Origin: Macrostomum lignano
Lineage: Eukaryota
Direction: 5' to 3'
Assembly (NCBI GenBank): GCA_002269645.1
Contig: NIVC01000036.1
Location: 310,001 to 374,000 of the forward strand
Length of the DNA: 64,000 bases
Position 1 is the first letter of the stretch. Each line of letters opens with the position of its first letter. The notes below the pieces were generated by a model. It did no database searches and was not told where the DNA came from. It saw only the letters and a list, made by a program, of their open reading frames with translations. The translations under genes were made by a program, and so were the position numbers. Below, piece after piece: positions 1-64,000 of this stretch.

Positions 1-1150
1 TCAGGGGTGTCTGAACAGTGAGTGTCAGGGGTGTCTGAACAGTGAGTGTTAGGGGTGTCTGATCAGTGAGTGTCAGGGGTGTCTGAACAGTGAGTGTCAG
101 GGGTGTCTGATCAGTGAGTGTCAGGGGTATCTGATCAGTGAGTGTCAGGGGTGTCTGAACAGTGAGTGTCAGGGGTATCTGATCAGTGAGTGTCAGGGGT
201 GTCTGAACAGTGAGTGTTAGGGGTGTCTGAACAGTGAGTGTTAGGGGTATCTGATCAGTGAGTGTCAGGGGTGTCTGAACAGTGAGTGTTAGGGGTATCT
301 GATCAGTGAGTGTTAGGGGTGTCTGATCAGTGAGTGTCAGGGGTGTCTGAACAGTGAGTGTCAGGGGTGTCTGAACAGTGAGTGTCAGGGGTGTCTGATC
401 AGTGAGTGTCAGGGGTGTCTGAACAGAGAGTGTCAGGGGTGTCTGAACAGTGAGTGTCAAGGGTGTCTGAACAGTGAGTGTCAGGGGTGTCTGAACAGTG
501 AGTGTCAGGGGTGTCTGAACAGTGAGTGTTAGGGGTGTCTGATCAGTGAGTGTCAGGGGTGTCTGAACAGTGAGTGTCAGGGGTGTCTGAACAGTGAGTG
601 TCAGGGGTGTCTGAACAGTGAGTGTTAGGGGTGTCGGAACAGTGAGTGTCAGGGGTATCTGATCAGTGAGTGTCAGGGGTGTCTGAACAGTGAGTGTCAG
701 GGGTGTCTGATCAGTGAGTGTTAGGGGTGTCGGAACAGTGAGTGTCAGGGGTATCTGATCAGTGAGTGTCAGGGGTGTCTGAACAGTGAGTGTTAGGGGT
801 GTCTGATCAGTGAGTGTCAGGGGTGTCTGGAGTGTCAGGGGTGTCTGATCAGTGAGTGTTAGGGGTGTCGGAACAGTGAGTGTCAGGGGTATCTGATCAG
901 TGAGTGTCAGGGGTGTCTGATCAGTGAGTGTTAGGGGTGTCGGAACAGTGAGTGTCAGGGGTATCTGATCAGTGAGTGTCAGGGGTGTCTGATCAGTGAG
1001 TGTTAGGGGTGTCGGAACAGTGAGTGTCAGGGGTATCTGATCAGTGAGTGTCAGGGGTGTCTGAACAGTGAGTTTTAGGGGTGTCTGATCAGTGAGTGTC
1101 AGGGGTGTCTGGAGTGTCAGGGGTGTCTGATCAGTGAGTGTTAGGGGTGT
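1..1150. repeat. 24-bp minisatellite TCAGGGGTGTCTGAACAGTGAGTG, about 47 copies (truncated by the window edge)
   Basis: Direct tandem periodicity. Confidence 0.97.
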
Positions 1151-1525
1151 ATAAACTGCAGTAGAGTTTATAAATGTTTATAAATTATACTGCTTAAAAT
1201 AGTACTTGATCTGAATGCCGATTGCTGAATGCAGAAGGGCAATATTTGCTGTGAGAACAGGCCCCAGTGTGGGAAATGGACGAGGCCGTTGAGCATGGAT
1301 TTTGACCGTCGCGCTGAAGAAAAAACCAACAAGGAAATTTGAGCAAAGTTTGAATGAAATGGAGACGAAAATGGGAGCAAAAAGCTTTAGTTGATTCCCA
1401 GTACTCATGGAGACTCATACAGGCACAAGGGCAATCTGCGAACTCTGCGAAATTGATGAGAAAATATCAGCCCTATAGGGAGACCTGGACCGTAGAAAGA
1501 CAGACTAAGCATTAAATCTGGATAG

Positions 1526-2450
<925 letters not shown>

Positions 2451-2616
2451 CCAGAGTCAGCCATACAAAACTCAAGTTCAGTCAAAGAGTGAGAATGGAG
2501 TGGATAGGAAAGAGCTTTAGCCAGAATAGAACAACTCACAAACCCATGCAGAAGAACTAGCCAGGCGCTCTTCTAAGTCTTGTGTCTCTCCTTGCAATTC
2601 TCTCCTGTCTTGGCCA

Positions 2617-3711
2617 ATGAGAGCCCCGCTAACCCAAGTCACTCGCAACTGCAAGCGGCCCAATTGCCTCTATAAACCCCCCGCAGAACCGTCTCAGATG
2701 TACAGGCGCTACAGGCTGCTCCAGCAGACTCCGCTAGTCTCTGTTAGTTGCAGCAACTTTGACAGCGACGCCGAAATGCCAACTAGAAGCGTCGATTGGG
2801 ACAGCCAGTATCGCCTTCGGGCTGACGGACAAGATTTGTCCAGCTGCTCGGGCCTGGATGAGGAGGGCCTCATCACTATTCAGCAGAATCTCTCTCAGGG
2901 CTCGTCAGCGAAGATCCTATCTTCCCTGCTGCTCACTGGACCGCCAGGCAGCGGCAAGACGCACCTCATCTCCTGCCTAGCCGTGGAGTACTCAAGTGAC
3001 CTAGCTGTACTGCGAGTGCCTGCTCAAGCTCTGCTCAACTCCGAAGGAGAATCTCGTCGACTGTTTCAACACCTGCAGAGTCAGCAGGGTCAGCAGCCGA
3101 GGAGGTACCTACTTGCCATTGACAACCTGGACGTTCTGCTTGGAGGCTCCGTTGACAGCGGCGCTGGCAGGGCGCTCTCGGAGCTGACTGACTGTCTGTT
3201 GACCTGCGGCAAACTTCCTGTCGTGCTGTCCACCTGCCGCCCCTGGCAGCTGATGTCGGAGCAGCCCAGACTCCGAGATCTGCTCAAGCGCAGCACCGTC
3301 TGCTTGTCCAGAGCGCCAGGTCGAGCGGAGAGGCGGCGAATTCTGGCAGGCCTGGCCAAGCTCAAGGACGCCTGGGCGCCGTTCCAGTTCTCGTTGAGGT
3401 CGGCGGATTTCAACGGCAGCGACGATGCTGTCGAGAATTTGACGCAGCCGGCTATGCTGGAAGTAATCCTGTCCGCTAGCGAAGGCATGTCGCCACGAGA
3501 CCTGGTCTGCCTGCTGCACCAGGCCGCCAACTTCCCAATTAAACGGCTGGTTGATCAGCGGGTGAGGCTGGTTGACAACCCGGATCTGCTGCAACTTGAC
3601 AGCGCCGATATTGGCCGCGTGCTGGCAGAGTGCCACGCCTCAGTGAGCGATGAGGAATGGCGGCGGTACAGCATCTGGGCGGCGAGTTTTTGCGGCGAGA
3701 ATGACGACTGA
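2617..3711 (+). CDS. Intronless divergent AAA+ ATPase, probably of the katanin/spastin/fidgetin/Vps4 clade (364 aa; true start may be a downstream Met)
   Basis: Walker A GPPGSGKT at about 2938-2961. Walker-B-like LLAIDNLD at about 3106-3132. C-terminal SVSDEEWRRYSIWAASF resembles the Vps4_C-type terminal helix (SVSxxDxxxYxxWxxxFG). Non-repetitive and GC-rich. Confidence 0.8.
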   Translation: MRAPLTQVTRNCKRPNCLYKPPAEPSQMYRRYRLLQQTPLVSVSCSNFDSDAEMPTRSVDWDSQYRLRADGQDLSSCSGLDEEGLITIQQNLSQGSSAKILSSLLLTGPPGSGKTHLISCLAVEYSSDLAVLRVPAQALLNSEGESRRLFQHLQSQQGQQPRRYLLAIDNLDVLLGGSVDSGAGRALSELTDCLLTCGKLPVVLSTCRPWQLMSEQPRLRDLLKRSTVCLSRAPGRAERRRILAGLAKLKDAWAPFQFSLRSADFNGSDDAVENLTQPAMLEVILSASEGMSPRDLVCLLHQAANFPIKRLVDQRVRLVDNPDLLQLDSADIGRVLAECHASVSDEEWRRYSIWAASFCGENDD

Positions 3712-3764
3712 TTAGAATTTGATAATGTACTTTAGTGCGGCGCTCTGTCAATGGGGTTGTTGGC

Positions 3765-4050
3765 GGTTAGGTGTGCGTCAGATGCTGACTTAAACCTGTC
3801 AGGTGTGTGTCAGATGCTGACTTTTACCTGTCAGGTGTGTGTCAGATGCTGACTTTTACCTGTCAGGTGTGCGTCAGATGCTGACTTTTACCTGTCAGGT
3901 GTGCGTCAGATGCTGACTTTTACCTGTCAGGTGTGTGTCAGATGCTGACTTTAACCTGTCAGGTGTGTGTCAGATACTGAATTGAACCTGTCAGATGTGT
4001 GTCAGATACTGAATTGAACCTGTCAGGTATGTGTCAGATGCTAGTTTCTG
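3765..4050. repeat. 32-bp minisatellite CCTGTCAGGTGTGTGTCAGATGCTGACTTTTA, about 8 copies, just 3' of the AAA gene
   Basis: Direct. Confidence 0.93.
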
Positions 4051-5035
4051 TTTAGTCGGGGTGTCAGATGCAGGTTGATTAATAAATTTTTCCCATATTT
4101 CATATTTTCTAGCAAGATTTAATCAGGTTATTAATTCTGATGTTTCATTGGCACACATGTGAAATAAATTTGTCTTCGTAAACAGGTGTGTGACAGTAAC
4201 CAACAGCTAATTAAGTATTAATACTTTTTTATATGAAATTACGTGAATTGAAATGAAAAATTTTTTACAAATATGTTTAAGTGTTAAGACTTAAGCAGTC
4301 AAATTATAAGCGAAAACTAAGTAGAACATATTCATCGTGTTTAAAACAAAATTGTAAAAATGCTTGTTTCTAATTTAAAAAATGGTTGAATTCTATTTAA
4401 CAATCATATTAGTTATCTATTGAAAATTTATTTTAAGTTTACGTTTTCTACTTAAAGAATACAGAGAGTGTTGCATTCTGTATTTGTTTTAATAAATATT
4501 TCAATAAAAGCAAACTCAAGGAAATTACCTACGTACATTCATGCAGGTGACACCCGCACTTTTTAATGAATATTTTGCACCCTGTTTTTTTACTTTAAAA
4601 CACCAACTTGATTTGTCTTATTTGAAAGGGATTTTATTGAATTTTAGCTAATAGCCTATTCTTATTAGCTAATGATCTAAATGTAGTTAGCTAATAGTCT
4701 GTTCTTTCTAATTAGCTAATAGCCTATTAGTCTATTTTATTTAGCTAATAGCCTATTCTAATTAGCTAATAGCCTTGGGCTAGACAACAAACCATACTTT
4801 AAAACAAAATAAGTTCTAACGGGCACAAGAATCATCTTTTCCTCTCTTCCTTTCATAACTGTCGACAAAAAGCTTCTCTTCTTAATGAGCTACATATACA
4901 TGAAAGGTAAAAGCCTAGATGCCTATCCAATTAGTCAGGATGCGATGAGAGTGCCTTGACCTCACAATATGCTTGTACTTGTTTGCGCTATGCAGGTGAA
5001 GTGTAATATTCATTATTGAATAGAAAGATACATAG

Positions 5036-5037
<2 letters not shown>

Positions 5038-5077
<40 letters not shown>

Positions 5078-5735
5078 ACTCAGTTTCCTGATGCACATAA
5101 AATGATGCACATAAAAATTCTGATGTTTGCTTGCATTATCGATAACAAAAGTTATGAGAAGAGCGTCTTAAAGAGTTAAAAAGGAGGAGAGAGGAGAAAG
5201 GAGAGGAGGAGAGAGGAGAAAGGAGAGGAGGAGAGGAAAGGAGAGAAGAGAGAGGAGAGAGGAGAGAGGAGAGAAGAGAGAGAGAAGGGGATAGTGGAGA
5301 GAGGAGAGTAGAGAGTGGAGAGAGGAGATAAGATAGAGGTGAGGGGAGGGAAGAGAGTCGAGAGAGGAGAGAGGAGAGAAGAAAGAGGAGAGAGGAGAGA
5401 GAGAGGAGAGGGAGAAGAGAGGAGAGAGAAGAGAGGAGAGGAGAGAGGAGATCAGAGAGGAGAGTGGTGGAGAGGAGAGAGGAGAGAGGAGAGGAGAGAG
5501 AAGAGGAGAGAGGAGAGAAGAAAGAGGAGAGAGGATCGAGAGAGAGTAGATAAGGTAGAGAAGAGGGGAGGGAGAAGAAAGGAGAGAGGAGAGAGGAGAG
5601 AGGAGAAAGAGTAGAGAGGAGAGAGGAGAGAGGAGAGGAGAGAGGAGAGAAGAAAGAGAGGAGAGGAGAGGGGAGACAGGAGAGGAGAGGGGAGAGGGTA
5701 TAGAAGGGGAAGGGGAAGGAGAGAGGGGAGAAAAG
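5038..5735. repeat. (TG)n at about 5038-5075 and a purine-rich GA low-complexity tract at about 5180-5735
   Basis: Direct. Confidence 0.92.
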
Positions 5736-6284
5736 CGGGAAATAAAACCCATCAGTGCAAAATGACACAAGATGCTGCTCAGGTTCCTACGCACAACAAG
5801 CAGGAGGCGCGGGGAGCGTGCCCGACTATAATGAGCCTACATGTACACCTTTTTATCAAAAACGCTTTAACCAAACTGACAATCCTCATGCACTGATCCC
5901 GAACTTATCGTTTCAGTTTACAAACAAATGAAAAAGAAGACGGCTTGGCCCAGTTGAGTCTAAATCTGCTCAGCTCTGCTCAGCAATAAAAAACAAGACA
6001 CTCAGGCCGCCCCTAATTAAACTGACTGATTGAATTCTGTCCCCTAGAGCCGGTTTTCCAGGCTTCAAGACTGAGTACTGCCAAGTTTCCAGAGCCAATC
6101 GAGTCGGAATAGAGCCTGATTGATTAGGGTTGCTGAGCCGGAAAAGTGCCTTTGATCTGGCATAACAAATTCACTTTCTATAACTGAGCTGCCTGATACT
6201 CGCTATCAACCTGATTGATATTCCGAGAGGGGAGATTAGTTTATAATCATAAAAATACAGGCCATATAACCTCTATGAATAAGG

Positions 6285-7120
6285 ATTAGAATGGATTGCT
6301 AATCTATAGAGACACAATATGGATGAAGGATTAGAATGGATTGCTAATCTACGGAGACACAATATGGATGAGGGATTAGAGTGGATTGCTAATCTATTGA
6401 GACACAATATGGATGAAGGATTAGAGTGGATTGCTAATCTACTGAGACACAATACGGATGAAGGATTAGAATGGATTGCTAATCTACTGAGACACAATAT
6501 GGATGAAGGATTAGAGAGGATTGCTAATCTATTGAGACACAATATGGATGAAGGATTAGAGTGGATTGCTAATCTATTGAGACACAATATGGATGAAGGA
6601 TTAAAGTGGATTGCTAATCTATTGAGACACAATATGGATGAAGGATTAGAGTGGATTGCTAATCTACTGAGACACAATATGGATTAAGGATTAGAGTGGA
6701 TTGCTAATCTACTGAGACACAATATGGATGAAGGATTAGAATGGATTGCTAATCTATTGAGACACAATATGGATGAGGGATTAGAGTGGATTGCTAATCT
6801 ACTGAGACACAATATGGATGAAGGATTAGAATGGATTGCTAATCTACTGAGACACAATATGGATGAGGGATTAGAGTGGATTGCTAATCTATTGAGACAC
6901 AATATGGATGAAGGATTAGAGTGGATTGCTAATCTACTGAGACACGATATGGATATAGGATTAGAGTGGATTGCTAATCTACTGAGACACGATATGGATG
7001 TAGGATTAGAGTGGATTGCTAATCTACTGAGACACAATATGGATGTAGGATTAGAGTGGATTGCTAATCTACTGAGACACGATATGGATATAGGATTAGA
7101 GTGGATTGCTAATCTATTGA
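6285..7120. repeat. 45-bp minisatellite (GGATTAGAGTGGATTGCTAATCTATTGAGACACAATATGGATGAA), about 18 copies
   Basis: Direct. Same family and orientation as 16880-20935. Confidence 0.97.
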
Positions 7121-7565
7121 GCCAAGACACTGATGGAGCATATATAATGGTCAACATAGTTAAAACTGCATGCAGCCACACGCCTTTCCATCTGCGTACT
7201 TCATACCCCAGTTATAAGCCCCCAGCTCAGCTGCTGACTATTGAGATGACGCAGGCCTCAGAGGTGTGGCCTGGGGTGTCCCAGCAGAGCGCCTTCAAGC
7301 TTCGAGCAGGCCATGAGGCATCAGGGAAAAAAAAGCACTTCACTCGATGCTTCAATCCATTTGCCAGCTTGTCGGCTCAATGGAGTGGATTATCCCTCAA
7401 GACATCGCGGAAACAACTGATGGAGCTAAGCTCAGTAATATAACAGTTGCTAGGGAAGAAAAATGTGAGAAAAGTGACAGCTGCACAAATTTAATCCTAA
7501 GCTGCATGCAGACTCTTGGTGCGCCTTCAATTTTGGTTTCTGTAAGTCAGGTTGACACTATCTCC

Positions 7566-8047
7566 TGTCTAACAGCCGTGTGACACTGTCCTGTCTAACA
7601 GGTGTGTGACACTTTCCTGTCTAACAGGTGTGTGACACTGTCCTGTCTAACAGGTGTGTGACACTGTCCTGTCTAACAGGTGTGTGACACTGTCCTGTCT
7701 AACAGGTGTGTGACACTGTCCTGTCTAACAGCCGTGTGACACTGTCCTGTCTAACAGGTGTGTGACACTGTCCTGTCTAACAGGTGTGTGATACTATCCT
7801 GTCTAACAGGTGTGTGACACTGTCCTGTCTAACAGGTGTGTGATACTGTCCTGTCTAACAGGTGTGTGACACACTGTCCTGTCTAACAGGTGTGTGACAC
7901 TGTCCTGTCTAACAGGTGTGTGACACTGTCCTGTCTAACAGGTGTGTGACACTGTCCTGTCTAACAGGTGTGTGACACTGTCCTGTCTAACAGGTGTGTG
8001 ACACTGTCCTGTCTAACAGGTGTGTGACACTGTCCTGTCTAACAGGT
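7566..8047. repeat. 26-bp minisatellite CCTGTCTAACAGGTGTGTGACACTGT, about 18 copies
   Basis: Direct. Confidence 0.96.
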
Positions 8048-8649
8048 GCAATTGGTATATCTAACCAGTGAAAAAACATGCAAATATAAATAAGAAAACT
8101 TTTATTTAGATTATTATAGAATATAAACATCAAAACTTTATTTTTATACTAGCAGTAGTGTGCAAGGAACACGCTATCCTAATCTAGAACTGTACAACTG
8201 GGTCCTAAAGAAACTCAATTCTCAGTTTGCGTCTTCCATTTATCGCAATTTTTCACCCCCAGATTAGTAATCAAAAACTGCTCAAGAAACTTCTTAATCC
8301 CCTCGTGGGAATCCAGAATGATGTGCTCAGTCATGCTAGGCTATTATCGTTGAAATTGGGCATTCCTAGAAAGTCACATGTTGGCTGGTCTCCAACTCGA
8401 AAACTGACTGATGGCTACACGAGATTTGTACAAGGGTACGCAGTATGCGGAACCGGATTAGCAATAAGTTCCGGCTTGTTTCATTTCATTTTTTCGGTCA
8501 CGATGATGAGACACTCGATACTGTGACAAGCTGGAAAGTTTGTGTCTGGATTTTTCTCAGTAAAATATTTATGCTCATCTTGAAGAGTCTCAGCTGAATA
8601 CATGTTTAAAGCGAACTACGATCGCAACAAATCTTAACGAATATCCCTT

Positions 8650-9470
8650 AAATCTCACTGAATCTCAAGTGAATCTCACTTACAAATCTCAACGAATATA
8701 GCTTGAAACTCACCGGGAACTCTGAATCTCATTTGAATCCCACCTATTCTCACTTGAATCTCACCGATTCTCACTTGAATCTCACAGAATCTCACTTGAA
8801 TCTCACCGAATCTTGCTTGAATCTCACAGAATCTTACTTGAATCTCACAGAATCTCACTTGAATCTCACAGAATCTCACTTGAATCTCACAGAATCTCAC
8901 TTAAATCTCACAGAATCTCACTTGAATCTCACCGAATCTTGCTTGAATCTCACAGAATCTCACTTGAATCTCACAGAATCTCACTTGAATCTCACAGAAT
9001 CTCACTTAAATCTCACAGAACTTTTCTTGAATCTCACAGAATTTTTCTTGAATCTCACAGAATCTCACTTGAATCTAAAAGAATCTCACTTGAATCTAAA
9101 AGAATCTCACTTGAATCTAAAAGAATCTCACTTGAATCTAAAAGAATCTCACTTGAATCTGACAGGAATCTCACTTGAATCTCAAACAATCTCACTTAAA
9201 TCTCACAGATCTCACTAGAATCTCACAGAATCTCACAGAATCTCACTTGAATCTCACTTTAATCTCAACGAATCTCACAGAATCTCACAGAATCTCACAG
9301 AATCTCACAGAATCTCACTTAAATCTCACAGAATCTCACTTGAATCTTACAGTAATCCCACTTGAATATTACAGAATCTCACTTGAATCTCACAGAATCT
9401 CACAGAATCTCACTAAAATCTCACAGAATCTCACTTGAATCTCACAAAACCTATCTTGAATCTCACTGAG
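8650..9470. repeat. About 21-bp degenerate array (GAATCTCACTTGAATCTCACA)
   Basis: Direct. Confidence 0.93.
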
Positions 9471-11044
9471 TCTCAACAAGTTCATCAAAATATTTTTCAG
9501 ATATATGTAAGTTTGATAAGGTGGAACTGTATCAGGAAGAAGATTATGTTGCTAAAAGAAAACGGCAGTCATGTGTCATTTCCCTTGATCCGCAGGTAAT
9601 TTTTATATGAAAGTGCATTTATTCATCAAATAACATTTTTTCACGTAAAAGTTAGGCTTATGATACAAAGAGTTCTAATTTCGGTTTTAGAAACTTAAAT
9701 AATGGAACACCTCTTGTTACGAGCGTATTGTGGCGAAGGCAAAGCCGGGTGTTCAACAGGAATGCGACAACGCGAAGTAAAACAAAAGACTACAAACTAT
9801 AACAAAATATTCGCGATGTACACAAGCATAAAAAAGTTAGCTAGCAAATAAATTATTTAGATGAAAAATTAATAACAAAGCATACGTGATACTGTAATTT
9901 ACAATGAAAAGCAATTTCGGGTAATAATATTCGGCATAAAATGGATACCACCTGAAAAACGAGTGTTATGAAGGATGAAAGAATTCTAAACACCGCAAAA
10001 AATACTAAAGATTGGAAAATTGCTTTCTTGTGCTGGACTCCAATGTTTTGATTGAAAAGTGTTATGTTTTAGCAGTTAAACTTTTAAAAATATAAATCAA
10101 GGCCTGGGCTAATAATGGTTATACGATACGAGGAATAAAAATTGTCGTTTTTGTAAATGAAAAGAAAAACTTAAAGGAAAAGCTAATAACTGTGAGTGTT
10201 AAGTTTCACAGGCCGAGCTTTGTGGAGATACATTGGAACTTCAATTAGTTTAAAGTCAAGGAATTGTGGATTGTGATAGAAACAGAAGATAAGAAAAAAG
10301 AGTATTAGATTAAGAGAATATCCAGATCCTATACGAGCCCGAAAGACAACAGGCTCGTACGAAAGACTCCGATTAAAAAACAACAGAGCAGAAGAAACGG
10401 TGCTTGTTTAAATACAATAATTACAACTCGAGAAAAATCAAAGGAAACCGTAAAAAATTTGCTGAATAGTTTTGTTAATATGAGGCAGATGATTTTTTGA
10501 GACAGGAAAACAATTTCCTGTGACTAGCAAAAAGGGCAAACCTTTTCGAGTAAGATCGAGCATAATTAAAATTAAAAACAGTAAATAAATTCTAATTACT
10601 TTTGTGGTTTACGTGAAAAAAGAACTGAAGTTTTCACGACGACTAAAGTAAAATAGGTTGTGAAACACATGTACAGTTCGAATCAATGTACGCAGTTTAG
10701 CTATGTACATTTTAGACCGTGGTGGAGAGGGGGAGGGTCAAGGCAGCTACTGTACACACACAGTGTACATTCCTAAAACAGGGTCTCGCAATGGAGTGAG
10801 GTGGGTTGGTCTGGCTAAACTGATAATCGATCCCTCGTCGGGTAAGAGAGTGAAAACGCTAATGGCCCACTGTGTGGTTATATACTTCCTTTCAATGCCA
10901 GCTTTGAAGTAAACAATGCTATCTTTTAGATTGAGGGCCAAAAAGTGAAAATATGGGAAAACCGCGTGCTTTCCGTGGAAAATCCTTTCTTCCATCCATA
11001 GCTACATGTACATTATACAATCATTATTACATTCAAGTAATATT

Positions 11045-11302
11045 CTAGCTAGGAGAGTGGCTCCGCTTTCTCGACGATCGATGCTGATTGGACTTCAGTC
11101 CAGCTGCCTGTGCCGCGGTGACGTCTGCTGATACGGGCGACGCTCGCAGTCGCGGCGTCAGGGCGATGATGCAATCGCCGATTTCTAGGCGACCGCAGGC
11201 CAAACCGAAAATCTCCATGGCTCGCATTGGATCCCGAGCAGACCAGCCAGATTTGTCTGGCACAAATAGCGGCTGGCTTGAGGGTAGGCGGAGACTTCGG
11301 GT
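11045..11302 (-). CDS. ATXN1: Ataxin-1-like gene, exon 2 (second half of AXH plus C-terminal RKRSHS motif; about 337 aa total)
   Basis: QPLFVPDKSGWSARDPMRAMEIFGLACGRLEIGDCIIALT matches EYPFFVFGQGWSSCCPERTSQLFDLPCSKLSVGDVCISLT. Tandem acceptor CAGCAG, so the exon starts at 11305 or 11302, phase 0. TAG at 11047-11045. Confidence 0.85.
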   Translation of the reverse strand, partial: TRSLRLPSSQPLFVPDKSGWSARDPMRAMEIFGLACGRLEIGDCIIALTPRLRASPVSADVTAAQAAGLKSNQHRSSRKRSHSPS

Positions 11303-12569
11303 CTGCTGGGGTTTCAGGTTTTTCGGTAACACGTTAGCAGCAATTAAAATTTACCGTCATTGTATCAGCCAAGCAGTCGATTGGCTACATGCTACAGTCA
11401 AGAATTTCATATCTGTAGTTAGAAAACACGGGGCACTGCTCCCATATTTGCTCTTGGACAAATTTGTCAGCCACTTTTCATTCTAACGCGGCAGCAGCGA
11501 ATTCTAAAATGTCTATATTTCTCCCGAGAATAACAAATTTGAGCTCAAATTTGAGCACACACCCTTCAGGGGCGTTAAAAAGATCTCCAAGAATTAGAGA
11601 AGAAGAGTCACGTTTCCCACTCAAACAAACGGTTGCCAGTTTTTTTCTGCTAGGAAATTCCACTGACTAGGCTAGGAGGAGTAACAACTTTTTAATGTTG
11701 CTGGGATGTCAAGCACGTGTTAGGCGAAAGCGTGTGTTTGAGCTGGGATACACTGATATACTCAAATCGATAACTGATCCAAGGGATCGGGGCCTGTCCT
11801 GCCCACGCAGCCGATCAACTCAAACTCAAGAGAGACGAGCAGGAGATAGAGAGACAGAGATCGAGAATTAAGCGAAGAAAATTTTAACTCATAATTGCTC
11901 ACTTTAACATGCAATTTTTTGTTTTACTTTTCAATTTTCCCCGGTGACACGCGAGACGAGCTGAATTTGCGTCGGAGGGAGGGGCGGGGCTTCATAAGCT
12001 CGAAGTTTCATTAACAAAAAATGTGTCATTTCATTCAGCTTTATGCAAAGATTTTTTCTCCTAACCTCTCAATTGAGTTAGCAACTCAATTATCACTGAA
12101 AATGCATAGTTAAGCATTTGGGATTCAAGTGACGTATTAGCTCTATAACAGACGCGACGACTACCGTACTTGCGTAGTGTGTAGCTTTTCATTTTTCCAA
12201 CACTTTTTCCTACTCTCGATTATACCTCTCTGCCTGTGAAAGAGTCAAACAAGTTTGAGGGGCCATGGCAGGAACTGTCTGCCTGCCATTGCACTGGCCA
12301 GTTTTTGGTCAAGTGTGTAAAGATCTTCAACGATAGGTTTGAACAGCTTTGTAGGGCCCGGCGGGAGCCGGCCGTGGCCACGGCAACAATTTAAATAGCT
12401 GTGCCATGGACCGCTGATGCGATGCATCTGGACTAGAAGTTGGATTAATATTGTTAATAGAGCGTTGCTAGACTTAGTCCTAAAGGTTCATAAAACTATT
12501 CAATCAGCGGTATAAATAGTTAAAACAATTGTTCAAGAAAGGCAATACACTGGGTTATAGAATGTCTTA

Positions 12570-12965
12570 TGAATTGGTCATAGATTGCCTGTAAAATTGG
12601 TTCATAGACTGTCTATATATTTCAGTAATAAATTGCCTGTGACATTGGTCATAGACGGTCTGTAAATTAGTCATACGCTCGTAGATTGTCTGTAAAATAA
12701 GGTCATAGAATTTCTGTAAAAATTTTTCGGGAATTGTCTGTAAAATTGGCCATAGAGTGTCTTCTAATTTGGTCATTAGATTGTCTGTAAATTTGGTCAT
12801 TCGATTGTCTGTAAATTTGGTCATTAGATTGTCTGTAAATTTGGTCATTAGATTGTCTGTAAATTTGGTCATTAGATTGTCTGTAAATTTGGTCATTAGA
12901 TTGTCTGTAAATTTGGTCATTAGATTGTCTGTAAATTTGGTCATTAGATTGTCTGTAAATTTGGT
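12570..12965. repeat. 24-bp minisatellite TTGTCTGTAAATTTGGTCATTAGA (ataxin-1 intron)
   Basis: Direct. Homogeneous at the right end, decayed at the left. Confidence 0.92.
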
Positions 12966-13511
12966 CAGAGAGGGATGCTATAGAAACCGCCGATATTAAC
13001 TTGAATTAACTGGTTCTAGTCCAGACGGAATTGACTTACACTGGGGAGTTTTAGCGGCAGGATTAGAAGTCCTTGGCATTAGCATATGGCCGGGTCAGTC
13101 AGTGTTTGTGGGGGGGGTGGACAGTGGGGAGCAGAGGGGGGGACTTGAGGATCAGTGACGACTCCGCCTCAGTTTATCGTGGAGTAGCAATAGTGAGGAG
13201 TGGTTTTAACGCGCTCAAGTGGGGGAGGGGTTTAAGGGAATAGTCAGTTTAGGTCGGGTCGCTAAGCGGTATTCAGACACCACTATATGGGCATTTGGGT
13301 CGGCATTTTCAAGCGGCTGATTTCACTCATAACTGCCTGTCACTCTCCCTGCTCACTCCTCTCCCTTTCACAAGCTTGCTCCTACCCCTTGTTTCTATCT
13401 CGCTTGGTTGGGGTTAGGGTTAAGGCGCGATTGTTAACTGACCATCATTAATTGCTGCTGCATCTATTTTCCAAATATGGAGGGACACTTTTTACAAAGA
13501 CACACAGGAAA

Positions 13512-13797
13512 GAGATGCCTATGGTCCGAGATGTCTATGGTCCGAGATGTCTATGGTTCGAGATTTCTATAGTCCGAGATGTCTATGGTCCGAGATGTCT
13601 ATAGTCCGAGATGTCTATGGTCCGAGATGTATATGGTCCAAGATGTCTATGGTCCGAGATGTTTATGATCCGAGATGTCTATGGTCCGAGATGTCTATAG
13701 TTCGAGATGTCTATAGTCCGAGATGTATATGGTCCGAGATGTCTATGGTTCGAGATGTCTATGGTCCGAGATGTCTATGGTCCAAGATGTCTATGGT
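13512..13797. repeat. 16-bp minisatellite ATGGTCCGAGATGTCT (ataxin-1 intron)
   Basis: Direct. Confidence 0.94.
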
Positions 13798-14319
13798 TCA
13801 AAGATTCACGGCAATTACATTCAGGCAGCAGATCTTCAATCAAAAGAACCATAGACAGACAAGTCGCCAAATATAAAGCCATAGACAAATAAGCTTTAGC
13901 GCACAGACAAACGAAAGCCATTCTTGCTGCATTTTGTAAAGTTAAATGGACCATAAACTAAAGAGTCTCACGGCCAGAATTTATTACGGTACCAACGAGG
14001 CCACTCCAGTAGTGACAAGTAGAAAAGTGTGGGAGACAATTAAGTATATACTAGCTAGAGCTGTCAAATTGACTTATACAGAATTTTAAGTAACTGTTCT
14101 TGAAGCCTTGAAACTTTATGCTCGTGCGAATATAAAAAATCTACATGGGCTCTTCCGATAGTTTAGTTTTGCTTAAATTAAATTAAAACTGACGAGTTTT
14201 TCTAGCAGGGAGTTCGCGTTTGTTCTCAGCGAAGCAGGCTTGTCTTGTGGTGCTGAAGTGATCCTTGCGCGGCGTTTGGGGCGCCAGAGTTGCGCCTGTT
14301 GCTCCTTGGCGACCTATTT

Positions 14320-14937
14320 GTTGGCGCCCCTGTCTCTTGGTTGGCGCCCCTGTCTCTTGGTTGGCACCCCTGTCTCTTGGATGGCGCCCCTGTGTCTTGG
14401 ATGGCGCTCATGTCTCTTGGATGGCGCCCCTGTCTCTTGGATGGCGCCCCTGTCTCTTGGATGGCGTCCCTGTCTCTTGGATGGCGCCCCTGTCTCTTGG
14501 TGGGCGCCCCTGTCTCTTGGATGGCGTCCCTGTCTCTTGGATGGCGCCCCTGTCTCTTGGATGGCGCCCCTCTCTCTCGGTGGGCGCCCCTGTCTCTTGG
14601 ATGGCGTCCCTGTCTCTTGGTTGGCGCCCCTGTCTCTTGGTGGGCGCCCCTGTCTCTTGGTGGGCGCCCCTGTCTCTTGGTGGGCGCCCCTGTCTCTTGG
14701 ATGGCGCCCCTGTCTCTTGGATGGCGTCCCTGTATCTTGGATGGCGCCCCTGTCTCTTGGATGGCGCCCCTGTCTCTTGGATGGCGCCCCTGTATCTTGG
14801 ATGGCGCCCCTGTCTCTTGGTGGGCGCCCCTGTCTCTTGGATGGCGTCTCTGTATCTTGGATGGCGCCCCTGTCTCTTGGTGGGCGCCCCTGTCTCTTGG
14901 ATGGCACCCCTCTCTCTCGGTGGGCGCCCCTGTCTTA
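14320..14937. repeat. 20-bp minisatellite GATGGCGCCCCTGTCTCTTG, about 31 copies (ataxin-1 intron)
   Basis: Direct. Confidence 0.96.
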
Positions 14938-15025
14938 TAGGGACGCCCTTATCCCTATTATGTCTATGGCACAATCTGAAGTTCAGAAATTCAAAATCGA
15001 AAATCAAGCCCAGCTCAGAACGCAC

Positions 15026-15781
15026 CTGCTTCCGCTCCGCACCGATCGACACCAGCTGCAGTGTGGAGGTGCCGTCAGTCCTGCTGTCTTCAACCTGAAC
15101 AAGCCGACAGTGAATCAGGCTGAAGCCGCTGGCTTGAGATTCGATTGCTGCAACAGCGGAAGCAGAAGAGGCCGCGGCAGGCACAGCGTTAGCCATTGCC
15201 GTCAGTTCGAAATCCTGCAGGGTGAGCTCTTCAACCCGCTTGAACCTGCCGCCCCAGATTGACAGGACTGTGCCTCTCCTGAACAGTTGGTTCACCATTG
15301 GCAGCGCTTCTGCACCGCTGCCGCTTGCTGCTGCTGCGACAGATCGATGCAGCCTTGGCTGAAGCTGACCCGGATGCAGATGAGGCTGCTGATGAGGCTG
15401 GAATTGAGGCGGCAGGCGGGGCACCTCAGCCATAGACAATGGCTGGTACCTGCCGCCAGGGTGCATCTGGTGCAGCATGGAGCGGCTGGCAGGGGGATAT
15501 TGTGGCGGCGGCGGCGGCGGATGCAGACCGAAGGCCGTCATCAGAGCCGCGGCATGCAGAGCCGGCGACAACTGCGGCTGCGGCGGCTGCGGTGGCGGCA
15601 GCTGCGGCGGTGGCTGGGGCGGCAGAGGATGCTGCAGCTGCGACATCAGCGAAGCCGACGACTGAGCAGTTTGCGGCCTCCAGATTGAAGAGGCGGCTGC
15701 TGCTGCCGCTGCTGCTGCGGCCGCTGTTGCTGTTGAATTTCCAGAAGAAGCTGTGGCCTTCTCCATCGTCAGGGTGCTCAT
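15026..15781 (-). CDS. ATXN1: Ataxin-1-like gene, exon 1 (252 codons; Ala/Pro/Gln-rich N-terminus plus first half of the AXH domain)
   Basis: ATG at 15781. LFRRGTVLSIWGGRFKRVEELTLQDF and VEDSRTDGTSTLQLVSIGAERKQ align by eye to AXH (YFMKGSIIQLANGELKKVEDLKTEDF...IEDSHSPGVAVIQFAVGEHRAQ). Donor CAG|GTGCGT at 15026/15025, phase 0. Confidence 0.85.
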
Positions 15782-16299
15782 CTCACTGTCTGCCGGTGGA
15801 AGTTGTTGCTTTTAGTAATTTTTCAAGACGTTTTTTTGGTTATTAAAAAGTTCGACACGACTAGGGTTCTGCAGCTACTGAAATTATGAATATGAATATT
15901 TGGTGGCCGGGTTGGCCGGACGCAGGAGCTGCTCCCAGCCAATGGCAGCGAATCGGTTCCCCTCTTTGTCCCGAATCACTGAGCCCCGCGGTCTCAGCCC
16001 CTCCCGCTGTTAACATAAACTAGATCTAATTGGCTTGGATTTATGATTTATTAATTCCCAAACTTGTGCCGCCCACTGTGGCTGATGCCATGCCGAAGTC
16101 AGAACCTGCAGAACGTGTTGGAATGCGCTTTTTAAAAAAGCATATTTATTTATGTAGGGACAGAGAATGGAGAGACGGTCGGTCTTGCTGAAAGCTGATT
16201 CCCAACAATCGGAGAGAGTTTGATGGAGTAGATCGAAAAGAACAGATAAGATTGTTTTAAAAAAATATTCGAAAATGAATTGCAGAGCCAAATATTTCA

Positions 16300-16620
16300 G
16301 AGATCATAGAGAATAGATCAGATAGAATAGATTAGAGAGAATAAATCAGAGAGAATAGATTAGAGAGAATAAATCAGAGAGAATAGATCAGAGAGAAAAG
16401 ATTATAGAGAATAGATTAGAACTAGCATAGATTAGAAAGAATAGATTAGTGAGTATAGATTAGAGAGAATATATAAGAGAGAATAGATCAGAGAGAATAG
16501 ATCGGAGCGAATGGATTAGATAGAATTGATCAGAGAGAATAGATCAGAGAGAATAAGATCAGAGAGAATAGATTAGATAGAATTGATCAGAGAGAATAAA
16601 CCAGAGAGAGTAGATTAGAG
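16300..16620. repeat. Degenerate GAGAGAATAGAT(C/T)A array
   Basis: Direct. Confidence 0.88.
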
Positions 16621-16879
16621 ATAATTAACTGATCGACGAATTAAAAAATTTCTGCATGACGCCTCAGCGAATCGTTTTGCCGAGTTGCCAAATTACAATC
16701 CCAATTAAAGAGGCAATTAGATGACATGCAAGGCAGGTACTCAAGAAGGGCAGGGTTACCCCAGCCACCCCTACATGCGGTTAACGTGAGAAATGCATTC
16801 AACCAAATAAAACAGCCCTGTGTGCTGTTTGGTTCCGAAAACATTCACTTCCGTTTATGGTTACGAATAGTCTGCTGAC

Positions 16880-19800
16880 GAGGGATTAGAATGGATTGCT
16901 AATCTATTCAGACACAATATGGATGAAGCATTAGAGAGGATTGCTAATCTATTGAGACACAATATAGATGAAGGACTAGAGAGGACTGCTAATCTATTGA
17001 GACACAATATGGATGAAGGATTAGAGAGGACTGCTAATCTATTGAGACACAATATGGATGAAGGATTAGAGTGGATTGCTAATCTATTGAGACACAATAT
17101 GGATGAAGGATTAGAATGGATTGCTAATCTATTGATTCACAATATGGATGAAGGATTAGAGTGGATTGCTAATCTATTGAGGCACAATATGGATGAAGGA
17201 TTAGAATGGATTGCTAATCTATTGAGACACAATATGGGTGAAGGATTAGAGTGGATTGCTAATCTAATGACACACAATATGGATGAAGCATTAGAGTGGA
17301 TTGCTAATCTATTGAGACACAATATGGATGAAGCATTAGAGTGGATTGCTAATCTATTGAGACACAATATGGATGAAGCATTAGAGTGGATTGCTAATCT
17401 ATTGAGACACAATATGGATGAAGGATTAGAGTGGATTGCTAATCTAATGACACACAATATGGATGAAGCATTAGAGTGGATTGCTAATCTATTGATTCAC
17501 AATATGGATGAAGGATTAGAGTGGATTGCTAATCTAATGACACACAATATGGATGAAGCATTAGAGTGGATTGCTAATCTATTGAGACACAATATGGATG
17601 AAGCATTAGAGTGGATTGCTAATCTATTGAGACACAATATGGATGAAGGATTAGAGTGGATTGCTAATCTAATGACACACAATATGGATGAAGCATTAGA
17701 GTGGATTGCTAATCTATTGAGACACAATATGGCTGAGGGATAAGAGTGGATTGCTAATCTATTGATTCACAATATGGATGAAGGATTAGAGTGGATTGCT
17801 AATCTACTGAGGCACAATATGGATGAAGGATTAGAATGGATTGCTAATCTATTGAGTCACAATATGGATGAAGGATTAGAGTGGATTGCTAATCTATTGA
17901 GACACAATATGGATGAAGGATTAGAGTGGATTGCTAATCTACTGAGGCACAATATGGATGAAGGATTAGAGTGGATTGCTAATCTATTGAGACTCAATAT
18001 GGATGAAGGATTAGAGTGGATTGCTAATCTATTGAGACACAATATGGATGAAGGATTAGAGTGGATTGCTAATCTATTGAGACTCAATATGGATGAAGGA
18101 TTAGAGTGGATTGCTAATCTATTGAGACACAATATGGATGAAGGATTAGAGTGGATTGCTAATCGATTGAGTCACAATATGGATGAAGGATTAGAGTGGA
18201 TTGCTAATCTATTGAGACACAATATGGATGAAGGATTAGAGTGGATTGCTAATCTACTGAGGCACAATATGGATGAAGGATTAGAGAGGATTGCTAATCT
18301 ATTGAGACTCAATATGGATGAAGGATTAGAGTGGATTGCTAATCTATTGAGACACAATATGGATGAAGGATTAGAATCGATTGTTAATCTACTGAGACAC
18401 AATATGGATGAAGGATTAGAATGGATTGCTAATATATTGACACACAATATGGATGAAGGATTAGAATGGATTGCTAATCTATTGACACACAATATGGATG
18501 AAGGATTAGAATGGATTGCTAATATATTGAGGCAAAATATGGATGAAGGATTAGAATGGATTGCTAATCTACTGAGACACAATATGGATGAAGGATTAGA
18601 ATGGATTGCTAATATATTGAGACACAATATGGATGAAGGATTAGAATGGATTGCTAATCTATTGAGACACAATATGGATGAAGGATTAGAGTGGATTGCT
18701 AATCTATTGAGACACAATATGGCTGAGGGATAAGAGTGGATTGCTAATCTATTGATTCACAATATGGATGAAGGATTAGAGTGGATTGCTAATCTATTGA
18801 TTCACAATATGGATGAAGGATTAGAGTGGATTGCTAATCTATTGAGATACAATATAGATGAAGGATTAGAGTGGATTGTTAATCTATTGAGACACAATAT
18901 GGATGAGGGATTAGAGTGGATTGCTAATCTATTGAGATACAATATGGATGAAGGATTAGAGTGGATTGCTAATCTATTGAGACACAATATGGATGAAGGA
19001 TTAGAATGGATTGCTAATCTATTGAGACACAATATGGATGAAGGATTAGAGTGGATTGCTAATCTATTGAAACACAAGATGGATGAAGGATTAGAGTGGA
19101 TTGCTAATCTATTGAGACACAATATGGCTGAGGGATAAGAGTGGATTGCTAATCTATTGATTCACAATATGGATGAAGGATTAGAGTGGATTGCTAATCT
19201 ATTGAGGCACAATATGGATGAAGGATTAGAGTGGATTGCTAATCTATTGAGACACAATATGGGTGAAGGATTAGAGTGGATTGCTAATCTAATGACACAC
19301 AATATGGATGAAGCATTAGAGTGGATTGCTAATCTATTGAGACACAATATGGATGAAGCATTAGAGTGGATTGCTAATCTATTGAGACACAATATGGATG
19401 AAGCATTAGAGTGGATTGCTAATCTATTGAGACACAATATGGATGAAGGATTAGAGTGGATTGCTAATCTAATGACACACAATATGGATGAAGCATTAGA
19501 GTGGATTGCTAATCTATTGATTCACAATATGGATGAAGGATTAGAGTGGATTGCTAATCTAATGACACACAATATGGATGAAGCATTAGAGTGGATTGCT
19601 AATCTATTGAGACACAATATGGATGAAGCATTAGAGTGGATTGCTAATCTATTGAGACACAATATGGATGAAGCATTAGAGTGGATTGCTAATCTATTGA
19701 GACACAATATGGATGAAGCATTAGAGTGGATTGCTAATCTATTGAGACACAATATGGCTGAGGGATAAGAGTGGATTGCTAATCTATTGATTCACAATAT

Positions 19801-20935
19801 GGATGAAGGATTAGAGTGGATTGCTAATCTATTGAGGCACAATATGGATGAAGGATTAGAATGGATTGCTAATCTATTGAGTCACAATATGGATGAAGGA
19901 TTAGAGTGGATTGCTAATCTATTGAGACACAATATGGATGAAGGATTAGAGTGGATTGCTAATCTACTGAGGCACAATATGGATGAAGGATTAGAGAGGA
20001 TTGCTAATCTATTGAGACTCAATATGGATGAAGGATTAGAGTGGATTGCTAATCTATTGAGACACAATATGGATGAGGGATTAGAGTGGATTGCTAATCT
20101 ATTGAGACTCAATATGGATGAAGGATTAGAGTGGATTGCTAATCTATTGAGACACAATATGGATGAAGGATTAGAGTGGATTGCTAATCGATTGAGTCAC
20201 AATATGGATGAAGGATTAGAGTGGATTGCTAATCTATTGAGACACAATATGGATGAAGGATTAGAGTGGATTGCTAATCTACTGAGGCACAATATGGATG
20301 AAGGATTAGAGAGGATTGCTAATCTATTGAGACTCAATATGGATGAAGGATTAGAGTGGATTGCTAATCTATTGAGACACAATATGGATGAAGGATTAGA
20401 ATCGATTGTTAATCTACTGAGACACAATATGGATGAAGGATTAGAATGGATTGCTAATATATTGACACACAATATGGATGAAGGATTAGAATGGATTGCT
20501 AATCTATTGACACACAATATGGATGAAGGATTAGAATGGATTGCTAATATATTGAGGCAAAATATGGATGAAGGATTAGAATGGATTGCTAATCTACTGA
20601 GACACAATATGGATGAAGGGTTAGAATGGATTGCTAATATATTGAGGCAAAATATAGATGAAGGATTAGAATGGATTGCTAATCTACTGAGACACAATAT
20701 GGATGAAGGATTAGAATGGATTGCTAATCTATTGACACACGAATGGATTGCTAATCTATTGACACACAATATGGATGAAGGACTAGAGAGGATTGCTAAT
20801 CTATTGAGACACAATATGGATGAAGGATTAGAGTGGATTGCTAATCTATTGAGACACAATATGGATGAAGGATTAGAGAGGATTGCTTATCTATTGAGAC
20901 ACAATATGGATGAAGGATTAGAGAGGATTGCTAAC
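16880..20935. repeat. 45-bp minisatellite, about 90 copies, with an internal 2025-bp-offset duplication
   Basis: Direct. Identical variant patterns at 17137-17457 and 19162-19482. Confidence 0.98.
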
Positions 20936-21186
20936 TATGAAACTCGAACTAGTTAATACTTTAAAGTACACATTGGAATAGAAATACGAGAGTAATATTC
21001 TTTGACCTTGTCACTTAGGCGAAAATGTACAATAAAGGTTCATGTCGGACTGGCTGATCTACCAACAAAATATTCAGTAGCATGGGTAATTGCATTGTTT
21101 ATCTTACAGAAGTCAAGTAGTCTCAAGTAGTTTTCAAGTAGTCTGGGTTCTTACAGTATTATGCAACAATTATTTTTGCATTCGAT

Positions 21187-21411
21187 TCACTCCCACGGTT
21201 GTTGCATGAATAAATTCAATAGAACTACGATTATGGTAATTAGGAAGCCACACAACAGCCGCTGGTCCACCCTCTGAGTGCACTTTTGGCGTGTCCTCTT
21301 TTGGCCCGACTGGTTGGATGCGGAAGGCATGAACGCTAGCGATTGAGCCTGGCTATCAGGTCTCTTTTGGCTGGACTCTTTTCTGCCCCTTTTAAACTCA
21401 TCCTTGTCCAT
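21187..21411 (-). CDS. Possible small ORF or terminal exon with a C-terminal transmembrane anchor (74 aa)
   Basis: MDKDEF...KRTRQKCTQRVDQR-LLCGFLITIIVVLLNLFM-QQPWE*: a basic stretch, then a hydrophobic helix, then a short tail. No recognisable family or clear acceptor. Confidence 0.25.
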   Translation of the reverse strand: MDKDEFKRGRKESSQKRPDSQAQSLAFMPSASNQSGQKRTRQKCTQRVDQRLLCGFLITIIVVLLNLFMQQPWE

Positions 21412-22140
21412 CTCTCCCCATCTTCTCTCACCCACTCCCTCTCTCCCTCTCTCTAACCTCTCACCCTCTCCCTCTCCCTCTCTCTCCTCTCCCTCTCAAA
21501 CTCTCCTTCTCACCCTCTCCCTCTCACCCTCTCCCCTCTCTCCCCTCTCTCCCTCTCCCTCTCAAACTCTCCTTCTCACCCTCTCCCTCTCACCCTCTCC
21601 CCTCTCTCCCTCTCCCTCTCACCCTCTCCCTCTCTCCCCTCTCTTCCTCTCCTCCTCTCTCCCTCTCCCTCTCACCCTCTCTCCCCATCTCTTCCTCTCT
21701 CCCCTCTCTTCCTCTCTCCCCTCTCTCCCTCTCTCTCTCACCCCTCTCACCCTCTCCCCCCTCTCACCCTCTCCCTCTCACCCTCTCCCTCTCACCCTCT
21801 CCCTATATCCCCCTCTCTCCCCTCTCTCCCCTCTCTCCCCCGCTCCTTTCTCTCCATCTTTCTCTCCCCTCCCTCTCCTTCTCTTCCATCTCTTTGCCTT
21901 TCTTTCTCGACTCAGTCCCTCTCCTTCTCTCCCCCCTCTCCTTTCCCTACCCTTCTCTCACTTTCTCTCTCCCCTTCTCCTCTAAATCTCGCCCTCTCTA
22001 TCTTCCTCTCCCTCTATCTCTGTCCTCTCTCCTCCTTCTCCCTCCCCTCTCCCTTTCCCATCTACACCTCTCTCTCAGATCTTCTCTCGTTCTAACTTCC
22101 TCTCTCTCCTTCTCCCCATCTTCTCTTCCCATCTCCCTTT
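21408..22140. repeat. Pyrimidine-rich CT low-complexity tract
   Basis: Direct. Confidence 0.92.
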
Positions 22141-22414
22141 CTCATATTGTGTGTCACTGTTACACCTCATAATTCTCCTGTTTCATATTTTGAACTTTGC
22201 GCTAAATTTTTGAACAATATTCGGCAGTGCAGCAGAGATATGTGAGCTCACCCGGCCGTAGGCAGGAGGGCAAATTTGCAACCAGCTGGCGGGTCAGTGT
22301 CACTATACCTGCACAACAGCGCAATTTGTATCTTATCAAAATCTAAAGTGAAGTTTATACGCGGAGAGGGCATTTAGCGGCCCTGCCGCGGGATTGCGCG
22401 GCGATAACGGAGCA

Positions 22415-22424
22415 GTCACGTGAC
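22415..22424. promoter_or_regulatory. Palindromic extended E-box GTCACGTGAC (USF/TFEB CLEAR-type) in a CpG-rich patch
   Basis: Motif match only; target gene unknown. Confidence 0.25.
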
Positions 22425-22567
22425 CCAATTGATTATTTTTAAACATTACGTTATTAATTGCGCAAACTGTAACCATGTTTCAAGTGAATCTTTTGGCTCA
22501 GTTTGCATTGTGGCTGCTTTTTGAAGAAACTTTTTACGATGAAAATTGCCAAAGACTCGATGGTCGA

Positions 22568-23104
22568 AGACTCAAAGGGGAATTGCTCAGATAGCCATAG
22601 ACTCAAAGGGGAATTGCTCAGATAGCCATAGACTCAAAGGGGAATTGCTCAGATAGCCATAGACTCAAAGGGGAATTGCTCAGATAGCCATAGACTCAAA
22701 GGGGAATTGCTCAGATGGCCATAGACTCAAAGGGGAATTGCTCAGACAGCCATAGACTCAAAGGGGAATTGCTCAGACAGCCATAGACTCAAAGGGGAAT
22801 TGCTCAGATGGCCATAGACTCAAAGGGGAATTGCTCAGATAGCCATAGACTCAAAGGGGAATTGCTCAGATGGCCATAGACTCAAAGGGGAATTGCTCAG
22901 ACAGCCATAGACTCAAAGGGGAATTGCTCAGACAGCCATAGACTCAAAGGGGAATTGCTCAGATGGCCATAGACTCAAAGGGGAATTGCTCAGACAGCCA
23001 TAGACTCAAAGGGGAATTGCTCAGATGGCCATAGACTCAAAGGGGAATTGCTCAGACAGCCATAGACTCAAAGGGGAATTGCTCAGATGGCCATAGACTC
23101 AAAG
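22568..23104. repeat. 31-bp minisatellite AGACTCAAAGGGGAATTGCTCAGATAGCCAT, about 17 copies
   Basis: Direct. No spacers between units. Confidence 0.96.
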
Positions 23105-23679
23105 GAAGAAAAATTAAAAAGGAAAAGGTTTGCAATCCTTAAATTTACCGTCAGTTGCAAGATTCGCTGGTCAAAGCGGCTCCAATCTGAATCATTATTA
23201 AATGATCTGAATCAATATAACTTGAAAAAGCATGTGAAATTGGTTGACAAAAATTCAAAATAACTTAACATTCGACTCAAATAGCCGCTAGTTTTGAGAG
23301 CAACAACTGTTCGAATTAAGAGAAGGCACTGTGGGTGGGTGGGTGGTTTGTCGAACGTGCAACACCCGCGACTCCGAGATAGGCGAGGGGGGGCGGAGGA
23401 GGGGTCAGTGGGGCCGAGAAACGCTGGTACAGACAGGTAAAAAAAAGTTACGTAGGCGGTAGCCAATTAAAATTGTGCCTACGCTAACTCTAGTGTATTA
23501 TAGGCTACTATGTGGCTTAAGAGTATTTTACGTTGTAAACCTGCAACTCCCCAGTTTTGCCCCCAGCTATTCTGAAATGTTACGCCTTCTGTATAGTTTT
23601 GGATATTGTTTGTTGGCCCTGCTCTGCCATCTGTCATCTTCTCTCTCTCCTTCTCGGCCCCACTCTCACCCTCTCTCCT

Positions 23680-24212
23680 TTAGCTACTCTAACTTTACTA
23701 CTTTACCTTAGCTACTCTACTTAAGCGAATTTACCTTATCTATCCTAACTTAGCTACTCTACTTTAGCTACCCTACTTTAGCTACTCTATTTTAGCTACT
23801 CTCCTTTAGCTACTCTATTTTAGCTACCCTACTTTAGCAACACTATTTTTGCTACCCTACTTTAGCTACTCTACTTTAGCTACCCTACTTTAGCTACCCT
23901 ACTTTAGCTATCCTACATTAGCTACTCTACTTTAGCTACCCTACTTTAGCTACCCTACTTTAGCTACCCTACTTTAGCTACCCGACTTTAGCTACCCGAC
24001 TTTAGCTACCCTACTTTAGCTACTCTATTTCAGCTACCCTACTTTAGCTACCCTACTTTAGCTACTCTAATTTAGCTACTCTTTTTTAGCTACCCTACTT
24101 TGGGTACACTTTTTTTGCTACCCTACTTTAGCTACTCTAATTTAGCTACTCTTTTTTAGCTACCTTACTTTAGCTACCCTACTTTAGCTACCCTACTTTA
24201 GCTACTCTACTA
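23680..24212. repeat. 14-bp array TTTAGCTAC(C/T)CTAC (left arm of an inverted pair)
   Basis: Direct. Confidence 0.92.
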
Positions 24213-24984
24213 GCCGTGAAATTCTTGCTCCAGTGGCAACCAGACAGTCAACAAACAGTCATTCAGCGTGCACCCCGCACGGAATGACATTTCATTTCAT
24301 TTCTCGCCTTTAAGCGGGTCCCAGTCTCATGAAAACCGCACAAACTAAATAGTCCAGCAATTATAGTATTAACAAATATAGAGAAGGTAGCGAGTAATTA
24401 AATGCTGTAAAACGACAACCACCCCTTTTTTGTAGCAGATTCGCTACACCCTACTCGAATATTGTGCGCTTGTGCTTACGTTCAAATTAGCCGTGTAGTT
24501 AATGAGTCGCTCCGCGCGCAGAAGCTATTTACGACAGTTTTTATAACGTAGCTTTCAGCTATTGCACGGCAGGGCTGTATAACAAACAGGTCTTTATATA
24601 AATTCACAGAAACAACGCCTACGCAACTACGAGCGTAGATATTGTGCGCGAGAGACACTGGAGAAGAATGAGTAAGGAAGAGACAATGTTGAGTAGATTC
24701 CTGATAACAAACTCGAAAGTTGAATAGCGCTCCCTGATATAAGAAAATATTTAGTGGAATGAAACCATAAAACAGCAAAAAGGCGAAGATGTGCGACACT
24801 TGCCGATGTGAATGGAGAGATTAGAGTTTGGGATGAAGCTAGAGAGGGATAGATGTTGCGCAGAAATAGAGGAAAAGAGTATTCAATGGGAGACGATGGG
24901 TAGAGTAGGGGAGGGAGTATAGTAGCTAACAGTAGTCAAGAGTACCAAATTAGATGATGTTAGTTAAGGCAGAGTAAGTAGAAA

Positions 24985-25840
24985 GACAAGGTAGAGTATC
25001 TAAGGTAGAGTAGCTAAGGTAGGGCAGCTAAGGTAGAATAGCTAAGATAGAGTAGCTAAGTTAGGGTAGCTAAGGTAGAGTAGCAAAGTTAGGGTAGATA
25101 AGGTAGAGTAGCTAAGGTAGTGTAGCTAAGGTAGAGTAGCTAAGGTAGTGTAGCTAATGTAGAGTAGCTAAGGTAGTGTAGCTAATGTAGAGTAGCTAAG
25201 GTAGTGTAGCTAAGGTAGTGTAGCTAAGGTAGAGTAGCTAAGGTAGTGTAGCTAATGTAGAGTAGCTAAAGTAGGATAGCTAATGTAGAGTAGCTAAGGT
25301 AGTGTAGCTAATGTAGAGTAGCTAAGGTAGTGTAGCTAAGGTAGAGTAGCTAAGGTAGTGCAGCTAATGTAGAGTAGCTAAGGTAGGATAGCTAAGGTAG
25401 AGTAGCTAAGGTAGGATAGCTAAGGTAGGATAGCTAAGGTAGGATAGCTAAGGTAGGATAGCTAAGATATAGTAGCTAAGAGTAGAGTAGCTAAGGTAGA
25501 GTAGCTAAGAGTAGAGTAGCTAAGGTAGAGTAGCTAAGAGTAGAGTAGCTAAGGTAGAGTAGCTAAGAGTAGAGTAGCTAAGGTAGAGTAGCTAAGGTAG
25601 AGTAGCTAAGGTAGAGTAGCTAAAGTAGAGTAGCTAAGGTAGAGTAGCTAAGGTAGAGTAGCTAAGGTAGAGTAGCTAAGGTAGAGTAGCTAAGGTAGAG
25701 TAGCTAAGGTAGAGTAGCTAAGGTAGAGTAGCCAAGAGTAGAGTAGCTAAGGTAGAGTAGCCAAGAGTAGAGTAGCTAAGGTAGAGTAGCCAAGAGTAGA
25801 GTAGCTAAGGTAGAGTAGCCAAGAGTAGAGTAGCTAAAGA
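24985..25840. repeat. 14-bp array GTAGAGTAGCTAAG (right arm; reverse complement of the left arm)
   Basis: Direct. Confidence 0.93.
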
Positions 25841-26044
25841 AGAGTGAGGCTAAAAAATAGAAAGCTAAGCTGATCGAAAATTTAGCGAGCAGAAGTCCAC
25901 ATTCCAGGTTAAACTGACAATCTATGGTACAAGCAGATTGAATGCAATTGCTGGCAAAAGACACCAGCTAAAAGCATCACTTAGTAAATTACTATGAGCT
26001 ACATAAAATCGCATCATTAGGATATTATTAACAACCCTGAGGCC

Positions 26045-26497
26045 ATGCACAGCAGCAAGTTCGCCATCCTGCTCTGGGCAGTAGTACACTGGCAGGCAGT
26101 CATCGCAGCTCACCGGCTTGGCAACACCACTGACGCTCCGAGCAGCGGACATAACGCCACAGCCGAGCCGCTTCTCAAACGAGTGAGGCGCAACAAATTC
26201 GTTAAAAAATTTCTAGAAAAATCCAAAGCCAGCCAGGACAAAGTTCGCGAACTCGAGCAGCAGTATAACAAGCGCACTTGGCCGGTGATTGCTTGGAAGA
26301 CAAACTCGGATATTTTCAAAATCGGAGATGACGGGCAGATGGAGAGCAGCCCGTTTGAGGCGCTAAGCGAAGACGATGCCAAGATTGTCACCTACGATCT
26401 GGACGACTTCAGGCTGAAGCCGGGATCCAACTACTATGTCCATCTGGACAAGGCGAGCGGGGGTGCTTTCTGGGGGCTTGGAGCTTTTTCTAAGTGA
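26045..26497 (+). CDS. Orphan secreted protein (150 aa as a single exon; may splice onward)
   Basis: ATG, a signal-peptide-like MHSSKFAILLWAVVHWQAVIA, N-glycosylation sequons (NTT, NAT) and a furin-type KRVRR site. Codon usage looks like the other exons. No family recognised. Confidence 0.6.
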   Translation: MHSSKFAILLWAVVHWQAVIAAHRLGNTTDAPSSGHNATAEPLLKRVRRNKFVKKFLEKSKASQDKVRELEQQYNKRTWPVIAWKTNSDIFKIGDDGQMESSPFEALSEDDAKIVTYDLDDFRLKPGSNYYVHLDKASGGAFWGLGAFSK

Positions 26498-26499
26498 GA

Positions 26500-29271
26500 C
26501 TTCAGGTGCCTTATTGATGCTTCAGGTGTGCCTTATTGATGCTTCAGGTGCCTTATTGATGCTTCAGGTGTGTCTTATTGATGCTTCAGGTGTGTCTTAT
26601 TGATACTTCAGGTGTGTCTTATTGATACTTCAGGTGTGTCTTATTGATACTTCAGGTGTGTCTTATTGATACTTCAGGTGTGTCTTATTGATACTTCAGG
26701 TGTGTCTTATTGATGCTTCAGGTGTGTCTTATTGATAGTTCAGGTGTGTCTTATTGATACTTCAGGTGTGTCATATTGATGCTTCAGGTGTGTCTTATTG
26801 ATGCTTCAGGTGTGTCTTATTGATACTTCAGGTGTCTTATTGATACTTCAGGTGTGTCTTATTGATACTTCAGGTGTGTCTTATTGATGCTTCAGGTGTG
26901 TCTTATTGATACTTCAGGTGTCTTATTTATACTTCAGGTGTGTCTTATCGATGCTTCAGGTGCCTTATTGATGCTTCAGGTGTGTCTTATTGATACTTCA
27001 GGTGTGTCTTATTGATACTTCAGGTGTGTCTTATTGATACTTCAGGTGTGTCTTATTGATACTTCAGGTGTGTCTTATTGATGCTTCAGGTGTGTCTTAT
27101 TGATAGTTCAGGTGTGTCTTATTGATACTTCAGGTGTGTCTTATTGATACTTCAGGTGTGTCTTATTGATACTTCAGGTGTGTCTTATTGATACTTCAGG
27201 TGTGTCTTATTGATACTTCAGGTGTGTCTTATTGATACTTCAGGTGTGTCTTATTGATACTTCAGGTGTGTCTTATTGATGCTTCAGGTGTGTCTTATTG
27301 ATACTTCAGGTGTGTCTTATTGATACTTCAGGTGTGTCTTATTGATGCTTCAGGTGTGTCTTATTGATACTTCAGGTATGTCTTATTGATACTTCAGGTG
27401 TGTCTTATTGATACTTCAGGTGTGTCATATTGATACTTCAGGTGTGTCTTATTGATACTTCAGGTGTGTCTTATTGATACTTCAGGTGTGTCTTATTGAT
27501 ACTTCAGGTGTGTCTTATTGATACTTCAGGTGTGTCTTATTGATACTTCAGGTGTGTCTTATTGATGCTTCAGGTATGTCTTATTGATGCTTCAGGTGTG
27601 TCTTATTGATACTTCAGGTGTGTCTTATTGATACTTCAGGTGTGTCTTATTGATACTTCAGGTGTGTCTTATTGATACTTCAGGTGTGTCTTATTGATAC
27701 TTCAGGTGTCTTATTGATTGTTCAAGTGTGTCTTATTGATACTTCAGGTGTGTCTTATTGATACTTCAGGTGTCTTATTGATTGTTCAAGTGTGTCTTAT
27801 TGATACTTCAGGTGTGTCTTATTGATACTTCAGGTGTGTCTTATTGATTGTTCAAGTGTGTCTTATTGATACTTCAGGTGTCTTATTGATACTTCAGGTG
27901 TGTCTTATTGGTACTTCAGGTGTCTTATTGATTGTTCAAGTGTGTCTTATTGATACTTCAGGTGTCTTATTGATACTTCAGGTGTCTTATTGATACTTCA
28001 GGTGTGTCTTATTGATACTTCAGGTGTGTCTTATTGATACTTCAGGTGTGTCTTATTGATACTTCAGGTGTGTCTTATTGATACTTCAGGTGTCTTATTG
28101 ATACTTCAGGTGTGTCTTATTGATGCTTCAGGTCCGTCTTATTGATACTTCAGGTGTGTCTTATTGATACTTCAGGTGTCTTATTGATACTTCAGGTGTG
28201 TCTTATTGATGCTTCAGGTCCGTCTTATTGATACTTCAGGTGTGTCTTATTGATACTTCAGGTGTGTCCTATTGATACTTCAGGTGTCTTATTGATTCTT
28301 CAGGTGTCTTATTGATACTTCAGTTGTGTCTTATTGATACTTCAGGTGTGTCTTATTGATACTTCAGGTGTCTTATTGATACTTCAGTTGTGTCTTATTG
28401 ATACTTCAGGTGTGTCTTATTGATACTTCAGGTGTGTCTTATTGATACTTCAGGTGTCTTATTGATACTTCAGTTGTGTCTTATTGATACTTCAGGTGTG
28501 TCTTATTGATACTTCAGGTGTGTCTTATTGATACTTCAGGTGTCTTATTGATTCTTCAGGTGTCTTATTGATACTTCAGTTGTGTCTTATTGATACTTCA
28601 GGTGTGTCTTATTGATACTTCAGGTGTCTTATTGATACTTCAGTTGTGTCTTATTGATACTTCAGGTGTGTCTTATTGATACTTCAGGTGTGTCTTATTG
28701 ATACTTCAGGTGTCTTATTGATACTTCAGTTGTGTCTTATTGATACTTCAGGTGTGTCTTATTGATACTTCAGGTGTGTCTTATTGATACTTCAGTTGTG
28801 TCTTATTGATACTTCAGGTGTGTCTTATTGATACTTCAGGTGTGTCTTATTGATACTTCAGGTGTGTCTTATTGATACTTCAGGTGTGTCTTATTGATAC
28901 TTCAGGTGTGTCCTATTGATACTTCAGGTGTGTCTTATTGATACTTCAGTTGTGTCTTATTGATACTTCAGGTGTGTCTTATTGATACTTCAGGTGTCTT
29001 ATTGATACTTCAGGTATGTCTTATTGATACTTCAGGTGTGTCCTATTGATACTTCAGGTGTCTTATTGATACTTCAGTTGTGTCTTATTGATACTTCAGG
29101 TGTGTCTTATTGATACTTCAGGTGCCTTATTGATACTTCAGGTATGTCTTATTGATGCTTCAGGTGTGTCTTATTGATACTTCAGGTGTGTCTTATTGAT
29201 ACTTCAGGTGCCTTATTGATACTTCAGGTGTGTCTTATTGATACTTCAGGTATGTCTTATTGATTCTTCAG
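26500..29271. repeat. 22/20-bp minisatellite CTTCAGGTGTGTCTTATTGATA, about 125 copies
   Basis: Direct. Starts immediately after the stop/donor of the 26045 ORF. Confidence 0.98.
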
Positions 29272-29306
29272 GTAATGCAAGCTCCCCGTTAAAACTTCTC
29301 ATCCAG

Positions 29307-29618
29307 GTGACGGATCGCATTGCTCTGTACAATCGCGCATTCGTGTTCGGCTGCTTCCTGCTGTTCAGCTCGAATTTCCTGCTAATCTTTGTCCGGTACT
29401 GGATCATCGGCCTGTCCCGTCTGGTGCTGCGGTCCGGCCTGAAAATTGAATTTCAAACAACCCGAGGACCGAAGCGGCAGGAGTTCATCTACGCCATGGC
29501 CTTCGTGATCCAGGAAGATCTGTTGGAGAATCCGGCCAACCGGTCTGAGCACGGATTCGCTGCCTGCATCAATGATGCCGTTGTAGCGGTTGAGAGCTAC
29601 ACTAAGACCAAGGTTTGA
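29307..29618 (+). CDS. Probable terminal coding exon with a hydrophobic segment; possibly exon 2 of the 26045 gene
   Basis: Acceptor ctcatccag|GTG. 103 open codons with strong C/G-ending codon bias. Hydrophobic AFVFGCFLLFSSNFLLIFVRYWIIGL. The upstream partner exon is not resolved. Confidence 0.45.
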   Translation: MTDRIALYNRAFVFGCFLLFSSNFLLIFVRYWIIGLSRLVLRSGLKIEFQTTRGPKRQEFIYAMAFVIQEDLLENPANRSEHGFAACINDAVVAVESYTKTKV

Positions 29619-29799
29619 GCAGGCCTGAACTCTTGGGATGGGGGATTTGTGGCTTTGGAATCCCTGGAATTAAAGGACAGCTACTTGGGATTTTGACAAC
29701 TAGGATTTTTGGTTCCGACATTCTGAGATTTCGGGAAGGAATTTGAGACCTTAAATTTGGGATTTGAGATTTAGGGATTTGAGAGTCCGGGATCCTGTG

Positions 29800-31211
29800 G
29801 ATTTTGGATCCTGGGATTTGGGATCCTGGGATTTAAGATACTGGGATTTGGGATCGTGGGATTTAAGATACTGGGATTTAGATACTGGGATTTAAGATAC
29901 TGGGATTTGGGATACTGGGATTTGGGATACTGGGATTTGGGATACTGGGATTTGGGATACTGGGATTTAAGATACTGGGATTTGGGATACTGGGATTTGG
30001 GATACTGGGATTCGGGATACTGGGATTTGGGATACTGGGATTTGGGATACTGGGATTTTGGATACTGGGATTTAAGACACTGGGATTTGGGATACTGGGA
30101 TTTGGGATACTGGGATTCGGGATACTGGGATTTAAGATACTGGGATTCGGGATACTGGGATTTGGGATACTGGGATTTGGGATACTGGGATTTGGGATAC
30201 TGGGATTTAGATACTGGGATTTAAGATACTGGGATTCGGGATACTGGGACTTAAGATACTGGGATTTGGGATACTGGGATTTGGGATACTGGGATTTGGG
30301 ATACTGGAATTTGGGATACTGGGATTTGGGATACTGGGATTTGGGATACTGGGATTTAAGATACTGGGATTTGGGATACTGGGATTTGGGATACTGGGAT
30401 TCGGGATACTGGGATTTGGGATACTGGGATTTAAGACACTGGGATTTGGGATACTGGGATTTGGGATACTGGGATTCGGGATACTGGGATTTAAGATACT
30501 GGGATTCGGGATACTGGGATTTGGGATACTGGGATTTGGGATACTGGGATTTGGGATACTGGGATTTGGGATACTGGGATTTGGGATACTGGGATTTGGG
30601 ATACTGGGATTCGGGATACTGGGATTTAAGACACTGGGATTTGGGATACTGGGATTTGGGATACTGGGATTCGGGATACTGGGATTTAAGATACTGGGAT
30701 TCGGGATACTGGGATTTGGGATACTGGGATTTGGGATACTGGGATTTGGGATACTGGGATTTGGGATACTGGGATTTGGGATACTGGGATTCGGGATACT
30801 GGGATTTAAGATACTGGGATTTGGGATACTGGGATTTGGGATACTGGGATTTGGGATACTGGGATTCGGGATACTGGGATTTGGGATACTGGGATTTGGG
30901 ATACTGGGATTCGGGATACTGGGATTTACGATACTGGGATTTGGGATACTGGGATTTGGGATACTGGGATTTGGGATACTGGGATTTGGGATACTGGGAT
31001 TCGGGATACTGGGATTTAAGATACTGGGATTCGGGATACTGGGATTTAAGATACTGGGATTTGGGATACTGGGATTTAAGATACTGGGATTTAAGATACT
31101 GGGATTCGGGATACTGGGATTTGGGATACTGGGATTCGGGATACTGGGATTTAAGATACTGGGATTCGGGATACTGGGATTTGGGATACTGGGATTCGGG
31201 ATACTGGGATT
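29800..31211. repeat. 15-bp minisatellite GGGATACTGGGATTT, about 90 copies
   Basis: Direct. Explains the LGYWD, SQYPK and NPSIP ORFs. Confidence 0.97.
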
Positions 31212-31446
31212 CACGGCCGCCCATGGCATTTGCGACTTGCGGTTTCGGGATTTTTGGGAGTTTGGGATTTTGCTCATGCTACAAGGTTCCGCATCAATTT
31301 TACTGACCATGCAAAAGACTTATATTATACCACCTGTGAAATATAGTTTTGGCTACTGTAATGGTGAATTAAAGAAGTGCAATTGGTGACAAATAATTTA
31401 CAGTACAAACTGACTTTAAATTATAAAATAAAATTGAATAAAAAGT

Positions 31447-31460
31447 GTTACCATAGCAAC
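31447..31460. promoter_or_regulatory. Isolated X-box motif GTTACCATAGCAAC
   Basis: Perfect consensus match about 370 bp downstream of the coiled-coil gene stop codon. Confidence 0.35.
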
Positions 31461-31827
31461 TATATATATATATGTGTGTAATAGCTGTGGTGTTACTGTT
31501 ATGAGGAATGAGCTAATATTACGTATAGCTAGCTGTAGAACGGCAGTGCAGTCAGTCACCAATTTCTGAACTAAATTCAACTACATTCACTGAGGACGGC
31601 AGTTATAAACAATGTTACTTTATAATCAAAGCTTGGTTGTTGTCAACAATCAATTTGACAAACAAGAAGCTATTTTTTACAAGCCCAATAAAAACAGCAG
31701 AAAAATATTGTGTTTTGAAAAATAAATGTTCTACATTTACTACTTAGTTTATCAATAATCTTAGTAGTATGAAAATGAAAAGGTGCTTTTCTAGCATGAG
31801 GAATCAGTCAGTTTCTAGGAATACAGT

Positions 31828-31969
31828 TCAGTGCGCGGTGGATGCCGCTTGGGTGTCGGAAAGGGTGCTCAGGTACTTGTGAACGAGCTGGTCCGCATAG
31901 CGACGGGCACTGGGAGACAGATTGTCCTGCTGTTGCTGCTGCTGCGACTGCTGCTTCTGTGGTTGTTGG
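31828..31969 (-). CDS. Coiled-coil gene, exon 5 (terminal). Total CDS 3249 nt, about 1082 aa; possibly ciliary or centrosomal
   Basis: Acceptor caatttcag|C, phase-compatible. Encodes SQQPQKQQ...ARRYADQLVHKYLSTLSDTQAASTAH*. Confidence 0.7.
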
Positions 31970-32875
31970 CTGAAATTGAAGACAAAATGCTTCGTAACTT
32001 TTTTGTTTGTTTGAAATTTAAGATTATTTCAAATTATAAATCTAAGTGTATCATGCCTTGCATTCGAAGTTAAATTATCTTGGTGAAACTATAACAAAAA
32101 GGTTTGAATTAAATATAAATAATTGAATTAATTTTAATAATTTTTTAAAATAATTTTTATATATTTATTAGTTTTTTTCTTTTTTTCTTTTAAATATTTT
32201 TCATTTATTATTATTATTATATATATATATTTAAAATATATTTTAATAATTTTTAATAAAATTTAATCTATAAATTTAATATAAATTTTAAATAAATTTA
32301 ATTAACAATAAAATAAAGTTTTTTATTTACTAAATATATATTAAGTAGAATTCAAATAAATGAAAAAACAAAAGTTCAACTACTGGTTATAACAAAAAAT
32401 TGAAATATTTCGTTATTTACATTTTAAATCAAGCAATCCAATTGCGATTAATATATTGAAGATAGAATTTAACTTTAATTGTAAAATTTTCCCTTGTTTA
32501 CACAATGCCTCCTCAAATATAGTTTCTTTCAAGTTTAACTTCAACATTAACTAATGATTGTTTGAATTATCAGTAATTTTATTTTCATTTTTATTGATTT
32601 TAAAAAAAAAAACAGAATCAAATAAATTATCTATATATTTCTATTATCTTATTTCGTATATATTTTTAACTAAAGCTAGCATGTGATTGTATGCAAATAT
32701 TTTTCAATAATATGACTAATTTATTATCAGTAGCTAAATACTTAATCTAAAAAATCAACATTAAATTGCAAATAAAGTTTGTTTGTACTATTTACTTCAA
32801 GAAAGTTTCCAACTAGCTATAAATTTGAATTTTAACTATCTGAACTGCTCTCTGTCAATAAAGCCGTCAGCTCAC

Positions 32876-33430
32876 CTGGTCACGAAGTCAAGATCGAGTG
32901 GCGGCACCGCCCGGCCCCCGGAGCCCGCAGAGCCGCCACCGTACAGCGCCTCGGCGGACGACTCGCGAAATCTCTGCCTCACCTGAGCCAAAGTTTCCGC
33001 CGGAGCGAAATCGGCTTCAAGTTCTGCGGTGGAATCAGCTGCCGCAGTTGGCGATGCTGGCAGCTTCATCACCGCAGCTTCCTGCTGCAGCCTCATCGCA
33101 GCCTGAGCACGAAGACGCGCTAGGAGGCCTCCGCGACTTGACGAACTCTGCTGCTGCTGCTGCGATATCGGCCCATCAAAATCCTCGTAGCTCCCCTCTT
33201 CCTCAGTGTCGCAACCGGTGTCGAATTCCCCCTGGAAACTGACGCCTTGACGCGTCTTCTCCGACGCAAAAGCCGGGCTCGACGCCGACTTCTCCGCGCC
33301 GTCAGTATCGTCAAAAATAGACCGACCTCGCTGCTGCCGACCAGCGCCACTGGCCGGGTTGCTGAGCGCGGGCAGGCGGGCTAAGAAGTTTCGAACTCGC
33401 TCAGAGATCTCCCGGTCTTCCTGGCGCTGA

Positions 33431-33462
<32 letters not shown>

Positions 33463-33567
33463 AGTGGGCGGAGGCGGAGACGCCGCTGTCAGCTGCTCCT
33501 TCCTGGGCGACACGACCAGCAGAAGTTCGTCTTGCTGTGGCTTCTTCTGTTGCTGCCACCACTGCCG

Positions 33568-33613
<46 letters not shown>

Positions 33614-34102
33614 GGCTGCCACCACTGCTGCTGCGGCTGTTGCTGCTGCGGCTGTTGCTGCTGCGGCTGCCACCACCGCTGCTGACTTTTTGCCGACGTT
33701 TCGCCGACAATCGGTGAGCTGCTTGTAGACGACGGTGCGACTCGTTTGAACAGCAAATTGCCGCGACTGTTTGGTGGCAGCCGCTCCTCCAGCACGTAGC
33801 CACCGGCGCTCAAGGTGCCGCTCGACTTCCAGACGTCGCCTCCGCCATCGAAGTCGTTGGCGGGATCGTCCAGAACGCGCGGCTCATCCAGTCGTTTTAA
33901 GGCGGCCTCGGCGGCGTCGATGACTGCCCGATGCTCGGCGTTCCTGGCCACCGAGCTGACGGCTGCTGGCGCTGACGGTGGCGCCGCCACCGCCGGTGCG
34001 TTCGAGTTGCAGCGTTGGAGCCGCTGGACTTCGGCTTCCAGGCGGCGAAGCTGCTGTTTGAGAGCCTCTTGCTCCATGAGCTGGGCACTGTCCTGCTGAG
34101 CT
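32876..34102 (-). CDS. Coiled-coil gene, exon 4 (1227 nt; coiled coil, poly-Gln, poly-Pro)
   Basis: Acceptor catcgcag|A and donor AG|GTGAGC, phase 2 to 2. Corresponds to the 413-aa ORF 32872-34113. Confidence 0.75.
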
Positions 34103-34189
34103 CTGCGATGCATGGGAATTGAAGGGAACGTTCTTTCGAGTCTAGAAATCCAATTTTGTTATTCTCGTAGGTCCATGAAATCCCACATC

Positions 34190-34670
34190 TCCTCATCTGA
34201 GATGCCATCTCAGCCAACTGAGATCCCATCTCAGCCAACTGAGATGCCATCTCAGCCAACTGAGATCCCATCTCACTCAACTGAGATCCCATCTCACCCA
34301 ACTGAGATCCCATCTCACCCAACTGAGATCCTATCTCACCTAACTGAGATCTATCTCTTCCAAATGAGATCCCATCTCACCCAACTGAAATTTCATCTTA
34401 CCCAACTGAAATCCCATCTCACCCAACTGAAATCCAATCTTACCCAACTGAGATCCCATCTCACCCAACTGAGATCCCATCTAACCCAACTGAGATCCCA
34501 CCTTACCCAACTGAAATCCCATCTCACCCAACTGAGATCCCACCTTACCCAACTGAGATCCCATCTAACCCAACTGAGATCCCACCTTACCCAACTGAAA
34601 TCCCATCTCACCCAACTGAGATCCCACCTTACCCAACTGAAATCCCATCTCACCCAACTGAGATCCTATC
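34190..34670. repeat. 21-bp minisatellite CAACTGAGATCCCATCTCACC (intron 3 of the coiled-coil gene)
   Basis: Direct. Confidence 0.93.
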
Positions 34671-34759
34671 AATTAAACAGCGGGCGGAATCCCCATCTAC
34701 CCATCTACCAATCCCAAATCCCAAGCAAGCCACACACGCAGCTCCCCAGCATCCCGAAC

Positions 34760-35073
34760 CTTCGGGCTCCATCCTCGGCGGCCGCACTGGCGCTGGCCAG
34801 CCGGGCTGCCAGATCCGCGTTCTCCTCCTGCATCCGCATCAGCTGCGTCTCCAGCCCGGCGATTCGCCGTTCCAAGCCGCCCACGTTGGCCGGCCGCTGC
34901 CGACGCCAACTGTCGCCGTTCGTCATCATCGCCGAATCCTCGCCGTCGTCCCTGTTGAGTCCGGAATTCGGTTGCCTGGCCGCCAGCAGCTGAGCTCGCA
35001 TCTGGAGATTCTGACGATGAAGCGGTTCCAGTTGGCTTGAGAGTCTGTCCAGTTCGAGCTGGCGAGAGCGGAG
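34760..35073 (-). CDS. Coiled-coil gene, exon 3 (314 nt)
   Basis: Acceptor ccttccag|CTC and donor AG|GTTCGG (phase 2). The join SECQQLTNA|LRSRQLELDRLSSQLE continues one coiled coil across the 5-kb intron. Confidence 0.75.
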
Positions 35074-35174
35074 CTGGAAGGGTTTTTGGAGTGCATGGGA
35101 GTAAGTGAGCAGAGTGAAAAGTGGGTAATTAAGGCTAGTGAATGCTTTCTGAGGTAGACTGAAAGAGGTGAGAG

Positions 35175-35465
35175 TTAGACGGAGTATAGTGAGAAGTAGA
35201 GTGAGAGGCAGACTGAGTAGAGCGAGAAGTAGACTGATTAGAGTGAGAGGTAGACTGATTAGAGTGAGAGGTAGACTGATTAGAGTGAGAGAAAGACTGA
35301 TTAGAGTAAAAGGTAGACTGATTAGAGTGGGAGGTAGACTGGTTAGAGTGAGAGGTAGACTGATTAGAGTGAGAGGTAGAGTGCGAAGAGTGAGAGGTAG
35401 ACTGATTAGAGTGAGAGAAAGACTGATTAGAATGAGAAGTAGACGGGGGAGAGTGAGAGGTAGAG
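35175..35465. repeat. 21-bp minisatellite GAGTGAGAGGTAGACTGATTA
   Basis: Direct. Confidence 0.9.
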
Positions 35466-37105
35466 TAAGCAGAGCGAGACGTAAGACAGAGTCGAATGAT
35501 GGGTAGACGGAGTAGAAAGTATAGAGGGAGTACAGAGAGACTTAAAGATGTCACAGCACAGAAGGGGAAAAGCGATACGCAAAAAATCATTACGCTCGTA
35601 ACGCACGTTCTCAAACGATAGAACTCATAATTCATAACACCAAGGCCGGGCAGGTACCGAGCGTGAAGTCACATAAAGGCCCCAGCAATGCTAAATCAAG
35701 AAGATGCTTGAAGAAAAATTCCACAAGAACTGCACAGAGAGACAGCTCGGGGTTGCTCAGACACGTGTTTGACCAGCAAACACAGGAAACGATGTCAGAT
35801 TGCTTGGACGGTAGCCTAATTAGAGAGAGAGGATTGCTTCTAGAAGAGAATTCAAGCAAGCAAGAAGACGATTCGGTGGTGCTTTTTGTTTGCACAAAAC
35901 TTACATCGCCAGATGAACGACAGCGAGCGACCAGGACAAGACAACGCAGAAGAGATTTGTGTCTTGCGTTTCCTAAAGATGGCTTAAGTAATATTGAATT
36001 TCTATTGAAGTGTTCCAATATACCTGGCCCAGAAATCTATGTTAAGCAAAAAAATGACTGTACAGTGCAATCTGCTGGTCTCTAAGGGCGTTGTTTGCTA
36101 CCCATGTGCATTGGTAGACAAATGTACGCTATAGTTCTAGCTGTGTTTACCTCAGACCTGAGACGACAGCGTTCACCCTGAGGCTAACATTCTTGAGCGT
36201 TTTGATACCGCGACAGTGTAAGTAAGACTTAGCCACCAACCTAACTCACTTCTCTCTCCTCTCCTCTCTTCCTTTTTTTATTTTCTTGCGCGTCTTTTTC
36301 TTGCATGGCTCTTTCTTTGCTGGGTGAAGTTTAGAGTAAAGTGATGTGTAGAGCATGGGCCGTTATTATGATGCGTTTAAATTGGTAATTAGTCTAACAT
36401 ATTAGGTTTCGAGTGCACAATGAAGTATTACTGCGATAATAGAGAAGCCCATTTGGGGCACACACAGATGCACTCACACACACGCTCACACAGGGTGTAC
36501 AAGCGACCCCGACTTTCTAATCGTCAGGCACATGTACACTCTATGTGCCTCATGGGATCACCCGTTGGCCCTTAAAATCTCGAGTAAAACGACAAACCTG
36601 GTGACAATCTTTGTTGCAGAAGATTACAGAAGCAGTTGACATGTAGGTATTATTGGTAAAAATCACTGAAGATCAAAGTGCATTATTGACACTTATTAGA
36701 ACGAACTGACTGAGGCTAGCATAGACATCATCATATTTTTGACGAGTTAATAGATTTCACAGATAAATCAGACTAGATTGGGCTACGTATGATACCAAAT
36801 TTCAATGAATTCGAAGTCACATAAGAAGAATAAAGCTTTGATACTATGCAACAGTTAACCCCCCCCCCCCACTGACTCAAAACGCGGGTCAAAAAACGCC
36901 GTAGTCTCTACGCCGTGTCTCGCCGTAGCATCCTGATTGATACTTCACACTTCTGAATCACCGATGGCATGCGAAACTTTCTGAGTACAGTTAAAGAGAA
37001 CTTAGTCAGCAAAAATTTCAAAAGTGAAAAAGTTAAAAAAAGTTTCACTGGATAGGCCACAAAATTGAGTAGTACAAGATCGATTCGTACGGATTTAGCT
37101 AGTCA

Positions 37106-38998
37106 TTAATTTCGAATTTTTGAATATCGATCCGCCGGAGGGCTGCTGGCGTCGGTTGACTTGCCCTCGACGGTGGAGCAATCGGCCCCGTCTCGGCAGA
37201 CTCCTCCGTCGGCTCCAGTTAGCACGGATGAGCCTTCCGTGTCGCTGACGTAGTGCTCCATCCCGATGTAGTAGTTCGGCTGCAGCAGCAGTGGCGCCGC
37301 GCTGATCGCTACCAGATCCCTCGGCTGGAACGCCGCTTTCCACTTGCCGTTCGGGTGCCGGTCGAACATCACCGGCAAATATTCGTCAACTGCAATCAAT
37401 CGGCTCAATGGTTTTTGAGCGACGAGTTTCTCGGCACCTCGCTTAGTGAGGGCGTAGCCGAGGGTCCAGTAGGTGTAGGCAGGATATGTGAGAAACTCCG
37501 AGCCAGGTACCGCCTTCTCGTCCTCTGAGTACATGATCTTCCGTCCGAGGTACAGCAGCTCCCAGTCCGACTGCAGGCGATCTGCCTCCCTCACAGTTGC
37601 CAAGAGGCGCTCCTCAAAGTTCGGACCGAACCGGCCGTCGTCTTCCAGGACGAGAACTCGATTTAGCGTCGGATCGTTTGCCAGAGCCTGCCAGACAGCG
37701 TGATGGCTGAGGAAGCAGCCGACTTCGCCCATGGTGAGTCCCCGACCGTGGAAGGGGTCCGCGTACCCGTCCAAGGACTTGATCCCGTTTCGCTGCAGCC
37801 AGCTCGAGTTCAACCGGCGGCCGTCGACAGCTTCCAGATGCTTCCAGTCGAGTCCCAGCAGTGTCAGTGCGTACCGCATTCTTTCCAGACGATCTGGCCG
37901 CCTCGACAAATTGATGACGAATATCAGGTCGAAGCCCAGCTTCCTCGGAGGCCTTGATGGAGCAGCGTAATTGGCCAACGAAGCGACGGGTTGCCAGGAC
38001 TCGAGGCCGGCACGGTGATAGTGAAACTCCATCAGGGCGTGCTTGAACGCTCCAGCCTCCAGGTCGAGAACTGGCAGACTCTTGTCAGACAGCAAGCGCC
38101 TGTCGTCGAAGGTGGCGTAGACGCCAAACTGCAGACTGTTGTCCAGCACAGGCTGGATGCCCGCAGCTGCGGCAGCCCAGTGCATCAAAGGCAAGTCGTC
38201 AATGGGCCACTCGATCGGGTAGTTGCTGGGCATCGGATCGAACTTAAATCCGGAGCCAGCGCTGTCATCGTTCTGCAACGACAGCAAAAATGCCGAATGA
38301 ACAACGGCCACCGGGAAGATGCCGACGCGCCTTCGCCTCTGGATGTCAAGGTAGGTGTCAGATCGAAGGTAATAGCCAGTCTCGCGGTCGATGTCGCCCC
38401 AGAAGTTGGCACCAAAGCTCGCATCCGTGCTGCAGTTGAGCAGGGGAGCCAGCAAGCTCAAGTCCCTGCTGGTCAGGTGACGAAGCGTGTCGGGATGAGT
38501 GATCAACACGTCGGCGTCCAGGTAAAACACAAACTTTGAACCGTAGACTCGAGCCGACTCCAAGGCTAGCTGTCTAAGTCTCAGCACGTGACGAAAGCGC
38601 TCCTCGGTCCAGTCCAAGCCTTGAGTCTCTTCTTCGCCATCGAATTTTAGTGGAGACTCGCTTGCTCGGATTTCAATTCGCGCGTACCGTTGCAGATTGG
38701 CTCGCTGCCAGGTGTGCAGCAGTTGCAGACTCCTGTCTCTGCTGTGATCAACGAAGAATATCATAGACAGCCGGCTTGAGTTGTAGTTCTGCCGCTCGAT
38801 TCCAGCCAGCGAGTAGGGCAGAGCAAAGGCTTTGTTCCGGACCAGCACAGCAATGGTGACGTCCGGGTCTGGTGAACCGTCGGATTCGAATGAGTCATCG
38901 GAATGGCAGAGGCCAGGTGCAAATAGCAATACCAATAATATCGCTTGCAGCAGAATCATAGCAAACAAGTGAAGAAGACTGTTTTGAACAATAGGCAT
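37106..38998 (-). CDS. COLGALT1: Procollagen galactosyltransferase (COLGALT1/2, GT25 family), intronless, about 630 aa, nested in intron 2 of the coiled-coil gene
   Basis: Signal peptide after MPIVQ (alternative Met at 38959). Family motifs VTIAVLVRN, YLDADVL, NFWG, AVVHSAFL, FVINLSRRPDR, LTMGEVGCFLSH, VLEDD, WELLYLGRK, YTYWTLGY, SDTE. Confidence 0.93.
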   Translation of the reverse strand: MPIVQNSLLHLFAMILLQAILLVLLFAPGLCHSDDSFESDGSPDPDVTIAVLVRNKAFALPYSLAGIERQNYNSSRLSMIFFVDHSRDRSLQLLHTWQRANLQRYARIEIRASESPLKFDGEEETQGLDWTEERFRHVLRLRQLALESARVYGSKFVFYLDADVLITHPDTLRHLTSRDLSLLAPLLNCSTDASFGANFWGDIDRETGYYLRSDTYLDIQRRRRVGIFPVAVVHSAFLLSLQNDDSAGSGFKFDPMPSNYPIEWPIDDLPLMHWAAAAAGIQPVLDNSLQFGVYATFDDRRLLSDKSLPVLDLEAGAFKHALMEFHYHRAGLESWQPVASLANYAAPSRPPRKLGFDLIFVINLSRRPDRLERMRYALTLLGLDWKHLEAVDGRRLNSSWLQRNGIKSLDGYADPFHGRGLTMGEVGCFLSHHAVWQALANDPTLNRVLVLEDDGRFGPNFEERLLATVREADRLQSDWELLYLGRKIMYSEDEKAVPGSEFLTYPAYTYWTLGYALTKRGAEKLVAQKPLSRLIAVDEYLPVMFDRHPNGKWKAAFQPRDLVAISAAPLLLQPNYYIGMEHYVSDTEGSSVLTGADGGVCRDGADCSTVEGKSTDASSPPADRYSKIRN

Positions 38999-39604
38999 TG
39001 TTAGCCGCTGCCGTCTAGCTTGTGTTCCTGCTGCGATGCGTTCTGGAACTGCTTTCTGCAATACACCCCGGTAGTTCGATCCCTGACTTTTGTAGCCACT
39101 CTCTTCCTCTACGCATTCGAAGCCCGGAATGTGCGTCCGTCTGTCTGTCCGTCCGTTCGTTTCTTCCTTCAGTGACGAAGGCATACGACGTTTGATGCGC
39201 GCCAATCTTTGCCTCTTCCAGGACGAACGAGATGAATCGCTTTCGCACCCGTCCCTATCCGGGCAGGCAACCAGCCTTCCTCCTGCCCTCCAACCCTTCC
39301 TTCACCCCCAAAGTTGCGCGATGCACATGGCTACAAGTCGAGAGAGAGAGAGAGAGACAGAGAGAGAGAGGAACCAAAAGTCAGGCAAGCACAGCGGGTA
39401 ACAGACCTCAGTGCACATAGTTAGGCTTAATTTGTATGCACCTGAATGTCCATATAGGTGTTCTTAAAATTTCTGCTTGGGTCCGTAACCAACAAAAATA
39501 TCCTTTTGTTACAACATTAGATGTACTTAGTTCTTGTTTGAAATAATTATCGTTGTGTAGAATGTGTCATACTAAGGGAATTTTGTTGTACCCATAATTG
39601 TTGA

Positions 39605-39985
39605 GCATCGAACTCTAGATACTTTGGAGAATCGAACCCTAGGTACTTTGGAGAATCGAACCCTAGATACTTTGGAGAATCGAACCCTAGGTACTTTGGA
39701 GAATCGAACCCTAGATACTTTGGAGCATCGAACCCTAGATACTTTGGAGAATCGAACCCTAGATACTTTGGAGAATCGAACCCTAGATACTTTGGAGAAT
39801 CGAACCCTAGATACTTTGGAGAATCGAACCCTAGGTACTTTGGAGAATCGAACCCTAGATACTTTGGAGCATCGAACCCTAGATACTTTGGAGAATCGAA
39901 CCCTAGATACTTTAAGAATCGAACCCTAGATACTTTGGAGAATCGAACCCTAGATACTTTGGAGAATCGAACCCTAGATACTTTG
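39605..39985. repeat. 24-bp minisatellite GAGAATCGAACCCTAGATACTTTG, about 15 copies, between host exon 2 and COLGALT
   Basis: Direct. Confidence 0.95.
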
Positions 39986-40047
39986 GGCAATAAATCCCTA
40001 GATACCCGAAATTCGCTAACAATTAACGACAACAAAAAGCGACTCAC

Positions 40048-40530
40048 AGCATTAGTGAGCTGTTGGCACTCGCTTCTCAACTCGTGCTCTGCCGACTCTC
40101 GCATCTCCCTCTCCCTCTCGCGTTCCCTTTCTCGCTCCTTCTCTCGATCTCGCAGCTCTCGAACCCACTGCACGGCAGCGGCCAAGTTCGAAGGCGGCGG
40201 CGGTGGGGGCGGCGGCGCGAACATCCTCGGAGCGACAGGCGGCAGCGGTGGTGGCGGAGGAGGCGGCGGTGGCTTCAGATCTCCAAGGCCTAGTCTTCTA
40301 CTAGGAGCAGAAGACTTCAATGGCAGGCAAGGCTCCGAGGCGGCTGCAGCGACAGCTCTGTCAGATAAATCTGAGTCCTCTTCGTTGTCGGAAAAGGAGT
40401 TGACCGCCCTGGCCGAGTTGCTTTTTCGCTGTCGGTGCTGCTGTCGAAGGTAGCGCCTCCGGTGCGGACCCTGCTGGCTCCAGCCGACTCGAAGCAGCTC
40501 GTCTGTTCCGTCCGAATTTGGGGATTCGGC
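40048..40530 (-). CDS. Coiled-coil gene, exon 2 (161 codons; poly-Pro, start of coiled coil)
   Basis: Acceptor tttacgcag|GCC and donor GCT|GTGAGT. Open frame, phase 0 to 0. Confidence 0.75.
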
Positions 40531-40599
40531 CTGCGTAAATTATGTTAATTAGATTGGTTAATTTTCAGGGTTTGCTTGATTGGGCATTGTTCATGCGGA

Positions 40600-41095
40600 T
40601 TAGATATGGAATAGATATGGGTTAGATACTGGATAGAGACATGGACTAGATATGGGGTATATAAGGGTTAGATATGGATTAGATATGAGTTAGACATGGG
40701 TTAGATATGGGTTAGACATGGATTAGATATGGGTTATACATGGGTTAGATATGGGTTAGATATTGATTAGATATGGGTTAGACATGCGTTAGACATGGAT
40801 TAGATATGGGTGAGATATTAATTAGATAGGGATTAGATATGAGTTAGACATTGGTTAGATATCGGTTAGATATTGATTAGATATGGGTTAGATATTGATT
40901 AGATATGGGTTAGATATGAGTTAGACATGGGTTAGATATGGGTTAGATATGGGTTAGACATGGGTTAGATTTGGGTTATATGTGGATTAGATATTGAGTT
41001 AGATATGGGATAGACATGAATTAGATATGGAGTAGATATGGAGTAGATATAGGATAGATGTGGATTAGATATGGGTTAGATACGGGTTAGATACG
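40600..41095. repeat. About 11-bp degenerate array GGGTTAGATAT
   Basis: Direct. Confidence 0.9.
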
Positions 41096-41744
41096 GTCAG
41101 TGTGTATCCAGAACAAATCTCTCACTCAGCCTGATGAAGCGAATATTTTAATGAGAAAATTCAAAAGTGAAACTCACGCTTGCCTCACACTCGGCTCTGA
41201 ACTGCTAGATGCTAGAAACCTCATTCCCAACTCATCCCATTTTCTCCCATACTTCTATGAGCTTTGCCTTCCCTGCTCTCTTTAACCTCCCCTCGCCTCC
41301 CCCGCCCCGACAAAAGCCAATCAATATGGAGCTGCTGATGTCCAGGCGGCAGAGCAAAAATTAGCTCTGCAACTTGGGCTTCTTTTAGAAGCAGGGTACG
41401 GCTGTCTCGTTTCCGTAGCTCACCTCTCTCGTCTTTCTCGCCTCTCCCTCCCTCTTCCCTCTCTCCCAATTTTAGTCAACTGAGTCTCCCCTCCCTCTCC
41501 AGGTAGCACGCTGCTCTGGGAGGCATGGGGCTGAGTCAGCATCACGATTGCTGCTTTTTGCCAGTAGCCAATCAGCTTGGCCAGTCTGCGTGGCTTCTTC
41601 TGCTGATAGTACGGCAGTGTAAATATTGTAAACTTGCAATATCTGCCTTCCTTCGAAACGGAACCTATGTGCATGGTACTTGCAGCTTTGAATTCTCCCC
41701 CCTGAAGGTCGCAAAGTTTCTTCTATTGAAACTTCGCTCTCACG

Positions 41745-42080
41745 TCAAAGTCTCACTCCTAGACATGTCAAAGTCTAACCCCTAGAAATAACAAAGTCTC
41801 ACCCTAGACATATCAAAGTCTCACCCCTAGATATGTCAAAGTCTCACCCCTAGACATGTCAAAGTCTAACCCCTAGACATGTCAAAGTCTAACCCCTAGA
41901 CATGTCAAAGTCTCACCCCTAGACACTTCAAAGTCTCAGCCCTAGACACGTCAAAGTCTCACCCCTAGACACTTCAAAGTCTCAGCCCTAGACACGTCAG
42001 TCTCACTCCTAGACACGTCAAAGTCCCACTTCTAGACACGTCAAAGTCTCACCCCTAGACACGTCAAAGTTTCACCCTTG
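41745..42080. repeat. 23-bp minisatellite CTAGACACGTCAAAGTCTCACCC
   Basis: Direct. Confidence 0.92.
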
Positions 42081-42129
42081 ACACCCCATTCGCCATAAAT
42101 TCTCACTTCCTGAATCGCCTCAAACTCAC

Positions 42130-43212
42130 CCTTTCTCCGCCTGACTCTTTTTGCTCTTCTTTTGCAGACTCGCCTCCACCAGCACCACCGTCTTGACGCC
42201 GACGAAGCGACCTGCTCTGTCGATCTTGTCCGGGCGCGTCGCTCTCATGAAATTGCGACTTCGTGGAGCGAAATACCGGACGGCGGGATTGGGCAGAGTC
42301 GGCAGCAGGTGAGTTCTTGGACCGACTCGGCACCGATTCAGCAAAAGTTGTCGTCTTTGTCGTAGCGCGAGTTACCAGACTGGAGGCGCTAGGCAGCGGC
42401 ATTGTTGACGCCGTTGTCGACTGCTGCGTTTCCATGGTAACGATAGGTCGCGCGATCGGTTTTGTTGATCGATTTTCCGTTACCATAGAAACCAAAGGTC
42501 GCGATGAAGCTGATGATTTAGTCTCCAAGGCAGCTGGAAGTCTCGGTGGGGTTGATGAAGTTGTCGTCTCCATGACAACCGGCGATCGAGGCGTTGTTGA
42601 CGATGTCTTGGTCTCCATGACAACCGGCGATTGAGGCGTTTTTGACGATGTCTTCGTCTCCATGACAACCGGCGATTGAGGAGTTGCTGACGACGTCTTC
42701 GTCTCCATGACAACCGGCGATTGAGGAGTTGCTGACGACGTCTTCGTCTCCATGACAACCGGAGGTCTAGATGAAATACCGTTGTTAGTTTCTATGGCAA
42801 CTGCTGGCCTACTGGCAGACGATGACGTAACCTGACTCAGCAGCTCTCGCTTCAGACGCTCCCTCTCCTCTTTTAAAGCGGTAACATTATTGCTATCAGT
42901 CTTTGTAACACCTGCTGTGCCACCTACAGCGGTAGTGGTAGGAACAGGAGTCTGTCTTTTATTGGCTTCATCTTTTTCGCTCCGCCTTGCCAGCATCAGC
43001 TGCTCCGGATCGGGAAACGCCTGCCGAATATTGTCACCTGGCGGCATCTGTTTGATCTGCACCGACTGCGCATCGGAGCTGGCGGACTCTGCAGTGATCT
43101 GCTGCTGATTTTGCTTCGAAAGGTTTGTTGTTGCTGCTGTTAAAGACTTGCTTTGCTTTCTACGGTGTTGCAGAAACGAGTCCGGATCTGGCAGGCTAGC
43201 TTTGGTTGCCAT
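42130..43212 (-). CDS. Coiled-coil/low-complexity gene, exon 1 (361 codons, Ser/Thr-rich, five 15-aa repeats); a short upstream exon is possible
   Basis: ATG at 43212. Donor AGG|GTGAGT at 42130/42129, phase 0. A possible upstream exon MSANPT|GTGAGA near 43330-43350 could join in frame via ctgaag|AAA TTT. Confidence 0.7.
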
Positions 43213-43219
43213 AGGCAAC
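42428..43219. promoter_or_regulatory. Cluster of RFX X-box motifs inside coding exon 1 of the coiled-coil gene
   Basis: Eight matches to GTHNYY-AT-RRNAAC at 42428, 42479, 42566, 42611, 42656, 42701, 42746 and 42788. GTTGCC-ATA-GGCAAC at 43205-43219 overlaps the start codon. Function is inferred. Confidence 0.6.
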
Positions 43220-43599
43220 GAACGGGGTTGAAATTTCTTCAGAAACCAGTTTTGTAATCACGTGCGGTCGCTTGTGCCTTAAACTGGCCATTCTTATTTG
43301 AGTTAATATTTATACAACTGGCTCTCACTGTTGGATTGGCTGACATGGCTGCTGCAGATGTCAGTTGATTGTGCAAGACAGTTTGCCAAAAGCTGCACGG
43401 ACATATTTCTTTTGCGGGCTGCCTTTAGAATAGCGGCTCTGTGATTAGCGGATATTCAGCCAGCTTCACTTTGCCGAAAATTCACAACTCTAAAAGTGTC
43501 ACACTTCCGAACATTCACAACTCTAAATAATTCACAGCTCTAAATAAAAGCTTCAAATTGCCAAACATTCACAAACCCCAAAAGCTTCACACGGCCGAA

Positions 43600-43815
43600 A
43601 ATTCACAAACTCCGAAAGCTTCACATTGCCGAGCATTCACAACTCCAGAAGCTTCACATTGCCGAGCATTCACAACTCCAGAAGCTTCACATTGCCGAAC
43701 ATTCACAAACTCCAGAAGCTTCACATTGCCGAACATTCACAAACTCCAGAAGCTTCACATTGCCGAACATTCACAAACTCCAGAAGCTTCACATTGCCGA
43801 ACATTCACAAACTCC
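43600..43815. repeat. About 35-bp minisatellite CACATTGCCGAACATTCACAAACTCCAGAAGCTT
   Basis: Direct, about 6 copies. Confidence 0.9.
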
Positions 43816-44227
43816 AAACTTATTTATCACGAAAATTAATAAATAAAAGCAACATTAAGCACATAAAAAGTAAGATTTTAAGCCCCTTTGGCATCAAAAA
43901 TAAGAAATTTGTGACAAAAATTAATAAACAAAACACAATATAAATTTATTATGGTTCCATCATCATCAGTTTGCTGTTTAGCCTTCTGTAAAAAACACAA
44001 AGAAAAAGTAATATATTATTGCGGCACAAGAACTATTAGACTTAGAAACCTGTCACCACCAGAACGTGCAGGAGAAGAAAGATTGCAATAATTACAATCT
44101 TGTATACAAACAATTGCACAGAATATACGTATTATTGCATCAAATTGATGAAATCTGGTTCTTTATAATCGGTAGGTTGGCAAGCAGATGAGAATTGGAC
44201 ATTTTCAGAATAAAGGCTCTGAATGAG

Positions 44228-44825
44228 ATGCTGAAGGCCTGAATGTTAACCTGAAGGTCTGAATGTTAACCTGAAGGTCTGAATGTTAACCTGAAGACTT
44301 GAATGTTAACCTGAATGCCTGAATGTTAACCTGAAGGTCTGAATGTTAACCTGAAGACTTGAATGTTAACCTGAATGCCTGAATGTTAACCTGAAGGTCT
44401 GAATGTTAACCTGAAGACTTGAATGTTAACCTGAATGCCTGAATGTTAACCTGAAGGTCTGAATGTTAACCTGAAGATCTGAATGTTAACCTGAAGACTT
44501 GAATGTTAACCTGAATGCCTGAATGTTAACCTGAAGGCCTGAATGTTAACCTGAAGGTCTGAATGTTAACCTGAATGCCTGAATGTTAACCTGAAGGCCT
44601 GAATGTTAACCTGAAGGTCTGAATGTTAACCTGAATGCCTGAATGTTAACCTGAAGGCCTGAATGTTAACCTGAAGGTCTGAATGTTAACCTGAAGACTT
44701 GAATGTTAACCTGAAGGCCTGAATGCTAACCTGAAGACTTAAATGTTAACCTGAATGTCTGAATGTTAACCTGAAGGCCTGAATGCTAACCTGAAGGCCT
44801 GAATGTTAACCTGAAGGCCTGAGGT
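44228..44825. repeat. 20-bp minisatellite GAATGTTAACCTGAAGGTCT, about 30 copies
   Basis: Direct. Confidence 0.96.
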
Positions 44826-45394
44826 CTGAAGAAATCCACAGATTCAGGGTTGAAATCTCAAATTGCAGGCTTTCACATCAGACTCAATACAAGATTCAAC
44901 ACGCGAAATATACGATCATGTAAGCTTCTAAAGAAAAAATCAGGGATCACAGAAAACCAACAAGCTCAGCCAATAGATCTTCAGTTCTTTAAGGAATTCA
45001 ATTCTTCATTTCAATATTAAAAAGCAAGAAATTTTCTACTTTAGAATCACAAAAAACACGCATACAACAAAATAGAGTGCGTAAACAGACTGGAAGACAA
45101 TATTACTCAGGTAAAGTAAATACTTGCAAGTAGTATGTGAAGCAAAATTGCATTAAACATGTAATACAACAATAAATATGTAATTAAGGCTTTTATGCAA
45201 TATTCAAGGCAAGACCGATAGACTGAATAAGCCGGCAACCAAATAGCATGACAATACCATTGAAAACAATCGAGGAAAGCATGTATAAAATGTATGTTAA
45301 TGAATAAGAGTACTTTATTAAACTAGACCAAATGTTTTTATTAGAGTTTTCGTTAATAAACAGTTCAATATGGGACTAACGGCTAATTTATTTT

Positions 45395-46120
45395 TATCAC
45401 CTGATAATGTATCGAAAACTTATTTTCACATACAATCCAAAAGTTTGGAATTACCCGATATGTATCGAAAACTAATTCTGAAATACAAACCAAAAGTTTG
45501 TCTATTTCCCGATATGTATCGAAAACTAATTTTGAAATACAACCCAAAAGTTTGTCCATTACCCGATATGTATCGAAAACTAATTTTGAAATACAACTTA
45601 AAAGTTTGTCTATTACCCGATATGTATCGAAAACTAATTTTGAAATACAATCCAAAAGTTTGTCTATTACCCGATATGTATCGAAAACAATTTTGAAATA
45701 CAACCCAAAAGTTTGTCTATTACCCGATATGTATCGAAAACTAATTTTGAAATACAACCCAAAAGTTTGTCTATTACCCGATATGTATCGAAAACTAATT
45801 TTGAAATACAACCCAAAAGTTTGTCTATTACCCGATATGTATCGAAAACTAATTTTGAAATACAACCCAAAAGTTTGTCTATTACCCGATATGTATCGAA
45901 AACTAATTCTGAAATACAAACCAAAAGTTTGTCTATTACCCGATATGTATCGAAAACTAATTTTGAAATACAACCCAAAAGTTTGTCTATTACCCGATAT
46001 GTATCGAAAACTAATTTTGAAATACAACCCAAAAGTTTGTCTATTACCCGATATGTATCGAAAAGTAATTTTGAAATACAACCCAAAAGTTTGTCGATTA
46101 CCCGATATGTATCGAAAACA
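45395..46120. repeat. 54-bp minisatellite (TACCCGATATGTATCGAAAACTAATTTTGAAATACAACCCAAAAGTTTGTCTAT), about 13 copies
   Basis: Direct. Confidence 0.96.
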
Positions 46121-46292
46121 ACTTTCATACAGCTACATCTTGTTTATTACCCACCATGTATCTCGAAAGAATCCTATCAATAAAATTACTCTGTTGATTT
46201 AAATTTTATTCGATGTCCCGACATGTATCGAAAAGACGCATAGCTGAAGGAAATTTCTTTTAGGAGTTAATCAATAAGAGCAAAAGTTTTTA

Positions 46293-46591
46293 TTAGAACC
46301 CGCTACTTGCGCCCCCGTTGTCAAGGTAACGCAGTTTGCTGTAGTGCCGCCGGCTCCAAGCTTCGCACAGCACCCGACAGGAGAGCGCGGCCACCACCAA
46401 GGTGAAGGCGCAGCCGAATACCAGAGCGGCTGCCAGGCCACCCACTGTGCGACCCGCTGGCATGAAGCTGACGCTGACGTCCTCAGCGGCCGCCACGCCG
46501 ACAGCGGATGGCGACTTGCCCGCAGCCGCCACAGCTGACGGTGTTGGGCGAGTCGCGCCAGACTGAGATTGTTTCGAGGCGGATTCTTCGT
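46293..46591 (-). CDS. MANSC-domain protein, exon 4 (TM helix plus short cytoplasmic tail); about 522 aa total
   Basis: Acceptor attcaacag|AC. TM segment VGGLAAALVFGCAFTLVVAALSC. Tail RRHYSKLRYLDNG resembles the MANSC1-type YSRLDYLING motif. Confidence 0.75.
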
Positions 46592-46774
46592 CTGTTGAAT
46601 AAGTTAAATGATGAAAAAGTAAACGTCATTTTTCTGCATTATACTACTGAAAGTAGGCTAGTTGCCAACACTGACAAGATGCACAGAAATACTGCAGCGT
46701 GTACGGGGGTTAAATAGATTGGCCGGGTCACTTTAGGGCACGGAGGGTTATAAGGGTCATCTAAAGACACGTAT

Positions 46775-47715
46775 GGACATTCGGGAGCACTCAAGGACAC
46801 AGGGGTATCGGGGTCACTTAAGGACACAGGGGTATCGGGGGCACTTAAGGACACAGGGGTATCGGGGTAACTTAAGGACACAGGGGTATCGGGGGCACTT
46901 AAGGACACAGGGGTATCGGGGTCGCTTAAGGACACGTAGAGGTATCGGGGGCACTTAAGGACACAGGGGTATCGGGTCACTTAAGGACACAGGGGTATCG
47001 GGGTAACTTAAGGACACATGGGGTATCGGGGTCACTTAAGGACACGTAGAGGAATCGGAGTCACTTAAGGACACAGGGGTATCGTGGGCACTTAAGGACA
47101 CGTAGAGGAATCGGAGTCACTTAAGGACACAGGGGTATCGTGGGCACTTAAGGACACAGGGGTATCGGGGTAACTTAAGGACACAGGGGTATCGGGGTAA
47201 CTTAAGGACACAGGGGTATCGGGGGCACTTAAGGACACAGGGGTATCGGGGTAACTTAAGGACACGTAGGGGTTATCGGGGTCGCTAAAGGACACGTAGA
47301 GGTATCGGGGTCACTTAAGGACACAGGGGTATCGGGGTAACTTAAGGACACATGGGGTATCGGGGTCACTTAAGGACACGTAGAGGAATCGGAGTCACTT
47401 AAGGACACAGGGGTATCGTGGGCACTTAAGGACACGTAGAGGAATCGGAGTCACTTAAGGACACAGGGGTATCGTGGGCACTTAAGGACACAGGGGTATC
47501 GGGGTAACTTAAGGACACAGGGGTATCGGGGTAACTTAAGGACACAGGGGTATCGGGGGCACTTAAGGACACAGGGGTATCGGGGTAACTTAAGGACACG
47601 TAGGGGTTATCGGGGTCGCTAAAGGACACGTAGAGGTATCGGGGTCACTTAAGGACACAGGGGTATCGGGGTAACTTAAGGACACGTAGGGGTATCAAGG
47701 TCGCTTAAGGACACT
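46775..47715. repeat. About 25-bp minisatellite CACTTAAGGACACAGGGGTATCGGG with an internal 334-bp duplication (MANSC intron 3)
   Basis: Direct. Identical ORF translations at 47092-47295 and 47426-47629. Confidence 0.95.
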
Positions 47716-48153
47716 GAAAACAAAACCCCAGTGACTACTCACAAGTAGAGAAGCAGGTAGTGAATTTATAATTCATTAAAATTACGGTGGGACAGCAAAA
47801 ATTGTCTAAAAAAGTCAAAAGTTCATAAATAATTTCAATCTCAATCACCGTCACAATCTTAACTAAAAATTATTGCATTTACAGGGTTAAAATTCCTTTG
47901 TTATCATGCTAATAGTCTTCGATAAACAGTCAGAAAAAATATAATTTGGGTATAAAAAATTTGGTTTGCGATCATGGAATACGCTGGACTTCAATGAACC
48001 AAACTTAAATAATGAAATACTTATATAATATACTATCAAATTAGCTTTCAATCATAATGAGTTTGCTTTAATGTCAAACCAATTAACTAAATAGTTATTG
48101 TGATGCATTGCAACTAGGATAATTTATTGTGTTAACAAAAACGATAGCTTTAC

Positions 48154-49002
48154 CATTGTGAGCCTGAGACATTGAAGCCTCGTAGGCTCCTGGGTGCTCA
48201 GTGATTACTGATGTTGATGCACTCTCCTGCTGATGTGGCTTTGAATCTGCGCCTGCAGTGCTAGCTGGAGGGCTAAGGGTAGTGCTAGCTGGAGGGCTAA
48301 GGGTGGTGCTAGCTGGAGGGCTAACGGTAGTGCTAGCTGGAAGGCTAATGGGAGTGCTAGCTGGAGGGCTAACGGTAGTGCTAGCTGGAGGGCTAACGGT
48401 AGTGCTAGCTGGAGGGCTAAGGGTAGTGCTAGCTGGAGGGCTAACGGTAGTGCTAGCTGGAGGGCTAACGGTAGTGCTAGCTGGAGGGCTAACGGTACTG
48501 CTAGCTGGAGGGCTAACGGTAGTGCTAGCTGGAGGGCTAATGGGAGTGCTAGCTGGAGGGCTAACGGTAGTGCTAGCAGGAGGGCTAAGGGTAGTGCTAG
48601 CTGGAGGGCTAAGGGCGGTGCTAGCTGGAGAGCTAAGGGTGGTGCTAGCTGGAGGGCTAAGGGTAGTGCTAGCTGGAGGGCTAACGGTAGTGCTAGCTGG
48701 AGAGCTAAGGGTGGTGCTAGCTGGAGGGCTAAGGGTGGTGCTAGCTGGAGAGCTAAGGGTGGTGCTAGCTGGAGGGCTAAGGGTAGTGCTAGCTGGAGGG
48801 CTAAGGGTAGTGCTAGCTGGAGGGCTAAGGGCGGTGCTAGCTGGAGAGCTAATGGTAGTGCTAGCTGGAGGGCTAAGGGTGGTGCTAGTTGGAGAGCTAG
48901 CGGCAGTGCTAGCACTCTGGCTGACGGCAGATTCACCATCAACACTCCTAACACTAATTGGCAGGCCCATTTCCGATGGCCTTTCTGTGCTGATCGAAAT
49001 CG
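48154..49002 (-). CDS. MANSC-domain protein, exon 3 (mucin-like Ser/Thr/Pro stalk built from a 24-bp coding repeat, STTLSPPA)
   Basis: Acceptor ttttgccag| and donor G|GTAAAG, 849 nt, phase 1 to 1, open frame. Confidence 0.72.
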
Positions 49003-49159
49003 CTGGCAAAAAATTGAGTTGGAAGGCACAAAAATGCTAATTAATTAAATCTGTTTCAAAGCAGGTGGGCGAGATAAATAAGGAATGAAGCATGTCGAAA
49101 AGAAAAATGATTTGTTATCGTAATTAATTACTAGATAATTGCCACATTTCGTCTGACCT

Positions 49160-49161
49160 AC

Positions 49162-49244
<83 letters not shown>

Positions 49245-49301
49245 GTCTGTCTGTCTGTCTGTCTGTCTGTGTGTCTGTCTATTTGTCTGTCTGTCTGTCT
49301 A

Positions 49302-49382
<81 letters not shown>

Positions 49383-49384
49383 TT

Positions 49385-49416
<32 letters not shown>

Positions 49417-49431
49417 ATCTGTCTGTTTGGC

Positions 49432-49516
<85 letters not shown>

Positions 49517-49517
49517 A

Positions 49518-49562
<45 letters not shown>
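49160..49562. repeat. (CTGT)n microsatellite (MANSC intron 2)
   Basis: Direct. Confidence 0.97.
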
Positions 49563-49563
<1 letters not shown>

Positions 49564-49603
49564 CATCCATCAGACCCGGCCCTCCCCACTGCAGTCCACT
49601 CAC

Positions 49604-49786
49604 CCTCGTTCTTAATCGCCCGCCTAGTAACAATGGCCAAGGCGTTCATATCGGACGTGTTCTTGAAGACGCACTGGGCAAAGGGCTGGCAGGAGAGCAG
49701 GAAGCAGTTGTTGGGGCTGTAGGCTCCGTCAGTGGTGCCGGATTTCTCAGCCTGCACCAACTCGTAGATGGCCAGTTCGCACTCGG
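49604..49786 (-). CDS. MANSC-domain protein, exon 2 (second half of MANSC)
   Basis: ECELAIY...NNCFLLSCQPFAQCVF fits the CNxAxF...CYLFxC...C pattern. Acceptor cccgcag| and donor G|GTGAGT, 183 nt, phase 1 to 1. Confidence 0.78.
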
Positions 49787-49921
49787 CTGCGGGAGCGGTT
49801 TTGAGAAGTCGCATTTTATTAGAGACATCGCTTCAGGCAAGGGGTTTAAGGCAGCTATTAAATAATAGTGCTTTAGGATCTGATTGCACATGCTTCAGAG
49901 TGTTTTAGGTCGCATTAGAAT

Positions 49922-51050
49922 TAAAGCTTCAGGTTATGCTTTTTCTAGGAAATCCCTCAGGTCATTTCAACCTGAAGCTTCAGGTTATGCTTTTTCTAGG
50001 AAATCCCTCAGGTCATCTCTATCTGAAGCTTCAGGTTATGCTTTTTCTAGGAAATCCCTCAGGTCATCTCAACCTGAAGCTTCAGGTTATGCTTTTTCTA
50101 GGAAATCCCTCAGGTCATCTCAATCTGAAGCTTCAGGTTATGCTTTTTCTAGGAAATCCCTCAGGTCACCTCAATCTGAAGCTTCAGGTTATGCTTTTTC
50201 TAGGAAATCCCTCAGGTCATCTCAATCTGAAGCTTCAGGTTATGCTTTTTCTAGGAAATCCCTCAGGTCATCTCAACCTGAAGCTTCAGGTTATGCTTTT
50301 TCTAGGAAATCCCTCAGGTCATCTTAACCTGAAGCTTCAGGTTATGCTTTTTCTAGGAAATCCCTCAGGTCACCTCAATCTGAAGCTTCAGGTTATGCTT
50401 TTTCTAGGAAATCCCTCAGGTCGTCTCTATCTGAAGCTTCAGGTTATGCTTTTTTCTACGAAATCCCTCAGGTCATCTCTATCTGAAGCTTCAGGTTATG
50501 CTTTTTTCTACGAAATCCCTCAGGTCATCTCTATCTGAAGCTTCAGGTTATGCTTTTTCTAGGAAATCCCTCAGGTCGTCTCTATCTGAAGCTTCAGGTT
50601 ATGCTTTTTTCTACGAAATCCCTCAGGTCATCTCTATCTGAAGCTTCAGGTTATTGCCTACTCTAGGAAATCCCTCAGGTCATCTCGATCTGAAGCTTCA
50701 GGTTATGCTTTTTCTAGGAAATCCCTCAGGTCACCTCAACCTGAAGCTTCAGGTTATGCTTTTTCTAGGAAATCCCTCAGGTCATCTCTATCTGAAGCTT
50801 CAGGTTACGCTTTTTCTAGGAAATCCCTCAGGTCATCTCGATCTGAAGCTTCAGGTTACGCTTTTTCTAGGAAATCCCTCAGGTCATCTCAATCTGAAGC
50901 TTCAGGTTACGCTTTTTCTAGGAAATCCCTCAGGTCATCTCAATCTGAAGCTTCAGGTTATTGCCTACTCTAGGAAATCCCTCAGGTCATCTCAACCTGA
51001 AACTTTAGGTTATTGAATTTTCTAGGAGATCCCTCAGGTCATCTCAACCT
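49922..51050. repeat. 51-bp minisatellite (CTGAAGCTTCAGGTTATGCTTTTTCTAGGAAATCCCTCAGGTCATCTCAAC), about 22 copies (MANSC intron 1)
   Basis: Direct. Confidence 0.96.
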
Positions 51051-51574
51051 TATTGCCTTTATTGGTTATTGCCTTTCTAAAAAATATTACTGGTTATTTC
51101 TAAAAATTTAAATTTCGAAAAATTATTTATTTAAGTCCTTTATAAAGCAAGTCCTCCCAAAAGAAAAGTACACAGCAGTCATCAATAATAATAATAAAAG
51201 TGCAAACAATACTACTTTTCAAAGGTAGGCAGCGACTACACTTACTGTAAGCAAATTTATATAAGGCACAAAGTAAATGAGACTACATCAGTCTAATAGC
51301 ACTTAGGGAGACTCGCTCTGACGAGAGGATTAGCTCACAAACTAGATTTACGTATATGCAGTACACACAGGAGTGAACAGGAGCTGACTGCTAGATTGAG
51401 GCAGAAATACCACGGTAAGACTCGACCATTACTTGGTAACTATCTGCTCAGATTTATAATGCTAGTAAGGGTGCTCCAATAGTATGACTGCAGACTCAAG
51501 CTTAAGTATTGCCGAGATGGTAACGGAATACGGAGTCAATTTAACGCTTCTGAAACTATTTCAAAATTTCAGTA

Positions 51575-52020
51575 TGGCGCCTCTCACACATTCCTTGGCG
51601 CCTCTCATACTCAGTATCGCGCCTCTCACATTTAATATGGCGCCTCTAATACTCAATTTGGCGTCTCTCACACTCAATTTTGCGCCTTTCACACTCAATT
51701 TGGCGCCTCTCAATCTCAATTTGGCGCCTCTCATACTCAATTTGGCGCTTCTCACTCACTATGGCGCTTCTAACACTCAAATTATCGTCCCTCAATCTCA
51801 GTTTGGCGCCTCTCAAACTCACTTTGGCGCCCCTTATGCTTAACCTGGTGCCTCTCTTACTTAACTTGGCGCCTCTCCTGTGCAACCTTGCGCCTCTCAT
51901 GCTTATTTTGGCGCATCTCATACTCAAACTGGCGCCTCTTACACTCAGTTTGGCGCCTACTATACTCAACCTAGCACCTCTCATTCAGTTTGGCGCCTCT
52001 CATACTCAACCCCCTAAACA
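51575..52020. repeat. About 21-bp degenerate array GGCGCCTCTCATACTCAATTT (MANSC intron 1, next to the donor)
   Basis: Direct. Confidence 0.88.
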
Positions 52021-52047
52021 GCCAACAAGAGCAGCATAGCAACCAAC

Positions 52048-52285
52048 CTTCATCACAGCAGGCCTGGGCGCAGGCCAGCTTCTTGTTAGCGCCAGCAACC
52101 ACAATAGATTTGATGTACTTGACAGAAGCGCCGCGAGTCTCCGTAGCCCCTGGATCCAGGGTGGCGCCCAGCTTCAGATCGGCCACTCCGCACTTTGCTT
52201 TGGCAGCCGAGGGCAGCGCCGGCGCGGCATGGGCAGCGCTGGCAAGCAGCATCAAGCTGGCAACCAGAAGCCATAGTAACTCCAT
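52048..52285 (-). CDS. MANSC-domain type I membrane protein, exon 1 (signal peptide plus first half of MANSC)
   Basis: MELLWLLVASLMLLASAAHA signal peptide, then C...CAQACCDE. Donor G|GTTGGT, phase 1. Confidence 0.75.
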
Positions 52286-52842
52286 CGGCAGGCTTTCAAT
52301 TATGAGAAGCTCTAATTGCGTGATAACTTTTTATAGGAAGGTTACCGGAGAAAAGCAGCTGGAAATTCAATAGGAAACACACGTTTCACATGTAATAGAA
52401 GAAGCCCTACACGATCGCATGCAGTATAACTTATAGAATAGGTCTCCAGCAACTGGCTGCTACAAGATCAAACACATCTGCTGCATGCAGTTATTCAATA
52501 TTGAATCTGCTGTTAGGGAACGCCCCCCCCCCCGAGTAGCAGACACTGGGCGGTTTCCTTAATCCGGTCTCTTTCCCTCTACTGAACAAGGAATTTTTCA
52601 GCTAGCCAAAATTATAAAAGGGATTTGACTACACAGATTTCCAATGCTTTCGAAAAAGCCTTTTCTTTCCTTTCCAGTTAATCCTTGTGAATGGATTTTT
52701 GTCAAGCTGCATGCAGTTATTCATGCTCAGATGTACTTTCTTATAAAAAGGCGAATCTTTCCCTGCGGGGTAAGCTGTCGAACTAAAAAATTATTGCTGC
52801 CATAATGACACACTGAGAAGCAAATAGGAGACATGGGCTAGC

Positions 52843-53017
<175 letters not shown>

Positions 53018-53374
53018 TCTAATCACCTGCCTGCAAGTACACTGCGTACCTTTAATAACCCAGATTAAGAAGCTGCCATGCAAAAGGCTACCTAAATGAA
53101 TACGAGTAGAAAGCAAATAAAATTTCAAGTCAAAAGCGCCAGTGATTGAAAAATTACACAAGTCACTGGCAACACAGAACTTTCTTTTGTTTGTTTTCCT
53201 CAACTAGCTGAGCACAATAAAATATCAGCATGATAAAAATTCAGACTTAACCATAACATTTTCGAATTATTAAACAACAATTTATGGTTAAAACAAATGC
53301 CAAAAGAAAGTGTTACACCATTTTTAAAAAAAAAATTCAAGTCAGAAGTTAGTAATCTTCTATAATCCATATTC

Positions 53375-54668
53375 TATACAAGCAGGTTTCCCCAATCCAG
53401 AATCTAGATGTATAAAACTCCATGATATTGTAGAAACCAGCACAGGTCTCCCCAATCCAGAATCTAGATGTATAAAACTCCATGATATTGTAGAAACCAG
53501 CGCAGGTTTCCCTAATCTAGAATCTAGATGTATAAAACTCCATGATATTGTAGAAACCAGCGCAGGTTTCCCCAATCCAGAATCTAGATGTATAAAACTC
53601 CATGATATTGTAGAAACCAGCACAGGTCTCCCCAATCCAGAAGCTAGATGTATAAAACTCCATGATATTGTAGAAACCAGCGCAGGTCTCCCCAATACAG
53701 AATCTAGATGTATAAAACTCCATGATATTGTAGAAACCAGCGCAGGTTTCCCCAATCCAGAATCTAGATGTATAAAACTCCATGATATTGTAGAAACCAG
53801 CGCAGGTTTCCCCAATCCAGAATCTAGATGTATAAAACTCCATGATATTGTAGAAACCAGCGCAGGTTTCCCCAATCCACAATCTAGATGCATAAAACTC
53901 CATGATATTGTAGAAACCAGCGCAGGTTTCCCCAATACAGAATCTAGATGTATAAAACTCCATGATATTGTAGAAACCAGCGCAGGTTTCCCCAATACAG
54001 AATCTAGATGTATAAAACTCCATGATATTGTAGAAACCAGCGCAGGTTTCCCCAATCCAGAATCTAGATGTATAAAACTCCATGATATTGTAGAAACCAG
54101 CGCAGGTCTCCCCAATACAGAATCTAGATGTATAAAACTCCATGATATTGTAGAAACCAGCGCAGGTTTCCCCAATCCACAATCTAGATGTATAAAACTC
54201 CATGATATTGTAGAAACCAGCGCAGGTTTCCCCAATACAGAATCTAGATGTATAAAACTCCATGATATTGTAGAAACCAGCGCAGGTTTCCCCAATCCAG
54301 AATCTAGATGTATAAAACTCCATGATATTGTAGAACCCAGCGCAGGTCTCCCCAATCCAGAATCTAGATGTATAAAACTCCATGATATTGTAGAAACCAG
54401 CGCAGGTTTCCCCAATCCAGAATCTAGATGTATAAAACTCCATGATATTGTAGAAACCAGCGCAGGTCTCCCCAATCCAGAATCTAGATGTATAAAACTC
54501 CATGATATTGTAGAAACTAGCGCAGGTCTCCCCAATCCAGAATCTAGATGTATAAAACTCCATGATATTGTAGAAACCAGCGCAGGTCTCCCCAATCCAG
54601 AATCTAGATGTATAAAACTCCATGATACTGTAGAAACCACCGCAGGTCTCCCCAATCCAGAATCTAGC
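53375..54668. repeat. 60-bp minisatellite, about 21 copies, starting just after the KLHDC4 stop codon
   Basis: Direct. Units line up exactly in the 60-column layout. Confidence 0.98.
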
Positions 54669-54675
54669 TATAGTT

Positions 54676-55496
54676 TCAATCGCCAGCAGTTTGCCTATAG
54701 AAATCCCTGGCGGCCCGTTTCGCGTACTTGGCAACCAGCGATTCGGTGACGTCACTGGCTGGCCAGCACCGACGCAAGCTGTTGCCAACCGCCCTGGACC
54801 AATAGGAGTCGGTCCGTGTCGAGTAACTTTCGACACTTTCCCCGGCAACTACGGGCGGCGGCGGCGGCGTCGCCTCGTGCCCGTCGTCAGCTTCTGTCGC
54901 TTCTTCCTTGTCTTCATCCTCAGCCTCCTCCTCTCCGGCATCCTCATCGGAGCTCTCCGACTCGTCGCTTTGATAGCCAGCAGCCGCAGTTGGTGGCAGA
55001 ATCATGCTCCAGCCTTGGCTCAGGTGCTTCAACTCTAACGACTGCAAATCGTCCAGAATTCGAGACCGCTCTCCGACACCCGCTGCCGCCTGCTGCTCAT
55101 CATCACCTTCGTAGATGCCGCCGTACAGGTAGAGCCGATCGTCAAGCACTGCTAGACCGGCGTTGATTCTCTCTAACGGCAGGATGCTGGCTGCAGAGAC
55201 TGCAGCACCACCAGCAGCGATATCATTGCTGCCGAAGTCAATCAGTCGCCAACGCTGCTTGACCAAATCCAGCTGGTAGAGCTCGTTGAACATCACCCCG
55301 GTCAGGCCGTCGTCAGCCTGTTCAATGTCGAACACACCGCCAAAGGTGTACGCTCGGCCGGTGGATGGATTGACTGCACCAGTGACGCCGCACCGGGGTG
55401 TGGGACGCTGACCGGAGAATTTCACCGGTTGCCAGGCAAACTGTTGGAGCTGGTCGTCTGTTGCTGCGGCGGAGGCGGCTGCTGCTGAAGATCTTC
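54676..55496 (-). CDS. KLHDC4: KLHDC4, exon 3 (kelch repeats, acidic tract, DUF4110-like C-terminus); about 571 aa total
   Basis: Acceptor ttttattacag|GA. PTPRCG, FGGVFD, FNELY and LYLYGGIYE motifs. Terminal PVVAGESVESYSTRTDSYW. TGA ends at 54676. Confidence 0.9.
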
Positions 55497-55511
55497 CTGT
55501 AATAAAACAGA

Positions 55512-57625
55512 TGCTCAAGTGAGGGAGATGCTAAGATGCCATAGCTCAAGTGAGGGAGATGCTAAGATGCCATGGCTCAAGTGAGAGAGATGCTGAGATG
55601 CCATGGCTCAAGTGAAGGGAGATGCTGAGATGCTATGCTCAAGTAGGAGGGAGTTGTTGAGAAGTCATGGCTCAAGTGAGGGAGTTGTTGAGAAGCCATG
55701 GCTCAAGTGAGGGAGATGCTGAGATGCCATGGCTCAAGTGAGGGAGATGCTGAGATGCCATGGCTCAAGTGAGAGAGATGCTGAGATGCCATAGCTCAAG
55801 TGAAGGGAGATGCTGAGATGCTATGCTCAAGTAGGAGGGAGTTGTTGAGAAGTCATGGCTCAAGTGAGGGAGTTGTTGAGAAGCCATGGCTCAAGTGAGG
55901 GAGATGCTGAGATGCCATGGCTCAAGTGAGGGAGATGCTGAGATGCCATGGCTCAAGTGAGAGAGATGCTGAGATGCCATAGCTCAAGTGAAGGGAGATG
56001 CTGAGATGCTTTGCTCAAGTAGGAGGGAGTTGTTGAGAAGTCATGGCTCAAGTGAGGGAGATGCTGAGATGCCATAGCTTAAGTGAGAGAGATGCTGAGA
56101 TGCCATGGCTCAAGTGAGGGAGATGCTGAGATGCCATGGCTCAAGTGAGGGAGTTGTTAAGATGCCATGGCTCAAGGGAGGGAGATGCTGAGATGCAATG
56201 GCTCAAGTGAGGGAAATGCTGAGATGCCATGGCTCAAGTGAGGGAGTTGTTGAGAAGCCATGGATCAAGTGAGGGAGATGCTGAGATGCCATGGCTTAAG
56301 TGAGGGAGATGCTGAGATGCCATGGCTCAAGTGAGGGGAGATGCTGAGATGCTGAGATGCCATGGCTCAAGTGAGGGAGATGCTGAGATGCCATGGCTCA
56401 AGTGAGGGAGATGCTGAGATGCCATGGCTCAAGTGAGGGAGTTGTTGAGAAGCCATGGCTCAAGTGAGGGAGATGCAGAGATGCCATGGCTCAAGTGAGG
56501 GAGTTGCTGAGATGCCATGGCTCAAGTGAGGGAAATGCTGAGATGCCATGGCTCAAGTGAGGGAGATGCTGAGATGCCATGGCTCAAGTGAGGGAGTTGC
56601 TGAGATGCCATGGCTCAAGTGAGGGAGTTGCTGAGATGCCATGGCTCAAGTGAGGGAGATGCTGAGATGCCATGGCTCAAGTGGGAGGGAGTTGCTGAGA
56701 AGCCATGGCTCAAGTGAGGGAGTTGCTGAGCTGCCATGGCTCAAGTGAGGGAGATGCAGAGATGCCATGGCTCAAGTGAGGAGAGATGCTGAGATGCCAT
56801 GGCTCAAGTGGGAGGGAGTTGCTGAGCTGCCATGGCTCAAGTGAGGAGAGATGCTGAGATGCCATGGCTCAAGTGAGGGAGTTGCTGAGATGCCATGGCT
56901 CAAGTGAGGAGAGATGCTGAGATGCCATGGCTCAAGTGAGGAGAGATGCTGAGATGCCATGGCTCAAGTGAGGAGAGATGCTGAGATGCCATGGCTCAAG
57001 TGAGGGAGTTGCTGAGATGCCATGGCTCAAGTGAGGAGAGATGCTGAGATGCCATGGCTCAAGTGGGAGGGAGTTGCTGAGAAGCCATGGCTCAAGTGAA
57101 AGAGTTGCTGAGCTGCCATGGCTCAAGTGAGGGAGATGCAGAGATGCCATGGCTCAAGTGAGGGAGATGCAGAGATGCCATGGCTCAAGTGAGGAGAGAT
57201 GCTGAGATGCCATGGCTCAAGTGGGAGGGAGTTGCTGAGCTGCCATGGCTCAAGTGAGGGAGTTGCTGAGCTGCCATGGCTCAAGTGAGGGAGATGCAGA
57301 GATGCCATGGCTCAAGTGAGGGAGATGCAGAGATGCCATGGCTCAAGTGAGGAGAGATGCTGAGATGCCATGGCTCAAGTGAGGGAGATGCTGAGATGCC
57401 ATGGCTCAAGTGAGGGAGATGCTGAGATGCCATGGCTCAAGTGAGGGAGATGCTGAGATGCCATGGCTCAAGTGAGGGAGATGCTGAGATGCCATGGCTC
57501 AAGTGAGGGAGATGCTGAGATGCCATGGCTCAAGTGAGGGAGATGCTGAGATGCCATGGCTCAAGTGAGGGAAATGCTGAGATGCCATGGCTCAAGTGAG
57601 GGAGATGCTGAGATGCCATGGCTCC
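55512..57625. repeat. About 31-bp minisatellite CTCAAGTGAGGGAGATGCTGAGATGCCATGG, about 66 copies (KLHDC4 intron 2, abutting the acceptor)
   Basis: Direct. Confidence 0.96.
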
Positions 57626-58229
57626 TGGATCGAAGCTGACAGAAACGAATATACATGTACTATTGGATCTAATTTCTCATTTAACTAGAAAAAAACACAT
57701 ACTGATACTCTGTAGTTAAGGTCATACAACCCACGAGGGAGAGTCTTTTGCTAGTCTACAAATACTAAAAATATCATACGCTCCTAGCATTTTGAAAATA
57801 GTTTATCTTCATCAAGGAGAAATCCACGAAAGTCAAAGCACCGTCCTGTGTGTCTTATTAACGAGGCTGAGCCCGAAAATCATAAAGAAAATAATTAGCC
57901 AAGTTTTTTGCTAGTTATAAGGTCATAATTCACAGTTTTTTAATGAATAATTTTGGGCTTGAAAGTGCGGGCAACCACGCAAAAAACAGATATAGATAAG
58001 GATGAAAGCAAACTCATACAAAGAGATGACAAATCCTCTGGGATAAAAGGAGGCAAACAAATGGGAAACAAATGGGAACTAGAAGGTACCACAGGACTGA
58101 ATACAAGGGGCATAAAATAAAGATGAAAATAAGATCAGAGAGGGGAGATTACATTGAATACAATTGAGATGAGATTTAAGAGGTTAAGAGATGAAACTAA
58201 GACAAGACTCGAGAAATATGAGATGAGAT

Positions 58230-59282
58230 CTGAGAGAATATAATATAAGGTTTGAAATGCAAGGGATAAGATGCGTCAAGAGATAAGATGCGAGAGGAGA
58301 TGAGATGCAAGAGGAGATGAGATGCGAGGGGAGGGGAGATGAGATGCGAGAGGAGATGAGATGCCAGAGGAGATAAGATGCAAGAGGAGATGAGATGCGA
58401 GAGGAGAGGAGATGCGAGAGGAGATGAGATGCCAGAGGAGATGAGATGCAAGAGGAGATGAGATGCGAGAGGAGATGAGATGCAAGAGGAGATGAGATGC
58501 CAGAGGAGATAAGATGCGAGAGGAGATGAGATGCAAGAGGAGATGAGATGCCAGAGGAGATAAGATGCGAGAGGAGATGAGATGCAAGAGGAGATGAGAT
58601 GCGAGAGGAGATGAGATGCAAGAGGAGATGAGATGCCAGAGGAGATAAGATGCAAGAGGAGATGAGATGCGAGAGGAGAGGAGATGCGAGAGGAGATGAG
58701 ATGCCAGAGGAGATAAGATGCGAGAGGAGATGAGATGCGAGAGGAGAGGAGATGCGAGAGGAGATGAGATGCCAGAGGAGATAAGATGCGAGAGGAGATG
58801 AGATGCAAGAGGAGATGAGATGCGAGAGGAGATGAGATGCAAGAGGAGATGAGATGCCAGAGGAGATAAGATGCGAGAGGAGATGAGATGCAAGAGGAGA
58901 TGAGATGCCAGAGGAGATGAGATGCGAGAGGAGATGAGATGCAAGAGGAGATGAGATGCGAGAGGAGATGAGATGCCAGAGGAGATGAGATGCGAGAGGA
59001 GATGAGATGCAAGAGGAGATGAGATGCGAGGGGAGGGGAGATGAGATGCGAGAGGAGATGAGATGCCAGAGGAGATAAGATGCAAGAGGAGATGAGATGC
59101 GAGAGGAGAGGAGATGCCAGAGGAGATAAGATGCGAGAGGAGATGAGATGCAAGAGGAGATGAGATGCGAGAGGAGATGAGATGCAAGAGGAGATGAGAT
59201 GCGAGAGGAGATGAGATGCAAGAGGAGATGAGATGCAAGAGAAGATGAGATGCGAGAGGAGATGAGATGCGAGAGGAGATAA
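58230..59282. repeat. 17-bp purine-rich minisatellite GAGATGCGAGAGGAGAT (KLHDC4 intron 2)
   Basis: Direct. Confidence 0.95.
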
Positions 59283-59709
59283 CCAAGGCAGGCTAATAAA
59301 AAAGCGGAAAAAGGTACACAGTGAAACAGCTACGAGTAACAGATGGCAAGGCAGTGGCCGCATCGTTAGACACAAGCAGCCAGTTGCTATCTAGCAGAGG
59401 CGGGCCTGATTGAGTTTTCCTAGACACGGTCGACCTGAGCCACGCCCGAAAACAGTTCCTCTCGACTGCGGCCCGCAATCGGGCATGCCTTAGCAAGCTG
59501 TTCCAGTTAACCTATTCACGTTTTTGCGTGTTTACCCTCTGCAGCCTGCACTGCCGCGCTTGCACCGGGCGGGCGGGGGACGCAACTAAACCAATAGGTT
59601 TTGGAGACAATGCGGAGTGTATTGCAGTAGCTAATCTAGTCGAAACCAGCTTGTCGACTAAAAACACTTGGCTGGCCCCGCAACTGAGGATTTGGGAGAC
59701 TGGCCCAGC

Positions 59710-60037
59710 CCAGGGGATCTGGGAGGCTGGCTGCCCAGCAACTGAGGATCTGAGAGGCTGGCCCCCCAGCAACTGAGGATCTGGGAGGCTGGCTGCCCAG
59801 CAACTGAGGATCTGGGAGGCTGGCTGCCCAGCAACTGAGGATCTGGGAGGCTGGCTGCCCAGCAACTGAGGATCTGGGAGGCTGGCTGCCCAGCAACTGA
59901 GGATCTGGGAGGCTGGCTGCCCAGCAACTGAGGATCTGGGAGGCTGGCTGCCCAGCAACTGAGGATCTGGGAGGCTGGCTGCCCAGCAACTGAGGATCTG
60001 GGAGGCTGGCTGCCCAGCAACTGAGGATCTGGGAGGC
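59710..60037. repeat. 31-bp minisatellite CTGAGGATCTGGGAGGCTGGCTGCCCAGCAA, about 10 copies
   Basis: Direct. Confidence 0.96.
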
Positions 60038-60042
60038 CAGAG

Positions 60043-60583
60043 GCACTCACCCACTAAGCTCAGAGTGAAGCAGTCAGTAAGCACTCACCCACTAAGCTCA
60101 GAGTGAAGCAGTCAGTAAGCACTCACTCACCCACTAAGCTCAGAGTGAAGCAGTCAGTAAGCACTCACCCACTAAGCTCAGAGTGAAGCAGTCAGTAAGC
60201 ACTCACCCACTAAGCTCAGAGTGAAGCAGTCAGTAAGCACTCACTCACCCACTAAGCTCAGAGTGAAGCAGTCAGTAAGCACTCACCCACTAAGCTCAGA
60301 GTGAAGCAGTCAGTAAGCACTCACCCACTAAGCTCAGAGTGAAGCAGTCAGTAAGCACTCACCCACTAAGCTCAGAGTGAAGCAGTCAGTAAGCACTCAC
60401 CCACTAAGCTCAGAGTGAAGCAGTCAGTAAGCACTCACCCACTAAGCTCAGAGTGAAGCAGTCAGTAAGCACTCACTCACCCACTAAGCTCAGAGTGAAG
60501 CAGTCAGTAAGCACTCACCCACTAAGCTCAGAGTGAAGCAGTCAGTAAGCACTCACCCACTAAGCTCAGAGTGAAGCAGTCAG
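60043..60583 (-). repeat. 38/42-bp tandem amplification of the KLHDC4 exon 2 end plus 5' splice site, 14 copies
   Basis: Minus-strand unit ACTGACTGCTTCACTCTGAGCTTAGTGG|GTGAGTGCTT. The first copy is the real exon end. Confidence 0.96.
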
Positions 60584-61037
60584 TGTGCACCAAGCCCTTC
60601 TCGCCGCGTTTCTCAGTCCGCTTAGCGTAGCCGCCAACCAAGCAGATGCCGGAGTCGTCAGGCAGGGGAAACAGCAGGCAGGCAGACCGAGGACTGGGCT
60701 GCGAGCCAGTGGTTCGAATCTCAGTCCAGACTCGAGTATCCAAATCAAACGACCACAGATCGTTGAAATAGCGAAACGTGCGGCCGTTGTCATGGAAACC
60801 GCCAAATACTAGGAGACGAACATGGGGCCGTTTCAGGGCCAGCATTCGGTGACCGCTGCGAGGACAGGGGGCCGGGCTGCCCGAGGCCGGGGTCACTTTG
60901 CGCCACTGACGCGACTTTACGGTCCAAGACCAGATATCATCGTAGTGATGGAACTGCGACTCGGTTGGAGTGGCGAACTCGCCTCCGAATACGAACAAAT
61001 GATCGCCTGAGCCTGAGGGCGGCTTGGCCATGGTCGC
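60557..61037 (-). CDS. KLHDC4: KLHDC4, exon 2
   Basis: Acceptor tccacag|GCG. LFVFGGEFATPTESQFHHYDDIW, RSGHRM, FGGFHD, YFNDLW and GGYAK motifs. Donor G|GTGAGT, phase 1. Confidence 0.92.
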
Positions 61038-61055
61038 CTGTGGACAGGTGGGGAA

Positions 61056-61520
61056 GGGCGATTCTCAAGGTCGCGGTAGGGCGATTCTCAAGGTCGCGGT
61101 AGGGCGATTCTCAAGGTCGCGGTAGGGCGATTCTCAAGGGTGCAGTAGGGCGATTCTCAAGGGTGCAGTAGGGCGATTCTCAAGGGTGCAGTAGGGCGAT
61201 TCTCAAGGGTGCAGTAGGGCGATTCTCAAGGGTGCAGTAGGGCGATTCTCAAGGGTGCAGTAGGGCGATTCTCAAGGGTGCAGTAGGGCGATTCTCAAGG
61301 GTGCAGTAGGGCGATTCTCAAGGGTGCAGTAGGGCGATTCTCAAGGGTGCAGTAGGGCGATTCTCAAGGGTGCAGTAGGGCGATTCTCAAGGGTGCAGTA
61401 GGGCGATTCTCAAGGGTGCAGTAGGGCGATTTTCAAGGTCGGGGAAGGACGATTCTCAAGGTCGGGAAAAGGAGAGGGCGATTTTCAAGTTCGGGAAAAA
61501 GGGAAGGGCGATTCTCAAGG
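61056..61520. repeat. 23-bp minisatellite GGGCGATTCTCAAGGGTGCAGTA filling KLHDC4 intron 1
   Basis: Direct. Confidence 0.95.
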
Positions 61521-61558
61521 TCGCGGAAGCGCGATTTTCGGAGAGAAGGTAATCTCAC

Positions 61559-61972
61559 CTGATGCGCACACCTAGGCGTTGGCAAAGTGCCGCCACCCAG
61601 TCGAATCCATCGGTTTTCAACCGGCCTATAGACCAGATGCTCATTGAGCACTTTCAGCCTCCCAGTCTCCGGCAGCCGCTGCTCTCCACCGAACAGGTAA
61701 ATCTCTGATCGGCGAGAATTCGCAGTCCAACTGAAATTACTTCTAGGCGAAGGGCGAAACTCGCTGTCGCCGTTGGCAGGTTCGGTTAGCTCCATCAGTG
61801 GTCGCCATTTCGCAGCCTCCTCAGCTTCTAGCTGAGCTATCACAGCTGCTACATCATCTTCTCCGGCAGTTTTTGCCGCTTTCGAAGCTTTTTTAGCGGC
61901 TTTGCGTTCAGTTTTGGCGGCAGTCTTCTCCGCTCCGTGACCTTTCTTCTTGTCTTTCTTGTTCTTGCCCAT
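61559..61972 (-). CDS. KLHDC4: Kelch domain-containing protein 4, exon 1
   Basis: [22 protein letters not shown] matches the KLHDC4 N-terminus ([20 protein letters not shown]). PSPRSNFS, LFGGE and PRCAHQ motifs. Donor CAG|GTGAGA, phase 0. Confidence 0.92.
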
Positions 61973-62099
61973 TTTGAGGCGTCATGTTTTAAAATTAAAA
62001 TTGCAGCGTAAATTCCTACCTGTCACTGAATCAATACGGCAATGTTTTCTAGGAATATACAGGCCTATACACTAGAATTCCACCCATCATATACTATGG

Positions 62100-64000
62100 A
62101 ACTTTAGAATCTCACCCATAGATTATAGGACTCTAGAATCTCACCCACTAAATTATAGGACTCTAGAATCTCACCCACTAAATTATAGGACTCTAGAATC
62201 TCATCCATAGATTATAGGACTCTAGAATCTCACCCACTAAATTATAGGACTCTAGAATCTCACCCACTAGATTATAGGACTCTAGAATCTCACCCGCTAG
62301 ATTATAGGACTCTAGAATCTCACCCACTAAATTATAGGACTCTAGAATCTCATCGATAGATTGTAGGACTCTAGAATCTCACCCACTAAATTATAGGACT
62401 CTAGAATCTCACCCACTAGATTATAGGACTCTAGAATCTCACTCTCTGAATTATAGGACTCTAGAATCTCACCCACTAGATTATAGGACTCTAGAATCTC
62501 ACCCGCTAGATTATAGGACTCTAGAATCTCACCCACTAAAATATAGGACTCTAGAATCTCATCGATAGATTATAGGACTCTAGAATCTCACCCATAGATT
62601 ATAGGGACTCTAGAATCTCACCCGCTAGATTATAGGACTCTAGAATCTCACCCATAGATTATAGGGACTCTAGAATCTCACCCGCTAGATTATAGGACTC
62701 TAGAATCTCACCCATAGATTATAGGACTCTAGAATCTCACCCATAGATTATAGGACTCTAGAATCTCACCCATAGATTATAGGGACTCTAGAATCTCACC
62801 CATAGATTATAGGGACTCTAGAATCTCACCCACTAAATTATGGGACTCTAGAATCTCACCCATAGATTATAGGACTCCAGAATCTCACCCGCTAGATTAT
62901 AGGACTCTAGAATCTCACCCGCTAGATTATAGGACTCTAGAATCTCACCCGCTTGATTATAGGACTCTAGAATCTCACTCATAGATTATAGGGACTCTAG
63001 AATCTCACCCATAGATTATAGGACTCTAGAATCTCACCCGCTAGATTATAGGACTCTAGAATCTCACCCATAGATTATAGGACTCTAGAATCTCACCCAC
63101 TAGATTATAGGACTCTAGAATCTCACCCACTAGATTATAGGACTCTAGTATCTCACCCACTAGATTATAGGACTCTAGAATCTCACCCACTAGATTATAG
63201 GACTCTAGAATCCCCCCCACTAGATTAAAGGGACTCTAGAATCTCACCCATAGATTATAGGACTCTAGAATCTCACCCACTAGATTATAGGACTCTAGAA
63301 TCTCACCCATAGATTATAGGGACTCTAGAATCTCACCCATAGATTATTGGGACTCTAGAATCTCACCCGCTAGATTATAGGACTCTAGAATCTCACCCAT
63401 AGATTATAGGACTCTAGAATCTCACCCATAGATTATAGGACTCTAGAATCTCACCCATAGATTATAGGGACTCTAGAATCTCACCCATAGATTATAGGGA
63501 CTCTAGAATCTCACCCACTAAATTATGGGACTCTAGAATCTCACCCATAGATTATAGGACTCTAGAATCTCACCCGCTAGATTATAGGACTCTAGAATCT
63601 CACCCGCTAGATTATAGAACTCTAGAATCTCACCCATAGATTATAGGGACTCTAGAATCTCACCCATAGATTATAGGGACTCTAGAATCTCACCCACTAA
63701 ATTATGGGACTCTAGAATCTCACCCGCTAGATTATAGAACTCTAGAATCTCACCCATAGATTATAGGGACTCTAGAATCTCACCCATAGATTATAGGGAC
63801 TCTAGAATCTCACTCTCTGAATTATAGGACTCTAGAATCTCACCCACTAGATTATAGGACTCTAGAATCCCCCCCACTAGATTAAAGGGACTCTAGAATC
63901 TCACCCATAGATTATAGGACTCTAGAATCTCACTCACTAGATTATAGGACTCTAGAATCTCACCCACTAGATTATAGGACTCTAGTATCTCACCCACTAG
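62100..64000. repeat. About 30-bp minisatellite GACTCTAGAATCTCACCCACTAGATTATAG, more than 60 copies (truncated by the window edge), upstream of KLHDC4
   Basis: Direct. Confidence 0.97.

What the first reader, a model, noticed from the sequence alone, without database searches (positions are those of the whole stretch)
42428..43219. Exon-embedded, repeat-amplified RFX X-box cluster: a candidate dual-coding ciliary enhancer
Seen: eight exact matches to the X-box consensus GTHNYY-AT-RRNAAC lie within 374 bp of coding exon 1. They are GTTTCCATGGTAAC (42428), GTTACCATAGAAAC (42479), GTCTCCATGACAAC five times at 45-bp spacing (42566-42759) and GTTTCTATGGCAAC (42788). A palindromic GTTGCC-ATA-GGCAAC (43205) overlaps the ATG. 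The recurring peptides VVMET, VTMET, VSMVT and VAIET are these DNA motifs read in frame. My rough estimate under equal base frequencies is about 3e-6 per position, or well under one chance hit per 64 kb. Three of the eight sites and the ATG site are outside the tandem repeat. Known: X-boxes are bound by RFX/DAF-19 factors that control ciliary genes. Inferred: this unnamed coiled-coil protein is ciliary or basal-body associated, and its disordered N-terminus is shaped partly by selection on the DNA. A coding VNTR would then tune RFX site number, possibly also affecting the nested COLGALT gene about 3.4 kb away.
Basis: partly seen in the sequence, partly recalled or inferred. Interest (0 to 1): 0.8.

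Follow-up and report, generated by a model that had tools for sequence, protein, structure and literature searches.

The report
RFX X-box cluster in coding repeat
Eight textbook RFX-binding (X-box) sequences do sit inside the first exon of an orphan gene, but all are copies of one repeated peptide-coding unit, so they are one event amplified; a separate perfect X-box across the start codon makes the gene a fair candidate RFX target, while selection on the DNA rather than the peptide is unproven.

Summary
Eight exact matches to GTHNYYATRRNAAC lie at 42428-42801, against about 0.25 strand-matches expected in the whole window. A perfect GTTGCC-ATA-GGCAAC palindrome spans the ATG. Three of the 14-mers are identical to experimentally validated C. 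elegans X-boxes (xbx-1, dyf-5, xbx-5).

The eight sites are not independent. They are the conserved core (V-x-M/I-x-T) of nine in-frame repeat units, R-P-x-V-x-M-E-T..., of which 4.4 units are a young 45-bp minisatellite. Half of this window is minisatellite.

Codon-shuffle controls do not explain the motif count (P 5e-5 to 8.5e-4), but they ignore shared descent. A descent-aware simulation shows the core is constrained relative to its flanks. The window cannot show whether that constraint acts on DNA or on the peptide. One unit (AALET) keeps the peptide and has lost the X-box, and an Arg codon outside the motif shows protein-level constraint.

None of the exon sites meets the stricter GTNRCC(N0-3)RGYAAC consensus. 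The ATG site does.

The protein has no detectable homologues, so "ciliary" is unsupported.

Best reading: a candidate RFX target through its start-codon X-box, with incidental or auxiliary exon sites multiplied by repeat expansion. Interest is moderate to low.

The parts
43205..43219 (.). Perfect palindromic X-box GTTGCC-ATA-GGCAAC with a 3-nt spacer, spanning the start codon (ATG = 43212-43210 on the minus strand)
   Evidence: Only match in the window (expected 0.02). Half-site score is 18.8 bits, above the best of 30 validated C. elegans sites at 18.7. It has the same half-sites and spacer length as the validated nph-1 X-box GTTGCCAGGGGCAAC. It meets GTNRCC N0-3 RGYAAC on both strands.
43307..43314 (-). 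TATAAATA box about 100 nt upstream of the ATG. CCAAT lies at 43339-43335 and CACGTG at 43264-43259.
   Evidence: Read directly from the sequence. Promoter function is inferred.
42130..43212 (-). Putative coding exon 1: 361 codons, phase 0, donor AAAGG|GTGAGT. It encodes a disordered protein region that is 37% Ser/Thr/Pro.
   Evidence: ORF 42103..43218. The donor and an in-phase join to exon 2 are. Codon-usage support is weak and absent in the repeat part.
42397..42810 (-). Nine in-frame repeat units R-P-x-[VA]-x-[MIL]-[EV]-T-..., spaced 42/45/45/45/45/45/42/51 nt apart
   Evidence: Every spacing between successive units is a multiple of 3. Core pairwise difference is 0.24-0.26, against 0.46 and 0.60 in the flanks.
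42564..42762 (-). Young 45-bp coding minisatellite (4.4 copies, 94% matches) carrying five identical X-box matches GTCTCCATGACAAC
   Evidence: The 14-mer is identical to the validated C. elegans xbx-5 X-box.
42428..42441 (.). X-box match GTTTCCATGGTAAC (both strands) = peptide VTMET
   Evidence: Identical to the validated xbx-1 X-box. PWM score 20.7 bits.
42479..42492 (.). X-box match GTTACCATAGAAAC (both strands) = peptide VSMVT
   Evidence: Identical to the validated dyf-5 X-box. PWM score 17.9 bits.
42521..42534 (-). Degenerate unit AALET (GTCTCCAAGGCAGC on the + strand). The peptide is conservatively kept and the X-box is lost.
   Evidence: 13.1 bits, below threshold. Two changes hit invariant X-box positions.
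42788..42801 (.). X-box match GTTTCTATGGCAAC (both strands) = peptide VAIET
   Evidence: 20.0 bits.
40048..40530 (-). Putative exon 2: 161 codons, acceptor ...acgcag|GCC, donor GCT|GTGAGT. Pro-rich followed by a charged coiled-coil-like segment.
   Evidence: The gene model is inferred; there is no RNA evidence.
32875..34095 (-). Possible last exon (phase-0 acceptor ctcag|CAG). If it is used, the COLGALT-like ORF (38998-37106, same strand) lies in the intron.
   Evidence: Unverified.

Best explanation
Exon 1 of an orphan, disordered, Ser/Thr/Pro-rich protein gene on the minus strand contains nine in-frame repeat units, R-P-x-V-x-M-E-T-(S/T-rich tail). The conserved five-residue core V-x-M/I-x-T is spelled GTT-NYY-ATR-RNN-AC. 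That spelling is the nematode-type X-box consensus, whose centre CCATGG necessarily reads Met in this frame. One founder unit carried this 14-mer. Old duplications and then a young 45-bp minisatellite, in a genome region that is half minisatellite, multiplied it to eight matching copies. The number of sites is therefore a product of repeat expansion. The persistence of the core is at least partly due to constraint on the peptide. Separately, a perfect two-half-site X-box lies across the start codon, about 60-80 nt downstream of the transcription start predicted from the TATA box. This makes the gene a credible direct RFX target. The exon copies are sequence-competent RFX sites. They are spaced 42-51 bp apart, so all could be occupied at once. 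They lie about +0.4 to +0.8 kb from the ATG, so they may act as incidental or auxiliary landing sites. Nothing shows that they were selected for that role or that they shape the protein. Shown: the motifs, the repeat anatomy, the statistics, and identity to validated sites. Inferred: the promoter, RFX binding and the gene model.
For: All eight sites fall in register in nine units of one repeat, with spacings in multiples of 3. The tandem array has 4.4 copies at 94% matches. Forty arrays cover 50.7% of the window. The Arg codon two codons upstream of the motif switches AGR/CGA while staying Arg, and Arg-Pro is kept in the old units. This shows protein-level constraint outside the X-box. Unit AALET keeps a conservative peptide (V>A, M>L) but loses the X-box at two invariant positions. 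The three synonymous positions inside the core have mean pairwise difference about 0.33, against about 0.5 for four synonymous positions at conserved flank residues, which is no clear difference (hand count). None of the eight exon sites meets GTNRCC N0-3 RGYAAC, and the five tandem copies have no canonical GTTRCY half-site (consensus). The ATG site is independent: different frame, 3-nt spacer, no flank similarity to the repeat units. It is unique in the window (expected 0.02), has the top score, and lies about 100 nt downstream of TATAAATA. RFX motifs concentrate near transcription starts. Identical 14-mers are DAF-19-dependent sites in C. elegans, and RFX DNA-contacting residues are near-invariant across animals and fungi.
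Against: Codon-level controls say the spelling is unusual for these peptides. With one tandem unit kept, 4 sites are observed against 0.55-0.88 expected (P = 5e-5 to 8.5e-4). The motif relies on minority codons: GTT 20%, ATA 9%, GTA 10%. Within the four X-box-bearing lineages most core changes alter the amino acid, including a non-conservative E>V, yet stay inside the X-box degeneracy, which is what DNA-level constraint predicts. If the core diverged like the flanks (d about 0.3), keeping the motif in 4 of 5 lineages has P about 2e-5, so some constraint on exactly these 14 nt exists. Codon usage in the repeat part gives no support for the coding frame. There are no expression, occupancy or orthologue data of any kind.
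Confidence: 0.5

Rival explanations
1. One reading: the exon sites are a selected, RFX-bound intragenic enhancer (dual coding). Selection on the DNA shapes the repeated peptide, and minisatellite copy number tunes RFX dose.
For: Codon-shuffle controls fail to explain the count. The core 14-mer is about twice as conserved as the flanks, and neutral retention is improbable. All variation among X-box-bearing units stays within variants seen in validated sites, and each scores 17.9-20.7 bits against a validated median of 18.2. The excess is specific to the 2-nt spacer: 12 hits against 0.73 expected, with spacers 0, 1 and 4 within about three times expectation at 0-2 hits each. A second, independent X-box sits at the ATG. 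Multiple X-boxes are known to cooperate in C. elegans. Human X-boxes are found downstream of the TSS, with a robust window to +500 and a permissive window to +1400.
Against: The shuffle null ignores common descent. Synonymous positions in the core are not demonstrably slower than other synonymous positions. Unit AALET lost the motif while keeping the peptide. Arg-Pro outside the motif is conserved at the protein level. The five tandem copies are weak by the GTTRCY half-site criterion. Among true array copies the lack of core variation is not significant: 0 of 14 variable columns against 6 of 31, P about 0.09 (hand count). There are no population or orthologue data.
Confidence: 0.2
2. Pure coincidence. 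Neither the exon sites nor the ATG palindrome is used by RFX. A peptide repeat and an M-A-T N-terminus happen to spell X-boxes, and the reader noticed them because CCATGG-centred palindromes stand out.
For: The consensus is degenerate. Any V-x-M-x-T peptide has roughly a 10-20% chance of spelling it. There is a look-elsewhere effect over many known motifs. Other hits in the window sit in apparently irrelevant places, for example 60786 inside a kelch exon reading GFHDNG. The protein has no link to cilia.
Against: Two independent strong X-boxes (the repeat founder and the ATG site) within 0.8 kb at the 5' end of one gene are jointly improbable. The ATG site alone is expected 0.02 times per 64 kb. 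PWM hits number 10 against 0.05 expected.
Confidence: 0.25
3. The repeat part is not coding. The real coding sequence is shorter or elsewhere, and the array is a non-coding promoter-proximal or intronic X-box cluster.
For: Codon-usage log-likelihood of 42427-42809 does not favour the proposed frame (-0.23, against -0.04 for another frame). There is no homologue to confirm the protein. Tandem repeats keep several frames open.
Against: A single frame stays open for 361 codons from an ATG to a GTGAGT donor and continues in phase through a 161-codon second exon. All length differences between units are multiples of 3. The non-repeat parts of exon 1 and exon 2 favour this frame.
Confidence: 0.05

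Closest known systems
C. elegans DAF-19/RFX X-box promoter motifs (xbx-1, dyf-5, xbx-5, nph-1; Table 1 of PMC3245922)
   Same: Sequence identity. The site at 42428 equals the xbx-1 site, 42479 equals the dyf-5 site, and the five tandem copies equal the xbx-5 site. The ATG site has the half-sites and 3-nt spacer of the nph-1 site.
   Different: The nematode sites lie 60-285 bp upstream of the ATG (one at -767), usually one per gene and in non-coding DNA. Here eight lie 412-785 bp inside the coding sequence and one lies across the ATG. The organism is not a nematode; it is probably a flatworm. No RFX dependence has been shown.
Genes with multiple X-boxes that fine-tune expression (F25B4.2; PMC3245922)
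   Same: More than one X-box per gene. A proximal site plus more distant sites could cooperate.
   Different: The known cases have 2-3 upstream, non-coding sites that arose separately. Here there are nine sites, eight of which are copies of one repeat unit inside an exon.
RFX sites downstream of the TSS in human targets (PMC5838959)
   Same: X-box hits are enriched from -500 to +500 and, more permissively, to +1400 around the TSS. The ATG site lies in the robust window. The exon cluster lies around its downstream edge and otherwise within the permissive window.
   Different: That study gives a positional statistic for single sites. It does not describe repeat-amplified coding arrays.
Exonic transcription-factor sites ('duons') and exonic enhancers (own knowledge; not checked in the library)
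   Same: The same bases would specify amino acids and a TF site.
   Different: Those were defined by occupancy data. Here there is sequence only, and the claimed codon constraint cannot be separated from shared descent.
Coding minisatellites / Ser-Thr-Pro-rich tandem repeats (own knowledge)
   Same: The 45-bp unit is a whole number of codons, the copies are highly similar, the older units at the edges are degenerate, and the region is 49% S+T+P.
   Different: There is no signal peptide, so this is not a secreted mucin. The conserved hydrophobic core V-x-M-E-T is unusual for a simple spacer repeat.

Membership tests
RFX X-box (functional RFX/DAF-19 binding site) | 13-15 bp imperfect palindrome matching GTHNYY-AT-RRNAAC (nematode consensus) | tested here: met
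   Eight exact matches in exon 1. PWM scores are 17.9-20.7 bits, against a validated median of 18.2.
RFX X-box (functional RFX/DAF-19 binding site) | Two GTTRCY-type half-sites, i.e. GTNRCC N0-3 RGYAAC (the general animal/fungal consensus) | tested here: not met
   None of the eight exon sites matches. In this gene only 43205 (the ATG site) does, and elsewhere in the window 31447 and 12374 do. The three older exon sites each have one canonical half-site and the tandem copies have none.
RFX X-box (functional RFX/DAF-19 binding site) | Position close to the transcription or translation start | tested here: inconclusive
   The ATG site meets this: it lies about 100 nt downstream of the TATA box. 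The exon sites lie 412-785 nt downstream of the ATG. That is outside the nematode range and lies around the downstream edge of the human robust window, inside the permissive one. The TSS was not mapped.
RFX X-box (functional RFX/DAF-19 binding site) | RFX occupancy, or expression dependent on RFX or on the motif | not testable with these tools
   There are no ChIP, ATAC or expression data. The organism is unidentified and the presence of an RFX gene was not checked.
RFX X-box (functional RFX/DAF-19 binding site) | Conservation of the motif in orthologues | not testable with these tools
   No homologue of exon 1 or exon 2 was found in 5.8 billion or 1.84 billion protein sets. A metagenome DNA scan found nothing.
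Ciliary / basal-body gene | Homology to a known ciliary protein or domain | tested here: not met
   No Pfam family. No homologues for exon 1, exons 1+2 or the 413-aa ORF. PDB hits are poly-Q/poly-P only.
Coding minisatellite (VNTR) | Head-to-tail copies whose unit is a multiple of 3 and keeps the frame open | tested here: met
   45-bp unit, 4.4 copies, 94% matches. In frame within a 361-codon exon.
Coding minisatellite (VNTR) | Copy-number variation between individuals | not testable with these tools
   Only a single sequence is available.
Dual-use codons / exonic enhancer | Reduced synonymous change at the TF site relative to other synonymous sites | tested here: inconclusive
   Three core synonymous sites against four flank synonymous sites give mean pairwise difference about 0.33 against 0.5 (hand count). 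Shuffle P-values are inflated by shared descent.

The most novel reading that the evidence does not exclude
The exon array is a true RFX-bound homotypic enhancer embedded in a coding minisatellite. Purifying selection on the 14-bp X-box, not on the peptide, holds V-x-M-E-T in place. Gain or loss of 45-bp units changes RFX site dose and therefore expression. That would be a natural case in which a coding VNTR is at once a protein repeat and a transcriptional rheostat.
Probability: 0.15. Interest if true: 0.7.

Novelty: new variant of a known kind. Interest (0 to 1): 0.35.

Why it matters
If the exon copies are bound and used, this would be an unusually clean test case for the disputed idea that transcription-factor sites constrain codons. 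The same 14 bases recur eight times with known functional equivalents in C. elegans. Synonymous mutations can separate the two codes, and repeat number offers a natural dose series. If they are incidental, the locus is a useful caution. A peptide repeat in a minisatellite-rich genome can create a statistically overwhelming motif 'cluster' from a single founder event, and codon-shuffle controls do not protect against that error. Either way, the start-codon palindrome nominates an orphan gene as a candidate RFX target in a probable flatworm.

Tried and rejected
1. Homology for gene identity gave nothing. I tried exon 1, exons 1+2 in an exhaustive HMMER search and the 413-aa downstream ORF. The four weak hits are low-complexity repeats. 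One is a clam BEN-domain protein with a similar 15-aa repeat, which I judged convergent.
2. An exact look-up of the COLGALT product found no record. The taxon is inferred only from 42-45% matches to trematode and cestode proteins.
3. A metagenome scan for the repeat unit DNA found nothing. Rfam and tRNA scans of the window were empty.
4. I tested whether the ATG site is another copy of the repeat, since M-A-T-K-A-S resembles M-E-T-K-T-S. I rejected this. Beyond the X-box itself the DNA flanks do not align (1-3 of 10 bases, by eye), Ser uses a different codon family, and the frame and spacer differ.
5. The variation test within the tandem array gave 0 of 14 core columns against 15 of 31 elsewhere (P = 0.0009). 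I down-weighted it because most differences lie in the array's edge units, outside the TRF-defined array. Restricted to true array copies it is 0 of 14 against 6 of 31, P about 0.09.
6. I first concluded by hand that the 413-aa ORF could not be spliced in phase to exon 2. A script showed phase-0 acceptors at 34096 and 34093, so I withdrew that.
7. I considered internal translation starts, because each unit has an ATG in a Kozak-like context (ACCATGG, GTCATGG). I did not pursue this because nothing here can test it.
8. Extra GTTRCY half-sites in exon 1 reach 10 per 1.09 kb against 1.64 per kb in the window. After removing those inside X-boxes and duplicates, 4 remain against about 1.8 expected, which is not significant.

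Full report
**Observation.** GTHNYYATRRNAAC gives 15 strand-matches at 10 sites in the window. One hundred dinucleotide-preserving shuffles gave a mean of 0.25 and a maximum of 2. Eight of the sites lie at 42428-42801, and five of those are identical copies 45 bp apart. Tandem Repeats Finder reports a 45-bp array at 42564-42762 with 4.4 copies and 94% matches. GTTGCCATAGGCAAC at 43205 is the only match to GTTGCC N0-3 GGCAAC in the window, where 0.02 are expected.

**Gene context.** The gene is on the minus strand.
- The ORF 42103..43218 starts with ATG at 43212 (MATKASLPDPDS...).
- A canonical donor, AAAGG|GTGAGT, ends a 361-codon exon at 42130 in phase 0.
- A canonical acceptor at 40531/40530 opens a 161-codon exon that ends at a second GTGAGT donor at 40048/40047.
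- Phase-0 acceptors at 34096 and 34093 would allow a third exon in the frame of the 413-aa ORF.
- That join would place the COLGALT-like ORF inside an intron. This ORF (38998-37106) matches Glyco_transf_25 at 2e-23.
- The nesting is possible but unverified.
- Upstream of the ATG on the minus strand lie CCAAT (43339-43335), TATAAATA (43314-43307) and CACGTG (43264-43259). The palindrome would therefore sit about 60-80 nt downstream of the TSS predicted from the TATA box (inference).
- The COLGALT product is closest to trematode and cestode proteins at 42-45% identity and to a mollusc protein at 39%. The window is therefore probably from a flatworm with no close relative in the databases.
- Forty tandem arrays cover 50.7% of the window.

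**Anatomy of the cluster.** Read in frame, the eight sites are the cores of nine consecutive repeat units:

| Unit | Peptide | Status |
|---|---|---|
| 1 | RPAVAIET... | X-box match at 42788 |
| 2-6 | (R/Q)(P/S)PVVMET... | five X-box matches in the young array |
| 7 | RLPAALET... | X-box lost |
| 8 | RPLVSMVT... | X-box match at 42479 |
| 9 | RPIVTMET... | X-box match at 42428 |

The spacings between units are 42, 45, 45, 45, 45, 45, 42 and 51 nt, all multiples of three. The core codons GTT-NYY-ATR-RNN-AC are the X-box consensus itself. The eight sites trace back to one founder, followed by duplication.

**Are these real X-box sequences?** By the nematode standard, yes.
- Table 1 of Chu et al. 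2011 (PMC3245922) lists validated DAF-19-dependent sites.
- GTTTCCATGGTAAC is the xbx-1 site, GTTACCATAGAAAC is the dyf-5 site and GTCTCCATGACAAC is the xbx-5 site.
- The nph-1 site, GTTGCCAGGGGCAAC, has the half-sites and 3-nt spacer of the ATG palindrome.
- A PWM built from the 30 fourteen-base sites in that table gives 10 hits in the window at or above the 20th percentile of validated scores. First-order Markov simulations expect 0.05.
- A half-site scan shows the excess is specific to the 2-nt spacer: 12 hits against 0.73 expected. Spacers 0, 1 and 4 give 2, 0 and 2 hits against 0.55-0.68 expected.
- The single 3-nt-spacer hit is the ATG site at 18.8 bits, just above the best validated site at 18.7.

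There is a caveat. Under the general consensus GTNRCC N0-3 RGYAAC, with monomer GTTRCY (bioRxiv 10.1101/2022.11.11.515474), none of the eight exon sites qualifies. Only 43205, 31447 and 12374 do. The five tandem copies contain no canonical half-site.

- Keeping the protein and redrawing synonymous codons gives 1.4-2.8 sites on average for the full exon, against 8 observed.
- With only one tandem unit kept, it gives 0.55-0.88 sites against 4 observed (P = 5e-5 to 8.5e-4).
- The motif uses minority codons: GTT 20%, ATA 9%, GTA 10%.
- Codon shuffling therefore does not explain the motif.
- This null treats the units as independent, which they are not. ATA and GTA are single-base derivatives of ATG and GAA, and GTT can simply be inherited from the founder.

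**Descent-aware tests.**
- Among the five old lineages, mean pairwise difference is 0.24-0.26 in the 14-nt core, 0.46 in the 9 nt upstream and 0.60 in the 19 nt downstream.
- If the core drifted at d = 0.3 per lineage, keeping the motif in at least 4 of 5 lineages has P about 2e-5. At d = 0.15 the probability is 0.016. The core is therefore under constraint.
- The level of that constraint cannot be resolved. The three synonymous columns in the core (T/T/T/T/T; C/C/C/T/C; A/G/G/A/A) have mean pairwise difference about 0.33. Four synonymous positions at conserved flank residues have about 0.5. The sample is too small to separate these values (hand count).
- For the peptide: Arg two codons upstream of the motif switches between AGR and CGA while staying Arg. 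Unit AALET keeps a conservative peptide while mutating two invariant X-box positions.
- For the DNA: most core changes alter the amino acid, including E>V, yet remain X-box-legal.
- Within the young array, no core column varies against 15 of 31 elsewhere (P = 0.0009). Most of those differences lie in the edge units, outside the TRF-defined array. Restricted to true array copies the count is 0 of 14 against 6 of 31, P about 0.09 (hand count).

**Gene identity.** Nothing links the protein to cilia.
- There is no Pfam family for exon 1 or the 413-aa ORF. Exon 2 has only a spurious repeat-driven hit.
- A word-indexed search of 5.8 billion proteins found nothing for exon 1 or for the 413-aa ORF.
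- An exhaustive HMMER search of 1.84 billion representatives with exons 1+2 found only four weak low-complexity hits, the best at E = 2e-7.
- RFX factors also regulate non-ciliary genes (PMC3493443).

**Interpretation.** I think the following is most likely (confidence 0.5).
- One founder 14-mer was carried by a peptide repeat and amplified in a minisatellite-prone genome.
- The independent start-codon palindrome makes the gene a credible RFX target. RFX motifs concentrate near transcription starts, and this site is both the strongest X-box in the window and at the 5' end of the same gene.
- The exon copies are sequence-competent, are spaced 42-51 bp apart so that all could be occupied, and lie in a zone where human X-boxes are still enriched. 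They could add RFX occupancy, but selection for that is not shown.

**Novelty and score.** X-boxes, multi-X-box genes, TSS-downstream X-boxes, exonic TF sites and coding minisatellites are each known. I did not find a repeat-amplified X-box array inside a coding exon described in the literature searches I ran. I therefore class it as a new variant of a known kind. Function is untested, so interest is 0.35. The decisive data are orthologues or alleles, RFX occupancy, and synonymous-mutation reporters.

Noticed in passing
window 1-64000: Forty tandem arrays (periods 4-60 bp, up to 86 copies; for example a 45-bp array at 16883-20938) cover 50.7% of the window. Many create long spurious ORFs in several frames.
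   Followed up: partly
window 31447-31460: GTTACCATAGCAAC is a high-scoring X-box (20.2 bits) with two canonical GTTRCY half-sites. It lies in AT-rich non-coding DNA about 1.4 kb downstream of the stop of the 413-aa ORF, with no obvious gene start nearby.
   Followed up: partly
window 60786-60799 and 55428-55441: There are two X-box-type hits inside exons of a kelch-repeat (KLHDC4-like) gene. The reverse complement of 60786 equals the validated C. elegans bbs-9 X-box and reads G-F-H-D-N-G. 55428 is weaker. With 31447 and 46317 this makes 4 spacer-2 hits outside exon 1, against 0.73 expected.
   Followed up: partly
window 37106-38998 (-): A COLGALT-like glycosyltransferase-25 ORF of 630 aa has no intron and an N-terminal hydrophobic segment. 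Its best matches are trematode and cestode proteins at 42-45%, which suggests a flatworm source with no close relative in the databases.
   Followed up: partly
window 43289-43291 (-): An upstream ATG lies 16-18 nt downstream of the TATA box. It opens a short out-of-frame ORF that overlaps the main ATG and ends at about 43199. It may lie upstream of the real TSS.
   Followed up: no
P0015 (Tegillarca granosa KAJ8313903.1): A clam BEN-domain protein carries a 15-aa tandem repeat, QPIVVGETRSSSATD, that resembles PVVMETKTSSATPQS (about 10 of 15 with one gap; E = 6e-4). It has Gly instead of Met, so it has no ATG or X-box centre. The resemblance is probably convergent.
   Followed up: partly
window 48095-49009 (-) and 46639-47629 (-): Long Ser/Thr/Pro-rich repeat ORFs (PPASTTLS and PDTPVSLS units) may be mucin-like exons or simply translated minisatellites.
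   Followed up: no
window 42683, 42728: Each of two tandem units also carries a GTTGCT half-site outside the X-box core. Overall GTTRCY half-site density in exon 1 is 10 per 1.09 kb, against 1.64 per kb in the window. This is not significant once X-boxes and duplicates are removed.
   Followed up: yes
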